DNA from: Candidatus Megaera endosymbiont of Nemacystus decipiens
Lineage (GTDB): Bacteria; Pseudomonadota; Alphaproteobacteria; Rickettsiales; Rickettsiaceae
Reading direction: 5' to 3'
Length of the DNA: 64,000 bases
NCBI GenBank assembly: GCA_030036605.1
Contig: DAOTRE010000004.1
Location: 146,123 to 210,122 of the forward strand
Part shown: piece by piece, positions 1 through 64,000 of the stretch
Numbering within the stretch: position 1 is the first letter of the stretch
Layout of the letters: every line of letters begins with the position of its first letter
The notes under the pieces: model-generated
Told to the model about the DNA's origin: nothing
The model's database searches: none
Seen by the model: only the letters and a program-made list of their open reading frames with translations
Translations under genes and position numbers: made by a program

Positions 1-540
1 GAAGTTGGTTTGTTTTTGACTCCATCTTATATGTATTATATCTTGTTAGTTGTATTGATAGGATTCTCTGCTGTGAGGTTGCTTGAATATTATAATAAGC
101 GTGCTAGCGAAGATCATGTGATTATGAAATTTTGGGATGATGTATTAATTATAGGAGATTCACTTGGCCAAGCTGCTTTTATTGTAACAGGCGTGGCTAT
201 CGCGATTATGGGCAGAATAGAACCGATAGAGTTATGGGGAGCATTCTTTGCATTTTTAACTGCGAATGGTGGTGGTATATTGAGAGATTTATTAAGAAAG
301 AAACACAATATTTTATGTCTGCAGGGCGCCATTAATGCAGAAATTTCAATATTATGGGGAATTATATTTAGCGTATATCTTGATATGAATGCATATAGCC
401 CAAATCCTGAAGGAATTAGTAATGTTGTTGTGCTTGTGGTAACTGGAGCTTTTCTCTCACGTATTATTTGTCACTACTACAAAATTCCTAATATAAGGTT
501 CAGAACTCAGAAACAAAATAACAATACGGCATCGTTCTGA
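1..540 (+). CDS. TRIC cation channel / UPF0126 (YadS-like) membrane domain protein, 5'-truncated by the window edge
   Basis: Frame 1 is open from base 1 (EVGLFLTPSY...). It contains DSLGQAAFIVTG and TANGGGILRDLL, matching the UPF0126 D-x-x-G-x-x-x-F and GGG-x-x-RD-x-L motifs, plus several hydrophobic segments. Confidence 0.7.
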   Translation, partial: EVGLFLTPSYMYYILLVVLIGFSAVRLLEYYNKRASEDHVIMKFWDDVLIIGDSLGQAAFIVTGVAIAIMGRIEPIELWGAFFAFLTANGGGILRDLLRKKHNILCLQGAINAEISILWGIIFSVYLDMNAYSPNPEGISNVVVLVVTGAFLSRIICHYYKIPNIRFRTQKQNNNTASF

Positions 541-582
541 ACTAGGCAGTGTTATTGTAGATTATTTTCGTTTAAAAATAGT

Positions 583-1077
583 CTAAAAATTCTTTTTCTT
601 GATCGGCTCAAAGCTGATTTCTAGGATTTCAAATGACCTTATACCTTTTGGTGTAACAACCTCTGCTATGTCTCCTTTTGCTTTTCCAACAAGAGCTTTT
701 GCTATTGGCGATTTTGTAGAGATTTTGTTGTTATTTAGATCGGCTTCGTATTCTCCAGTGATTTGGTATATGCTCTCTTCTTCAGTTTCGTCATCAATAA
801 TTTTTACATAGGCTCCAAACTTTACGCTATCGTTACTTAACTTAGAAGGGTCTATTATATCAGCTCTTGATAATTTATCTTCTAAATCCAAAATCTTTCC
901 TTCAATAAAGCTTTGTTTGTCACGAGCAGCGTGATATTCAGCATTTTCTGACAAGTCGCCAAATTCTCTTGCTGTAGCAATGGCTTTAATAATATTTGGG
1001 CGTTGATTATATTTCAGATCTTTGATTTCTTGTTCCATTTTTTTATATCCTAATGCAGTAATCGGAAATTTAATCAT
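583..1077 (-). CDS. greA: Transcription elongation factor GreA
   Basis: AREFGDLSENAEYHAARDKQSFIEGKI and ISTKSPIAKALVGK signatures. Start placed at ATG 1077 (MIKFPIT) rather than 1122, which would overlap the divergent gene. Confidence 0.97.
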   Translation of the reverse strand: MIKFPITALGYKKMEQEIKDLKYNQRPNIIKAIATAREFGDLSENAEYHAARDKQSFIEGKILDLEDKLSRADIIDPSKLSNDSVKFGAYVKIIDDETEEESIYQITGEYEADLNNNKISTKSPIAKALVGKAKGDIAEVVTPKGIRSFEILEISFEPIKKKNF

Positions 1078-1158
1078 GATTATTTCTTGTTTAAGTTGTG
1101 GCTTAAGAGTATATTTAGACATATATATTTTGTCAAACTCAAGTTATCAACTTATTTT

Positions 1159-1788
1159 ATGTTAAAATTTAACTCGGCATTAGATTTTGAAATAAAAAGA
1201 AAAATGTTTCATTTGTGTGCTATATTTTTCCCAATAATCTACCTTTTCTTAGATAAATTTATGATGTGCATAATTTTGGCAATATGCACAGCTTTGGTAC
1301 TGTATGCAGACACATACAGACATAAAAACAATAAAATACAACAGCTGATAGATATTTTGTTTGAGTTTTTATTGAGGGCAGATGAAAAGGGTGCTGGTTC
1401 TTCTAAAACTGGTGCTAGTTATATGTTTATGGGGTTGTTGCTAACAGCAATCTTATTTCCAAAGGGTTTGGCGATTAATGCCTGGTTAATATTAATTGTT
1501 TCTGATAGTTTGGCAGCAATTGTAGGAATGAGATTTGCTGGTTATAAAATATACAATAATAAGACGCTTGAAGGTTCAATAGTCTTTTTTATTTCTTCTG
1601 TGTTGATAAGTGTGTTTTCTTATTTTTGGGTAGCACACTATACTGCATTTGCAGTCATTATTGTAAGCTGTTTTATTACAACTATGGTTGAGTTATTCTC
1701 AGGATCAAAATATCTTAAGATAAATGATAATTTTACTATACCGCTGTCATATGGTTTAAGTAGCATCTTGTTGAATCTTTTTAGATAA
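1159..1788 (+). CDS. Polyprenol/dolichol/phytol kinase-like membrane protein (SEC59/DGK1/VTE5, CTP-dependent kinase family)
   Basis: EIKRKMFHL N-terminal motif, SDSLAAIVG...NKTLEGS motif, and VELFS...DNFTIP C-terminal motif; multi-TM. Likely start ATG 1159. Confidence 0.8.
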   Translation: MLKFNSALDFEIKRKMFHLCAIFFPIIYLFLDKFMMCIILAICTALVLYADTYRHKNNKIQQLIDILFEFLLRADEKGAGSSKTGASYMFMGLLLTAILFPKGLAINAWLILIVSDSLAAIVGMRFAGYKIYNNKTLEGSIVFFISSVLISVFSYFWVAHYTAFAVIIVSCFITTMVELFSGSKYLKINDNFTIPLSYGLSSILLNLFR

Positions 1789-1793
1789 AATAT

Positions 1794-3560
1794 ATGCAAC
1801 TGCCCTTAGATTTTTATGATAAATTAAGAGCTTCAATTAGAGTCTCAGAGATAGTAGGAAAGAAAGTTGTTCTTACGCGTAAAGGCTTGGAATATACAGG
1901 TCTTTGTCCATTTCATGATGAAAAAACACCATCTTTTACTGTTAATGATGCAAAGAGGTTTTATCATTGCTTTGGATGTGGTGCTCATGGTGATTTGATT
2001 CGTTTTGTATCTGAAACAGCTGGTATTAGTTATAAAAATGCTGCGATACAAATAGCGCAGAATAATGGTATAGAAATTCCTAAACTAACAGCTTCTCAAT
2101 CTGCTGTTTATCAAAAGTCTGAGAGGTTGCACCAGCTATTAAAGTTTGCACAAGATTTTTTCGTAGATCAGATTACTCCTGAGATAATAAATTATCTAAC
2201 AAATCGAGGAATCAATAAAGGTACTATAAAAGAATTTAATATAGGTTATTCTCCTGGAGGCAACTTACTAGAGCAGTTTTTATATAGTAAAAATTTTTCT
2301 ATGCCAGAGATGGTTGATAGTGGTCTTTTTAGGCGGAGAGAATCAACTAATAAGCTCTATTCTGTTTTTAACAGACGCATTATGTTTCCTATTAGTGATA
2401 GCTTTAACAAAATTGTTGCTTTTGGCGGAAGGGCCTTAGGTGATCAGATGCCCAAATATATTAACTCGCCTGAAACCAAGCTTTTTAAAAAGTCTGAAAT
2501 AATGTTTGGTAATAATATAGCTAATAGTTATTTTTATAAGGATAATTATGCAATATTGGTAGAGGGCTATATTGATGTGATTGTTTTACATCAAGCTGGG
2601 TTTAAGCATGCTGTGGCAAGCCTGGGGACTGCTGTAACGCAAAACCATATTATAAAATTATGGAATTCATGTGATGAAATCATAATATGTTTAGACGGAG
2701 ATAGCGCTGGTGAGAGAGCTGTAAAAAAGATTATCGATATAGCGCTTCCCAAAATCACCGCTACTAAGTCCATGTCTTTTGTACAATTGCCAGAAGGGCG
2801 CGATCCTGATGATTTAATAAAACATGAGGGACCTAAGGCTTTTAGAAAATGTTTGGACAAACGATCAACGCTTTCTGAGAAAATATGGCAAAATGAGTAT
2901 AGTGGCAGAAGCTTTGCTAGAGCAGAGGAAAGAGCTGCTTTAGAGTCTTTACTGGAATCTCGTTGTATGCTAATTGCTGATCGCAAAGTAAGGAATAGTT
3001 TTAAAAGATACTTTAATGATATGATATGGCAAAACATTATTTTCAAGAAAAAAGATGCATTAAAACCTAATGTAGGGATTAGTGCGGAAGTTAAGTCATG
3101 CAAAAGCTACTCAGAGATAGAATTTTTAGAGCGTGCTATATGTACATTTTTTGTTTATTTTCCTCTTTTAGCAAAGAATTCTAACATTACTTTGTTGTTT
3201 AAGGATAGTCATTTGGAGAATATGAAATCCTGGATAGTAGATTATTTAGAAAATAATGGCAATATAGATTTTTTAAAGAAAGATTTAAAAAATAGTAGAT
3301 TTTCTGACTTGTTTGAGTTATTGTCTAGCCAGAAAAAAATATTCTTGCGTGATATTTTTGAAAGTAAAAAAAACATAGATCATGCTCTGTTGTTTGAGTG
3401 GCTGTGCAAAAAGCATTATCTTTTATCTTTAAAAGAGGAGTATGCAAGTGCGCTGAGAGACAGTGATTCCATTGAGGAATCAAAGCTACAGTCATATCTA
3501 AAAGAAATTCAGAAAACTACTCAAGATTTAATCAGATTAAATGAAATTGTAGCTGACTAA
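1794..3560 (+). CDS. dnaG: DNA primase
   Basis: CHC2 zinc finger CPFHDEKTPSF...YHCFGCG; KYINSPET; TOPRIM motifs VEGYIDV and DGDSAG. Confidence 0.98.
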   Translation: MQLPLDFYDKLRASIRVSEIVGKKVVLTRKGLEYTGLCPFHDEKTPSFTVNDAKRFYHCFGCGAHGDLIRFVSETAGISYKNAAIQIAQNNGIEIPKLTASQSAVYQKSERLHQLLKFAQDFFVDQITPEIINYLTNRGINKGTIKEFNIGYSPGGNLLEQFLYSKNFSMPEMVDSGLFRRRESTNKLYSVFNRRIMFPISDSFNKIVAFGGRALGDQMPKYINSPETKLFKKSEIMFGNNIANSYFYKDNYAILVEGYIDVIVLHQAGFKHAVASLGTAVTQNHIIKLWNSCDEIIICLDGDSAGERAVKKIIDIALPKITATKSMSFVQLPEGRDPDDLIKHEGPKAFRKCLDKRSTLSEKIWQNEYSGRSFARAEERAALESLLESRCMLIADRKVRNSFKRYFNDMIWQNIIFKKKDALKPNVGISAEVKSCKSYSEIEFLERAICTFFVYFPLLAKNSNITLLFKDSHLENMKSWIVDYLENNGNIDFLKKDLKNSRFSDLFELLSSQKKIFLRDIFESKKNIDHALLFEWLCKKHYLLSLKEEYASALRDSDSIEESKLQSYLKEIQKTTQDLIRLNEIVAD

Positions 3561-3612
3561 CTGCAGTTTATATTTGTATTTGTGTCTGTAACATAAAAAA
3601 CATTAAAATGAT

Positions 3613-5511
3613 ATGAAGAAAGATAATACTCTTACAAAGGAAGATTCAAAGAATATAGATGATTTAGTATGCAAAAGTAAAAAAAAGGGTTTTGTTACTT
3701 ACTCAGAACTAAACAAATCTATTGGCGCTAATAAAAAACTATCGGCTGATGACCTTGAGAGTGTGATTTCTAAATTCTCTGATGCTGGTATAAATATTGC
3801 TGAGGCAGATCTCGATGTAATAGATGGTGACGAAGAAGATATTAAATTAGATATCAACGTTAATGAAGAGCTTACTGTATTTAGCAGTAAGCAAAATAAT
3901 GATAGCGATAGCGATTCAGAGGACTTCGGTTCTACAGACGACCCTGTACGTTTATATTTAAGAGACATGGGTGGTGTTGAACTTTTATCCAGAGAAGATG
4001 AGATAGAAATTGCAAAGAGGATAGACGAAGGGAAGGTTCTAATGATCAATTCTCTTTGTGAGATGCCTATTGCAATGAAGCACTTTATTAAATGGTTTGA
4101 GGATCTTGCAAACGAGAAAATTTTGTTAAGAGATTTGGTGGATTTAGATGCAAATATGGGCGGCTCCGATGATTTACCTTCGGAAGAAGTTGAAAGTGAT
4201 GTTGAAGAGTCAGAGGAGGATGATACAGATCAAGAAGAAAATACAGTGAATTTATCTGTTTCTGCTATGGAGTCTGAGCTGTTACCAACAATTACTGATA
4301 AAATGGAGGTCATATCTAGCCTTTGTGAAGAAATGTTAAAAGAAATACGGGAGTTTTATAAATCTCCTTCTAAGGTAGAGTCTATCAAAAATGATAAGCG
4401 TTATTCTGTATTACTCAACACTTTAAGAGAGGAGATATCTGGTTTACATCTTAGCACTAAGTGTATAGAAGAAATACTGGCTGAAATTTATAAAACAAAT
4501 GATACTTTAGTTGCTAAAGAAATGGAATTGATGAATTTGGCTGAAAAATATAAAGTAAAAAGACCCGTGTTTTTAAAAGAATATGTAAATTCTGATTGTG
4601 GTTCTTTATGGGTTGAAGCGCTAAGAAACAAAAAGGAACAATCATGGAAAAAATTCTTTGAATCAGAACAAGAGAGTATCAATCGTGCGCTAGAGGTTTT
4701 TGGGCAAATTCATAAAGATTCTATGCTTTCTGTTAAAGAGTTTAAAAGGGTAGTTGATTTAGTAAGAAAAGGTGAGATTCAAGCTTCTAGAGCAAAAAAA
4801 GAGATGATAGAAGCAAACCTAAGATTAGTAATTTCGATTGCTAAGAAATATGCTAATAGAGGCTTGCAATTTTTAGATTTGATTCAGGAGGGAAATATTG
4901 GATTAATGAAAGCTGTAGAAAAGTTTGAATATAGCAGAGGCTTTAAATTTTCTACATATGCTACTTGGTGGATTAGGCAGGCTATTACAAGGTCCATTGC
5001 TGATCAGGCGAGGACTATTAGAATTCCTGTTCATATGATAGAGACAATAAATAAAATAATTCGTACTTCAAGGCAGATGTTCACAGAACTCGGGTACGAG
5101 CCTACTCCTGCTGAGATTGCAACAAGACTTGCTATGCCTGTTGAACGTGTGAAAAAAGTAATGAAAATTGCTAAAGAGCCGGTTAGCTTAGAAAATCCGA
5201 TAGGAGATGAAGACGGCAGTTATTTAGGGGATTTTATTGAGGATAAAAATGCTGTCTTGCCAAATGAAGCGGCTTTTCAGTCCAGTTTATGCGGTTCAAC
5301 AACGAAGATACTTGCTACATTAACTCCAAGGGAGGAAAGAGTTTTGCGCATGCGTTTTGGTATAGGTCTTAATACGGATTATACTTTGGAGGATGTAGGT
5401 AAACAGTTTAAGGTTACGCGTGAGAGAGTAAGGCAAGTGGAAGCCAAAGGCCTTAGGAAGCTGGGTCGTCCAGTTCGTTATAAAAACTTGCAACATTACC
5501 GTACTAGTTAA
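3613..5511 (+). CDS. rpoD: RNA polymerase primary sigma factor
   Basis: [12 protein letters not shown] (region 1.2), [40 protein letters not shown] (region 2), RTIRIPVHM, region 4 HTH; directly follows dnaG. Confidence 0.98.
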
Positions 5512-5568
5512 TTAAGGACCTATGTCACTGATGCTGTTTTGGGAGTTGTACTGTGATCGGTATGGTTT

Positions 5569-6306
5569 GTGAGAAGATATAAAGCGACACTGGAGTATAT
5601 TGGCCGGGGATATTGCGGTTGGCAAAAGCAAAAAGACCAAGTCTCTCTGCAGAAGGTGATAGAAGAAGCTATAGCTGCTTTCAGTGGTGAGCTAGTGGAT
5701 GTCATTGCATCCGGCCGTACCGATGCAGGAGTTAATGCTTATGGTCAAGTTGTACATTTTGATTTGCAAAAATTTTTTGAACCTAGGCGCCTAATGCATT
5801 CAATAAATCATTTTTGCCGTGGGCACACTATAGGTGTTATTTCATGTGAGTTAGTAGATGATAATTTCCATGCAAGATTTTCTGCAAAAAAAAGATTTTA
5901 TATATATAAAATTCTTAATAGACAAGCGCCTAATATCATAGATAAAGGTTTTGTTTCCTGGGTTAAATATGATTTGGACACTGATCTAATGCAAGAAGCT
6001 GCCAATTATTTAGTTGGCAATCACGATTTTTCTTCTTTTAGGGCAAAAGAGTGTCAATCTAGCTCTCCAGTTAAAACATTAGATAGAATTGATATAGTGC
6101 GGAAGGGCGATTATATTGAAATACATTTTGAGGCTCTGTCTTTTTTACACCACATGGTGCGTAATATTGTTGGTAGCTTGATTTTGGTGGGGTGTAAGAA
6201 GTGGCCTGCATCATACATTAAGGAAGTTTTGGAGAATAGAGACAGATCTTTAGCGGGACCAACTGCAGAAGCGTGTGGCTTATATTTTTCAAGAGTTAAG
6301 TACTAG
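5569..6306 (+). CDS. truA: tRNA pseudouridine(38-40) synthase
   Basis: GTG start; ASGRTDAGVNAYGQ catalytic Asp motif, FHARFSA, HDFSSFR, FLHHMVRNIVG. Confidence 0.97.
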   Translation: MRRYKATLEYIGRGYCGWQKQKDQVSLQKVIEEAIAAFSGELVDVIASGRTDAGVNAYGQVVHFDLQKFFEPRRLMHSINHFCRGHTIGVISCELVDDNFHARFSAKKRFYIYKILNRQAPNIIDKGFVSWVKYDLDTDLMQEAANYLVGNHDFSSFRAKECQSSSPVKTLDRIDIVRKGDYIEIHFEALSFLHHMVRNIVGSLILVGCKKWPASYIKEVLENRDRSLAGPTAEACGLYFSRVKY

Positions 6307-6642
6307 TTAGTTATCATTTTAACAAAAAACTTAACGGTTTGTAACTTAAATAACAGTATTAATTTTCCAAAGTTACACCAGTACCACTTGAGCATTGTCT
6401 TTTATTTTCAAGCTTTACAGCGATTGTGTCATAAATGCACCTAAATTCGTTGAACTTATATTTTGGTAAAAATAATTGTTTGCAATATCACTTGAAGTTG
6501 TTATGTTTTATAGGTAATTGTTTTTTGTTAATCTAGTGGTTGCTATTTAAATTTAACAAAAATCAGGACATTGTTTGGTATTAGTTAGTCTAGTACTCAA
6601 TTTATTGTTTATTAACCGCAAAATTTTAGGTGATTTGATACT

Positions 6643-9600
6643 ATGAAGAAAGAAAAAAGAAATAGAATTCTAGCTACTGCTTCAGCTTTAGCAGTAATTA
6701 CTAGCGCTGCTAGTGCTCAAGGTGCTTTGTTTAGTAGCACAGGGGGTAGTGTGACTTTAGAAAATGGAGTTAATACTCTTAACAGTACTGGTGTTGCTAC
6801 ACCTTGGACTCCGGGTGATTCTTTTAGATCAGATACCAATGACTCCATAAGTTTTGGTAATGCTGCTGGTGATGGTGTAACAGTGGGGACTTATGATTCA
6901 AATAATCAAGGCGTTATTAGCCTGGTTATGTCTAAAGATTCGTCGATCGGTTCAATTATTAATTCTACTGGTTCAGACGGAAGCACTATGACAGTGAATA
7001 ATGATATTGAATTCACCGCTAGCGGTGCTAATGGTCTTAATGGAGCTGGCAATACCCAAGTGGGAGGAGATTTTTCTGGTCTTTCTGGGGTTACTCTAGG
7101 TTCTGGCGGTGGTGGAGCTGAGTTAAGTATTGGGGCTGATTCTGTCTTTACTGGTACTGTTGATTCAGATGCAAATGAAGATGGTGTAATACAGGTATCT
7201 GGAGGTGCTGAAGCAACTTTTGGTTCAGATGTAGGTGCTCTGCAGTCTATTGGCAGCTTTGTTGTTGCTGACGGATCTACTGCTAATTTTCAGGGCAATG
7301 CAACATCATCAGAATTTGAATTAGATGGTACTAACTCAAGAATCAATGTTTCTAACGGTAAGTCAATTAATGGAACTATAGATGGCGAAAATAATTTTAA
7401 TGGTAGATTAAACTTTCTGCAAGATGGAAGTGCAACTGGTGCAATTGGTAGTTCCGAGGCGCTAAAAGAAGTAATTGTTGGAACTGGTGCAGCAAGTTTT
7501 GATTCTACAGTTGCTACTGAAACACTGTCAATTGGTTCAGGTTCAGCAAATTTAAGTGACAATTTAACAGGTAATACTAATTTCACTGCAGATGGAACTT
7601 TGAATGTTGCAAATGGTGTGGCAGTTGATGGAGCTATTACTACTAATACAAATAACACTGGTAATGTAGTTTTTGCTGCTGATGGCTCTGTAAGCAAAGC
7701 TTTAGGTACATCAACTAATGCATTAAAGAAAGTTGAACTAACAGGAACTGGCACTGTTCAATTAAACAATGCTTCAGCTACATCACATTATGCTTCAAAT
7801 TTCTTATTTAAAGATAATGATGCGGTATTAGAACTAGCTGCAGATCATTCTATAAATGGCACTCTTTCAGCAGATGCTGATGGTAACGGTCAAGTTACAT
7901 TTTTGGCAGGAGGATCTGTCAACGGAACAATTGGAACTACTACTAATAAAATAGGTTCTGTTGAGTCTCAAACAGCAGCTGTGAATATTGCTTCAGGTGA
8001 TCACCATGTTGCGAATGGTTTCAAGGTTGCTAACGCTGCTGAAGCAGGTTTTACATTTGCAGATGGAGCTAACATAAACGGTAATGTTGTTACAGCTGGT
8101 GCTAATGGTAAGCTTGTTTTTGCTGGTAACAGTACTTTAACAGGAGAGGCAGGATCCATTGGTAACGAACTAGCTAGTGTCAGTATTGATGGTGGCAATG
8201 ATAAGAAAGTTACTTTCAATGGTGTTGTCAATTCAACTAACACAACTATTACAAATGGCGCCACAGTAGAATTAGGAGCTAACGGCGGAGTACAAGGCGG
8301 CCCACTAACAATTGGAGCTAATGGCGGGTCCTTATTAATTACTGGAGATACTAATCATGATGTTAGTAACGTGAGTATAGTTGATCATGGTGATAATAAG
8401 GCTAATATCGAAGTTAGTGGTGCAATTGGAACTTCTGGAGCATTTAATGTAGCTCTTGGTCAAGTTGGTGATAACACAGTTCCAGAGCAATTTTTGGATT
8501 TGTTAAAAGTTAATGCTAATAATACCAATACAACAACTGTTCAGCTAGAAGATGGTTCACATGTTAAGAATATAGAGCTTCATAATAGTAATTCAGTTGT
8601 CGAGTTTAGTGCAGGAGCTCCAGGAACTTATAGAATAGGTGGTATTGCTCCTCAAAGTGATAAATTTGGAGAAATGAAGATTTCAGATGATTCAACATTT
8701 GAAGCTGCAAGTGATGGAAGCACTGTTAACTTTGGCAGCAAAGATCAAAAGCTGAAAAATTTAAATTTTGCTGGTGATTTTTCTTTATCATTAGGTGACA
8801 AACATAATATTTATACTGATGCGGTTACGAATAACGCTTCTGAAGGTGTAATAGATTTCTCAGGAACTCATGAATTCTATGGCAAAAATACTAATCCTTT
8901 AAGCGAGATAGTGCTTCAAAATGACAGTAATGTAACATTGATGACAGAAGTAAATGCAGATGACGTAACACTTAATAATGGGTCTGTCATTAATACTGCA
9001 AACAGAATATTTGCTGCTAATGGGATTAATGGAGCTGGTGTTGGTGAAGGAAAACTCCGTTTAACAAACACTGATCCTTTGGAAATAGCTAGCGATATTG
9101 GCTCTACTAACTTAGTGAATCAGATAGAGTTTGCTGGTGGTGATGTCAGCGTCGCTGCTGGCAAAACAGTCCTGGCTCAGGAGTTTGCTTTCAGCGGTGA
9201 TGCTGCATCTAGATTTACTTTAGATGATCAAACTGCTAGCTACACAGCAAAGTTCATTAACAATAGTCCAGAAGGTATTACTAATACAATAGTTTTGAAT
9301 CCTGCTATAGCAACAACTGAATTTGCGGCTGGGAGCACTATTGCTACCGAAGATTCTGGCGCTAAGAAACTTAATGTACAGATGGGTGATGGAGTAAATG
9401 CTAAAATATCTACAACTAGTATTGAAGGCGCAATCTTTACTACTAGCGTAGTTGGCAAAGGTGACCTAGAGCTTAATGCAGATGGTGTAATTCTAAACTC
9501 GATTGGCTCTTCTGAGCAAAGAATTGGCGCTTTGACGGTGACAGATAATGCTACTATTACAGATGGTATCTATACTACAGATATGAGTATAGCAGCTGGC

Positions 9601-11421
9601 AAAACTTCTACTATGGGAGGTACTATTAACCCTACAAATGGTATAACACTTGGTGCTGCATCTAATGCAGTATTTAGTGATGGGGCTATTATAGATGCAG
9701 AAATTAACGGAGCAGGTAATGTTTCAATGAATGCATCAGGTAGTTTGAAGCAGCCTATAGGTTCTACTACTCCTGTGACATCGCTAGTATTCTCAAGTGA
9801 TGATACTACGAACTTTGTAGTAGAAACAGATTCTATTACAGCTGACAGCGTTGCTTTCAACCAAGGCGGAGTGGACTTTAATGATGATACTACTATCACT
9901 AGTAAGGTTACTATGACCGCTTCTGATATTGATATTGGCGCGAGCAAAGTCACAATGGATGGTGATGTGTCAGTTTCTGGTGCTAATGAGATTTCATTTA
10001 ATGATCATGCTACTGATGGTAATGGACAAATTAACATTACTGTTGGTGGTGGTTTGACCGTGGATCCTAATACTACTGTTGCAGTCGATGTAAATGATTT
10101 AGCTGCATCGAGAATTGTAGACGGTAGCACCAGAGAGATAGATGTGATATTAAACGATGGAGCATCTGTCAGTAAGTTTGACCCTACTAAAATTAGCATT
10201 GTTAATAGCAACCTGTTCTTAAAGTATAATGCTGTATCCTCTAACGGTTTACGTATAGAAGCTACAGACAATACAACTGCCGCAGTTGAGTTATTAAGTA
10301 ATAATTTGAATGCAACAGATAGCGCTAATTTGACTAAACTGGCTGCTGCTCCAGCTGGAAGTAAAGCTTCTGGTATCGTTGATATTTTGGCTACTTTATC
10401 AGATGGTGAGGGAGGATTCTTACCACAGGCTACTGAAGCAGTGCAGCGCTTAAATCCTTTGAATAACGATAAAGTAAATCTTAACACTTTGATGTCAGTT
10501 ACTACAAGCCTTTCAACTCGCTTAAATTCTCAGTTAGTGAATAATGCAGGAGTTGTTGCTTCCGGTGATCATGAGGCACTATATGGTTTATGGGCTGTGC
10601 CTTTTGCTAGCACTACTAAGCAAAAAGAAGACGGTAGCTTTAGTGGATATAAAGCCGAGACATATGGTGGAACAGTTGGTGCTGACGCCAAGGTTAATGA
10701 GGATTTAGTACTTGGTGCTGCATTTACTGCTGCTAACTCAGAAGTTAAATATCGTGACTTCAAGAGAGGTGACAAATCAGACATTGATACTTTAGCTTTC
10801 TCTTTATACGGTAAGCAACAGTTAAACAATAAATGGTTTATGAACTCATTTGTTACATTTGCTAATAATGATGTAGATGTACGTGAGAATCGAGTAACAG
10901 GACCAACCACCTACGAAACTGTGCGCGGTAAGTATGACTCAATGATGTTCATGGCAGAGGCTATGTTTGGTTACAATACTCAGATGCACGGTATGTCATT
11001 GACTCCTATGATGGGCGTAAGGTACACTAGAATTAATGATTCAGGTTACACTGAGACAGGTGCTGTTAGTACAGCGAATCTTACTGTGCATAACAAAGCA
11101 TTCAATAGACTTGAAGCTGTTTTAGGCGCTCAAGTTAATGGTGGCAGTTACTACTTCAATAATTGTATGGTGATGCCAGAAATGCATGCATCTGTTAGCC
11201 ATGATATTATAGACCGTAGTCGTAACTCATTCTTTAATATAGATGGGGTTAATGGTTCTCTAAATTCTAGGAATTCTGACTTAAACAGAACGGTATTTAA
11301 CGTTGGATTTAGCTTGAATTCTGAGAATGGCATGATGGAATACGGAATTGGTTATGACGCTAATTTGGCCAAGAAAAACGTAGCTCATCAAGGAACGCTG
11401 AAATTACGTATTAACTTCTAA
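6643..11421 (+). CDS. Large autotransporter, Rickettsiaceae surface cell antigen (Sca; OmpA/OmpB-like) family
   Basis: 1592 aa; signal peptide; G/T/N/A/S-rich beta-helical passenger with degenerate G-x-IG-x-x-x-x-L repeats; VASGDHEALYGLWAVPF at the passenger/barrel junction; ~290-aa beta-barrel ending LKLRINF. Confidence 0.9.
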   Translation: MKKEKRNRILATASALAVITSAASAQGALFSSTGGSVTLENGVNTLNSTGVATPWTPGDSFRSDTNDSISFGNAAGDGVTVGTYDSNNQGVISLVMSKDSSIGSIINSTGSDGSTMTVNNDIEFTASGANGLNGAGNTQVGGDFSGLSGVTLGSGGGGAELSIGADSVFTGTVDSDANEDGVIQVSGGAEATFGSDVGALQSIGSFVVADGSTANFQGNATSSEFELDGTNSRINVSNGKSINGTIDGENNFNGRLNFLQDGSATGAIGSSEALKEVIVGTGAASFDSTVATETLSIGSGSANLSDNLTGNTNFTADGTLNVANGVAVDGAITTNTNNTGNVVFAADGSVSKALGTSTNALKKVELTGTGTVQLNNASATSHYASNFLFKDNDAVLELAADHSINGTLSADADGNGQVTFLAGGSVNGTIGTTTNKIGSVESQTAAVNIASGDHHVANGFKVANAAEAGFTFADGANINGNVVTAGANGKLVFAGNSTLTGEAGSIGNELASVSIDGGNDKKVTFNGVVNSTNTTITNGATVELGANGGVQGGPLTIGANGGSLLITGDTNHDVSNVSIVDHGDNKANIEVSGAIGTSGAFNVALGQVGDNTVPEQFLDLLKVNANNTNTTTVQLEDGSHVKNIELHNSNSVVEFSAGAPGTYRIGGIAPQSDKFGEMKISDDSTFEAASDGSTVNFGSKDQKLKNLNFAGDFSLSLGDKHNIYTDAVTNNASEGVIDFSGTHEFYGKNTNPLSEIVLQNDSNVTLMTEVNADDVTLNNGSVINTANRIFAANGINGAGVGEGKLRLTNTDPLEIASDIGSTNLVNQIEFAGGDVSVAAGKTVLAQEFAFSGDAASRFTLDDQTASYTAKFINNSPEGITNTIVLNPAIATTEFAAGSTIATEDSGAKKLNVQMGDGVNAKISTTSIEGAIFTTSVVGKGDLELNADGVILNSIGSSEQRIGALTVTDNATITDGIYTTDMSIAAGKTSTMGGTINPTNGITLGAASNAVFSDGAIIDAEINGAGNVSMNASGSLKQPIGSTTPVTSLVFSSDDTTNFVVETDSITADSVAFNQGGVDFNDDTTITSKVTMTASDIDIGASKVTMDGDVSVSGANEISFNDHATDGNGQINITVGGGLTVDPNTTVAVDVNDLAASRIVDGSTREIDVILNDGASVSKFDPTKISIVNSNLFLKYNAVSSNGLRIEATDNTTAAVELLSNNLNATDSANLTKLAAAPAGSKASGIVDILATLSDGEGGFLPQATEAVQRLNPLNNDKVNLNTLMSVTTSLSTRLNSQLVNNAGVVASGDHEALYGLWAVPFASTTKQKEDGSFSGYKAETYGGTVGADAKVNEDLVLGAAFTAANSEVKYRDFKRGDKSDIDTLAFSLYGKQQLNNKWFMNSFVTFANNDVDVRENRVTGPTTYETVRGKYDSMMFMAEAMFGYNTQMHGMSLTPMMGVRYTRINDSGYTETGAVSTANLTVHNKAFNRLEAVLGAQVNGGSYYFNNCMVMPEMHASVSHDIIDRSRNSFFNIDGVNGSLNSRNSDLNRTVFNVGFSLNSENGMMEYGIGYDANLAKKNVAHQGTLKLRINF

Positions 11422-11450
11422 TAAGTAAGAGTTAAATCAACTTAAAACCA

Positions 11451-11486
11451 ACCCCTGTATTTTTTCTTTGAAATGCAGGGGTTTTT
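11451..11486 (+). terminator. Rho-independent terminator of the autotransporter gene
   Basis: ACCCCTGTATTT (11451-11462) pairs with AAATGCAGGGGT (11471-11482) with one G-U pair, followed by a T run, ~30 nt after the stop codon. Confidence 0.85.
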
Positions 11487-11504
11487 GTTGTAAGTAATAG
11501 TATT

Positions 11505-11918
11505 ATGAAAAAGATCTTTTATTTATTAGCCATAATATATTTGACAGTTAATATCTCCTTTGCTGAGCATTTGGTTTCAGAAGAAGATGATTTATTAGTC
11601 GAAGATGAAAATTACTATTCAGAGGCTGAAATTATTATTTTAAATAGAATAACCTCCAAGCCAGAGAAGAAACTTATTAAAGCCAGCGCCCAGGAGTATT
11701 TCGGTAATTTATCAATAATATTGAATAAGTGTATCTCTGGCTCAGAATATGATGGATATAATGAGGCTTTATTTGTCACAATCAAAGAGTTTGATGATTT
11801 TATATTCAACGGATGGATTTTCCCCGGTAATATCTCTGTGAATTCATTTGAGCACCCTGTATATGAAATAATTCCATTAAAATGTAAAAAGTCTTTTTCT
11901 TCACAAGAAGATAATTAA
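11505..11918 (+). CDS. DUF2155-like exported protein
   Basis: Signal-peptide-like N-terminus; A-x-I-x-x-LN(R)IT, FGNLSI-x-L-x-x-C, IFNGWIF...NSFEHPVYEI-x-x-x-x-C pattern recalled for alphaproteobacterial DUF2155. Confidence 0.75.
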   Translation: MKKIFYLLAIIYLTVNISFAEHLVSEEDDLLVEDENYYSEAEIIILNRITSKPEKKLIKASAQEYFGNLSIILNKCISGSEYDGYNEALFVTIKEFDDFIFNGWIFPGNISVNSFEHPVYEIIPLKCKKSFSSQEDN

Positions 11919-12013
11919 TCTAAGTCTCTGGAGTTTTATTATTTCCAGAATAAATAATAAAATTCATGATTTTTTTGTTTTAACAAGAAGCTTTTTGTGG
12001 TACTAATTAGCTT

Positions 12014-12174
12014 AGGTACAGTTGACATAAGACATAATTCATCAATTTTATCGCTTTTGGCCTGCAAAAAGTACAAATTATTTAAAGTAGGAAAGCTACT
12101 TCTACAGAATTTATACTGTTTTCGCCTCAAAATCATTTAAAATGGATCAAGTGATTCTTATGTCAACAGAACCT
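12014..12174. repeat. 161-bp degenerate palindrome (MITE-like / palindromic element) upstream of ssb
   Basis: Terminal IRs AGGTACAGTTGACATAAGA (12014-12032) and TCTTATGTCAACAGAACCT (12156-12174) match 17/19. Internal arms stay in register to a central AAGTAG-GAAAG-CTACTT hairpin (12085-12101). Confidence 0.8.
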
Positions 12175-12207
12175 GGTTTGAATTATAAAATATAAATTAG
12201 TTAGATT

Positions 12208-12663
12208 ATGTCTGGAAGTTTAAATAAAGTCACTTTAATTGGTAATCTTGGTAGAGATCCTGAAATTAGAAATACCTCTGATGGTAGAGAAATAGCTAAT
12301 TTTAGTGTTGCAACTAGTGATACGTGGAAAGATAAAATGACTGGTGAGAAAAAAGAAAAAACAGAATGGCACAGAGTTGTAGTTTTTTCAGAAGGTCTTG
12401 TTAGAGTAATCAAAAATTATGTAAAAAAAGGAACGAAATTATACATAGAAGGTCAACTTCAGACTAGGAAATGGAATGATAGCGAGAATCAGGAAAGATA
12501 TACTACTGAAGTAGTTTTACAAAATTATAATTCTACTCTAATCTTACTAGATTCACGATCAGATGCCTCACAAGGATTTTCTACTGATTCATCACCAGCT
12601 AAGAATGATTCATCTAGCTCCAGCTTTGAAAGTAGCGATCTAGATGATGAGATACCTTTCTAA
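12208..12663 (+). CDS. ssb: Single-stranded DNA-binding protein
   Basis: SLNKVTLIGNLGRDPEIR, KTEWHRVV, and acidic C-terminal tip DDEIPF. Confidence 0.99.
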   Translation: MSGSLNKVTLIGNLGRDPEIRNTSDGREIANFSVATSDTWKDKMTGEKKEKTEWHRVVVFSEGLVRVIKNYVKKGTKLYIEGQLQTRKWNDSENQERYTTEVVLQNYNSTLILLDSRSDASQGFSTDSSPAKNDSSSSSFESSDLDDEIPF

Positions 12664-13480
12664 AAGATATTATTTAGTAATATTTTTTTTACTAACAGCG
12701 TGCGCAGATCCTGCTTACAAGACGCGGAGTTTTTTTGATAGGAAAGGTCTTTGGCAGTTTGAAAAACAATTAGTGCAAGGAGGTGATTTTTTTATTACCA
12801 CTTACCAAAAAATCACTGATCATAAGTCTTCTTACGTATTTTATATCGAGGGTGATGGTAATCTTGCAGGAAGATATGGCATAACATCCAATCCTACACC
12901 AAAACACCCAACTTTAATGCGTTTGGTGGCAATGGACCATAGACCTAATGTTGTATATATTGCTCGCCCATGTCAATATACTCCAATAACTCTAAATGCC
13001 AAATGTAACAACAATGAATATTGGAATGAAGGCAGATTTTCCGATGAAGTGGTGGCAGCTTTAAATCAAGTGATTGAAACAATTAATCATAACGGGAAGA
13101 AGTTTACTCTTGTTGGATATTCTGGAGGCGGTGCAATTGCAATTCTAATCGCTTCTAGAAATGACAATGTTAGAGATGTCATTACTATAGCTGGAAATTT
13201 AGACATAGTTGAGTTCACTAAATATCACAATAGCTTCCCTTTAACCAAGTCTTTAAATCCCATAGATTATGCAGGCAAAACGCGTTTGATACCTCAGCTT
13301 CATTTAAGCGGAAAATCAGACGTAATAGTTCCAAGTTTTATACTTCAAAAATACTACGATAAAGCCTCATCTTCTTTAGTAAAAATGAAAATTCTAGAGA
13401 GCGTGACACATAGTAGAGGGTGGGATGTTTTTTGGAAAAACTTTGTTAATTCTAACTTTGGTGACAGAGCTACTATGTAG
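12644..13480 (+). CDS. Putative lipoprotein alpha/beta hydrolase (esterase-like)
   Basis: Lipobox LTAC after a hydrophobic stretch; VFYIEGDG; nucleophile elbow GYSGGG; candidate Asp (DVIVP) and His (VTHSRGW). Confidence 0.75.
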   Translation: MMRYLSKRYYLVIFFLLTACADPAYKTRSFFDRKGLWQFEKQLVQGGDFFITTYQKITDHKSSYVFYIEGDGNLAGRYGITSNPTPKHPTLMRLVAMDHRPNVVYIARPCQYTPITLNAKCNNNEYWNEGRFSDEVVAALNQVIETINHNGKKFTLVGYSGGGAIAILIASRNDNVRDVITIAGNLDIVEFTKYHNSFPLTKSLNPIDYAGKTRLIPQLHLSGKSDVIVPSFILQKYYDKASSSLVKMKILESVTHSRGWDVFWKNFVNSNFGDRATM

Positions 13481-14768
13481 TTTTTATTCTCTTTATATCT
13501 GCTCCAACCTGGGAGAGCTTATTTTCTATTCTAGAGTAACCGCGATCAATGTGATATATGCGATCAATAGTTGTCTTTTCTGGTGAGTTCAGAGCTGCTA
13601 ATACGAGACAAACAGAAGCTCTAAGATCAGTTGCCATTACATCAGCTCCTCGAAATTTTTTGATTCCTACAACATTAGCAGTATTTTTTAGTATAGTGAT
13701 ATTTGCTCCCATGCGTTGCAGTTCCGGTATGTGCATAAATCGATTTTCAAACAAATTTTCTGTAATGGAGCAAACCCCGGGTGATAGGCACATCAGTGCC
13801 ATGAATTGTGCTTGCATATCTGTTGGAAAGCCAGGATAAGGCAAAGTTTGAATGTTAACAGGGCGGATTTTTTGACCTGAAGAGACAATAAGGGAATTTT
13901 GTTTCTTTTCAATATTTATTCCGGCTAGCTTAAATGTATCAAGCATATGCTCCACAGAGTCAATATCAACTCCTTCCAATAGCAGCCTCCCTCCTGTTAA
14001 TCCAACTGCTGCAATATATGTACCAGTTTCTATTCTATCAGGCATCGTATTATGACTTGCGCCATGTAGAGATTTTTGTCCGTTAATGGTTAGCTTGCTT
14101 GTTCCTATGCCATCAATTTGTGCGCCCATTTTTAATAGCAATTTACATAAATCTTGTATCTCAGGTTCTTGTGCACAATTGACAAATGTTGAGATTCCTT
14201 TTGAGATAACGGCTGACATAATTGCATTAATGGTTGCACCAACAGAGATTTTTTTAAAAGTAAAATGTGTGCCTTTTAATTTGTCTTTTACTTCTGCTAT
14301 AACATAACCTTCTTCTATTGTAATTTTGGCACCCATAGATTCTAGCGTTTCAAGGTGTAGATCAATTTGCCTTGTACCGATGGAACAGCCACCAGGTAAT
14401 GAAACTTTTGCTCTTCCAAACTTTGCAAGCATTGGACCTAGCGCCCAAAAGGATGCTCTCATTTTTTTTGCAATAGAGTATGGAGCATATAAATTATCAA
14501 TATTTTTACTATTTAATTTGATTGAAAGTGTATCAAAACGTCTAGTGTCTAAAGTTTTTTCATTTCTAGAAGTGCTGATTTCAACGCCAAAATTTTCTAG
14601 TAGTTCAGTTAAGGTTGCAACGTCTGAAAGGTATGGTACATTATGTATATGAATGTCTTCATCGGTTAAAATAGTTGCGAGCATCAAAGGTAGCACAGCA
14701 TTTTTAGCGCCACTAATTTTAATGGTGCCTTCTAAAGGATTGCCACCATGTATAACGAATTTATCCAT
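13473..14768 (-). CDS. murA: UDP-N-acetylglucosamine 1-carboxyvinyltransferase
   Basis: ISGAKNAVLP, KMRASFW, LPGGCSIGTR (catalytic Cys), YPGFPTDMQAQ, ATDLRAS. Confidence 0.99.
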   Translation of the reverse strand: MDKFVIHGGNPLEGTIKISGAKNAVLPLMLATILTDEDIHIHNVPYLSDVATLTELLENFGVEISTSRNEKTLDTRRFDTLSIKLNSKNIDNLYAPYSIAKKMRASFWALGPMLAKFGRAKVSLPGGCSIGTRQIDLHLETLESMGAKITIEEGYVIAEVKDKLKGTHFTFKKISVGATINAIMSAVISKGISTFVNCAQEPEIQDLCKLLLKMGAQIDGIGTSKLTINGQKSLHGASHNTMPDRIETGTYIAAVGLTGGRLLLEGVDIDSVEHMLDTFKLAGINIEKKQNSLIVSSGQKIRPVNIQTLPYPGFPTDMQAQFMALMCLSPGVCSITENLFENRFMHIPELQRMGANITILKNTANVVGIKKFRGADVMATDLRASVCLVLAALNSPEKTTIDRIYHIDRGYSRIENKLSQVGADIKRIKTT

Positions 14769-14867
14769 ATGTTTTATTTCTATATAATTATTGAGTACTA
14801 ATTGACTATGCAGTTAAGGCCTAGTTGATATTGCAGATAATACCAAAGCTAAAAAACTTTTCAAATG

Positions 14868-16868
14868 CTATTGAATAAATTCAATTAATAACTGTCCACC
14901 GGAAACATTCTCATTCTCTGCCACGTGAATTTTTTTAACTTTTGCTGTTACAGAGGATGTAACAATATTTTCCATTTTCATTGCAGTTAGAGTAAGCAGT
15001 TCCTGACCTGGTATCACATCATCCCCTTCGTTAACATTGATACTAATTATTTGTCCAGAAAGTGGTGCTAGTAGTTCATTTTGTTCACCATTATCTTCCT
15101 TTGTAATCATTAGAGCTTCAAGTTCTGAAAGCCTTGGAGAGCGAACATAGGATTCAATTGTAACGCCAGCGTAAGTAAGTTTGTATTTTGTACGAATTTT
15201 TTCTATTTTTACATTAGTTTTTTGATTATTAACTATTGCCGTAACAAGTACGTTGCCAATACTCCAATTACTACGAATATTTATTCTATTAAGCCCCTGA
15301 CGTATATTATATCCTTCATCAACAGATTTTACCATCACAGGAAATTGTTTGTTATCTACAGAAACAATCCATCTCGTTCCTATCTTATTATATTGATTTG
15401 ATAGCTGATTAGGTATTTTGGAAGCCCTTTTCTGCTCTGTTAAAAAAACAAATAAAGTTGTAGCAAGAAATATTTCATTAATTTCGGAAGTGATTTTTGC
15501 ACCAGAAAATCCATCTGGATACTCCTCATCAATGAAACCTGTGTGAATATCACCAACGTAGAATCTTGGGTGATTAATTAATGCTTCAAGAAAACTAATA
15601 TTATGCGATATGCCTTGTAATATAAAAGATCCTAAAGAAGACTGCATTAGCTTTATTGCTTCGCTACGTGTCTTGCCAGAAGTGCATAATTTTGCAATCA
15701 TGGCATCATAGTACATGCTAACTTCTCCACCAGAATTCACTCCAGTATCAACCCTAATATTATTATTCTTTAATGGTTCCTGGTAGTCTAAAATTCTACC
15801 GCTTGAGGGTAAAAACCCACGAGAAGGGTCTTCAGCACATATTCTTGATTCTATTGCCCAACCATTAAGCTTGACATCTTCTTGTGAAAATCCCAATTTT
15901 TCACCAGCTGCAATTCGTACCATTTGTTCAACTATATCATATCCAGTAATCATTTCAGTTACAGGATGTTCTACTTGCAAGCGTGTATTCATTTCAAGAA
16001 AATAGTAACTTTTATCGCTGGACATCATAAACTCTACTGTACCTGCAGAAACATAACCAACTTTTTTTGCAAGATTTATAACCTCGCTATACATTTTTTG
16101 TCGTGTCTCTTCATCTACAAAAGAGCTTGGGGCTTCTTCAATTACTTTTTGATGGTATCTTTGTATAGAACACTCACGTTCACCCAAGCAAACAGCGTTT
16201 CCAAATTGGTCGGCAAGTAATTGTATTTCTATATGTCTTGGTTTTTGAATTAATTTTTCAACAAAAACACGACTATCACTAAAACAGTTTTCAGCTTCTA
16301 ATCTTGCAGATTCATAAGCTCTTGCCATTTCATTTGAATCATTCACAACACGCATGCCGCGCCCCCCGCCGCCTGCTGCTGCTTTTATAATTACCGGGTA
16401 ACCAATTTTTTCAGTGATTTCAATTGCTTGCTCCAAACTTGTAATTGAACCCATGTAGCCTGGTACAGTGCTAACTCCAGCTGCAATAGCAATTTTTTTT
16501 GCTTCAATTTTATCTCCCATTTGTTTGATAACTTTTGCACTAGGTCCAATTAGTATTATCCCCTCTCTTTTTAAAATATTAGCAAAATTAGGGTTTTCAG
16601 CTAAGAAACCATATCCAGGATGAACTGCGTTAGCACCACTTAATCTGATTGCATTAATTATGTTTTTTATAGATAAATAACTTTCTGTTGCTGGTGAATC
16701 ACCAACATAATATGCTTCATCTGCATATTGCACATGTAAAGAATTTGTATCTGCTTCAGAGTATATTGCAACAGATTTTATCTTCATTTTGCGTAAAGTC
16801 TTCATTATGCGAAGAGCTATTTCTCCGCGGTTAGCTACTAATACTTTGTCAAATGATAGTGTTTTCAT
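14868..16868 (-). CDS. pccA: Propionyl-CoA (acyl-CoA) carboxylase alpha chain: biotin carboxylase + biotin carrier
   Basis: KVLVANRGEIALR, HPGYGFLAEN, GGGGRGMR, ERECSIQR, EMNTRLQVEHPVTE; C-terminal AMKM biotinylation site. Confidence 0.95.
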   Translation of the reverse strand: MKTLSFDKVLVANRGEIALRIMKTLRKMKIKSVAIYSEADTNSLHVQYADEAYYVGDSPATESYLSIKNIINAIRLSGANAVHPGYGFLAENPNFANILKREGIILIGPSAKVIKQMGDKIEAKKIAIAAGVSTVPGYMGSITSLEQAIEITEKIGYPVIIKAAAGGGGRGMRVVNDSNEMARAYESARLEAENCFSDSRVFVEKLIQKPRHIEIQLLADQFGNAVCLGERECSIQRYHQKVIEEAPSSFVDEETRQKMYSEVINLAKKVGYVSAGTVEFMMSSDKSYYFLEMNTRLQVEHPVTEMITGYDIVEQMVRIAAGEKLGFSQEDVKLNGWAIESRICAEDPSRGFLPSSGRILDYQEPLKNNNIRVDTGVNSGGEVSMYYDAMIAKLCTSGKTRSEAIKLMQSSLGSFILQGISHNISFLEALINHPRFYVGDIHTGFIDEEYPDGFSGAKITSEINEIFLATTLFVFLTEQKRASKIPNQLSNQYNKIGTRWIVSVDNKQFPVMVKSVDEGYNIRQGLNRINIRSNWSIGNVLVTAIVNNQKTNVKIEKIRTKYKLTYAGVTIESYVRSPRLSELEALMITKEDNGEQNELLAPLSGQIISINVNEGDDVIPGQELLTLTAMKMENIVTSSVTAKVKKIHVAENENVSGGQLLIEFIQ

Positions 16869-16890
16869 ACTGATAGCATAGAATTATTAA

Positions 16891-18471
16891 TTATAAGGGT
16901 AAATTATCATGTTTTTTCCACGGGGTATCAACTTTTTTGCTTCTTAAAAGTTTGAGTGCTTTACATATTCTGGGTCTAGTGTTTTGCGGTCTAATAATAT
17001 CATCCAGATACCCACGAGAAGCAGCAACAAAAGGTGAAGTAATGTTTTCTTTATAAGCGTTTATTACTTTTTCCTTGGTTTCAGGGTCCTTACACTCTTC
17101 TTTAAAAATAATCTCTGCTGCTCCTTCTGCTCCCATAACTGCTATTTCCGAGTTAACCCAAGCATAATTAATATCACCTCGCAAGTGTTTTGAGTTCATA
17201 ACAATATATGCACCACCATATGCCTTACGTGTGATTATAGTAATTTTTGGAACTGTTGCTTCGGAATATGCGTAGAGTAGTTTTGCTCCATGTTTAATTA
17301 TTCCGTCATATTCTTGTTGTATTCCTGGCAAGAATCCCGGCACATCTACAAGCGTGACTATCGAAATGTTAAATGCATCACAAAAACGGATGAACCTAGC
17401 AGCTTTGCGAGATGCATTAATATCTAAACAACCTGCTATATGCAGAGGTTGATTTGCAACAAATCCAACAGGTGAGCCTTCCATGTAACCAAATCCAATT
17501 ATGATATTTTTTGCATAATCAGGCTGAACTTCAAAAAATTCTCCTTCATCAATAATTTTCATTATCAAATCTTTCATGTTATATGACTTATTTGCAGCCG
17601 TTGGCACCAATGTATTAAGTGACATATCAACCCTATCAGCCGGATCATTTGTTTCCCTGTGTGGTAAATCGCCAGTATTGGAGAGAGGTAATAAATTAAA
17701 AAACCTTCTGGTTTCAAGCAAAGCTTCTATATCATTTTGAAAAGCGACATCAGCTACTCCCGATTTTGCAGTGTGGATTTTAGCTCCACCTAGTTTTTCT
17801 TGCGAAACTTCTTCGCCAGTTACTGTTTTGACTACCTCTGGGCCAGTAACGAACATATAAGAAGAATCTTTAACCATGAAAATGAAATCAGTTAGGGCTG
17901 GAGAGTAAACCGCGCCTCCAGCACAAGGCCCCATTACCAAAGTAATTTGTGGAATTAATCCAGATGCTTGAACATTTAAATGAAATAGCTCTCCATACCC
18001 GCCTAGAGCATCTACCCCTTCTTGTATTCTAGCACCGCCAGAGTCATTGATTCCTATAACTGGTGCACGGGTTTTAATTGCGCATTTGATTAAATTGCAT
18101 ATTTTTTTTGCATGATATTCTCCTAATGAGCCTCCTAAAACTGTGAAATCTTGACTATAAGCAAACACCAGCCTACCGTTGATAGTACCATGTCCAGTAA
18201 CAACTCCATCTCCTGGGAATTGTTTACCTTCCATGCCAAAATTGTTACACCTATGTTCAACGAACATGCCTGTTTCTTCAAAGCTATCTGGATCTAAGAG
18301 AACTTCTAGTCTCTCACGAGCTGTTAACTTGCCTTTTTTATGCTGGGTTTCTATTCTTTTTGTTCCACCACCAAGCCTTGCAGTGCTTCTTTTTTTTTCT
18401 AAGTTCTTTTGTTGTTCTAGACTATTTTTACTCATATATTCAACAGATATGTTAATATGATTGTTTATCAA
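16891..18471 (-). CDS. pccB: Propionyl-CoA (acyl-CoA) carboxylase beta chain, carboxyltransferase
   Basis: [57 protein letters not shown]. The true start may be ATG 18435. Confidence 0.96.
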
Positions 18472-18540
18472 TTGAGGACATTATAGATGTTTTTATTTAT
18501 AAAAGATATAGATAAGATATAGGTTTAGTCATAATCAGAG

Positions 18541-27204: not shown

Positions 27205-27469
27205 AAGTATAATTGAAACTGATCAAAAAGTATGGGAAATTCTTTTGTATCAATTTATTTTTTAGATATCTATTAAAATTACTGTCTTTCTAACTTTATT
27301 AGTAGCGTCATAGCCAATTAATATAAAAAATCTTGCGCGCATGTTTAGGCTAAAAATAAAAACCCTAATTCAGAATAGAAAAGAGTTTGTTTTTTTGTGA
27401 GATATTGATTATTATCATGTAGTAATATTTAAGTGAGTCTAATTCCAAGGTAAGGGGAATATATAAACA

Positions 27470-29539
27470 ATGCCCAAATTAATCATTAATAACAATGAAG
27501 TAGAGGTAGCAGAGGGCTTGACAGTAATGCAAGCTTGTCAATCGATTGGAATAGAAATCCCGCATTTTTGTTATCATGAAAAGCTGAAGATAGCTGGTAA
27601 TTGTAGGATGTGTTTGGTTGAGATGGAAAGGGCGCCTAAGCCAGTAGCTTCATGTGCTACTAATGTAGCAGAAGGTATGAAAATCTATACTGAAAGTCCA
27701 AAAGTTAAAAAAGCGCGTGAAGGAGTGATGGAATTCTTATTAATTAACCATCCTCTAGATTGTCCAATATGTGATCAAGGAGGAGAATGTGACCTTCAGG
27801 ATCAAGCTTTTAAGTATGGGAAAAAAACAGGGCGTTTTAGTGAAAATAAGCGAAGTGTTGAAGATAAAAATCTTGGTCCTTTAATTGCTACATCAATGAA
27901 TAGGTGTATACATTGCACGCGGTGCATTCGTTTTTCTACTGATGTTGCTGGCGTAACCGAAATGGGGGCTGTAGGGCGTGGAGAAAATATGGAAATTACT
28001 ACATATTTGCAAAAATCTTTGACCTCTGAGTTATCGGGTAATATGATTGATTTATGTCCAGTTGGTGCGCTTACTTCAAAACCATATTCATTTACTGCCA
28101 GATCTTGGGAAATGAAAAAGACAGAATCTATTGACATAATGGATGCGATTGGTTCAAATATACGTATTGACTCTAGAGAAGACCAGGTAATGCGTATTTT
28201 GCCAAGAGTCAATGAGCAAATTAATGAAGAGTGGATATCAGATAAGGCTAGGTTTTCTTACGATGGTCTAAGGAATCAGAGGCTTGATGTGCCTTATATT
28301 AGAATGGGAGGGAGTCTAAGGAGGGCTCCATGGCAGGAAGCAATTAAATTAGTTGCTGATAAAATTTTGGCGGCTAGTCCTGGTGTAGGTTTGATATCGG
28401 GGTTTTTAAACTCGTGTGAGCCGATGTTTTTACTTAAAAAACTATTTATTTTGCTAAAATCAAAAGCTATAGACGCTAATCAGCTTGGGTATAAAATTGA
28501 TAATACTAGTAGAGGGAATTATTTGTTTAATACTACAATTGCTGGAGTAGAGAAAGCGGATTTATGTTTAATGGTTGGTGTGAACACACGTAAATTGGCT
28601 CCTGTTTTAAATGCTCGTATTGGTAAGATGGTACGCGAGAATCTGTTACAAGTTGCAAATATTGGTGATGTTGAAGATCAGACTTATAAAATAGAGCATC
28701 TGGGATCAGATCCGAATATTTTGAATGATATTTTATCTGGAAAACATGATTTTTGTAATAAGCTTTCCTCTGCCAAGAGACCAATAATTATTATAGGTGA
28801 AGGAGTTTACGGACGTTCCGACGGTTACTATCTACAGTTTTTGTTGCAGCAAATAGCGCAAAAATATTCTGTCATAAATACTGACTGGAATGGTTATAAC
28901 ATACTCCATAAACATGCCAGCATTGTTGGAGCTCTTGATTTGGGGCTAATTTTTAACGATACAAAAAATCCTAGTATATCAGGTACTGATGCAATATTGA
29001 GAGCGACACGGAATAAAAAAATAAATGTATTATACTTGCTTGGTGCAGATGAAATTAATATGGCTGATATAGCAGAAGATTGTTTTGTCATTTATCAAGG
29101 TCATCATGGAGATAAGGGGGCCGAGAGAGCAGATGTTATTTTACCAGAAGCTGCTTATACAGAACAAGATGGTATGTATGTGAACCTAGAAGGTAGAGTG
29201 CAGTGTGCAAAGAAAGCTATTGAACCTCCAGGTGAGGCTAGGCCTAGCATTAAAATTATTCTGGATATTGCAAAAAAGTTAGAGTTGCCTTTGCCTTTTG
29301 AAGATATAGTTTCAATTAGGTCAGGTATGGCAAGAGAAAACCCTGTGTTTTTGAACATAGATCATATAACACCTGCAAAAATTTCTATTTCGGATCATAA
29401 TTCTGATTTAGATATAACGAAAGAAAAAATAACCTCTAAAAAAAATAACTACTATATGGATAATGTTATATGCAACTCATCAGTAACAATGGCAAAATGT
29501 TCTAGAGAATTGTTAGAACAAAATCAGGAGGATATGTGA
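27470..29539 (+). CDS. nuoG: NADH-quinone oxidoreductase subunit G
   Basis: IPHFCYH...[49 protein letters not shown]. Confidence 0.99.
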
Positions 29540-30555
29540 TGACAGTTCTGGTTGAACAGTACCTTATTCCGATTTCGTTTATTGTAGGAAGGATATTATT
29601 AATCACTGTCCCTTTGCTCCTATCTGTAGCTTATTTGACTTATGCAGAAAGGAAAGTTATTGGTCTTATGCAGATGAGAAGGGGGCCGAATGTTGTAGGC
29701 TACTTTGGTTTGTTGCAGCCTATTGCTGACGCTATTAAATTGATATTTAAAGAAATCATTATACCCGATGCTGCTAGTAAGTCAGTATTTATTATTGCTC
29801 CATTGGTAACATTTATATTAAGCCTAATAGGCTGGGCTGTGATTCCTTTCGATTACGGTGTAGTTTTAGCAGATATTAATGTTGGTGTGTTATATGTATT
29901 TGCTGTCTCGTCATTGGGTGTTTATGGTGTTATTATGGCTGGATGGGCTAGTAATTCAAAATATGCATTTCTTGGAGCTATAAGGTCTTCAGCGCAAATG
30001 ATTTCTTACGAAGTGTCTATAGGGTTAGTTATTGTTACAGTTTTATTGGTTACTGGTAGCCTGAATTTAACAGAAATTGTTGAATATCAAAGAAATATGC
30101 CTCTATGGTGTGAAGTGTTGCTTGCTCCTATGGCTGTGGTGTTTTTTATATCTGTGCTAGCGGAAACAAATAGGTTGCCATTTGACTTGCCCGAAGCTGA
30201 GGCGGAGTTGGTTGCTGGCTATAACGTAGAATATTCTTCTATGACATTTGCTCTATTTTTTCTAGGTGAATACGCCAATATGATACTGGTTAGTGCTATT
30301 ACTGCTACATTTTTTATGGGAGGATATTTGCCACCATTTAACTTAGAGTTTTTAAACATTGTTCCGGGCACAATATGGTTTATAGTTAAAATATCATTTC
30401 TATTATTTATATTTTTGTGGATAAGAGCTTCTTTGCCTAGATATAGATATGATCAGTTGATGCGTATAGGGTGGAAATTCTTTCTGCCATTTACTTTATT
30501 TTGGGTAGTGGTTACTGCTTCAATTTTAATGTTTACAGATAATTTACCAGGTTAG
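29536..30555 (+). CDS. nuoH: NADH-quinone oxidoreductase subunit H
   Basis: [49 protein letters not shown]. Confidence 0.99.
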
Positions 30556-30563
30556 GTGGCTCT

Positions 30564-31052
30564 ATGAAAAACATCTTACTGTATATCAAATCATTCACAT
30601 TATGTGAAATAATAGCTGGCATGATGCTGACCTTGCGTTATTTTTTTGCTCCTAAAGTAACGTTGAATTATCCTTACGAAAAAAGTAGAATTAGCCCAAG
30701 ATTTAAAGGAGAGCACGCACTACGTCGTTATCCTAATGGTGAAGAGAGGTGTATAGCGTGTAAGTTATGTGAGGCTATTTGTCCAGCTCAGGCCATTTTG
30801 ATTGAAGCAGAACCTAGATCAGATGGTAGCAGGCGTACTACCAGATATGATATTGACATGACAAAATGTATTTATTGTGGTTTATGTGAAGAAGCTTGTC
30901 CTGTTGATGCAATAGTTGAGGGACCTAATTTTGAGTTTGCAACTGAGACTCATGAGGAATTATTATATGACAAACAAAGGTTATTAAGAAATGGTGATAT
31001 GTGGGAGCAAGAGTTGGCCGAAAAACTGAAAAAAGATTACGTATACAGGTAG
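30564..31052 (+). CDS. nuoI: NADH-quinone oxidoreductase subunit I
   Basis: Two 4Fe-4S motifs [12 protein letters not shown] and [12 protein letters not shown]. Confidence 0.99.
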
Positions 31053-31055
31053 AAT

Positions 31056-31676
31056 ATGGAGTTATTTTTTTATATTTTTGCATTAATGAGCATAATAGGT
31101 AGTCTGGGCGTGATAACTAGTAGAAATCCTGTGCATGCTGTGTTATGGCTTATATTTACCTTTTGTAGCGGTTCTGGGTTAATGCTTCTTATGGGAGCAG
31201 AATTTATAGCTATGATGTTGATCATTATATATGTGGGAGCAGTAGCGGTGTTGTTCTTATTTGTTGTTATGATGTTGAATATCAAAGGTTCCTTAATTAA
31301 TGCAGCCTTTGGGAAGGATACAGGTGTTACCATAATAATTTCAATATTGTTACTAGCTAATTTTACTGCAGTTATTTTATTGAGTAGCGGTATTGTAGTT
31401 CCTACATCAAAATATGGTTTTGTAATATCGTCACAGCTAAGTGATGTGAAGTTAATTGGCAGAGTGTTATATACTGATTTTATACTTCCATTTCAGGTTA
31501 GTGGTATAATACTATTTGTTGCTATGGTTTCTAGTATTGTACTTACTATGAGAGAGATTAAGGGAGTAAAAAAACAGGATGTCAGTGCTCAACTCAGCAG
31601 AAATAAAGCAAATAGCATTTCAATAGCTACTTGTGATGGAAAAAAAGGTTTAAGTAATTTGTCTTATGATGATTAG
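31056..31676 (+). CDS. nuoJ: NADH-quinone oxidoreductase subunit J
   Basis: [26 protein letters not shown]; position in the operon. Confidence 0.97.
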
Positions 31677-31983
31677 TGAAATTTCTTTAGAACATTATTT
31701 GATATTATCCTCCTTATTGTTTTCAATAGGTGTGAGTGGACTGTTGATTAATCGTAAAAATGTTATTACGATTTTGATGTCTATAGAGATTATGTTGTTG
31801 GCTGTGAACATAAACTTTGTTGCTTTCTCTATTTCGTTAAATGATATAGTAGGTCAGGTCTTTAGTTTAATAGTATTAGCTATTGCTGCGGCTGAAGTTT
31901 CAATTGGTCTTGCAATTTTAGTTCTATATTTTAGAAACAGAAATTCGATTCAAATAGAATCTATTAATAGAATGAAAGGCTAA
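31666..31983 (+). CDS. nuoK: NADH-quinone oxidoreductase subunit K
   Basis: [26 protein letters not shown]. Confidence 0.97.
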
Positions 31984-31985
31984 TT

Positions 31986-33896
31986 ATGGAAACAATAATA
32001 AAATTGATTATATTTCTTCCTCTAATATCTGCTTTTTTCAACGGATTTTTTAACAAAAAATTAGATGGTTGTTTAGTCAAGTGGTTAGCTGGTGTGTGCA
32101 TTACAATACCAGCTTTGTTTTCTTTTTATCTTTTTTCTAAGATAGTAACAGATAAAAACGTATTTCAATTTATTTTAAGCGATTGGATCAATATAGGCAA
32201 TTTAGATGTAAATTGGTTAGTTTATGTTGATCAGGTCACTGCGATAATGTTTTTGCTTGTAACAAGTGTTTCAGCTGTAGTTCATATCTATTCTTTAGGT
32301 TATATGAAGGAAGACAAGACCATTGCCAAATTCCTGTCTTATTTGTCATTATTTACTTTTTTTATGCTCATGCTTGTGTGTAGCGGCAATTTTGTTCAAT
32401 TATTTCTTGGATGGGAAGGGGTTGGTTTATGTTCTTATTTGTTGATAGGTTATTATTCTTATAAGGATTCTGCAAATAAAGCCGCTATTAAGGCTTTTAT
32501 TGTTAATAGAATTAGTGATTTTGCTTTCATCTCTGGAATTGCATTGATAATTATTTATACTGGTAGAGTCAATTTTTCTGATGTTTTTGCTTCCATTGAT
32601 GTATTGCTTGAAACAAAGTTATTGATATTTGGCAGTGAATTTGTACTGCTAAATTTAGTTTGTCTCTTGCTATTTATTGGTTGTATGGGAAAATCTGCTC
32701 AACTTGGTATGCATGTTTGGCTTCCTGATGCTATGGAAGGCCCAACTCCTGTTTCTGCTTTGATCCATGCAGCAACTATGGTGACTGCTGGTGTATTTTT
32801 ATTGGTTAGATGTTCATTCTTGTTTGAACATACTCCTATTATTTTAAACTTTATCGCGATTATAGGTGCTGTAACTTGTTTGTTTGCTGCTTTAATCGCT
32901 ATAGCTCAGAGCGACATTAAGAAAATCATAGCTTACTCTACGTGTTCACAGCTTGGTTATATGTTTTTTGCATGTGGCGTATCAGCTTATCAGGCTGCTA
33001 TGTTCCATCTAGTGACTCATGGTTTTTTTAAGGCTTTACTATTTTTATCGGCTGGTAATATTATATATGTAACTGGTCAGCAAGACCTATTTAAAATGGG
33101 TGGTTTAAGGAAAAAAATGCCTGTTACTTATATGAATTTTTGCATAGGTTCTTTGGCAATTATTGGTGTTTATCCTTTTGCAGGATTTTATTCGAAAGAC
33201 TTAATTCTTGAATCTGCTTATAGTCACGGTGGTGTCGGTTCTATTGCTTTTATATTTGGTATAGTTGCTGCTTTTCTTACAGCTATTTATTCTTTAAAAA
33301 TTATTATTCTAACTTTTCATGGTAAAACAAAGATAAATGATAATAAATTTGATACCATTAAAGAAGCTCCTCGTGTTATGAATTTGCCTTTAATACTGCT
33401 GACCTGCGGCGCTTTATTTTCAGGCATGATAGGTTACTATATTTTAGATATTAATAACCCATATGGTTTATTTATTAGAGCTATATATAACAAAACTATT
33501 ATTCAACATCACAAAATACCTTTAATAGTTGAGACTTTACCTTTAATAGTTGGTCTGTTTGGTATATTAATAGGGTACTATATATATATAAGAAAATATT
33601 ACGAGCCGCTTATTCAAAGATTCAAATATACTTATTGTCTTCTTAGTAATAAGTTCTTTGTTGATGAAATATATCAACAAATTTTAATAAAACCGGTCAA
33701 TAAGTTGGCGCATCTACTGCGTTATATTGATATAAACTGTTTAGATAGGTTTGGACCAAATGGCGCAGCGTGCGTTACCAAATGTATTAGCCGGTGTATT
33801 TGCAGAATACAAACTGGATATATATATAACTATGCGTTTTATATTGTACTAGCTCTTGTGTTGTATCTAAGTTTTATAGTACTACAATTTTTGTAA
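31986..33896 (+). CDS. nuoL: NADH-quinone oxidoreductase subunit L
   Basis: GWEGVGLCSYLLIG, GKSAQLGMHVWLPDAMEGPTPVSALIHAATMVTAG. Confidence 0.98.
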   Translation: METIIKLIIFLPLISAFFNGFFNKKLDGCLVKWLAGVCITIPALFSFYLFSKIVTDKNVFQFILSDWINIGNLDVNWLVYVDQVTAIMFLLVTSVSAVVHIYSLGYMKEDKTIAKFLSYLSLFTFFMLMLVCSGNFVQLFLGWEGVGLCSYLLIGYYSYKDSANKAAIKAFIVNRISDFAFISGIALIIIYTGRVNFSDVFASIDVLLETKLLIFGSEFVLLNLVCLLLFIGCMGKSAQLGMHVWLPDAMEGPTPVSALIHAATMVTAGVFLLVRCSFLFEHTPIILNFIAIIGAVTCLFAALIAIAQSDIKKIIAYSTCSQLGYMFFACGVSAYQAAMFHLVTHGFFKALLFLSAGNIIYVTGQQDLFKMGGLRKKMPVTYMNFCIGSLAIIGVYPFAGFYSKDLILESAYSHGGVGSIAFIFGIVAAFLTAIYSLKIIILTFHGKTKINDNKFDTIKEAPRVMNLPLILLTCGALFSGMIGYYILDINNPYGLFIRAIYNKTIIQHHKIPLIVETLPLIVGLFGILIGYYIYIRKYYEPLIQRFKYTYCLLSNKFFVDEIYQQILIKPVNKLAHLLRYIDINCLDRFGPNGAACVTKCISRCICRIQTGYIYNYAFYIVLALVLYLSFIVLQFL

Positions 33897-33912
33897 AATA
33901 ATTTATTATAAT

Positions 33913-35400
33913 ATGGAATCAAACATACCAATTTTATCAATTACAATATTGCTACCACTCATCAGCGCTTTTTATATAGGGTTTTTTATTGGTAGGAGTA
34001 ATTTAGATAATAAAGAAACTCATGCAATTTACGTTGCAATACTTGCGTCTTCACTCAGTATGATTAGCGCTATTGCTTTAATGCTAGGGTTTGACAAGAA
34101 TGTTTCGGATTTTCAGTTTGTTGAACAGTATAATTGGGTTGATTCTATTGGCCTTGAGTTTTTTGTTGGAGTTGACGGTATTTCAATATATTTCGTTTTG
34201 TTAACAGCTTTCTTGTCATTACTTTCTATAATTGCAAGTTTGTTTACGGTGCAAAAAAAGATTAAGGAGTTTTTGGTTTGTTTTCTTTTACTTGAGTCTT
34301 TTTGTATAGGAGCATTTTGTTCTTTGAACTTATTATTATTTTATGGTTTTTTTGAGGCAACTTTAATACCTATGTGTTTGATTATAGGTGTTTGGGGAGA
34401 CAAAAACAGAGTTTACGCCTCTATCAAATTTTTTCTATATACTTTTGCAGGATCAGTATTTTTATTACTATCTTTGATATATATTTATGTGAAATCAGGG
34501 ACTTTTGATATAACAGAACTTCCTAATTACTTAAAACATCTTCCATTGGAAAGGCAGCAATTGCTTTGGTTTGGGATTTTTATCGCTACCGCAGTTAAAA
34601 TACCGATGGTACCATTTCACACTTGGTTACCTGATGCGCATGTTCAGGCTCCAACTAGTGGTTCAGTAATGTTGGCTGGTGTTTTGTTAAAATTAGGTGG
34701 TTATGCAATGCTGAGAATAATTATTCCAATGTTTCCAAATGCAACAGAAAGCTTTTCAATATACGTATTATGGCTTAGTGGCATTGCAGTTATTTATGCT
34801 TCCTTTGTTGCTTTTGCTCAGTCTGATATGAAAAAAATGATAGCATATTCATCTATTGCACATATGGGTTATGTCACAGGAGGTATATTTTCTTGCTCTA
34901 TTAGCGGAATTAGTGGTGCTGTGTTTCAAATGATTAGCCATGGAATAATTTCTGCCGCATTATTTTTGACTATAGGAATTTTATATGAAAGGCACAAGAC
35001 AAAAGAAATTAGTTATTACGGAGGTGTAAGCGTTAGCATGCCACTTTTGTCCTTTTATTTTATGATATTTACTTTGGGAGCTATAGGGCTGCCAGGCTTA
35101 AGTGGTTTTGTCGGAGAATTTTTAAGTATAGTGGGAATATTTTCTGCTGACATTATGACAGGAGTAGTGTGTAGTTTTGGTGTTATTTTAAGCGCGCTTT
35201 ACATGTTAGTTTTATATAAAAGGGTGTTTTTGGGTTCTGCTTCTGATGCAGTTTTAAAGTTTAGAGATCTTTGTATTGTTGAGAATTTAGTGTTGTTGCC
35301 ACTTGCAATATTAGTAATTTATTTTGGGATTAAGCCTAATTCTATTCTATCAATAATCGATCTATCAGTTGTTGATTTGGTGAGTATATATAAAAGTTAA
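33913..35400 (+). CDS. nuoM: NADH-quinone oxidoreductase subunit M
   Basis: FFEATLIPM, VKIPMVPFHTWLPDAHVQAPTSGS, GLPGLSGFVGEF. Confidence 0.98.
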   Translation: MESNIPILSITILLPLISAFYIGFFIGRSNLDNKETHAIYVAILASSLSMISAIALMLGFDKNVSDFQFVEQYNWVDSIGLEFFVGVDGISIYFVLLTAFLSLLSIIASLFTVQKKIKEFLVCFLLLESFCIGAFCSLNLLLFYGFFEATLIPMCLIIGVWGDKNRVYASIKFFLYTFAGSVFLLLSLIYIYVKSGTFDITELPNYLKHLPLERQQLLWFGIFIATAVKIPMVPFHTWLPDAHVQAPTSGSVMLAGVLLKLGGYAMLRIIIPMFPNATESFSIYVLWLSGIAVIYASFVAFAQSDMKKMIAYSSIAHMGYVTGGIFSCSISGISGAVFQMISHGIISAALFLTIGILYERHKTKEISYYGGVSVSMPLLSFYFMIFTLGAIGLPGLSGFVGEFLSIVGIFSADIMTGVVCSFGVILSALYMLVLYKRVFLGSASDAVLKFRDLCIVENLVLLPLAILVIYFGIKPNSILSIIDLSVVDLVSIYKS

Positions 35401-35407
35401 AATAAGT

Positions 35408-36805
35408 ATGATAAGTCAGTTTTCTATAATTATTCCTGAAATTACCCTTGCATCTATTGCAATGATGGTGCAAGTGATAGCAGTATTTAATGAGAAATTT
35501 TCACGCAAAATATCTGTATTTGCTTTGTTATTCCTTTTAGGGTTGGTAGTTTTTTTGATTTGCAACCCTGTTGAATATAGCTATTACGGAGGTAGTTTTC
35601 TTACTTCTTCGGTAATAAATCTTTTTAAAGCTATAGTACTAGGCCTAACTTTAATGAGTATTATAATATACAGAGATTTTGTTAAAATAGCTGGTGGTGA
35701 TATACAAATAGAGTTTATTACAATTATGCTGCTAGCCACGCTTGGCATATTTATTACCATTTCAGCTAGGGACTTCTTGCTTTTGTTTTGTGGATTGGAG
35801 TTACAAGCTTTATCAGGTTATGCACTCACTGCCTTTAATACAAAAGATGAAAAATCATCAGAGGCAGGTTTAAAATATTTTATTTTAGGCGCGCTTGTAA
35901 GCGGTATTATGTTAATGGGTATATCGTTTGTGTATGGATTTAGTGGTAGTATTAACTTTTTAGAAATTAAGTATCTAGTTGGAATGCAGCCTAATGTAGG
36001 TATAATATTTGGTATGGTGTTTGTGACTATAGCTATTTTGTTTAAACTATCTGTCTCACCTTTTCATGTTTGGACTCCCGATGTCTATGAGGGAGCTCCA
36101 ATATCTGTGGTAAGTTATTTTTCTACAGCCCAGAAACTAGGAATGTTACTCGTATTGATTAATATTATTGATGGTATAATTGTTGATTATCCCTCTATAT
36201 CAGAGGATATTCTTAGATTATCTGCTATCTTATCAATGATAGTTGGTTCTTTTGGTGCGATAAAGCAAGACTCTTTAAAAAGGCTAATGGCCTATAGCAG
36301 CATACTAAATATGGGTTATGTATTAATGGCTGTGACAATCCATTCTACAGGTGGGAACAATGTTGCATATATATATATGCTCATATATGCAATATCGACT
36401 ATTGGTTTGTTTGCTAGTTTTGTTGCACTTTTAGGTAAGAAAAGTGATATAGCTACTTTTGAAGATTTAAGTGGAGTTGCATTGAGGCGTAAAACCCTTG
36501 CTGCAGTAATAGCTATTATAATGTTTTCTATGATAGGGTTGCCTCCGTTTGCTGGGTTTTTTGGCAAGTATTACGTTTTTTCTAGTGCAACCAGCCAAGG
36601 TGAGTTTGCTATGGTTGGTGTAGGGTTACTATCTAGTGTAATTTCCGCTTTTTATTATTTAAAATTTATAAAATATATGTACTTTGTGGATCCTGTTTGC
36701 CAGATAGAGCGTATAGCTACAAAAAGAGGTTTGTGGTTTGTGACCACAATTTCTGCAAGTTTTACAATTTTCTTTTTTCTTTTTGCGCATAAATATATTG
36801 TGTAG
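35408..36805 (+). CDS. nuoN: NADH-quinone oxidoreductase subunit N
   Basis: GLELQAL, SEAGLKYFILG, FKLSVSPFHVWTPDVYEGAP, KRLMAYSSI, GLPPFAGFFGK. Confidence 0.97.
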   Translation: MISQFSIIIPEITLASIAMMVQVIAVFNEKFSRKISVFALLFLLGLVVFLICNPVEYSYYGGSFLTSSVINLFKAIVLGLTLMSIIIYRDFVKIAGGDIQIEFITIMLLATLGIFITISARDFLLLFCGLELQALSGYALTAFNTKDEKSSEAGLKYFILGALVSGIMLMGISFVYGFSGSINFLEIKYLVGMQPNVGIIFGMVFVTIAILFKLSVSPFHVWTPDVYEGAPISVVSYFSTAQKLGMLLVLINIIDGIIVDYPSISEDILRLSAILSMIVGSFGAIKQDSLKRLMAYSSILNMGYVLMAVTIHSTGGNNVAYIYMLIYAISTIGLFASFVALLGKKSDIATFEDLSGVALRRKTLAAVIAIIMFSMIGLPPFAGFFGKYYVFSSATSQGEFAMVGVGLLSSVISAFYYLKFIKYMYFVDPVCQIERIATKRGLWFVTTISASFTIFFFLFAHKYIV

Positions 36806-36853
36806 CAAAAAAATGCGTTAACCTTTAATCAACTAATTCTGCATTATAACCTT

Positions 36854-37630
36854 GTGGTGAAAAATATGTCTATAGACTCAAGATGGTTGCAAGATTACAA
36901 TTTTATTCAGATGGAAGAAGTTGATAGCACTAATAAAGAGGCATTAAATCTTGCAAAAGCTGGGGTAGATAACAATCATGTTATATTAGCAAAAAAGCAG
37001 ACAAATGGTCGCGGAAGTCAAGGCAGGACTTGGGTTTCTAGTGCTGGTAACTTTTATTTAAGTATTTTACTAACTGATATTGATAAAGTTTCTGATTGCT
37101 TTTTATTCCCTTTCATGGCTGCCAATGTGGTATATGAAGCAATAGCTTATTTTGCTAACGAATCTGGTGTAAAGGCGGATATAAAATTGAAATGGCCAAA
37201 TGATGTGTTACTGAATAACAAAAAAATTGCAGGAATTTTAGTTGAGTCCATTGAAATAAAAGGCAACTGCTATGTTGTAATAGGGATAGGTATTAATGTT
37301 GAGAATGCACCCACAATAGAAGCAAGAATTATTCATCCATCTTTTCTTGCAAATGAAGGGATATTCATAAAAAATAAAGATCATTTCTTAAATTTTATAG
37401 TGAATAACTTACATAAAAAATATACAATATGCCAAAAAGAAAAAAATTTTGATTTTATAAGAAAAGATTGGCTTTCTCGGGCTTATAGACTAGGAGAAGA
37501 AATTACTATGGTAAATAATGGTAGGAGAATATTTGGAAAATTTGAAGATATTAGTGATATTGGAGAAATTGGCATTAGATCTTTAGACGGCAGGCTTTCT
37601 TATCACAATCATGGAGACATCACAAAATAA
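36854..37630 (+). CDS. birA: Biotin--[acetyl-CoA-carboxylase] ligase (no N-terminal HTH)
   Basis: VDSTN, QTNGRGSQGRTW, KWPNDV, KKIAGILVE, GIGINV. The start may be ATG 36866. Confidence 0.95.
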   Translation: MVKNMSIDSRWLQDYNFIQMEEVDSTNKEALNLAKAGVDNNHVILAKKQTNGRGSQGRTWVSSAGNFYLSILLTDIDKVSDCFLFPFMAANVVYEAIAYFANESGVKADIKLKWPNDVLLNNKKIAGILVESIEIKGNCYVVIGIGINVENAPTIEARIIHPSFLANEGIFIKNKDHFLNFIVNNLHKKYTICQKEKNFDFIRKDWLSRAYRLGEEITMVNNGRRIFGKFEDISDIGEIGIRSLDGRLSYHNHGDITK

Positions 37631-38328
37631 TGCTACCTTCTATTATATTAATAAAGCCCCAGATGGCTGAGAATATTGGTGCAACAGCAAGAGCGATGAA
37701 GAATTTTGGTATTTTAGATTTGCGTATAGTTTCTCCATCGTGTTCTTGGCCCAATCAAAAAGCTCAAGCAACTTCAGTTAGAGCTATTGATATAATCAAT
37801 AAAGCAAAGATTTTTAATACTATATCTGAAGCTTTAAGTGATTTATCATATGTTTATGCAACCACCTCTATTACGCGTGATATGAGTAAAGAGTGTCTAC
37901 TGTCTAGGGATTTGGGGGAACAGATCAGCAAACAAGGTAAAGTAGGCATTATGTTTGGTAGAGAAAGCATAGGGTTAACTAATGAAGAAATAGCTTATGC
38001 AAATAAAATTATTACAATTGACACTGATATAGAATTTAATTCTTTAAATATTTCCCATGCTGTTGCAGTAATTTGCTACCAAATTTTTCAGCTCAGAAAG
38101 CAAAGTAGGTTAGATTTAAAACTTCAAGTAGCGCTTGCAACTCAAAAAGAGTTAGAAGTTTTTTATACGCGACTATTTAACAGTTTACAAAATAAAAATT
38201 TCTTTAAAGTAGAGAGTAAAAGATGCTCCATGCAAAACAAAATTCGTAATCTTTTCTCAAAGATTGATCATTTGTCTAGTACGGAAGTACAAATATTGCA
38301 TGGAATTGTTAAAACTTTATCAAAATAA
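37630..38328 (+). CDS. trmJ: SPOUT RNA methyltransferase, TrmJ/LasT family
   Basis: PQMAENIGATARAMKNFG, FGRESIGLTNEE, SLNISHAV. Confidence 0.88.
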   Translation: MLPSIILIKPQMAENIGATARAMKNFGILDLRIVSPSCSWPNQKAQATSVRAIDIINKAKIFNTISEALSDLSYVYATTSITRDMSKECLLSRDLGEQISKQGKVGIMFGRESIGLTNEEIAYANKIITIDTDIEFNSLNISHAVAVICYQIFQLRKQSRLDLKLQVALATQKELEVFYTRLFNSLQNKNFFKVESKRCSMQNKIRNLFSKIDHLSSTEVQILHGIVKTLSK

Positions 38329-38340
38329 AATGGCCAGTTT

Positions 38341-38838
38341 ATGAATTATTTCAGTCTATTTGATCTAGAAACTAAGTATGATATTGACAAGTCTGATTTG
38401 AAAAAAAGATACTTAAAAGCATTGCAAAAATTTCATCCAGACAGAGCTGCAATGGGAGAAACGAAAGAGTATATTGAAAAATCGATGCAAATTAATGAGG
38501 CGTATAAAATTTTGTCCGATTCTTATGAAAGAGCCAAATATTTATTATTAGAAAATGGTTGTAATTTTGAAGATAAAGCCTTGACATCAGTACTAAAGCC
38601 TGATGAATTAGAAGAAATATTAGATGAGTATGATTTAATTGATGCTGTTGATGATATTGAGAAATTAAAAATCAAATATGAAGATAAGAATTTAGCCATA
38701 GAGTCTATTATATCCGGACTAAAGAAGGCTTTTGCAAGTAAAAATTTTACTTTGGCGCTTGATTATACTGTAAGACTAAAGTATCTTACTAATTTAGTAA
38801 AGAATATAAAACTTAAAATCAAGCATGCAAATAGTTGA
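38341..38838 (+). CDS. hscB: Fe-S cluster co-chaperone HscB
   Basis: MNYFSLFDL, J-domain FHPD, INEAYKIL...RAKYLL; directly upstream of hscA. Confidence 0.93.
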   Translation: MNYFSLFDLETKYDIDKSDLKKRYLKALQKFHPDRAAMGETKEYIEKSMQINEAYKILSDSYERAKYLLLENGCNFEDKALTSVLKPDELEEILDEYDLIDAVDDIEKLKIKYEDKNLAIESIISGLKKAFASKNFTLALDYTVRLKYLTNLVKNIKLKIKHANS

Positions 38839-40642
38839 TATAGAGGAGCCAGGACAGGAAGAACACAAGAGTGAGATTATTGTGGGGATTGATTTTGGAA
38901 CAACTAATTCACTAATTGCAGTCTCAAAAAATCGTACCCCAGTTGTTATTAAACTTGAAAATGGGATGGATTTTTGTCCTTCTGTCATTGCACTAGACGG
39001 CAGCCAAAATTTTAAAATAGGGGAGCAAATAGGGGAGCAAAAAAATGCTTGGAGCTTAAGGTCTATAAAGAGATATTTGTCTAAGACTTCTGATCAAATT
39101 CAAATGAACGATAACCTAATGCTACAATCAGATTTAATTAACTTGGATGAAACTATTCCAAGGATATTAGTTGGCGACAAGTTAGTTAGTTTTACAGAAT
39201 TGGCTTCTCAGATTTTTATTTATCTCGCAAATGCCGCCAGTATTGAATTAAAGAGTGATATCAAAAAAATTGTGCTTTCAGTTCCAGCTCATTTTGATGA
39301 CAATGCCAGAGGTCAAGTTATTTTGGCCGCCAAGATAGCAGGGCTTGAAGTGCTGCGCCTTATTTCTGAGCCTACTGCAGCAGCTTATGCTTATAGTTTA
39401 AATAAGAAAAAAGAAGGCTCTTATTTGGTTTATGACCTTGGAGGAGGTACTTTTGATATTTCGATTTTAAATATGGATCAAGGTGTCCTGCAAGTTATAG
39501 CAACTGACGGTAATAACATGCTTGGTGGAGATGATATTGATCTGTTATTGTCAAAGCACGTAGCAAAAAAACATTCGTTAAAAATTACTGATAGGTTTAT
39601 TGCTTGCATGAGGTCAATAAAAGAGCAGTTATCGAGAAATAACAAAGCAGAAGCCAGGTTTGAAAATATTACGATTATAGTTACTAGAGATGAGTTTGAA
39701 TCTATTATTACTCCCATTATTCAAAAAACAATAAATATGGTATCTTCTCTTTTATCAGAGTTTGATGAAATAGAGCTTGATGGTATAATATTAGTTGGTG
39801 GTTCGACTCGTATACCATTGATAAAAGAAAAATTAAAAAGATCTTTTGGAGTCAAAATACTTGACGATTTAGATCCCGATAAAATAGTTGCTTTAGGCGC
39901 AGCTATGCAAGCAGAAAATCTATCAACAAAATCTTCTGCTTTGTTAATAGACGTGTTGCCGCTGTCCATAGGGCTTCAGCTATACGGAGGAATAGTTGAA
40001 AAAATCATCATGCGTAATACACCTATTCCTTTTTCAATTACAAAGGAATTTACTACCCATATGGATAACCAGACAGGTATAAAATTACATATATTGCAAG
40101 GTGAACGTGAAATGGTAGATGATTGTTTATCTTTAGCGCATTTTGAGCTTAGCGGTATAAGACCTCAAAAAGCAGGTAGAGCTAGACTGGAAGTCACATT
40201 TGCAGTAGATGCAGATGGTATTTTATCTGTGAGCGCGCGTGACTGTGAAAGTGGGAAAGTAAAAAACATTACGGTTAATCCTACATACGAAGTAACAGAA
40301 GATACGGTATTAGACAATCTAAAGTCTGCATACCAGAATGCGCAAAAAGACCATCAGCTAAAGATACTATTAGAAACTAAATCAAATGCTGAGAGTTTGA
40401 TATATGGTTTGGAAAATGCTTTACAAGAAACTCCGGATGTTATTACAAAAAATGAATATCAACAAATAAAAGAGCAAATTGACTCTTTAAAGTTGTTTAT
40501 GCAAAACGATAATCGTGATAAAATACTTGATCAAATGAACCATCTCAATAAATTAGCTGAGAACTTTATACAAAAACATTTAGATCAAGGAGCTAATACT
40601 CATCTAAAGGGTCGAAGTGTTAATGAAATTAAAATAGATTAA
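38825..40642 (+). CDS. hscA: Fe-S cluster chaperone HscA (Hsp70 family)
   Basis: MQIVDIEEP; VGIDFGTTNSL; SEPTAAA; YDLGGGTFD; LVGGSTRIP; lies between hscB and fdx. Confidence 0.95.
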   Translation: MQIVDIEEPGQEEHKSEIIVGIDFGTTNSLIAVSKNRTPVVIKLENGMDFCPSVIALDGSQNFKIGEQIGEQKNAWSLRSIKRYLSKTSDQIQMNDNLMLQSDLINLDETIPRILVGDKLVSFTELASQIFIYLANAASIELKSDIKKIVLSVPAHFDDNARGQVILAAKIAGLEVLRLISEPTAAAYAYSLNKKKEGSYLVYDLGGGTFDISILNMDQGVLQVIATDGNNMLGGDDIDLLLSKHVAKKHSLKITDRFIACMRSIKEQLSRNNKAEARFENITIIVTRDEFESIITPIIQKTINMVSSLLSEFDEIELDGIILVGGSTRIPLIKEKLKRSFGVKILDDLDPDKIVALGAAMQAENLSTKSSALLIDVLPLSIGLQLYGGIVEKIIMRNTPIPFSITKEFTTHMDNQTGIKLHILQGEREMVDDCLSLAHFELSGIRPQKAGRARLEVTFAVDADGILSVSARDCESGKVKNITVNPTYEVTEDTVLDNLKSAYQNAQKDHQLKILLETKSNAESLIYGLENALQETPDVITKNEYQQIKEQIDSLKLFMQNDNRDKILDQMNHLNKLAENFIQKHLDQGANTHLKGRSVNEIKID

Positions 40643-40651
40643 ATTAAAAAA

Positions 40652-40990
40652 ATGTCATCAGAAAAAATAAAAATAATTTTTGTTGAAAACGATAAGGAAA
40701 TAGAAGTTGAAGGTTTAGTCGGACTTTCCATATTAGAGGTAGCTCATCAGAATGAAATCAATCTTGAAGGCGCATGTGAAGGTTCTTTAGCTTGTGCAAC
40801 TTGCCATGTTGTTTTAGAAGAAAAAATATACAATCAATTAGAAGAGCCTGAGGAAGCAGAGGAAGATATGTTGGATTTAGCTTTTGGGTTAACGCATACT
40901 TCAAGATTAGGGTGTCAAATTATTCTTACAAAAGAGCTTGATGGAATGCGTGTAAAGTTGCCATTTGCAACAAGGAATATTAATATTTAG
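40652..40990 (+). CDS. fdx: 2Fe-2S ferredoxin (ISC/adrenodoxin type)
   Basis: [15 protein letters not shown]...SRLGCQ. Confidence 0.97.
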
Positions 40991-40992
40991 CC

Positions 40993-41973
40993 ATGAAAAC
41001 GAAAGCGCTAATTCTTAGTATAGTACTATATATCTCCCTATGGTGCCTTAGCGCCCACTGTATCAAGAAAAATACAGTTCAGTTTGTTAATGAACTGAAC
41101 ACTGATAATATAAAGTTTTCATATGATCAGATAAGTGTTTCCGGTTTTCCATTTTTTTGGATAGTTAACATAGATACTCCCAAAGTTACTTCAATAAGTC
41201 ACAACGGTTTACACGAAGCGATATTTAATAAAATAAAAATTAAATATACTATCTATACCCTTGAGCTTTCAATAGATAATGAAATATTGTTTAGTAACTC
41301 CGAAAATTCCCAAGACTTAGAAAGTTACTCTCTTATTTGCGAAGGTATTAACGTTTTGAAGTTAAAGTTCGATAAGCCTATTTGGTTTTCTTCGTTTGAT
41401 AATTTCATGCAGGATATAATTTCAATCGAATTGGCTTTTTCGCCTGTGAGTGCTGTAGGGAATGAAAAGGAAATATTTAATATTTCTCATCTCAATTTCG
41501 ACGTTTTAAAGATAGAAGAAGAATTATTTAATCATTTTGCAATAAAATTTTCTACACACTATGTGCTAGAAGGACCTCGTTTAAGTAATCAAATTCTTTT
41601 AGATATAAATTATATGGCTCCAAAAAAGAAATTGATACAAATAGTTACGGAAGACCTAGATTATGAACATAAGTTTATTCTAAATAAGTTCAATTTTTGT
41701 CATGCTGAGGAAGATGCGGAAGTGGATTTTAAAGGTGTTTTAAACTTAAAAACAGGCGAAGATCCTGCAGGAAAATTTAAGGTAATGTTTAAAAATTATG
41801 ATAAATTGATACAAAGCTCTGTCCCTGATGATTTTTTCCTACCAAAAGAGTTTTTACAAAATTTTATTGAAGAGTCTGCTATAGCTAGTGGACAAAAAAT
41901 CGACAATAATTACATTGAGTTTGATATTTTTATATCAGATCAAAACTTTGATATAAAAAGACGTAATATCTGA
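40993..41973 (+). CDS. Hypothetical membrane-anchored protein, possibly DUF2125-like
   Basis: N-terminal hydrophobic anchor (LILSIVLYISLW) and an early SVSGFPF motif as recalled for DUF2125; the rest is not recognised. Confidence 0.55.
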   Translation: MKTKALILSIVLYISLWCLSAHCIKKNTVQFVNELNTDNIKFSYDQISVSGFPFFWIVNIDTPKVTSISHNGLHEAIFNKIKIKYTIYTLELSIDNEILFSNSENSQDLESYSLICEGINVLKLKFDKPIWFSSFDNFMQDIISIELAFSPVSAVGNEKEIFNISHLNFDVLKIEEELFNHFAIKFSTHYVLEGPRLSNQILLDINYMAPKKKLIQIVTEDLDYEHKFILNKFNFCHAEEDAEVDFKGVLNLKTGEDPAGKFKVMFKNYDKLIQSSVPDDFFLPKEFLQNFIEESAIASGQKIDNNYIEFDIFISDQNFDIKRRNI

Positions 41974-41984
41974 TTTATTATGTT

Positions 41985-44900
41985 TTACATTAAGCAACCA
42001 TTTTCAAGCCAAAGAATTTTAGTAATAACTTTTTTATTTGGGTAAATAGAAGAGCATATTAATCTATAGTTTTCAAGTTGCTTTAGATAGCTGACAGGGA
42101 TTTCAGAACGGTTTTTTGGTGGAGTTAGGTCTGATTTATAATCAATAATAATAATATTATCACCATCTTCGATCATAAGGTCAATACGGCCTAAATCTAT
42201 TCCATTGTTTTGATTTATTCTACCAACACTTGTTTCAACTAAGCAGCCAGAAGATAATAATTTGTTCAGCTGTTTATTGGATTGTATTGCACTAATGCTA
42301 TTTGCTATTCTTTGTTGATTCGACAAACATAATGTCTTAATGAGAGGATGGTAGCTCATTTTGCTTATGTCTTTGGCTAAAATTGAATCTTCTAGAATTT
42401 TATGGAAAATTATTCCATATTCCATAGGGTTTGTATTATTCATTGGAGTCAAATACTTATTTCCTAGACATTTTTTGTCTTTTTTTAGATTAGGAATTTT
42501 GTTTAAATCATGTTGAACATTGAAACATTCTAATTCTTTATCATTCATTTTTTCAATAGCCGTTCTTTTAATCTCGTTATGGATTTGGCCATAAGTGATT
42601 TTTTCATCTAGCTTTACATTATTTCTCATGTTATAGAGCGTATTTTTGACTAGCTGGTACCAACAATTTTCGGGAACGGACTTGCTCTCTTGATACCCGC
42701 AAACTATTAGCCGGTCTTCTGCCCTTGTCATACCGACATACAAGAGTCGTAAATATTCAGAATAGGAAGCTTTTTGTGCCTGAGACTTTATTTTCTTTAG
42801 ACAGTTATTAGTAATGTTGGAACTTGTACTGACAACAAAATCTCCTTTGTCAGACCAAAAGAATCTTTCTTTTAATTTTGGGAGTGTAGTCGTATCACAT
42901 AATATTACGATCGGAGCTTGAAGGCCTTTTGCTCCGTGCAGGGTCATTATGCGTACTTGATTGAGTTTTAAACTCTCTCGTTTAATTGATGCATAATTGT
43001 TATCGATCCAAAAAATAAAATTTTGTAGAGAGTCGTCTATATTTTTACAGTAACTACTGCAAGCATATAACAATTCGTTTATTGCATCATCACTTGCCGG
43101 CCCATTATATTCAGATAATGATTTTCTATAACCCATTATTTCTGTTATGTAGTAAAAAAAGTTTGCGGCATTAGTTATTTTATAGACTTTTTGGAAGTAA
43201 TTTAATTTATCATAAATATTGGCATAGTTATTTCTATTTTCTTCGATAAATTTCCATATTGAACTTGATAATCTTTTAGTTGCAATATCGTATAATTCCT
43301 CCTCATTTAATAATATTATAGGAGATTTTAGTAAACTTCCTAAATTTAGATCATCATATGGATTTAAAACAAAGCGTGCTACTGACAACAAGTCTTGTAC
43401 TGATATGTTTTCTTTTAATATAATGCGGTCTAGGCCAGATACGCTAACGTCATTTTGCTGTAGTGCTTTAATAACTTCATCAGTAAACTGATCGCGTTTG
43501 CGAAATAAAATCATTATATCATCATTCTTAATAGGCATGCCAGTTGAGGGAAGAGTTTTTTTGCTATCAATTAGCTCTTTTACATATTTTGCTATTTTAT
43601 TAGCTAATATTAGCTTGGCTGAAATACTCTTTTGCTGCCTATTTTCAACAGGCCAAAATTTCTCAATATCTTGATTCACAGTGGATAAAGGCCAAAGTTC
43701 AACTAGTCCAGTAGTATTATTACGATAGGCTTTGATTTCATGAAGCGGCATAGGAAATAGATTGCTATCAATATTTTGCTGATTTTTAAATAAAGCGTAT
43801 ACTACATCAAGTATTGCGCTGGTTGATCGGTATGAAGTATCTAGATTGACGTTATAAAAAGGTTTTTTGGCATGATACATTTTTTCAGCTAAATTAACAT
43901 TTGTTTGAGCAAAAATATTGACATCAGCGCCTTGAAAGCTAAATATTGATTGCTTTGCATCGCCCACAACAAATATAGTTCGATTACTTTCTGAGTCTTT
44001 TCCATCACCACAGTAAAATTCTTCAATTAGTGCATTGATGATTCCCCATTGATTTGGACTGGTGTCTTGTGCTTCGTCCACTAATAAATGATCAATCAAA
44101 CCATCAAGTTTGTATAATACCCACTGGCGTACCTGGCTATCACATAATAAATTTGATGTTTTATCTATTAGATCATCGTAATCTAGTAAAGCTTTACGTT
44201 TTTTAATTGAGTTATATTCTTCTGTTAATTCGTAGCTTAATACGGATATCAAAGTGGAAAAGCAGCTTATTTGTAATGATTTAAACTCTTGGTCTTTTTG
44301 ATAGAATTGCTCTTGTAAATTTTTCAATGCAATGTCCAAATTAGAGCCTTTTTTTGCTACAGCATTGCCTGTAATACGTTTTCTTATTTCTCCTGTATTT
44401 GTTAGAAATAATTTATATAAGTCCTGGATTTGAAAATTCTGGCCTAATGCTGCTCTTAAATCTAGATTAGACAAAAATTCTGAAAAATACACCTCACGTG
44501 GTGTTCGCAATTTCTTAATAGCCTCTATAGCATCGGAAATCTTATTCTCTTTATACGCTTTATTTTTTAAAATTTTAGATTTATTTTGAATTATTTCCTT
44601 AAATATTTCATCAATAATAAGTTGGTGGAAGTTTGTAGCCAAATATTCATTAATTATCTGTAATTCTGCCTTATTGTTAATGATATTTTGTACTTCAGAT
44701 AATATTATTTGTTCCTTAGTCTCATCTATTACTTGGAATCTAGGAGAAATATCTGCTTCTAGTGGAAATTGTTGTAAAGTTTTTTGGCAAAAAGAGTGAA
44801 TGGTTTGTATACTTATATTATTTTCTGAGCATAAATGTTGTTCGTATAAGTTTTTAGCAATTTTTATTTCTTTTTCAGTAGGGCTGCGGCCTTGTATATT

Positions 44901-45149
44901 ATTTATAGAAATTTCTAATTCTTCATGATTCATTTTAGACCAATGAAAAATCATATCGTTAATCCTTTCCTTCATTTCTGCTGCAGCTGCATTGGTAAAG
45001 GTAATGCATAATATTTTGTGTGGGACAGCTTTGCTTAATAAAAGACGAAGTACGCGATCAGTTAATATCTTAGTTTTCCCAGTGCCAGCGGAGGCAGATA
45101 CCCAGATAGAAGAAGTTGGGTCTGACGCTTGAATCTGTAATTTATTCAT
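41985..45149 (-). CDS. addA: Double-strand break repair helicase/nuclease AddA (UvrD family)
   Basis: WVSASAGTGKT, LVDEAQDTS, VGDAKQSIFSFQGAD, TLHGAKGLQ, RLLYVGMTRA; C-terminal nuclease motif GRIDL...IIDYKSD. Confidence 0.93.
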   Translation of the reverse strand: MNKLQIQASDPTSSIWVSASAGTGKTKILTDRVLRLLLSKAVPHKILCITFTNAAAAEMKERINDMIFHWSKMNHEELEISINNIQGRSPTEKEIKIAKNLYEQHLCSENNISIQTIHSFCQKTLQQFPLEADISPRFQVIDETKEQIILSEVQNIINNKAELQIINEYLATNFHQLIIDEIFKEIIQNKSKILKNKAYKENKISDAIEAIKKLRTPREVYFSEFLSNLDLRAALGQNFQIQDLYKLFLTNTGEIRKRITGNAVAKKGSNLDIALKNLQEQFYQKDQEFKSLQISCFSTLISVLSYELTEEYNSIKKRKALLDYDDLIDKTSNLLCDSQVRQWVLYKLDGLIDHLLVDEAQDTSPNQWGIINALIEEFYCGDGKDSESNRTIFVVGDAKQSIFSFQGADVNIFAQTNVNLAEKMYHAKKPFYNVNLDTSYRSTSAILDVVYALFKNQQNIDSNLFPMPLHEIKAYRNNTTGLVELWPLSTVNQDIEKFWPVENRQQKSISAKLILANKIAKYVKELIDSKKTLPSTGMPIKNDDIMILFRKRDQFTDEVIKALQQNDVSVSGLDRIILKENISVQDLLSVARFVLNPYDDLNLGSLLKSPIILLNEEELYDIATKRLSSSIWKFIEENRNNYANIYDKLNYFQKVYKITNAANFFYYITEIMGYRKSLSEYNGPASDDAINELLYACSSYCKNIDDSLQNFIFWIDNNYASIKRESLKLNQVRIMTLHGAKGLQAPIVILCDTTTLPKLKERFFWSDKGDFVVSTSSNITNNCLKKIKSQAQKASYSEYLRLLYVGMTRAEDRLIVCGYQESKSVPENCWYQLVKNTLYNMRNNVKLDEKITYGQIHNEIKRTAIEKMNDKELECFNVQHDLNKIPNLKKDKKCLGNKYLTPMNNTNPMEYGIIFHKILEDSILAKDISKMSYHPLIKTLCLSNQQRIANSISAIQSNKQLNKLLSSGCLVETSVGRINQNNGIDLGRIDLMIEDGDNIIIIDYKSDLTPPKNRSEIPVSYLKQLENYRLICSSIYPNKKVITKILWLENGCLM

Positions 45150-45221
45150 AAAAAAATCTGTTCTACAATTAAGAGGATAATGATGTTGTTATATAACATT
45201 AAAGAAGTATTTAGTTTATTT

Positions 45222-45305
45222 TTATCATAAATTTTCTTTTTATCTCAAATTTATTGTTAATTTAATGTAGCATGATAATAACATGGATAGAATTATTAGT
45301 TAAAT
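45222..45305 (+). repeat. Duplicated 84-bp leader/promoter region, copy 1 (copy 2 at 46701-46784)
   Basis: Both copies begin TTATCATAAATTTTCTTTTT, share TCTCAAATTTAT and TTAATGTAGCAT, end GTTAAAT immediately before ATGAATTC, and have equal length. Confidence 0.85.
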
Positions 45306-46691
45306 ATGAATTCGTATAGCATTACTTTAGAAGATGTAAATAAAACTAGCCTTACTAAGTTTTTAAAAGAATTGGATACAAATAATATTACAAAGTATCA
45401 AAAAGAAGGTAAATTAAACTTCAATGAAACAGATGCAAAAACTGATTTTACTGAAAATCTTGATAGAGGGACAATAATACACCTTAAAAATGGAGAAAGC
45501 TTAGATAGGATTGTTGATGAAGAAATCACTGAGAATATTGCAAAAGATAAGAATTTTAATGATAATCAAAGAGATGAGCTTTTAGAGGCATTATTGGAAA
45601 AAGTCGATATTTCTCTTAAAAAACATGGTATTTCAAAGGAGCAATCAGATTATATTAAGAGTTCAAGCCATGAAAATGCCGTTGCAAATGCATCGAAAAA
45701 TATTTTGAATGTAATAACCGTTTCTATGAGTTCCAGTGCAGAGTATAAATCAGCAATATTAAATAATAATGCACTTGCTCAGATTGAAATTAGAGACGGA
45801 GATTTGATATATAAGAGTGTAGGAAAAATATTATTTGATAAGGAATTTTCAAAGCGCAATATTACAACTTTAGAAAAGAATATCGTAGCCCATTCAACAA
45901 TTGACTCAAACGACTATATAATTACTAATGTGGAAATAAATTTAGGCAAAGTAGGAGATAAAAAATTTACACCCAAGTTAGAATGTAATTTTTGTGCAGA
46001 TGGAAAAGTTGGTAATCAGTTGCTTCACAATATAAAAAACAAAATAAATGAAGTCAATAAATACCAAAAGCTACAGAATGATGCATCAAAAGACCGTCAT
46101 AGGATTAAACAATACGAAAATCCTGACAAAAATAAAGTAAATGTAGAACATCAAAATAAAAAAAGTGCCATTATAAAAATTAATACTTCAGATCCAAATA
46201 TTATCAATAAAGAATATTCCAATACAATGGAAACTTTTATGGAAAAAAGTGGTAAAAACAAGCAACATGAAGATAAAATTACACAAGATATTGTAACCCT
46301 GCTTAATAATAAAAAAGATGATAATACTCTTTCATTTCTTAAAAAGATTCCTACAACAAAAAAAGTACTACCCCTTGCATTAGCGAATCATATTGACAGT
46401 GAATTAAACAATTCTAACCAGTGTGACTCTAAAACTGCAAATGAATTAATTAATAGAACGTCAACTGTACTAGCAAACATTACAGATAAACCAAAGGGAT
46501 ATGTAAAAATTTTGATGAAAGAAATAATATCTGAGCGTGCAAAAGAGGAGAATATTAATGTTCCTAAAAAGGGTTTCATAGAAAAAATCTCTGATACTAT
46601 CAAGTTACTTTACTATAGTGCGAAAGGAGAAAATAAGTCCCAAGATTTGGATAAGTTTCAAAATAAAAAAAGCCACACAAGAGGTAGATAA
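45306..46691 (+). CDS. Hypothetical protein, tandem paralog 1 (candidate secreted effector)
   Basis: 461-aa ORF clearly homologous to 46785..48044; K/N-rich; no signal peptide; basic C-tail KKSHTRGR. Confidence 0.85.
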   Translation: MNSYSITLEDVNKTSLTKFLKELDTNNITKYQKEGKLNFNETDAKTDFTENLDRGTIIHLKNGESLDRIVDEEITENIAKDKNFNDNQRDELLEALLEKVDISLKKHGISKEQSDYIKSSSHENAVANASKNILNVITVSMSSSAEYKSAILNNNALAQIEIRDGDLIYKSVGKILFDKEFSKRNITTLEKNIVAHSTIDSNDYIITNVEINLGKVGDKKFTPKLECNFCADGKVGNQLLHNIKNKINEVNKYQKLQNDASKDRHRIKQYENPDKNKVNVEHQNKKSAIIKINTSDPNIINKEYSNTMETFMEKSGKNKQHEDKITQDIVTLLNNKKDDNTLSFLKKIPTTKKVLPLALANHIDSELNNSNQCDSKTANELINRTSTVLANITDKPKGYVKILMKEIISERAKEENINVPKKGFIEKISDTIKLLYYSAKGENKSQDLDKFQNKKSHTRGR

Positions 46692-46700
46692 ATTTTTTTC

Positions 46701-46784
46701 TTATCATAAATTTTCTTTTTGTCTCAAATTTATCATCAAGTTAATGTAGCATAATAATATCATAAACAAAATTACTCGTTAAAT
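46701..46784 (+). repeat. Duplicated 84-bp leader/promoter region, copy 2
   Basis: Aligns without gaps to 45222-45305. Confidence 0.85.
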
Positions 46785-48044
46785 ATGAATTCACACAGTT
46801 TTACTTCAAAAGATATAGAAAACTCTCAGAACGTCCCAGATTATTTAAAAAATTTGGATACAAATAATATTGAGATGTATCAAAAAGAAGGTAAATTAAA
46901 CTTCGAGGAGACAGCTGCAAAAAAAGATTTTACCAAAGATCTTAATCGAGGAACAATAATACATCTTAAAAAGGAAGGAAAGTTAGATAGAATTATTGAT
47001 GAAGAAATTGCTGAGAATATTGCAAAAGATAACCAGTTTACTGATAATCAAAGAGATGAGTTGAAGAGTGCTCTACTAGATAAAGTTGAAGGATCTTTTA
47101 AGAATTATGGTATTTCAAAAGAGCAATCAGATTATATCAAAACTTCGACGCAGCAGGGGGCGGTTGGAGCTCTAGGTGGAGGTCTTTTTATAGGGTTAGT
47201 AGCATTGAAACCAGAAGGCTTGCCTACAGCTCAAGTAACTAACGGATCTGCTGCGCAAATTGAAATTAAGGGTGGGAATTTGATTTATAAAAGTATAGAC
47301 AAAGTATTATTTGATCACGATATAACACAAGGTAATTTTGGAGATTATGGAATTGCAACTTATTCGAAAGTGGATTCAAAAGATTACATAATTTCTACTG
47401 TAGAAATAAACTTAGGGAAAGTTGGAGATAAAAATTTTACTCCCAAATTAGAATGCCATTTTTGCGCAGAGGGTGAAACGGGGAATCTTTTACTAAACGA
47501 CATTAAACAAGTAAAATCTACAATAAATCCAAAAAATCCAGATCTTATAAAGCAAGATTATCTTGAAACCAGAGATTCTTTAATGGAAGAAAGTGGTAAA
47601 AATAAAGAGCATGATAAACTAATAAAAGAGGCTATTACAACAGCTCTAAAAGAAAATGACACTGATATTGCGTCACCTCTGAAAAATATTTCTACAACAG
47701 AAAAAATGTTACCTTCTGCATTAGCGGACCATATTGATAATGTTTTAAAATATGAACCTAAAAATAATTCCTATGCTGTGGATAAACTAATAAATGATAC
47801 ATCGAATGTAGTGTCAGAAATTAGTGGCAAGCCAAAAGGGTATGTAAAAATTTTGATGAAGGACGTAATATCTGAGCGTGCAAAAGAGAAGAATATTAAT
47901 GTACCGAAAGAAGGCTTCATAGAAAAAATATCTGATACTATCAAACTACTTTACTATAGCGCAAAAGGAGAAAATAAGTCACAAGATTTGGATAAGTTTC
48001 GTAAAACCCCAATTGTAAAAAAATCATCTTCTTTGGGAAGATAA
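46785..48044 (+). CDS. Hypothetical protein, tandem paralog 2 (candidate secreted effector)
   Basis: 419-aa ORF; shares YQKEGKLNF...RGTIIHLK, GISKEQSDYIK, VEINLGKVGDK-x-FTPKLEC-x-FC and a 57-aa C-terminal block with paralog 1; tail RKTPIVKKSSSLGR. Confidence 0.85.
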   Translation: MNSHSFTSKDIENSQNVPDYLKNLDTNNIEMYQKEGKLNFEETAAKKDFTKDLNRGTIIHLKKEGKLDRIIDEEIAENIAKDNQFTDNQRDELKSALLDKVEGSFKNYGISKEQSDYIKTSTQQGAVGALGGGLFIGLVALKPEGLPTAQVTNGSAAQIEIKGGNLIYKSIDKVLFDHDITQGNFGDYGIATYSKVDSKDYIISTVEINLGKVGDKNFTPKLECHFCAEGETGNLLLNDIKQVKSTINPKNPDLIKQDYLETRDSLMEESGKNKEHDKLIKEAITTALKENDTDIASPLKNISTTEKMLPSALADHIDNVLKYEPKNNSYAVDKLINDTSNVVSEISGKPKGYVKILMKDVISERAKEKNINVPKEGFIEKISDTIKLLYYSAKGENKSQDLDKFRKTPIVKKSSSLGR

Positions 48045-48049
48045 ACAAT

Positions 48050-49270
48050 CTATTTTATTCCAGCCACGATTTTTGTTTGAGGAGTAGAAAAAATTTTGCT
48101 AGCTACTTTTCGTAAATCTTCCGTAGAAGTTGCATGGATTGATGATATTACTTCTTCACTTGAATAGTATTTTTTTAGCAAAGAGAATGTTTTCCCAATT
48201 TCTTCTGACTTATATTCAGGTTTTTCATCAGCCATATAAATATTTGATTCAACCAAGGATTTTGCCCTGTCTAGTTCATTATCAGAAATAAATTCTTGCA
48301 ATTTTACTATCTCATTTTCTATATTAGCAACCAATTCTTTAGCTTTAGCGTGCTCACAAGATGCGCTAATTCCAAATATTCCGCTATCTCTGAATGAATT
48401 CTGCCAAGTGCCAACACTATAGGCCAAGCCTAATTCTTCTCTGATTTTTTGGAATAGGCGAGAAGACAAACCACCACCAAAAATAATTGATAAAATCTGA
48501 GCATGATAAAATTCTTGTACATCGGTGTAAGCAGGGGACTCAAAACCCATAATCACTGTAGTTTGTTCCAGTTTTTTTTCTATAAAATATTCTCCTCCGT
48601 TATAGTTTGCCAGGCCATAAGTTGTTTTTATTTGTGATTTTTTTAAAGAAGAAAATAGCTTTTCGATTATTTCTAGTGCTGTGTCATGGTTTATTTTGCC
48701 TGCAATAGATATGACTATGTTATCAGTGGAGTAGTGTTCGTTAATATAATTTTGAAAATCAGCCGTGTTAAAATTTTTGATAGTTTCATAAGTTCCAAGT
48801 ATTGATCTGCCGAGCGGTTGGCTAGGATAGGCAATTTCAAATAATTTTTCGCTAACTAAATCATCAGGGTTGTCTTGTACTTCAGCAATTTCTTGTACTA
48901 TTACGTCTAATTCTTTTTTGACTTCACTTGCCTCAAAAATAGAGTTTTGTAGTATATCAGATAGTATTTCAATGCTATTGTAGAAATGTTGGTGTAGTAC
49001 TTTCGAAAAATAGACGGTATTTTCTCTACTGGTATAGGCATTAAAATAACCACCAATTTCATCAAATTCCTTTGCAATTTGAAGCGCAGTACGTTTTTTT
49101 GTTCCCTTAAATGCCATATGCTCCAGAAAATGTGAGATGCCTTGGGTTTTGGCTGTTTCATACCTGCTTCCAACATTTACCACAATATTAATCGATACAG
49201 AATTAACATGTGGCATGTTGTATGTGACTAGATTTATGCCGTTTGATGTTATGCTATGGTTAAAGGTCAT
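48050..49270 (-). CDS. M16 family zinc peptidase (rickettsial MPP-like / pitrilysin family)
   Basis: VGSRYE...GISHFLEHMAFKGT (HxxEH), NAYTSRE, GGGLSSRLFQKIREELGLAYSV. Confidence 0.95.
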   Translation of the reverse strand: MTFNHSITSNGINLVTYNMPHVNSVSINIVVNVGSRYETAKTQGISHFLEHMAFKGTKKRTALQIAKEFDEIGGYFNAYTSRENTVYFSKVLHQHFYNSIEILSDILQNSIFEASEVKKELDVIVQEIAEVQDNPDDLVSEKLFEIAYPSQPLGRSILGTYETIKNFNTADFQNYINEHYSTDNIVISIAGKINHDTALEIIEKLFSSLKKSQIKTTYGLANYNGGEYFIEKKLEQTTVIMGFESPAYTDVQEFYHAQILSIIFGGGLSSRLFQKIREELGLAYSVGTWQNSFRDSGIFGISASCEHAKAKELVANIENEIVKLQEFISDNELDRAKSLVESNIYMADEKPEYKSEEIGKTFSLLKKYYSSEEVISSIHATSTEDLRKVASKIFSTPQTKIVAGIK

Positions 49271-50297
49271 ATTCTTCTATAGTTTTTATTGTTTCTGATA
49301 ATCGCAGAGAAACAACCGATTCTTCATATCGTTCCTGTAGTTTGGTATATGCATTGCAACTTAGATAGTTTGCTAAACCTTTTTCTTTACAAATTATTTC
49401 GATATTATTTGCTATTTCTTCAGGAGAGTTAATGGGAACTAATAACCCATCTTTTTTATGCTCAATAATTTCTTGAGGACCACCAGACATAGTAGCAATA
49501 ACTGGCTTTGAATAAGACATTGCTTCAAGTACAACGATACCAAAGGCCTCCTTATGAGAAGGTAGGCAAAAAATATCTATTTTATTAAAGAAAACGTCTT
49601 TATCATACACCCAGCCACAAAATTCTACCTCATCTTGAAGACGTAAAATTTTAACTTGTCTTAGAAGACTATTTTTATTTTTTCCTCTGCCACCTATCAA
49701 GAGCGATATATTAAAACCTCTGCTTTTTAAAATAGCAGTAGCTTGAATTAAATCAGAAAAACCTTTAGTTTCAATTAATCTGCCAATTCCTCCAACAACA
49801 ACTTGTTTGCTTTTTTCCATAGGGAAATGAAAGCTTTGCTTATATGGTTTCGTGAGTTTTATAATGTTAGAAAACATATGTATTCTTGATTCTTGGAACC
49901 CGTTTTTTATTAGGTGGGAACGTAATTGTGAAGTTAAAGCTAAAATATGATCACATTTTTTAAGGTGTTTATAGCTGTAATTATGTGTCACACCTAGCAG
50001 TTTTGTACCAAAAAATTTTAGCAATGTTGCAAATATAATTGATCTATTCCCATGGCAAATTACCATGTTTGGTCTGTGGTATATAAATAGAACTAAAAGA
50101 TGAATTTTGGATATAAAACACCAATTGCCCAAATTTAATAATCTGTGGTTAGGGGTAAAAGATTTATTTATAGATGAAGCTAGACTAGAAATATTAATAG
50201 CATCATGCTTTTCTCTAAATAGGGATCTGGCAAAGTCAACATATGCTTGTTGTATACCGCCAAGATCCCTTGACATCATCAAGTTAAATATTTTCAT
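49260..50297 (-). CDS. Glycosyltransferase family 4 (GT-B, CapM-like)
   Basis: GGIQQA, GIGRLIETKGF, and the PSHKEAFGIVVLEAMSYSKPVI ExxxxxxxE motif. Confidence 0.9.
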   Translation of the reverse strand: MKIFNLMMSRDLGGIQQAYVDFARSLFREKHDAINISSLASSINKSFTPNHRLLNLGNWCFISKIHLLVLFIYHRPNMVICHGNRSIIFATLLKFFGTKLLGVTHNYSYKHLKKCDHILALTSQLRSHLIKNGFQESRIHMFSNIIKLTKPYKQSFHFPMEKSKQVVVGGIGRLIETKGFSDLIQATAILKSRGFNISLLIGGRGKNKNSLLRQVKILRLQDEVEFCGWVYDKDVFFNKIDIFCLPSHKEAFGIVVLEAMSYSKPVIATMSGGPQEIIEHKKDGLLVPINSPEEIANNIEIICKEKGLANYLSCNAYTKLQERYEESVVSLRLSETIKTIEEYDL

Positions 50298-50361
50298 ATT
50301 GTTTCTATTTTTTCTTTAGGAATTGGATAGCCTTGATACAATGCATCTATTTTTAATTTCT

Positions 50362-51648
50362 TCATTTTTTATTTGCAGTAATAGATAAATCATGCAAATT
50401 AGAGGTAGGAGTCAAGGCTTCTTTTAGTTGGTTGAATTGAATTCTTTTTTCTTCTTTGCTGTCAAGATTACGCAGTGTATAATATTTTGCAGAAATTTCC
50501 GATTCTCCTAAAAATATTATATATTGTGCGTTATTAGAGATTGCATTTTGCATGCGTTTCGCAAGTTTGCCTTCAAATTCTAGACAAGTGGCTATATTAT
50601 TTTTTCTTAAGTAGTCTGCTAATTTTATCGCTGGTAATATTGCTGTTTCTTCTGTTGTCAATATATAAACATTACGCATCTTTTGTATCTGAAATTCACG
50701 CATTAGCATAATCCTCTCATAACCAGCAGCAAAACCTATAGCCGGTATTTCTGATCTCGCTCCCATCATTTGAGCAAGCAAATCATAACGACCTCCAGCA
50801 AGGACGGTGCTTTGTGCTCCGAGTTTTGTAGTGGTGTACTCAAATACTGTTCCTAAATAATAGTCTAGCCCTCGCACTAGCTTTGTATTTTCTGTGTATG
50901 TGATATTAAGTGCAGTTAATATGTCCTTCACTTTTTCAAAATATTGCGCAGACTCTTTCGTATAGAATTTATCTAATTCAGGAGCGTCTCTTGCAATTTC
51001 AATATCACTTTTATCTTTTGAGTCAAGTATTCTTAGAGGGTTTTTTTCAAGTCTTTTCTGACTATCTTCAGATAAATCATTGAGGTATTTTTTAAAATAC
51101 TCTACCAGAGCAGATTGGTATTTCTCTCTAGATTCACTACAACCAAGTGAGTTTAACTCTAAAGAGAGGTCATTTGCAATACCAAGCTTTTGGAGTAAGT
51201 GAAAAGAGCAAGATATCATTTCAGCATCAACAGAAGGACCTTTTTTGCCAATATGTTCAAAATTAAGTTGATAAAATTGTCTTTGCCTTCCTTCTTGTGG
51301 CCTGTCATATCGAAACAATGGTCCAGTGGAAAACAGCTTTAACGGCAGTTTTTGTTGTAAGTTATTAGATAATACGGCGCGCATAACGCTTGCAGTAAAC
51401 TCAGGCCTCAGTGCAATTGTTCTTCCTTTCTTATCCTGAAAACTATATATTTCTTTGCTTATAACATCTGATGATTTTCCCAATGTGCGATCAAAAACAT
51501 TTATAGATTCTAGGATAGGTGTTTGTATTCCCTGGAAACCATAAGTTTTTGATAAAGTGAACGCTGTATCTTCTACGAATTTAAATATTTCATATTCGTC
51601 AAAACATATATCTTTCATACCACGCAGTGGTGTCAAAGAGCTTTTCAT
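50362..51648 (-). CDS. hisS: Histidine--tRNA ligase
   Basis: RGMKD, ALRPEFTAS, FRYDRPQEGRQRQFYQ, LVRGLDYY, AGGRYD, GFAAGYER. Confidence 0.98.
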   Translation of the reverse strand: MKSSLTPLRGMKDICFDEYEIFKFVEDTAFTLSKTYGFQGIQTPILESINVFDRTLGKSSDVISKEIYSFQDKKGRTIALRPEFTASVMRAVLSNNLQQKLPLKLFSTGPLFRYDRPQEGRQRQFYQLNFEHIGKKGPSVDAEMISCSFHLLQKLGIANDLSLELNSLGCSESREKYQSALVEYFKKYLNDLSEDSQKRLEKNPLRILDSKDKSDIEIARDAPELDKFYTKESAQYFEKVKDILTALNITYTENTKLVRGLDYYLGTVFEYTTTKLGAQSTVLAGGRYDLLAQMMGARSEIPAIGFAAGYERIMLMREFQIQKMRNVYILTTEETAILPAIKLADYLRKNNIATCLEFEGKLAKRMQNAISNNAQYIIFLGESEISAKYYTLRNLDSKEEKRIQFNQLKEALTPTSNLHDLSITANKK

Positions 51649-51664
51649 ATAATTATAGTTTTAT

Positions 51665-52972
51665 CTAATTAAATTCAATGTGTTTTCTTAGCTTCAAAAT
51701 ACCACATATATTGAATAGCACAAGTATTCCACTAAGCAATCCCATAATAATCATGACATTAGTTTGTGAAAAATTACAAAAGAATACAAAAGCAAAAATG
51801 GCATATAATAAATATATTGTTTTGCCATATTTACTATTAATAAATCTTGCGCATTTCACGCCAGCAGCTAAATAAGCAATAATAGTGGTATAACCTGCAA
51901 AAAAGAGGAGCAGAGTCATAAAAATATCGCTATATGGTATGTAATCAGAGAGTAAAGCTGCTACGACATCTGAAGGGGCAAGGTTATTTAATGTATACCA
52001 AGCTCCTGTCACTCCTATCATTACATTGGTCAGAACGCAAATTAAGCTGTCAGTAAATAATGCATATATAGATAATGTAGCCTGCATTTTTGGATCAGCT
52101 ATTCTGGTTTCACTTTGCATTATAGAATCATAACCAATACCAATATCCCCCGAATAAACAGTTTTTGAGATACCAAGATAAGCTGCTAAAATCATACTGC
52201 TTCCAACAAAACCTCCTATTGGAGCATGGCCACTAAATGCAGAAATCAATACCGTTTTACAAAAACTTGGTAATAATGAATAGTTGCAAGCAATAATATA
52301 TATTGCAAATATTACATATCCAATCATAAAGATTGGCATGATTGTTGAGCATATATTAGCAAGCCTTTTAATGCCACCAATAGATGAGTAAAGCACTACA
52401 ACCAAAAAGCAAAATATGATTATATTACGGTTAAACTCAAAGCTATGCTCTATACGGTCAACAATAATTAAAAAATTAGATACTTCTACGCCGTATAAAC
52501 AAAGAAATAATGCGAATAAGTACGCAGGAATTTTTGACTTAAAAGCAGCTTGTAAAAAATACATTGGTCCGCCATCGAATCCTCCGTTATTATTTTTTAC
52601 ACGATATTTCATGCCTAGGTAGATTTCTGAATATTTCAAAAGCATTCCACTAAAAGAAGCAAGAATAGTCCAAAAAATACTTCCAGGACCTCCAATCATA
52701 ACAGCGGTGCTAATAAATACTATATTACCGAGGCCTACCATTCCCCCAACAGATGCAAAATAGAGTTTAAAAGGATGTATCCCTTTATAAGATTTATCAT
52801 TTGCCTGGAGATAAATTTTAAATATATTGCTTTTAAAATTAAGCAAAGCTCTAAATTGAAGGCCTTTTGAAGTATAGGTGAGATAAAATCCTGAGGTAAC
52901 TATCAAACCCCAGCCAATATAACTCCAAAAGAAACCTTCCAAGAAGGTAAAATAAGCAAATATCGTTTCCAT
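51665..52972 (-). CDS. Alanine/glycine:cation symporter (AGCS) family transporter
   Basis: VGGMVGLGNIV, GGPGSIFW, FDGGPMYFL, SIGGIKRLA; multi-TM. Confidence 0.88.
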   Translation of the reverse strand: METIFAYFTFLEGFFWSYIGWGLIVTSGFYLTYTSKGLQFRALLNFKSNIFKIYLQANDKSYKGIHPFKLYFASVGGMVGLGNIVFISTAVMIGGPGSIFWTILASFSGMLLKYSEIYLGMKYRVKNNNGGFDGGPMYFLQAAFKSKIPAYLFALFLCLYGVEVSNFLIIVDRIEHSFEFNRNIIIFCFLVVVLYSSIGGIKRLANICSTIMPIFMIGYVIFAIYIIACNYSLLPSFCKTVLISAFSGHAPIGGFVGSSMILAAYLGISKTVYSGDIGIGYDSIMQSETRIADPKMQATLSIYALFTDSLICVLTNVMIGVTGAWYTLNNLAPSDVVAALLSDYIPYSDIFMTLLLFFAGYTTIIAYLAAGVKCARFINSKYGKTIYLLYAIFAFVFFCNFSQTNVMIIMGLLSGILVLFNICGILKLRKHIEFN

Positions 52973-52989
52973 GATGCTAGATTATATTT

Positions 52990-54393
52990 TTATGTCCTAT
53001 TTTTAGTCAAAAACTTATAACCAAGATGTAGCAGATAGAGAGAAAATGCAGTAACAAGCCAGCATATATATATCTTACCAGTTTGCAGCAAATGCCCATT
53101 AGCGTCAACTATTTGCTTACTAAGCAGGTAGAACGATGCTGCAAGCGCTACGGGTGCAACAATATATATCGCAGGACATTTAAATGGCCTTCTAACATTC
53201 GGCTCATATAAACGAAAGAAAATAGCCACCAAACCAACCATGATATAATCAGTTAATGCTCCCATACTAGAGAGCTGAGCCAATGTACTAAATGATACAA
53301 GAGAGCCTGATAGTGCTACGATTATTGTAAAGCAAATAATAGATACATACGGACTGTCATATTTTGGGTGAACTTTGGATAAAAATTTAGGTAATAATCC
53401 ATCTCGTGCAATTACGTAAAATATACGTGATTGTCCATAGATATTTACCATAATTACCGTAGTCATGCCAGCGATGCCCCCGACAGCAACTAAAATCGAT
53501 CCAATATTACTACCATTTTTCTTCAAAGCATAGGCTAAAGGTTGGGCGTTGTTTAGTTCATGAAAAGGCGCAATTCCTGTTAGAGCCGCTGCTACTAACA
53601 TATAAACCAAAGTAGCAAGTACTAAAGATCCAATAATACCTATTGTTAAATCTCTTTCCGGGTTTTTGCATTCTTCAGCAGTGCTCGCTAACACTCCAAA
53701 GCCTGTAAAAGCAAAGAATAATATAGAGGAGCCATAAACAACATCATCAAATCCTTTTGGCATAAAATTTTCCCAATTATTTATATCAAAATGTGGTGCT
53801 GCAAAAACTACAAACAATAATATTGCCGCCATTTTTACGACTACTAATATGTTATTTAAAACCTTGCTCTCCTTAGTTCCAAGGTAAAGCATTCCACCAA
53901 TAGAAATTACAACCAAAAATGCAGGAAGATCTATAGTTCCACCATTCCCTGGGCAATTACATAATTGAGCAGGAAGAGAATACCCAGCCGATTCAAGCAA
54001 GCCCTGTACGTAAGCAGACCAACCACCAGCAACTGCAGCTGCGCCAAACCCCATCTCAACAATTAACATACTACTTATGAGCCATGCGAAAACTTCTCCA
54101 AAGGCAATATATGAATATGTATATACGCTTCCAGAAGTAGGTATCATTGAGGCAAGCTCGGTGTAGACAAGTGCAATAAATATACAAGTCAGTCCTGCAA
54201 TTGCATAAGATATACTAACAGCTGGACCTGAATATTCAGCGGCGATTACACCTGTTAAAGTAAATACACCTGTACCAACTATTGCACCCAGTCCAAGCAA
54301 TATTAGGTCCATTAAGGTCAATGTTTTTGCTAAACCACTGATTTTTCCAATATCCAGAACTGATTGTAAGGATTTTCTTCTAAAAAAACTCAT
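52990..54393 (-). CDS. APC-family amino acid permease (cationic amino acid transporter-like)
   Basis: GLGAIVGTGVF, GPAVSISY, PTSGSVYTYSY, FFAFTGF, EECKNPERD, ARDGLLP. Confidence 0.93.
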   Translation of the reverse strand: MSFFRRKSLQSVLDIGKISGLAKTLTLMDLILLGLGAIVGTGVFTLTGVIAAEYSGPAVSISYAIAGLTCIFIALVYTELASMIPTSGSVYTYSYIAFGEVFAWLISSMLIVEMGFGAAAVAGGWSAYVQGLLESAGYSLPAQLCNCPGNGGTIDLPAFLVVISIGGMLYLGTKESKVLNNILVVVKMAAILLFVVFAAPHFDINNWENFMPKGFDDVVYGSSILFFAFTGFGVLASTAEECKNPERDLTIGIIGSLVLATLVYMLVAAALTGIAPFHELNNAQPLAYALKKNGSNIGSILVAVGGIAGMTTVIMVNIYGQSRIFYVIARDGLLPKFLSKVHPKYDSPYVSIICFTIIVALSGSLVSFSTLAQLSSMGALTDYIMVGLVAIFFRLYEPNVRRPFKCPAIYIVAPVALAASFYLLSKQIVDANGHLLQTGKIYICWLVTAFSLYLLHLGYKFLTKNRT

Positions 54394-54420
54394 TAATTTT
54401 CACCTATTAGTTAATTATAT

Positions 54421-55503
54421 TTATTCAATTTCTTTTGTTATCCAGCCGCCACCTAATAAGCGCTGACCATCATAAAAAACACACGCTTGACCTGGGGTAA
54501 TGGCTGTTTCTTTTTCCAGTAAACGTACAATAAATTTATTCTCATGAATTGATAATTTTGCTCGCACCCCAGGTGTAGTAGATCTAATTTTCACAGAAAC
54601 TTCTGCATCGCAATAGTCAATATCACTAGCTATCCAGTTAACGTCTCTTAGTGTAAATTTTGTTTTTACTAAGCAAGATTCCGGACCAACATAAACTGTA
54701 TTTTGTTCTGAGTCAATTTTTATTACATATAGCGGTTTTCCAAAAGCAATATTTAAACCTTTGCGTTGTCCTACGGTATAATTGATGATTCCTTTGTGTT
54801 CTCCAAGTTCGTAGCCGTCTACATGCATAAATTTGCCAGGACGGTTAGATTGAGGGCGCATTTTGGTGATAATATCGCGATAATTGCCGTTTGGAACAAA
54901 ACATATGTCTTGGCTATCTGGCTTTTGAGCTACGTCTAGGTCGTATTTTAAAGCCAGCTGACGAGTTTCTTCTTTCGTTTGAGCTCCAAGCGGAAACATT
55001 AGAAAATCTAATTGCTCATTAGTTGTAGAAAATAAAAAATAGCTTTGATCTTTCTCAATGTCCGCTCCTTTGTGTAGTTCTGATTTTCCATTTTTTAGAA
55101 TTTTTTGTACATAATGACCTGTTGCAAGCGCGTCTGCATTAAGGTCTTTTGCTGCTTTTAGCAGATCCTTAAACTTGACGGATTGATTGCATTTTACGCA
55201 TGGAAGAGGAGTTTCTCCATTAAGATAACTATCAGCAAAATCATCTATCACTTCTTGCCTGAAACGATTTTCATAATCAAAAACATAATGTGGAATACCA
55301 AGCTTGTCAGCAACCATTTTGGCATCATAAATATCTTGACCCGCGCAGCATGCTCCTTTTTTCTGTAGTGCCATCCCATGATCATACAGCTGCAAAGTAA
55401 TGCCGATTACGTTATGTCCTTGATGAGAAAGCATTGCAGCAACAACGGAGCTATCCACTCCGCCCGACATAGCAACCACTATAGTTTTCTTTTTAAAATT
55501 CAT
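54421..55503 (-). CDS. mnmA: tRNA-specific 2-thiouridylase
   Basis: VAMSGGVDSSV, PCVKCN, ATGHY, KDQSYFL, KPDSQDICF, TPGQACVFY. Start set to ATG 55503. Confidence 0.98.
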   Translation of the reverse strand: MNFKKKTIVVAMSGGVDSSVVAAMLSHQGHNVIGITLQLYDHGMALQKKGACCAGQDIYDAKMVADKLGIPHYVFDYENRFRQEVIDDFADSYLNGETPLPCVKCNQSVKFKDLLKAAKDLNADALATGHYVQKILKNGKSELHKGADIEKDQSYFLFSTTNEQLDFLMFPLGAQTKEETRQLALKYDLDVAQKPDSQDICFVPNGNYRDIITKMRPQSNRPGKFMHVDGYELGEHKGIINYTVGQRKGLNIAFGKPLYVIKIDSEQNTVYVGPESCLVKTKFTLRDVNWIASDIDYCDAEVSVKIRSTTPGVRAKLSIHENKFIVRLLEKETAITPGQACVFYDGQRLLGGGWITKEIE

Positions 55504-55638
55504 TAAGACTTTTTTTAAAAACAAAGAGCCACATTCTACATCATAATCAACAATTAATCAAGCAAAAATCAACTTTCTCAAAAATCATACCTTTTGAATT
55601 TGTTTTAGCCATAAAAATTAAAATACATTAACTATTGA

Positions 55639-55667
55639 TTGACATAAGTATTAAAAAATGTTATGTA
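55639..55667 (+). promoter_or_regulatory. Possible sigma-70 promoter of the orphan at 55706
   Basis: Perfect TTGACA at 55639, 17-nt spacer ending TG-n, then TATGTA (imperfect -10, lacking the last T). Confidence 0.4.
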
Positions 55668-55705
55668 ATTTTGGCAATTATAATTAATAACAAAAATTAA
55701 CTTTT

Positions 55706-57055
55706 ATGAAAAATTTGTATAAAAATTCGTATTCTTTAACTAAGTTTTATCCCTTCGATGATGCAGGAACAGCTGCTAGAAAAAGCATGAATTTATGTGA
55801 TGAAATTATTGCAAAAGCATTTGACCTTAAGACAGGTCCTTTTGATTTAGTAAAACAAATTACGATACATAAGGATAATCCGGAAGCTTTAAAGAAAATT
55901 CGTAGTGATTACAAAGAAGAAATTTTCTTTTATACAAATATTGCTACCAATTTTAGAAAAATAGCAAATGACTTGTTTTGTGGAAGTAACTCATTTAGTG
56001 AAGAAGAAAAGCTTGCCACGGTTAATGAAATTCATTTAAATACTCTAGCTATTATTCCTGATGCATTACACGTAAAAAATAAAAATACAGATGATTTAAA
56101 AAAGCTATTAGAGATAGCCGAAGTGTTGTATAACAATCCATTTTTATCAAATGAAGTAAGGCAGATCATTTTCAATTTAGGAAAGAGTATTGCAAACAAA
56201 ATCGGTGAAAGTGAAATACAAGAAGAGCAGTATGAAGGACATGAAAAACCTCACGATGTAGCATTAACACCAAAAGGCTCTGAAATAGTAAAATACCTTA
56301 ATAGCTTACAGTTGAATGACCAAATGGTTGAGCAAGTGCTTTTAGAATTAGTAAGAGATTTTCAGCCAGGTGAAATTTATGAGGTGTTTTCGACTAGAAC
56401 AGAATTGAGAGGAAAATGGATTGATTTCGTTAGTTCTGCCGAATTGCCGGTGAGAGAGAAAAGGGCTCTTTATAAGCTTGTTGATGATCTTTTTGGTCAA
56501 GGAGAGAATATATTAAATTTAAAAGAAAATTATAAAGATATATTAGAAAGTGCCTCACCGATGCTAAATAATGTAAATTTTACTAATGATTTAGATAAAG
56601 CTAAGTTTCTGCATTTACTTTCTATAACAAATCATGAAACTCCTAAAGCTCAAGAGCTAACAAATGGTGAAATAAATTTTATTAATACTAAAATTAGTAA
56701 TTTATTAAATAGCAATTTGTTTTGTCTTTCTGATCAAAAAGGTTTGTCCCCTGAGTCAGAAATTGATTTGTATAAATTAATGGAAGATAGGGAGGCTTAT
56801 TTGGAAAAAGTGTCTTATGCACAAAATGCAGGCTTGTTGAGTCATTATTTTCCAGAAGATAGACAAGAAAGCTTAATTGTACCCGATGATTCCAATTTGG
56901 GAGAAACATTTAGACCAACTTGGGAAGCAGTATTATATAGTCAGATTAAAGGATTATCAGATTTTAACACAATAACCTATAGTATTCCTGGTGATATTTT
57001 TCCAGAGATTGTCAGTCCAGTAGGTTCCCTTGATATGATGCAGATAGAAAATTAG
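55706..57055 (+). CDS. Hypothetical protein (449 aa, acidic, helical; candidate effector)
   Basis: Long uninterrupted ORF with its own candidate promoter and terminator; no motif recognised. Confidence 0.75.
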   Translation: MKNLYKNSYSLTKFYPFDDAGTAARKSMNLCDEIIAKAFDLKTGPFDLVKQITIHKDNPEALKKIRSDYKEEIFFYTNIATNFRKIANDLFCGSNSFSEEEKLATVNEIHLNTLAIIPDALHVKNKNTDDLKKLLEIAEVLYNNPFLSNEVRQIIFNLGKSIANKIGESEIQEEQYEGHEKPHDVALTPKGSEIVKYLNSLQLNDQMVEQVLLELVRDFQPGEIYEVFSTRTELRGKWIDFVSSAELPVREKRALYKLVDDLFGQGENILNLKENYKDILESASPMLNNVNFTNDLDKAKFLHLLSITNHETPKAQELTNGEINFINTKISNLLNSNLFCLSDQKGLSPESEIDLYKLMEDREAYLEKVSYAQNAGLLSHYFPEDRQESLIVPDDSNLGETFRPTWEAVLYSQIKGLSDFNTITYSIPGDIFPEIVSPVGSLDMMQIEN

Positions 57056-57061
57056 GTTACC

Positions 57062-57096
57062 AAAACACTATCTGGAATGTTCATTTAGTGTTTTTT
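57062..57096 (+). terminator. Probable intrinsic terminator downstream of the 449-aa orphan
   Basis: AAAACACTA (57062-57070) pairs with TAGTGTTTT (57086-57094), followed by TT; AT-rich stem. Confidence 0.5.
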
Positions 57097-57109
57097 CTAA
57101 TTATTTTAA

Positions 57110-57157
57110 GTTCTGTTGAGATGGAAATTACTTAATTAATGTTTATGTCAACAGAAC
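57110..57157. repeat. 48-bp hairpin sharing termini with the 12014-12174 element
   Basis: GTTCTGTTGAGAT...TTATGTCAACAGAAC; the 15-mer TTATGTCAACAGAAC (57143-57157) is identical to 12158-12172. Confidence 0.7.
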
Positions 57158-57222
57158 GCAGCTTGATTATTGAGCAAAAATAATATAGAACTCCATTAGA
57201 GAAAATTATTAAATACCCCTTC

Positions 57223-64000: not shown

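What the first reader, a model, noticed from the sequence alone, without database searches (positions are those of the whole stretch)
12014..12174. 161-bp end-to-end degenerate palindrome between the DUF2155 gene and ssb
The whole stretch folds on itself in almost constant register (paired coordinates sum to 24186-24188). Terminal arms match 17/19; ATTTTA/TAAAAT, TTTTG/CAAAA and GTACAAATT/AATTTATAC pair internally; the apex is AAGTAG-GAAAG-CTACTT. A hand count gives about 57 Watson-Crick pairs over about 77 arm positions, far above chance even for AT-rich DNA. Many mismatches are C-C, A-A or A-G rather than G-U, which fits a decaying DNA palindrome (MITE, or an analogue of the Rickettsia palindromic elements) better than a selected RNA fold. 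Its sequence does not match RPE termini as I recall them, so it may be a new element family. It sits in the ssb promoter region and its left arm carries a perfect TTGACA.
Basis: partly seen in the sequence, partly recalled or inferred. Interest (0 to 1): 0.72.

Follow-up and report, generated by a model that had tools for sequence, protein, structure and literature searches.

The report
Small non-coding transposon upstream of ssb
The 161-bp palindrome in front of ssb is one copy of a small non-coding mobile element (a MITE, roughly 8-30 copies per genome) that carries the end sequences of an IS5-family (IS427-type) insertion sequence. It is an ordinary kind of genomic parasite, not a regulatory RNA or a dedicated ssb control site.

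Summary
Window 12014-12174 is a long imperfect palindrome that folds far better than shuffled controls (z -4.6 to -5.5; 0 of 200 shuffles as good).

It is a MITE. The element proper is 12015-12173 (159 bp), flanked by TA on the left and TG on the right.
- **Copy number.** In assemblies of the source strain and of a 98%-identical strain, depth over exactly these bases rises from about 13 to 100-500. Contigs with different flanks all break at 12013 and 12174.
- **Insertion polymorphism.** The 98%-identical strain lacks the element at this site. A more distant relative has it.
- **Termini.** The 18-bp terminus GGTTCTGTTGACATAAGA is identical to the right end of 848-bp IS5-family (IS427-type) insertion sequences in other bacteria, and to both ends of 90-270-bp MITEs in Endozoicomonas and Acidobacteria. 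All of these sit between TA...TA(G) flanks.
- **Exclusions.** There is no Rfam match.

The "perfect TTGACA" belongs to the transposon end and is not a dedicated ssb promoter. A 48-bp relic with the same ends lies upstream of yidC (57110-57157).

No transposase partner was found in the source organism. Any effect on ssb expression is untested.

Verdict: new member of a known kind, modest interest.

The parts
12013..12014 (.). Left flanking TA (half of the target-site duplication). Together with the preceding T and the element's first G it reads TTAG.
   Evidence: Other copies align up to 12013 or 12012 and diverge before that (loose ends). All 16 two-ended relatives in other genomes have TA immediately before the left end.
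12015..12173 (.). The MITE proper: 159 bp, near end-to-end imperfect palindrome, no coding capacity of its own.
   Evidence: Depth rises from about 13 to 100-500 across exactly these bases in X1 and X5. It is absent from L001. Fold z is -4.6 to -5.5.
12015..12032 (+). Left terminal inverted repeat GGTACAGTTGACATAAGA. It contains TTGACA at 12022-12027, reading inward.
   Evidence: It differs at 2 of 18 positions from the right repeat and from the IS-type consensus GGTTCTGTTGACATAAGA. Contigs that align through this end show no variant at 12018 or 12020.
12085..12101 (.). Apex hairpin AAGTAG-GAAAG-CTACTT, the centre of the palindrome.
   Evidence: Sequence and predicted folds. The loop base 12095 is A, not G, in most other copies.
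12156..12173 (-). Right terminal inverted repeat, reading GGTTCTGTTGACATAAGA on the - strand.
   Evidence: It is an exact match to the right end of the 848-bp IS elements L119 and L122, and to ends of MITE-like elements in 46 loci from other bacteria.
12174..12175 (.). Right flank TG, the position where other copies have TA (followed by G).
   Evidence: Thirteen contigs in X1 and X5 match through T12174 and then continue with AG.... Right flanks TGG or TGA also occur in 8 of the 48 ends scored in the 46 loci from other genomes.
12163..12191 (+). Candidate hybrid promoter: -35-like TCAACA inside the right terminal repeat, a 17-nt spacer, and -10-like TAAAAT in the flank, 17 nt before the ssb ATG. 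Hypothetical.
   Evidence: Consensus scan, 9 of 12 matches, no more sites than in shuffles. No + strand site is found upstream of ssb in the element-free L001.
12208..12663 (+). ssb, the gene downstream of the insertion. Its start codon is 34 nt after the element's last base.
   Evidence: ORF list; Pfam SSB, E 1.4e-36. The protein is identical in the strain that lacks the element.
11505..11918 (+). DUF2155 gene, the upstream neighbour.
   Evidence: ORF list; Pfam PF09923, E 4e-13.
57110..57157 (.). 48-bp mini-palindrome with the same ends (GTTCTGTTGAG...TTATGTCAACAGAAC), 65 nt upstream of yidC. Probably an internally deleted relic of the same or a related element.
   Evidence: It shares the exact 15-mer GTTCTGTTGACATAA with the right arm of the finding. 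It is present at single-copy depth in X1, X5 and X6.

Best explanation
The palindrome is one copy of a miniature inverted-repeat transposable element (MITE) derived from, or parasitic on, an IS5-family insertion sequence of the IS427 type.

**Structure.** The 159-bp element (12015-12173) has no gene. Its 18-bp terminal inverted repeats are the binding and cleavage sites of a DDE transposase supplied in trans.

**Insertion.** The transposase inserts the element at a (C/T)TAG site and duplicates the central TA. This gives the TA...TA(G) flanks seen around other copies.

**History.** The family has spread to roughly 8-30 copies in this AT-rich Rickettsiales-like marine symbiont. Copies are gained or lost between closely related strains.

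**This copy.** It landed 34 nt upstream of the ssb start codon. The TTGACA in each arm is part of the transposon end. In the full-length IS, the right end also encodes the last residues of the transposase (...KSYVNRT), and the flanking TAG serves as the stop codon.

**Shown here:** palindrome, copy number, boundaries, flanks, strain polymorphism, and identity of the ends to real IS elements.

**Inferred:** mobilisation in trans by such a transposase in this organism, and any effect on ssb expression.
For: 1. **Multi-copy with sharp boundaries.**
- In X1 (the source strain; its contigs that span the two junctions are identical to the window) flank depth is 10-13. Depth over 12017-12168 is 99-381.
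- In X5 flank depth is 12.9 and depth over the element is 196-536.
- Each contributing contig has roughly single-copy depth (6.5-20).
- Contigs run into unrelated sequence at 12013 and 12174.

2. **Presence/absence between strains.** L001 (run X5, 97.8-98.4% identical over 18 kb) has GCTTAG-ATTC-AATTAT where the window has the element. TTAG is a canonical target.

3. **Ends identical to real IS elements.**
- The 18-mer TCTTATGTCAACAGAACC occurs in 46 loci of unrelated bacteria.
- Fourteen of these loci hold a complete element with both ends. L119 and L122 are 848 bp long, with two overlapping reading frames.
- The joined product of those frames scores 283 bits on NCBIfam transpos_IS5_3. It also matches Pfam DUF4096 and DDE_Tnp_1.
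- It is up to 79% identical to annotated IS5-family transposases on alphaproteobacterial plasmids, 76% for those of Agrobacterium and Rhizobium.
- The other twelve are 90-270-bp MITE-like elements.

4. **Flanks.** All 16 two-ended relatives are preceded by TA. Right flanks are TAG (19), TAA (6), TGG (5) and TGA (3) of 48. In X1 and X5, 13 contigs read CC|T-AG at the right end, and the left flank consensus ends in C before TA|GG. A 2-bp duplication, a length of 832-865 bp and frameshifted two-ORF transposases are the published traits of the IS427 group (PMC3281130).

5. **Same ends in the window and in a related lineage.** A second relic with these ends lies at 57110-57157. A decayed IS of this type with the same end exists in another marine Rickettsiales, Ca. 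Xenolissoclinum (L145).

6. **No RNA family match**.

7. **Precedent.** Orientia carries MITEs cognate to an IS5-family IS (PMC2575882).
Against: - No transposase gene with these ends was found in the source organism. None lies in the 64-kb window or in L001, and the rest of the genome could not be searched. Mobilisation in trans is therefore inferred.
- This copy lacks a clean duplication: TA on the left, TG on the right.
- The right flank differs from the empty site of L001 at 3 of 7 bases (TGGTTTG against TAGATTC). The empty site is therefore not a simple pre-insertion state.
- X6, a more distant relative (about 92% identical in the DUF2155 gene), has the element at this site. L001 may thus have lost it by deletion, which would show instability rather than recent transposition.
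- Copy number comes from summed assembly word depth. The arms may be inflated by cross-matching between left and right ends.
- No individual sequences of other copies from this genome could be retrieved.
Confidence: 0.9

Rival explanations
1. It is a member, or a direct analogue, of the Rickettsia palindromic elements (RPEs). These are about 150-bp palindromic repeats that spread in Rickettsia genomes and often insert in frame into protein-coding genes.
For: The size is similar (159 bp), the shape is palindromic, it is multi-copy, and the host is Rickettsiales-like (closest MurA 70%, from a 'Rickettsiaceae bacterium' MAG). RPEs are treated as MITE-like elements in a review (PMC10969869).
Against: This element has terminal repeats identical to IS5/IS427-type IS ends, and TA flanks, which places it with a named transposase family. 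This copy is intergenic, not in frame in a gene. No similarity beyond the ends was found in any collection searched.
Confidence: 0.04
2. It is a structured non-coding RNA gene or a cis-regulatory leader of ssb (6S-like RNA, sRNA or attenuator), with the hairpin maintained by selection.
For: The predicted RNA fold is strong on both strands (z -4.75 and -5.45), and it lies directly upstream of ssb.
Against: - No Rfam family comes near threshold, even at E up to 10.
- It is absent from a strain that is 98% identical and has the same SSB protein.
- It is present many times in the genome with unrelated flanks.
- Majority differences between copies do not restore pairing; for example, the family-majority C at 12147 breaks a pair that this copy has.
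- No RNA run holding it could be found.
Confidence: 0.03
3. The shared 15-mer GTTCTGTTGACATAA upstream of ssb and yidC is an operator for a DNA-binding regulator, and the palindrome is a pair of binding sites.
For: The exact 15-mer occurs twice in 64 kb. Both sites are 35-66 nt upstream of + strand genes and both are part of inverted repeats. Only 0.06 matches to the 18-mer at up to 3 mismatches are expected by chance, and 3 were found.
Against: The same sequence forms the ends of transposase-encoding IS elements and of MITEs in unrelated phyla. In this genome, whole 159-bp units are repeated, not only the 15-mer. The ssb site is dispensable in a sister strain.
Confidence: 0.03

Closest known systems
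IS5 family, IS427 group insertion sequences (for example IS1248 and ISPaes1 of Paracoccus; the 848-bp elements L119 in Sandarakinorhabdus and L122 in Reyranella found here)
   Same: The right 18-bp terminal repeat is identical. The flanks are TA within (C/T)TAG. An inward-facing TTGACA lies in the ends. Group traits follow PMC3281130.
   Different: The window element is 159 bp and has no transposase. Its interior is unrelated to the IS interior. It is therefore a non-autonomous derivative or hitch-hiker, not an IS.
mISOt1 and other MITEs of Orientia tsutsugamushi (cognate to ISOt1, IS5 family)
   Same: Both are small non-coding elements in a Rickettsiales genome that carry the terminal repeats of an IS5-family IS and have amplified to many copies (PMC2575882).
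   Different: The host lineage differs, and by that paper ISOt1 is closest to IS1381. No sequence comparison was made here. The cognate IS is known in Orientia but not in this organism.
MITE-like elements of 90-270 bp with the same ends in Endozoicomonas species and Pyrinomonadaceae (L115, L116, L123, L128, L130, L136, L140, L151-L154, L158)
   Same: The 18-20-bp ends and the TA flanks are the same.
   Different: The interiors show no similarity to the window element, so each lineage seems to have made its own MITE from the same type of IS end.
Correia elements (CREE) of Neisseria
   Same: They work alike: about 100-150-bp palindromic MITEs that insert at TA, sit mostly just upstream of genes, carry sigma-70-like promoter parts and can be co-transcribed (PMC10969869; the TA target is from my own knowledge).
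   Different: The sequence and host are unrelated. Promoter activity is demonstrated for Correia but only guessed here.
Rickettsia palindromic elements (RPE)
   Same: Size, palindromic shape, multi-copy spread in a Rickettsiales genome.
   Different: RPEs are known for in-frame insertion into genes (PMC10969869). This copy is intergenic, and its ends tie it to a DDE transposase family. Membership was not shown.

Membership tests
Prokaryotic MITE | Small size (tens to a few hundred bp) with no transposase gene | tested here: met
   159 bp. Only chance ORFs of 47 and 65 aa cross it. A search with the element-encoded 41 aa found no homologue.
Prokaryotic MITE | Terminal inverted repeats | tested here: met
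   The 18-bp ends match at 16 of 18 positions (17 of 19 with the flanking base).
Prokaryotic MITE | Multiple dispersed copies in the genome | tested here: met
   Depth is 8-40 times single-copy over exactly the element in X1 and X5. Contigs of single-copy depth carry different flanks.
Prokaryotic MITE | Target-site duplication flanking the element | tested here: inconclusive
   This copy has TA on the left and TG on the right. The family consensus from loose ends is C-TA|...|TA-G, and relatives elsewhere have TA...TA(G). Paired flanks of individual copies in this genome could not be read.
Prokaryotic MITE | Insertion polymorphism (filled and empty sites) | tested here: met
   L001 (run X5) lacks it at the ssb site. 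X1 and X6 have it. The direction, gain or loss, is unresolved.
Prokaryotic MITE | Cognate autonomous IS with the same ends in the same genome | not testable with these tools
   None lies in the window or L001. The source genome is not in the searchable collections. Laying the source assemblies on a Xenolissoclinum IS remnant gave nothing.
IS5 family / IS427-group derivative | Ends match those of IS elements that encode an IS5-family (IS427-type) transposase | tested here: met
   The right end of L119 and L122 equals the window's right 18-mer exactly. The transposase scores 283 bits on transpos_IS5_3 (cut-off 110) and matches DUF4096 and DDE_Tnp_1.
IS5 family / IS427-group derivative | 2-bp duplication (TA), as in IS427-group elements | tested here: met
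   Sixteen of 16 relatives are preceded by TA, and most are followed by TA. A DR of 2 bp is published for 11 of the 12 IS427-group elements in the part of Table 2 read (PMC3281130).
Rickettsia palindromic elements | Sequence similarity to one of the described RPE consensus families | not tested
Rickettsia palindromic elements | Frequent in-frame insertion inside protein-coding genes | tested here: not met
   Both copies in the window are intergenic. Other copies could not be placed.
Known structured RNA (for example 6S RNA) | Match to an Rfam covariance model | tested here: not met
   No hit at gathering score in the window. The best local hits have E 1.1-9.6 to unrelated families.

The most novel reading that the evidence does not exclude
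The insertion has rewired an essential gene. The outward-facing TCAACA in the right terminal repeat, together with the flanking TAAAAT, forms the only sigma-70-like promoter candidate upstream of ssb. Alternatively, transcription from further upstream puts a 159-nt hairpin into the ssb leader. Either way, sister strains with and without the element would express ssb differently. If so, a family of 8-30 such elements in a reduced symbiont genome would act as portable promoter or leader modules, as Correia elements do in Neisseria.
Probability: 0.12. Interest if true: 0.45.

Novelty: new member of a known kind. Interest (0 to 1): 0.3.

Why it matters
- **Annotation.** The element explains a conspicuous structure that could be misread as an RNA gene or an operator. 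It also marks a repeat family that breaks short-read assemblies of this symbiont lineage.
- **Genome dynamics.** It shows that a poorly sampled marine Rickettsiales-like lineage carries, or recently carried, IS5/IS427-type transposition activity. Gene-proximal copies differ between strains that are 98% identical, so they can serve as strain markers.
- **A general point about these ends.** The same 18-bp end is shared letter for letter by IS elements and independently formed MITEs in Alphaproteobacteria, Gammaproteobacteria and Acidobacteria. A likely reason is that the right end also encodes the C-terminus of the transposase.
- **Limit.** None of this changes current understanding of MITEs.

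Tried and rejected
- **Rfam.** Gathering thresholds on the whole window and E up to 10 on 11800-12400 gave nothing relevant.
- **Viral contigs.** I used it only to learn the limit.
- **Metagenome contigs.** Two family-specific patterns (22 and 23 nt) gave 0 hits each.
- **Plasmids.** Searching with the flanking genes and with the element itself gave only ssb homologues and chance short matches.
- **Spurious ORF calls.** A protein search with the 41 aa encoded inside the element, meant to find mis-called ORFs on other copies, found no homologue.
- **Orthologous spacers.** The DUF2155 protein has one relative at 98% (L001) and the next at 49%. The closest MurA relatives (70%) are not syntenic and carry no family member in about 52 kb.
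- **Contig ends.** I followed the end of the X5 contig hoping for another copy. It ends in a strain-specific divergent stretch after lon, not in the element.
- **RNA evidence.** No usable run was found.
- **Resident IS.** Laying the source assemblies on the Xenolissoclinum IS remnant to detect one gave nothing.
- **LexA-type SOS box.** I considered this for ssb. The alphaproteobacterial GTTC-N7-GTTC spacing (from my own knowledge) is not present in the repeat.

Full report
**1. The observation**

Window 12014-12174 reads AGGTACAGTTGACATAAGA ... TCTTATGTCAACAGAACCT, with the apex AAGTAG-GAAAG-CTACTT at 12085-12101.
- It is the top inverted repeat within 400 bp in the whole window.
- The left 77 nt align with the reverse complement of the right 77 nt at 59 of 81 columns. 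The score is 30, against -7.1 +/- 4.4 in 2000 shuffles.
- As single-stranded DNA or RNA it folds with z between -4.6 and -5.5. No shuffle of 200 does as well.
- The neighbours are a DUF2155 gene (11505-11918) and ssb (12208-12663).

The description is accurate and the structure is well beyond chance.

**2. Not a known RNA**

Rfam finds only RNase P RNA (25317-25732, - strand) and one tRNA (59726-59797, - strand) in the window. A permissive search of 11800-12400 gives only chance-level hits, E 1.1-9.6.

**3. A second site with the same ends**

The 15-mer GTTCTGTTGACATAA of the right arm recurs exactly at 57143-57157 (- strand). There it is the right arm of a 48-bp palindrome (57110-57157), 65 nt upstream of yidC. 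That site is present at single-copy depth in all three strain-level assemblies examined. It looks like an old, fixed, internally deleted relic.

**4. Polymorphic between strains**

An exact-protein look-up of SSB returned a Logan contig (L001, run X5) that is 97.8-98.4% identical to the window over 18 kb.
- In L001, window 12016-12177 is replaced by a single A. By the read-laying tool's account, 12016-12180 is replaced by ATTC.
- The empty site reads GCTTAG-ATTC-AATTAT.
- A more distant relative in run X6 (about 92% identical in the DUF2155 gene) has the element joined to ssb. X6 also holds a variant that lacks 12032-12130.
- The filled state is therefore probably older, and X5 may have lost the element. 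The right flank also differs between filled and empty sites at 3 of 7 bases. I leave the direction of change open.

**5. Multi-copy with sharp ends**

I laid the assemblies of X1 (the source strain, whose contigs spanning the two junctions are identical to the window) and X5 on the region at 80% likeness or better.
- Flank depth is 10-13 in both.
- Depth over 12017-12168 is 99-381 in X1 and 196-536 in X5.
- The individual contigs have roughly single-copy depth (6.5-20). They run into unrelated sequence at 12013 (or 12012) on the left and at 12174 on the right.
- The central part, which cannot cross-match between arms, suggests about 8 copies in X1 and about 22 in X5. The arms suggest up to 30-40.
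- Copies are mostly 90-99% like this one.
- This copy differs from the family majority at 12095 (G, others A), 12104 (A, others G), 12147 (T, others C) and 12151 (G, others A). At 12092 the copies are split.
- Most arm mismatches are therefore family traits, not decay at this site.
- Where contigs cross the ends, the flanks read C-TA|GG...CC|T-AG. That is a TA on each side within CTAG.

**6. The ends are those of an IS5/IS427-type insertion sequence**

The source genome is not in the species-representative genome collection. The 18-mer TCTTATGTCAACAGAACC nevertheless occurs in 46 loci from unrelated bacteria. These include several Endozoicomonas and Endozoicomonadaceae genomes, many Pyrinomonadaceae (Acidobacteria), Methylococcaceae, Sandarakinorhabdus, Reyranella and the marine Rickettsiales Ca. 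Xenolissoclinum.
- Fourteen of these loci hold a complete element with both ends.
- Two of them, L119 and L122, are 848 bp long and carry two overlapping reading frames.
- The joined product of those frames scores 283 bits on NCBIfam transpos_IS5_3 (cut-off 110). It also matches Pfam DUF4096 and DDE_Tnp_1.
- It is up to 79% identical to annotated IS5-family transposases on alphaproteobacterial plasmids, 76% for those of Agrobacterium and Rhizobium.
- A length of 832-865 bp, a 2-bp duplication and frameshifted two-ORF transposases are the published traits of the IS427 group (PMC3281130).
- In L119 and L122 the transposase frame runs to the very last base of the element (...KSYVNRT is encoded by the right end), and the flanking TAG is the stop codon. 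This may explain why the end is conserved letter for letter across phyla.
- The other twelve are 90-270-bp MITE-like elements. Their interiors show no similarity to the window element.
- Scoring both orientations of the two perfectly symmetric ones gives 16 two-ended records, and all 16 are preceded by TA. Right flanks are TAG in 19 of 48 ends, TAA in 6, TGG in 5 and TGA in 3.
- The window copy (TA on the left, TGG on the right) fits this pattern.
- L145 (Ca. Xenolissoclinum, 31% G+C) holds a decayed transposase gene that ends in the same repeat and a TAG flank. Marine Rickettsiales have therefore hosted this IS type.

**7. Interpretation**

The element is a MITE that uses IS5/IS427-type ends.
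- **Inferred:** mobilisation by a transposase in trans. No transposase is encoded in the window or in L001, and the rest of the source genome could not be searched.
- **TTGACA:** it is intrinsic to both terminal repeats and to the parent IS. The promoter scan finds no acceptable -10 at 16-18 nt from the left-arm copy.
- **Only promoter candidate:** the one + strand candidate before ssb is a weak hybrid. It combines TCAACA in the right repeat, a 17-nt spacer and TAAAAT in the flank (12163-12191, 9 of 12 matches, no more sites than in shuffles).
- **Element-free strain:** L001 shows no + strand candidate at the same thresholds yet encodes the identical SSB. ssb therefore does not depend on the element.
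- **RNA data:** no run that could settle this was available.

**8. Comparison with known systems**

- It works like other bacterial MITEs. The closest precedent in the order is the IS5-cognate mISOt1 of Orientia (PMC2575882).
- The closest functional analogy is the Neisseria Correia element, which sits upstream of genes and can supply promoters (PMC10969869).
- It is not shown to be an RPE. RPE sequences were not at hand, and RPEs are noted for in-frame insertion into genes, whereas both window copies are intergenic.

**9. Novelty and score**

The interior sequence matched nothing in the plasmid, viral, GTDB-representative or JGI metagenome collections at the sensitivities used. The family itself therefore appears undescribed. 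Its kind is well known, so I rate it a new member of a known kind with interest 0.3. The host is a poorly sampled Rickettsiales-like lineage: the closest MurA is 70% identical, from a 'Rickettsiaceae bacterium' MAG, and the window has 33.6% G+C.

Noticed in passing
window 57110-57157: A 48-bp palindrome, GTTCTGTTGAGATGG...TTTATGTCAACAGAAC, with the same terminal repeats as the finding, lies 65 nt upstream of yidC. It is conserved at single-copy depth in X1, X5 and X6. It is probably an internally deleted relic of the same element type. X6 also carries a 99-bp internal deletion variant (12032-12130) at the ssb site.
   Followed up: partly
window 11931-11946; L001 7628-9900: The 98%-identical strain has a 731-aa ankyrin-repeat gene (- strand) between the DUF2155 gene and ssb. 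The window keeps only 16 bp, which resemble the first 16 bp of that insert. X6 contigs also diverge at 11934 and 11959, so the window strain seems to have lost the gene.
   Followed up: partly
L119 5224-6071 and L122 659-1506; other loci L113-L158: The 18-bp end is identical letter for letter in IS elements and MITE-like elements of Alphaproteobacteria, Gammaproteobacteria (Endozoicomonas) and Acidobacteria (Pyrinomonadaceae). In the full IS, the transposase frame runs through the right end, and the stop codon is the flanking TAG created at the target.
   Followed up: partly
window 23383 onward; L159 1-158: Immediately after the lon stop codon the two strains stop aligning. The X5 contig ends in 158 bp of only partly similar sequence. 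This is another strain-variable spot that is not an element copy.
   Followed up: no
window 6643-11421: A 1592-aa autotransporter gene (Pfam Autotransporter on the L001 orthologue) with a long, repetitive, Gly/Asn/Thr/Ser-rich passenger domain lies just upstream of the DUF2155 gene.
   Followed up: no
window 55706-57055: A 449-aa ORF upstream of the yidC relic has no Pfam match. Its 3' end (56943-57024) is the most divergent stretch between the window and the X5 strain in that region: several indels, including a 6-base deletion.
   Followed up: no
window 25317-25732 (-) and 59726-59797 (-): RNase P RNA class A (292 bits) and one tRNA (68.6 bits) are the only Rfam matches in the window. By coordinate mapping, the 36-kb X5 contig should end near the tRNA, but its end was not fetched.
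   Followed up: no

Follow-up and report, generated by a model that had tools for sequence, protein, structure and literature searches.

Do the two diverged gene copies P0001 and P0002, lying head to tail in an uncultured marine Rickettsiaceae genome, encode proteins that are delivered into the host cell or proteins that stay inside the bacterium? They are located in the window, that is, the whole stretch of 64,000 nucleotides analysed here (Table 1). A preceding sequence-only reading had described them as orphan paralogs duplicated as a complete unit of leader and gene, and had proposed that they are secreted effectors. The reading preferred here, at a probability of about 0.5, is that they are functional diverged tandem paralogs from an unannotated, Rickettsiaceae-only family, and most likely substrates of the rvh secretion system acting in the host.

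Table 1. Features of the P0001-P0002 locus and the VirD4 gene of the same genome
Feature	Position (nt)	Strand	Residues	Remarks
addA-like UvrD-family helicase gene	41985..45149	-		divergent from leader 1
Leader 1	45222..45305	+		84 nt; precedes P0001
36-nt core of leader 1	45222-45257	+		almost invariant
8-bp inverted repeat, leader 1	45227-45254			ATAAATTT-N12-AAATTTAT
Putative -35 box, leader 1	45251-45256	+		TTATTG; inferred, read from sequence
Putative -10 box, leader 1	45274-45279	+		GATAAT; inferred, read from sequence
P0001, upstream paralog	45306..46691	+	461 aa	intact ORF
P0001 alpha/beta N-module			~1-233	AlphaFold prediction
P0001 helical C-domain				AlphaFold prediction
P0001 disordered basic tail	46620-46688	+	439-461	AlphaFold prediction
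Leader 2	46701..46784	+		84 nt; precedes P0002; begins 10 nt past the P0001 stop codon
36-nt core of leader 2	46701-46736	+		
Inverted repeat, leader 2	46706-46733			as in leader 1
Promoter-like element, leader 2	46730-46758	+		TTATCA-17-AATAAT; inferred from sequence
P0002, downstream paralog	46785..48044	+	419 aa	intact ORF
P0002 alpha/beta N-module	46785-47504	+	1-240	AlphaFold prediction
P0002 helical C-domain			252-391	AlphaFold prediction
P0002 disordered basic tail	47961-48041	+	393-419	AlphaFold prediction
M16 peptidase gene	48050..49270	-		convergent with P0002
VirD4 gene	G000:C4:224476-225813			

The two proteins can be aligned over their full length, as had been claimed (BLASTP, 51% identity, E 3e-146), with a single 42-aa insertion in P0001 relative to P0002; the tails and the C-terminal 75 residues are nearly identical. 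Both start with the family pattern M-x-S-x-[ST]-F. The dN/dS ratio is 0.36 between the copies and 0.42 relative to the TARA ortholog; for addA it is 0.15. Omega is 0.11-0.19 in the best-conserved blocks, which belong to the ordered domains, and 0.69 in the block at alignment columns 115-195. Thus P0001 and P0002 are fast-evolving genes (dN/dS ~0.4) under purifying but relaxed selection. They are real genes, since the frames are intact, the N-terminus is that of the family, the dN/dS values are 0.36 and 0.42 (0.15 for addA), and the predicted fold is confident and shared by both.

The duplication is one old event, preceding the split from the closest known relative. The copies are separated by dS ~0.85, and in the tree the TARA ortholog, a P0002-type gene and the only copy in that relative, groups with P0002; this rules out a recent duplication or expansion here. 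The branch lengths since duplication are similar (0.43 vs ~0.35). The description of the family as expanding holds for the family at large, where genes were duplicated in tandem at least three times, but not for this genome with its one old duplication.

Both genes had been said to share the same 84-bp leader. Each ORF is indeed preceded by one, but the two are similar rather than identical (71/84 positions, gap-free); the tandem duplication of a complete leader-plus-gene unit is supported. Between the leaders, divergence is far below that at synonymous positions within the two genes (raw pS 0.40-0.51; binomial P <= 1.6e-6). The core is identical at 33 of 36 positions and almost unchanged in the TARA relative; it may be under constraint, as a regulator site or UP element, or may have been homogenised by gene conversion. 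The duplicated unit would have contained the gene's own promoter region, and therefore each copy is probably transcribed from its own leader. The leader is present at just these two sites in the 1.27-Mb genome and was not found upstream of family genes elsewhere. A mobile element is ruled out by this distribution (two copies in this genome, none found before family genes elsewhere).

The flanking genes had been named correctly as addA and an M16 peptidase gene. However, no polarity can be given to the proposed insertion between them, as synteny is lost in the 17 genus mates checked, which have differing genes upstream of addA. The TARA relative, too, has a family gene next to the addA-like helicase gene. 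The stop codons of P0002 and the M16 peptidase gene are 5 nt apart, and no terminator-like hairpin was seen.

The genes are not orphans. The homolog search and copy count that had been suggested were performed with a family profile, searching 1.84 billion representatives and yielding 38 matches at 50% identity. Of these, at least P0032 and P0039 are repeat-protein false positives, which leaves ~36 credible clusters. The family extends over at least ten Rickettsiaceae genera. Every named member and every matching genome among those searched belongs to the Rickettsiaceae: the family occurs in 30/130 genomes (10/35 genera) of the Rickettsiaceae and in 0/277 genomes from other families of the order. 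A metagenome scan yielded one additional fragment, and a capped, word-indexed search with a profile of 21 sequences was of no further use. The distribution is patchy in the genus of the window (5/27 genomes). The Tisiphia-type genus has 14 genomes with the family (7/7 in the second draw), nearly all with a single conserved copy of ~445 aa. None of the 14 Rickettsia-type genomes in the order-level draw has the family, and the family-level search gave a single weak match (E 1.5e-6) in that genus. The genes have housekeeping genes as neighbours and lie apart from the T4SS genes, and their genomic position varies. Thus the family is previously unannotated, without a Pfam or NCBIfam model, and restricted to the Rickettsiaceae. 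This restriction to obligate intracellular, rvh-carrying bacteria was counted in favour of effectors; single conserved copies in the 14 Tisiphia-type genomes would also fit a lineage-specific housekeeping role.

In the AlphaFold models the family plan consists of an alpha/beta N-module of ~240 aa, a helical C-domain of ~140 aa and a disordered basic tail of ~25 aa. The model of P0002 has pLDDT 81.7 and pTM 0.78; that of P0001 has 73.9 and 0.70, with the 42-aa insertion predicted to lengthen a helix. A conserved, Gly-rich, mildly hydrophobic motif of the family, YGISKEQSDYIKTSTQQGAVGALGGG, is retained in P0002 (residues 125-143, KD 1.49) and lost in P0001. The maximum Kyte-Doolittle mean over 19 residues is 1.49 in P0002 and 0.76 in P0001, and no clear transmembrane segment was seen in either protein on this scale. 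The absence of signal peptides, noted earlier, is supported by a hydropathy scan: neither protein has an N-terminal hydrophobic stretch (12-residue maximum below 0), and in the models residues 2-7 form one of the strands of the fold. A Sec-dependent secreted or membrane protein was rejected on the same grounds, the hydropathy being too low and residues 2-7 being part of the predicted fold.

No domain had been recognised in the two proteins, and scans against Pfam, NCBIfam, PADLOC and PHROGs likewise gave nothing above noise, including any eukaryote-like or host-targeting domain. A Pfam scan of 21 family members gave noise only. A Foldseek search of the models against the PDB gave no significant match. 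A helix-grip fold of the SRPBCC / Bet v 1 / START type was rejected, as the Bet v 1-like PDB entries matched at E 0.3-1.4 and TM 0.13-0.25. In the profile search of PDB sequences, chains of TAL effectors were matched at a full-sequence E of 8e-9, but this is an artefact: the value sums 15-17 repeats of -1 to 3 bits each, none passing alone, and all aligned to one motif at profile positions 68-111. A CE-clan-protease-like C-terminal motif, seen by eye in P0025 and P0049, has no Pfam support.

The tails end in KKSHTRGR and RKTPIVKKSSSLGR, positively charged and each finishing in GR as originally described. They have pLDDT < 50 in both models, that is, they are disordered. A GR end is found in 6 of the 723 ORFs of at least 200 aa in this genome. 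The tails of P0001 and P0002 alone are not exceptional in charge, ranking within the upper 4-20% of ORFs in an AT-rich genome with a Lys-rich proteome. An Arg-ending basic tail, usually finishing in a small residue followed by Arg, is conserved family-wide: in 37 members, which are related so that their independence is overstated, the last 20 residues carry a mean net charge of +3.97 (vs +0.24 in the genome's ORFs), Arg occurs among the last three residues in 78% (vs 15%), and the terminal residue is Arg in 57% (vs 6.4%).

The presence of an rvh-type T4SS, assumed by the sequence-only reading, is borne out: the genome encodes a full system with VirD4, two VirB4, two VirB8, VirB10 and five large VirB6-like genes in tandem. 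To our knowledge, there is no agreed consensus for the rvh secretion signal. Positively charged C-terminal signals occur in VirB/VirD4-dependent effectors, among them those of the Agrobacterium VirE2/VirF class, but the Agrobacterium consensus R-x7-R-x-R-x-R is not matched by the window tails. In Anaplasma, the last 21 aa of APH0215 (...SIGRSRT) are required for VirD4-dependent translocation (PMC6414681). The window proteins are not homologous in sequence to VirB/VirD4 effectors such as APH0215, but share with them an Arg/Lys-rich C-terminal tail that is predicted to be unstructured, the lack of an N-terminal signal, and a genome encoding VirD4. Rickettsial effector genes are reported to be surrounded by housekeeping genes, at a distance from the T4SS genes, and to be duplicated in tandem (PMC11258249, PMC11077975); the window family follows the same pattern of location and duplication.

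Known relatives were found through the N-module. In MCC8398114.1, a protein of 775 aa with DUF5410 at residues 464-607, the part homologous to it is residues 1-270 (hhalign probability 99.3%, E 2.4e-20); this protein is listed among the homologs of cREM-2, a group of Gillespie and co-workers (PMC11077975). It is one of the cREM-2d-type DUF5410 proteins from Tisiphia and basal Rickettsia, whose first ~270 residues are homologous to the N-module (profile E 1.6e-21); these proteins, like the window family, are restricted to the Rickettsiaceae and have no signal peptide. However, in cREM-2d-type proteins the N-module is followed by DUF5410 (PF17422), whereas the window proteins have the helical C-domain and basic tail instead. 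A 1030-aa Tisiphia protein joins the N-module to DUF5410, and in one relative it is joined to ankyrin repeats. These fusions lend circumstantial support to an effector function, through guilt by association. The family itself does not belong to DUF5410 or cREM-2: PF17422 did not match P0001 and P0002 even at E <= 1, was absent above the gathering score from 21 family members and from the whole genome, and hhalign of the family against the canonical DUF5410 pair gave a probability of 0.1%, that is, no similarity.

This canonical pair of Rickettsia, cREM-2a and cREM-2b (SrfG), is also a tandem, fast-diverging pair of hypothetical genes among housekeeping genes. The cREM-2a protein was reported to bind RvhD4, and SrfG to be secreted (PMC11258249). 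The downstream gene of the pair occupies the cREM-2a position, and its product carries a basic tail in which an Arg lies near the end, as in the window family; one of its homologs ends in GRGR. Unlike the window proteins, the members of the pair are shorter (~330 and ~390 aa) and have no N-module.

Under the preferred reading, P0001 and P0002 would be substrates of the rvh (VirB/VirD4-type) T4SS, the coupling protein RvhD4 would recognise the basic tail, and the folded domains would act inside the eukaryotic host cell. Given its conserved basic tails and its relatives with fused effector domains already known, the family is a reasonable candidate for proteins injected into the host. A possible but doubtful alternative is a lineage-specific protein kept inside the bacterium (structural, regulatory, nucleic-acid-binding or membrane-associated), with a tail that serves binding, not export. 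Single conserved copies in 14 Tisiphia-type genomes (7/7 in the second draw), purifying selection on the ordered domains, with omega at 0.11-0.19 where blocks are conserved best, window copies without a eukaryote-like domain and with tails of unexceptional charge, and a Gly-rich motif (P0002 residues 125-143, KD 1.49) that could touch the membrane are all consistent with such a protein. On the other hand, the family is patchy in its own genus (5/27) and absent from the 14 order-level Rickettsia-type genomes, with one weak match (E 1.5e-6) in that genus in the family-level search; its location varies, tandem duplication recurs, evolution is fast, and fusions join the N-module to ankyrin repeats and to the cREM-2 domain. 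Patchiness, shifting location, duplication, fast evolution and fusions are unusual for a core cytoplasmic function.

Export could also proceed by a non-rvh route (type I TolC/AprDE, lysis or vesicles). Type I substrates too have uncleaved C-terminal signals, and the window proteins have no N-terminal signal peptide. A T1SS is carried by Rickettsiaceae (PMC11258249). However, the tails are basic and polar, have no Gly-rich RTX-type repeats and resemble VirD4-dependent ones, so that such a route seems quite unlikely. Least probable is that P0001 is a decaying duplicate on the way to a pseudogene, with merely residual similarity of the leaders. This would agree with the loss of the Gly-rich motif, the 42-aa insertion, omega 0.69 at columns 115-195, the lower model confidence (73.9 vs 81.7) and the TARA relative having the P0002-type copy only. 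But the frame has stayed intact through dS ~0.85, omega is 0.36 overall and 0.11-0.16 in the conserved blocks, the predicted architecture is that of P0002, the tail and the C-terminal 75 residues are nearly identical to those of P0002, and both copies have similar branch lengths (0.43 vs ~0.35).

Effectors of the Rickettsiaceae are hard to predict; the published work cited here emphasises that validated ones are 'hypothetical proteins' encoded among housekeeping genes, which escape in silico tools. Neither Pfam nor NCBIfam has a model for the present family, although it occurs in Tisiphia and many environmental Rickettsiaceae, and has its N-module in common with the cREM-2d-type proteins. Its tail, kept across highly diverged members, offers a specific candidate rvh secretion signal that can be tested, and the family may be a marker of effector-module shuffling that preceded the rise of the Rickettsia pathogens. 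Should it prove not to be secreted, the family is still uncharacterised, and its predicted fold is without a significant PDB match.

A broader reading, which we consider unlikely, is that the family has a new fold and constitutes a novel class of rvh substrates, with the tail as the generic signal by which RvhD4 recognises substrates in the Rickettsiaceae and with a portable, giant-virus-related N-module. The tail (disordered, basic, ending in a small residue, Arg and zero to two further residues) would be shared with cREM-2a and resemble that of Anaplasma APH0215. The N-module would target the host, be swapped among effectors (with the helical domain, DUF5410 or ankyrin repeats), and have a fold related to that of ORFans from giant viruses infecting the same protist hosts. 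A scan of viral contigs with a single alignment, based on the C-terminal motif, found no relative. In Foldseek, the only structural neighbours that recur for both models, and also the best, are Klosneuvirinae/Mimiviridae ORFans of 195-324 aa, uncharacterised proteins of Bodo saltans virus, Hokovirus, Terrestrivirus, Edafosvirus, Tupanvirus and others (E 2e-3 to 0.1, probability 0.6-1.0, TM 0.17-0.46 normalised to the target). The scores are sub-threshold (TM < 0.5, no E <= 1e-3, identity 6-15%). In size, these ORFans match the N-module.

The upstream gene P0001 and the downstream gene P0002 encode proteins that are 51% identical end to end (E 3e-146), the chief gap in the alignment being a 42-aa insertion on the P0001 side. 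In front of each gene lies an 84-nt leader block, and as leader 2 begins 10 nt after the P0001 stop codon, the repeated unit is the leader plus the gene, head to tail. This is the arrangement claimed in the sequence-only reading, which also took the leaders to be the same; however, a gap-free alignment shows 71 of 84 positions identical. There are no copies of the leader elsewhere in the 1.27-Mb assembly, and thus it is not a dispersed element. P0001 and P0002 are the only family members in this genome. Both are genuine genes, paralogs that arose by an old tandem duplication and have since diverged, and their family is unannotated and confined to Rickettsiaceae.

Features of the paralog pair, its flanks and the predicted protein domains (nucleotide positions refer to the window)
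Feature	Position	Strand	Remarks
UvrD/AddA-type helicase gene	41985-45149	-	flank of the pair
Leader 1	45222-45305	+	before P0001
P0001 ORF	45306-46691	+	461 aa, intact
P0001 N-module	45306-46040		concerned in giant-virus matches
Leader 2	46701-46784	+	before P0002
P0002 ORF	46785-48044	+	419 aa, intact
P0002 N-module	46785-47519		concerned in giant-virus matches
M16 peptidase gene	48050-49270	-	other flank of the pair
P0002 alpha/beta module	residues 1-240		AlphaFold2; conserved N-terminus forms one of its strands
P0002 all-helical domain	residues 252-391		AlphaFold2
P0002 disordered tail	residues 393-419		AlphaFold2
P0001 disordered tail	residues 439-461		AlphaFold

Divergence between the leaders is 15%, as compared to raw synonymous differences of 40-51% in the genes (P <= 1.6e-6). 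They are either under constraint or homogenised through gene conversion. Synonymous divergence drops toward the 5' ends of the genes (dS 0.56 versus 0.95-1.4 in mid-gene), and thus gene conversion stays a possibility. The best conserved part of the leader is a 36-nt core, with 33 of 36 positions identical between the two copies and almost unchanged in the leader of the TARA Oceans relative; it contains an 8-bp inverted repeat found at these two sites alone. Promoter-like hexamers lie 3' of the core (TTATTG-17-GATAAT in leader 1, TTATCA-17-AATAAT in leader 2). Judging from these motifs, each copy probably has its own promoter, with a UP element or a site for a regulator upstream of it.

The age of the pair was estimated from codon alignments by the Nei-Gojobori method. 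The paralogs have dS 0.85 and dN/dS 0.36. The nearest relative, 80% identical to P0002, resides on TARA Oceans scaffold L009, where it adjoins addA and carries the same leader. Between P0002 and this ortholog dS is 0.24 and dN/dS 0.42 (about 1 within the first 115 codons); addA compared across the same two genomes has dS 0.34 and dN/dS 0.15. Both copies are kept under purifying but relaxed selection. In the maximum-likelihood tree the TARA protein groups with P0002, and P0001 falls outside (support 100/98); therefore the duplication predates the split of the two genomes. The TARA scaffold contains one copy only. The 5' part of its leader is like leader 1, and the 3' part is identical to leader 2. 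This mosaic fits a possible recombination event between the leaders that removed the P0001 copy, the alternative being faster divergence on the P0001 side alone.

The same scaffold has an insertion of about 285 bp between addA and the leader (L009:3958-4245) that is missing in the window. Its sequence recurs as a dispersed repeat: BLAST gives 24 fragments across the window's genome, e.g. G000:C1:189637-189810 at 94% identity. GC-rich palindromic arms give it the look of a small, mobile palindromic element. The TARA ortholog stops after residue 355 (...KPKGYVKIL; L009:5395-5484) and is directly followed by an Ffh/SRP54-like peptide in another frame, which is either a true rearrangement that shortens the gene or a chimeric metagenome contig.

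The genes had been described as orphans, and this did not hold. A word-indexed search of 5.8 billion proteins retrieved the TARA relative as the sole match; a HMMER full profile search of 1.84 billion cluster representatives yielded 38 matches at E <= 1e-3, 16 of them below 1e-30. At least two of the 38 (P0032 and P0039) are leucine-rich-repeat false positives. Those members with a name are listed as "hypothetical protein" and come from Candidatus Tisiphia, from Rickettsia endosymbionts or from MAGs labelled "Rickettsiaceae bacterium". Protein names in the genus mates likewise fit a placement of the window's genome in Rickettsiaceae. Profile matches occur in 30 of 130 Rickettsiaceae genomes, representing 10 of 35 genera: in 14 genomes of the Tisiphia-named genus (7/7 in a second draw) and in 5/27 genomes of the window's own genus. 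The Rickettsia-type genus had none in the order-level draw (0/14 genomes) and one weak match (E 1.5e-6) in the family-level search, and in other families of the order (277 genomes) the profile found nothing.

Tandem pairs or arrays of family genes exist in at least three lineages. The pair in genome G042 is an independent duplication (support 100/99), and Logan contig L025 has two full copies and a diverged third one upstream. The ORFs directly upstream of the family genes on the metagenomic contigs L024 (9081-9986, 301 aa) and L025 (1770-2789, 339 aa), adjoining an ankyrin-repeat gene, are distant family members (E 7e-12 and 7e-14), and thus these loci hold arrays of two to three copies. In the genus mate G011 the conserved N-terminus MKSHSF... 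lies just 5' of the annotated start of a 408-aa homolog (L026/L005, around 2300-2350), and a stop or a change of frame lies between the two, pointing to a frameshift, a sequencing error or an N-terminally truncated gene.

Models from Pfam, NCBIfam, PADLOC and PHROG do not match the family, confirming that it has no recognised domain. The AlphaFold2 model of P0002, built with a 16-sequence alignment, is confident (pLDDT 81.7, pTM 0.78). P0001 has the same predicted architecture (pLDDT 73.9, pTM 0.70), its insertion making one helix longer. The predicted fold has no PDB match: Foldseek produced nothing significant (best E 0.12, TM <= 0.23). Among predicted viral structures both models retrieve one and the same group of Klosneuvirinae/Mimiviridae proteins, uncharacterised and 195-324 aa long, from Bodo saltans virus, Hokovirus, Terrestrivirus, Edafosvirus, Tupanvirus, Homavirus and Satyrvirus, at values below the usual thresholds (E 2e-3 to 0.1, probability 0.6-1.0, target-normalised TM 0.17-0.46). 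This likeness is reproducible across the two models, which share an alignment, yet it serves only as a lead. When PDB sequences were searched with the profile, TAL effectors came up at E 8e-9. This kinship was rejected: the value is an artefact of 15-17 summed repeats, each scoring -1 to 3 bits against the single ~30-aa family motif L..L...YGLS.EQ..YI...S.QG..GGG. The motif L..L...YGISKEQSDYIKTSTQQGAVGALGGG at P0002 residues ~101-135 (window 47085-47190) resembles a TAL-effector two-repeat junction (LLPVLCQAHGLTPEQVVAIASNGGG); P0002 has one such unit, and the per-repeat scores are insignificant.

The N-module, the alpha/beta N-terminal part of the family, corresponds to residues 1-270 of MCC8398114.1 (hhalign probability 99.3%, E 2.4e-20), a protein with DUF5410 at residues 464-607 that figures among the cREM-2 homologs in a BLAST table from the literature. 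The domains are arranged alike in a 1030-aa Tisiphia protein, and in another family member the N-module is followed by ankyrin repeats. DUF5410 is also the domain of cREM-2a, which reportedly binds RvhD4, and of SrfG, which R. parkeri has been shown to secrete (PMC11258249, PMC11077975). Assignment of P0001 and P0002 to the DUF5410 family was rejected; they have a module in common with DUF5410 proteins but do not belong to that family. In canonical Rickettsia DUF5410 pairs (L085, L086, L087, L088) the upstream gene (SrfG/cREM-2b position) has an acidic tail, and the downstream gene, at the position of the reported RvhD4 interactor cREM-2a, a basic tail with Arg near the end. One downstream homolog ends in GRGR, like P0001.

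The best-supported function is that of rvh substrates, with the disordered basic tail as a putative export signal; we give this sequence-based reading a probability of about one half. The type IV secretion system and the lack of signal peptides, both named at the outset, were confirmed: an rvh signature is present in full (VirD4, two VirB4, two VirB8, VirB10, five tandem large VirB6-like genes), and neither protein has an N-terminal hydrophobic stretch. The basic tails hold as a family trait, but taken by themselves the two window tails are only modestly charged (top 4-20% among 723 ORFs); the GR ending is rare (6/723). In 37 members, whose tails are unalignable apart from their shared character, mean net charge of the last 20 residues is +3.97 versus +0.24 (sd 2.8) for ORFs of the genome, Arg occurs in the last three residues in 78% versus 15%, and Arg is terminal in 57% versus 6.4%; because the members are related, these figures serve as description rather than as a test. 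This conservation over diverged members is a stronger point than the charge of the two window tails. In Anaplasma APH0215 the last 21 residues (ending ...SIGRSRT) are needed for VirD4-dependent translocation (PMC6414681). The main rival, a lineage-specific protein that is not secreted, gains from the fact that Tisiphia keeps one conserved copy, and we consider it rather unlikely. The stand-alone form of the family is undescribed in the literature searched, but candidate T4SS effector families are a familiar kind of thing.

Validated rickettsial effectors are reported to lie scattered among housekeeping genes, away from T4SS genes, and to be missed by prediction tools; the setting of P0001 and P0002 is the same. 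Between addA and an Hsp70-family gene lies a 326-aa ORF (40993-41973, + strand) for which Pfam gives no match at E <= 1e-5. The pair does sit between addA and the M16 gene, but the proposed insertion there has no assignable direction, since the gene found upstream of addA changes from one genus mate to the next in all 17 that were checked, and in none of them is it the M16 gene. Family genes occupy sites that vary by lineage: after maeB in two genus mates, before mraZ on two metagenomic contigs and beside tsaB in Tisiphia. The upstream boundary of addA is a recurrent synteny breakpoint in the window's genus.
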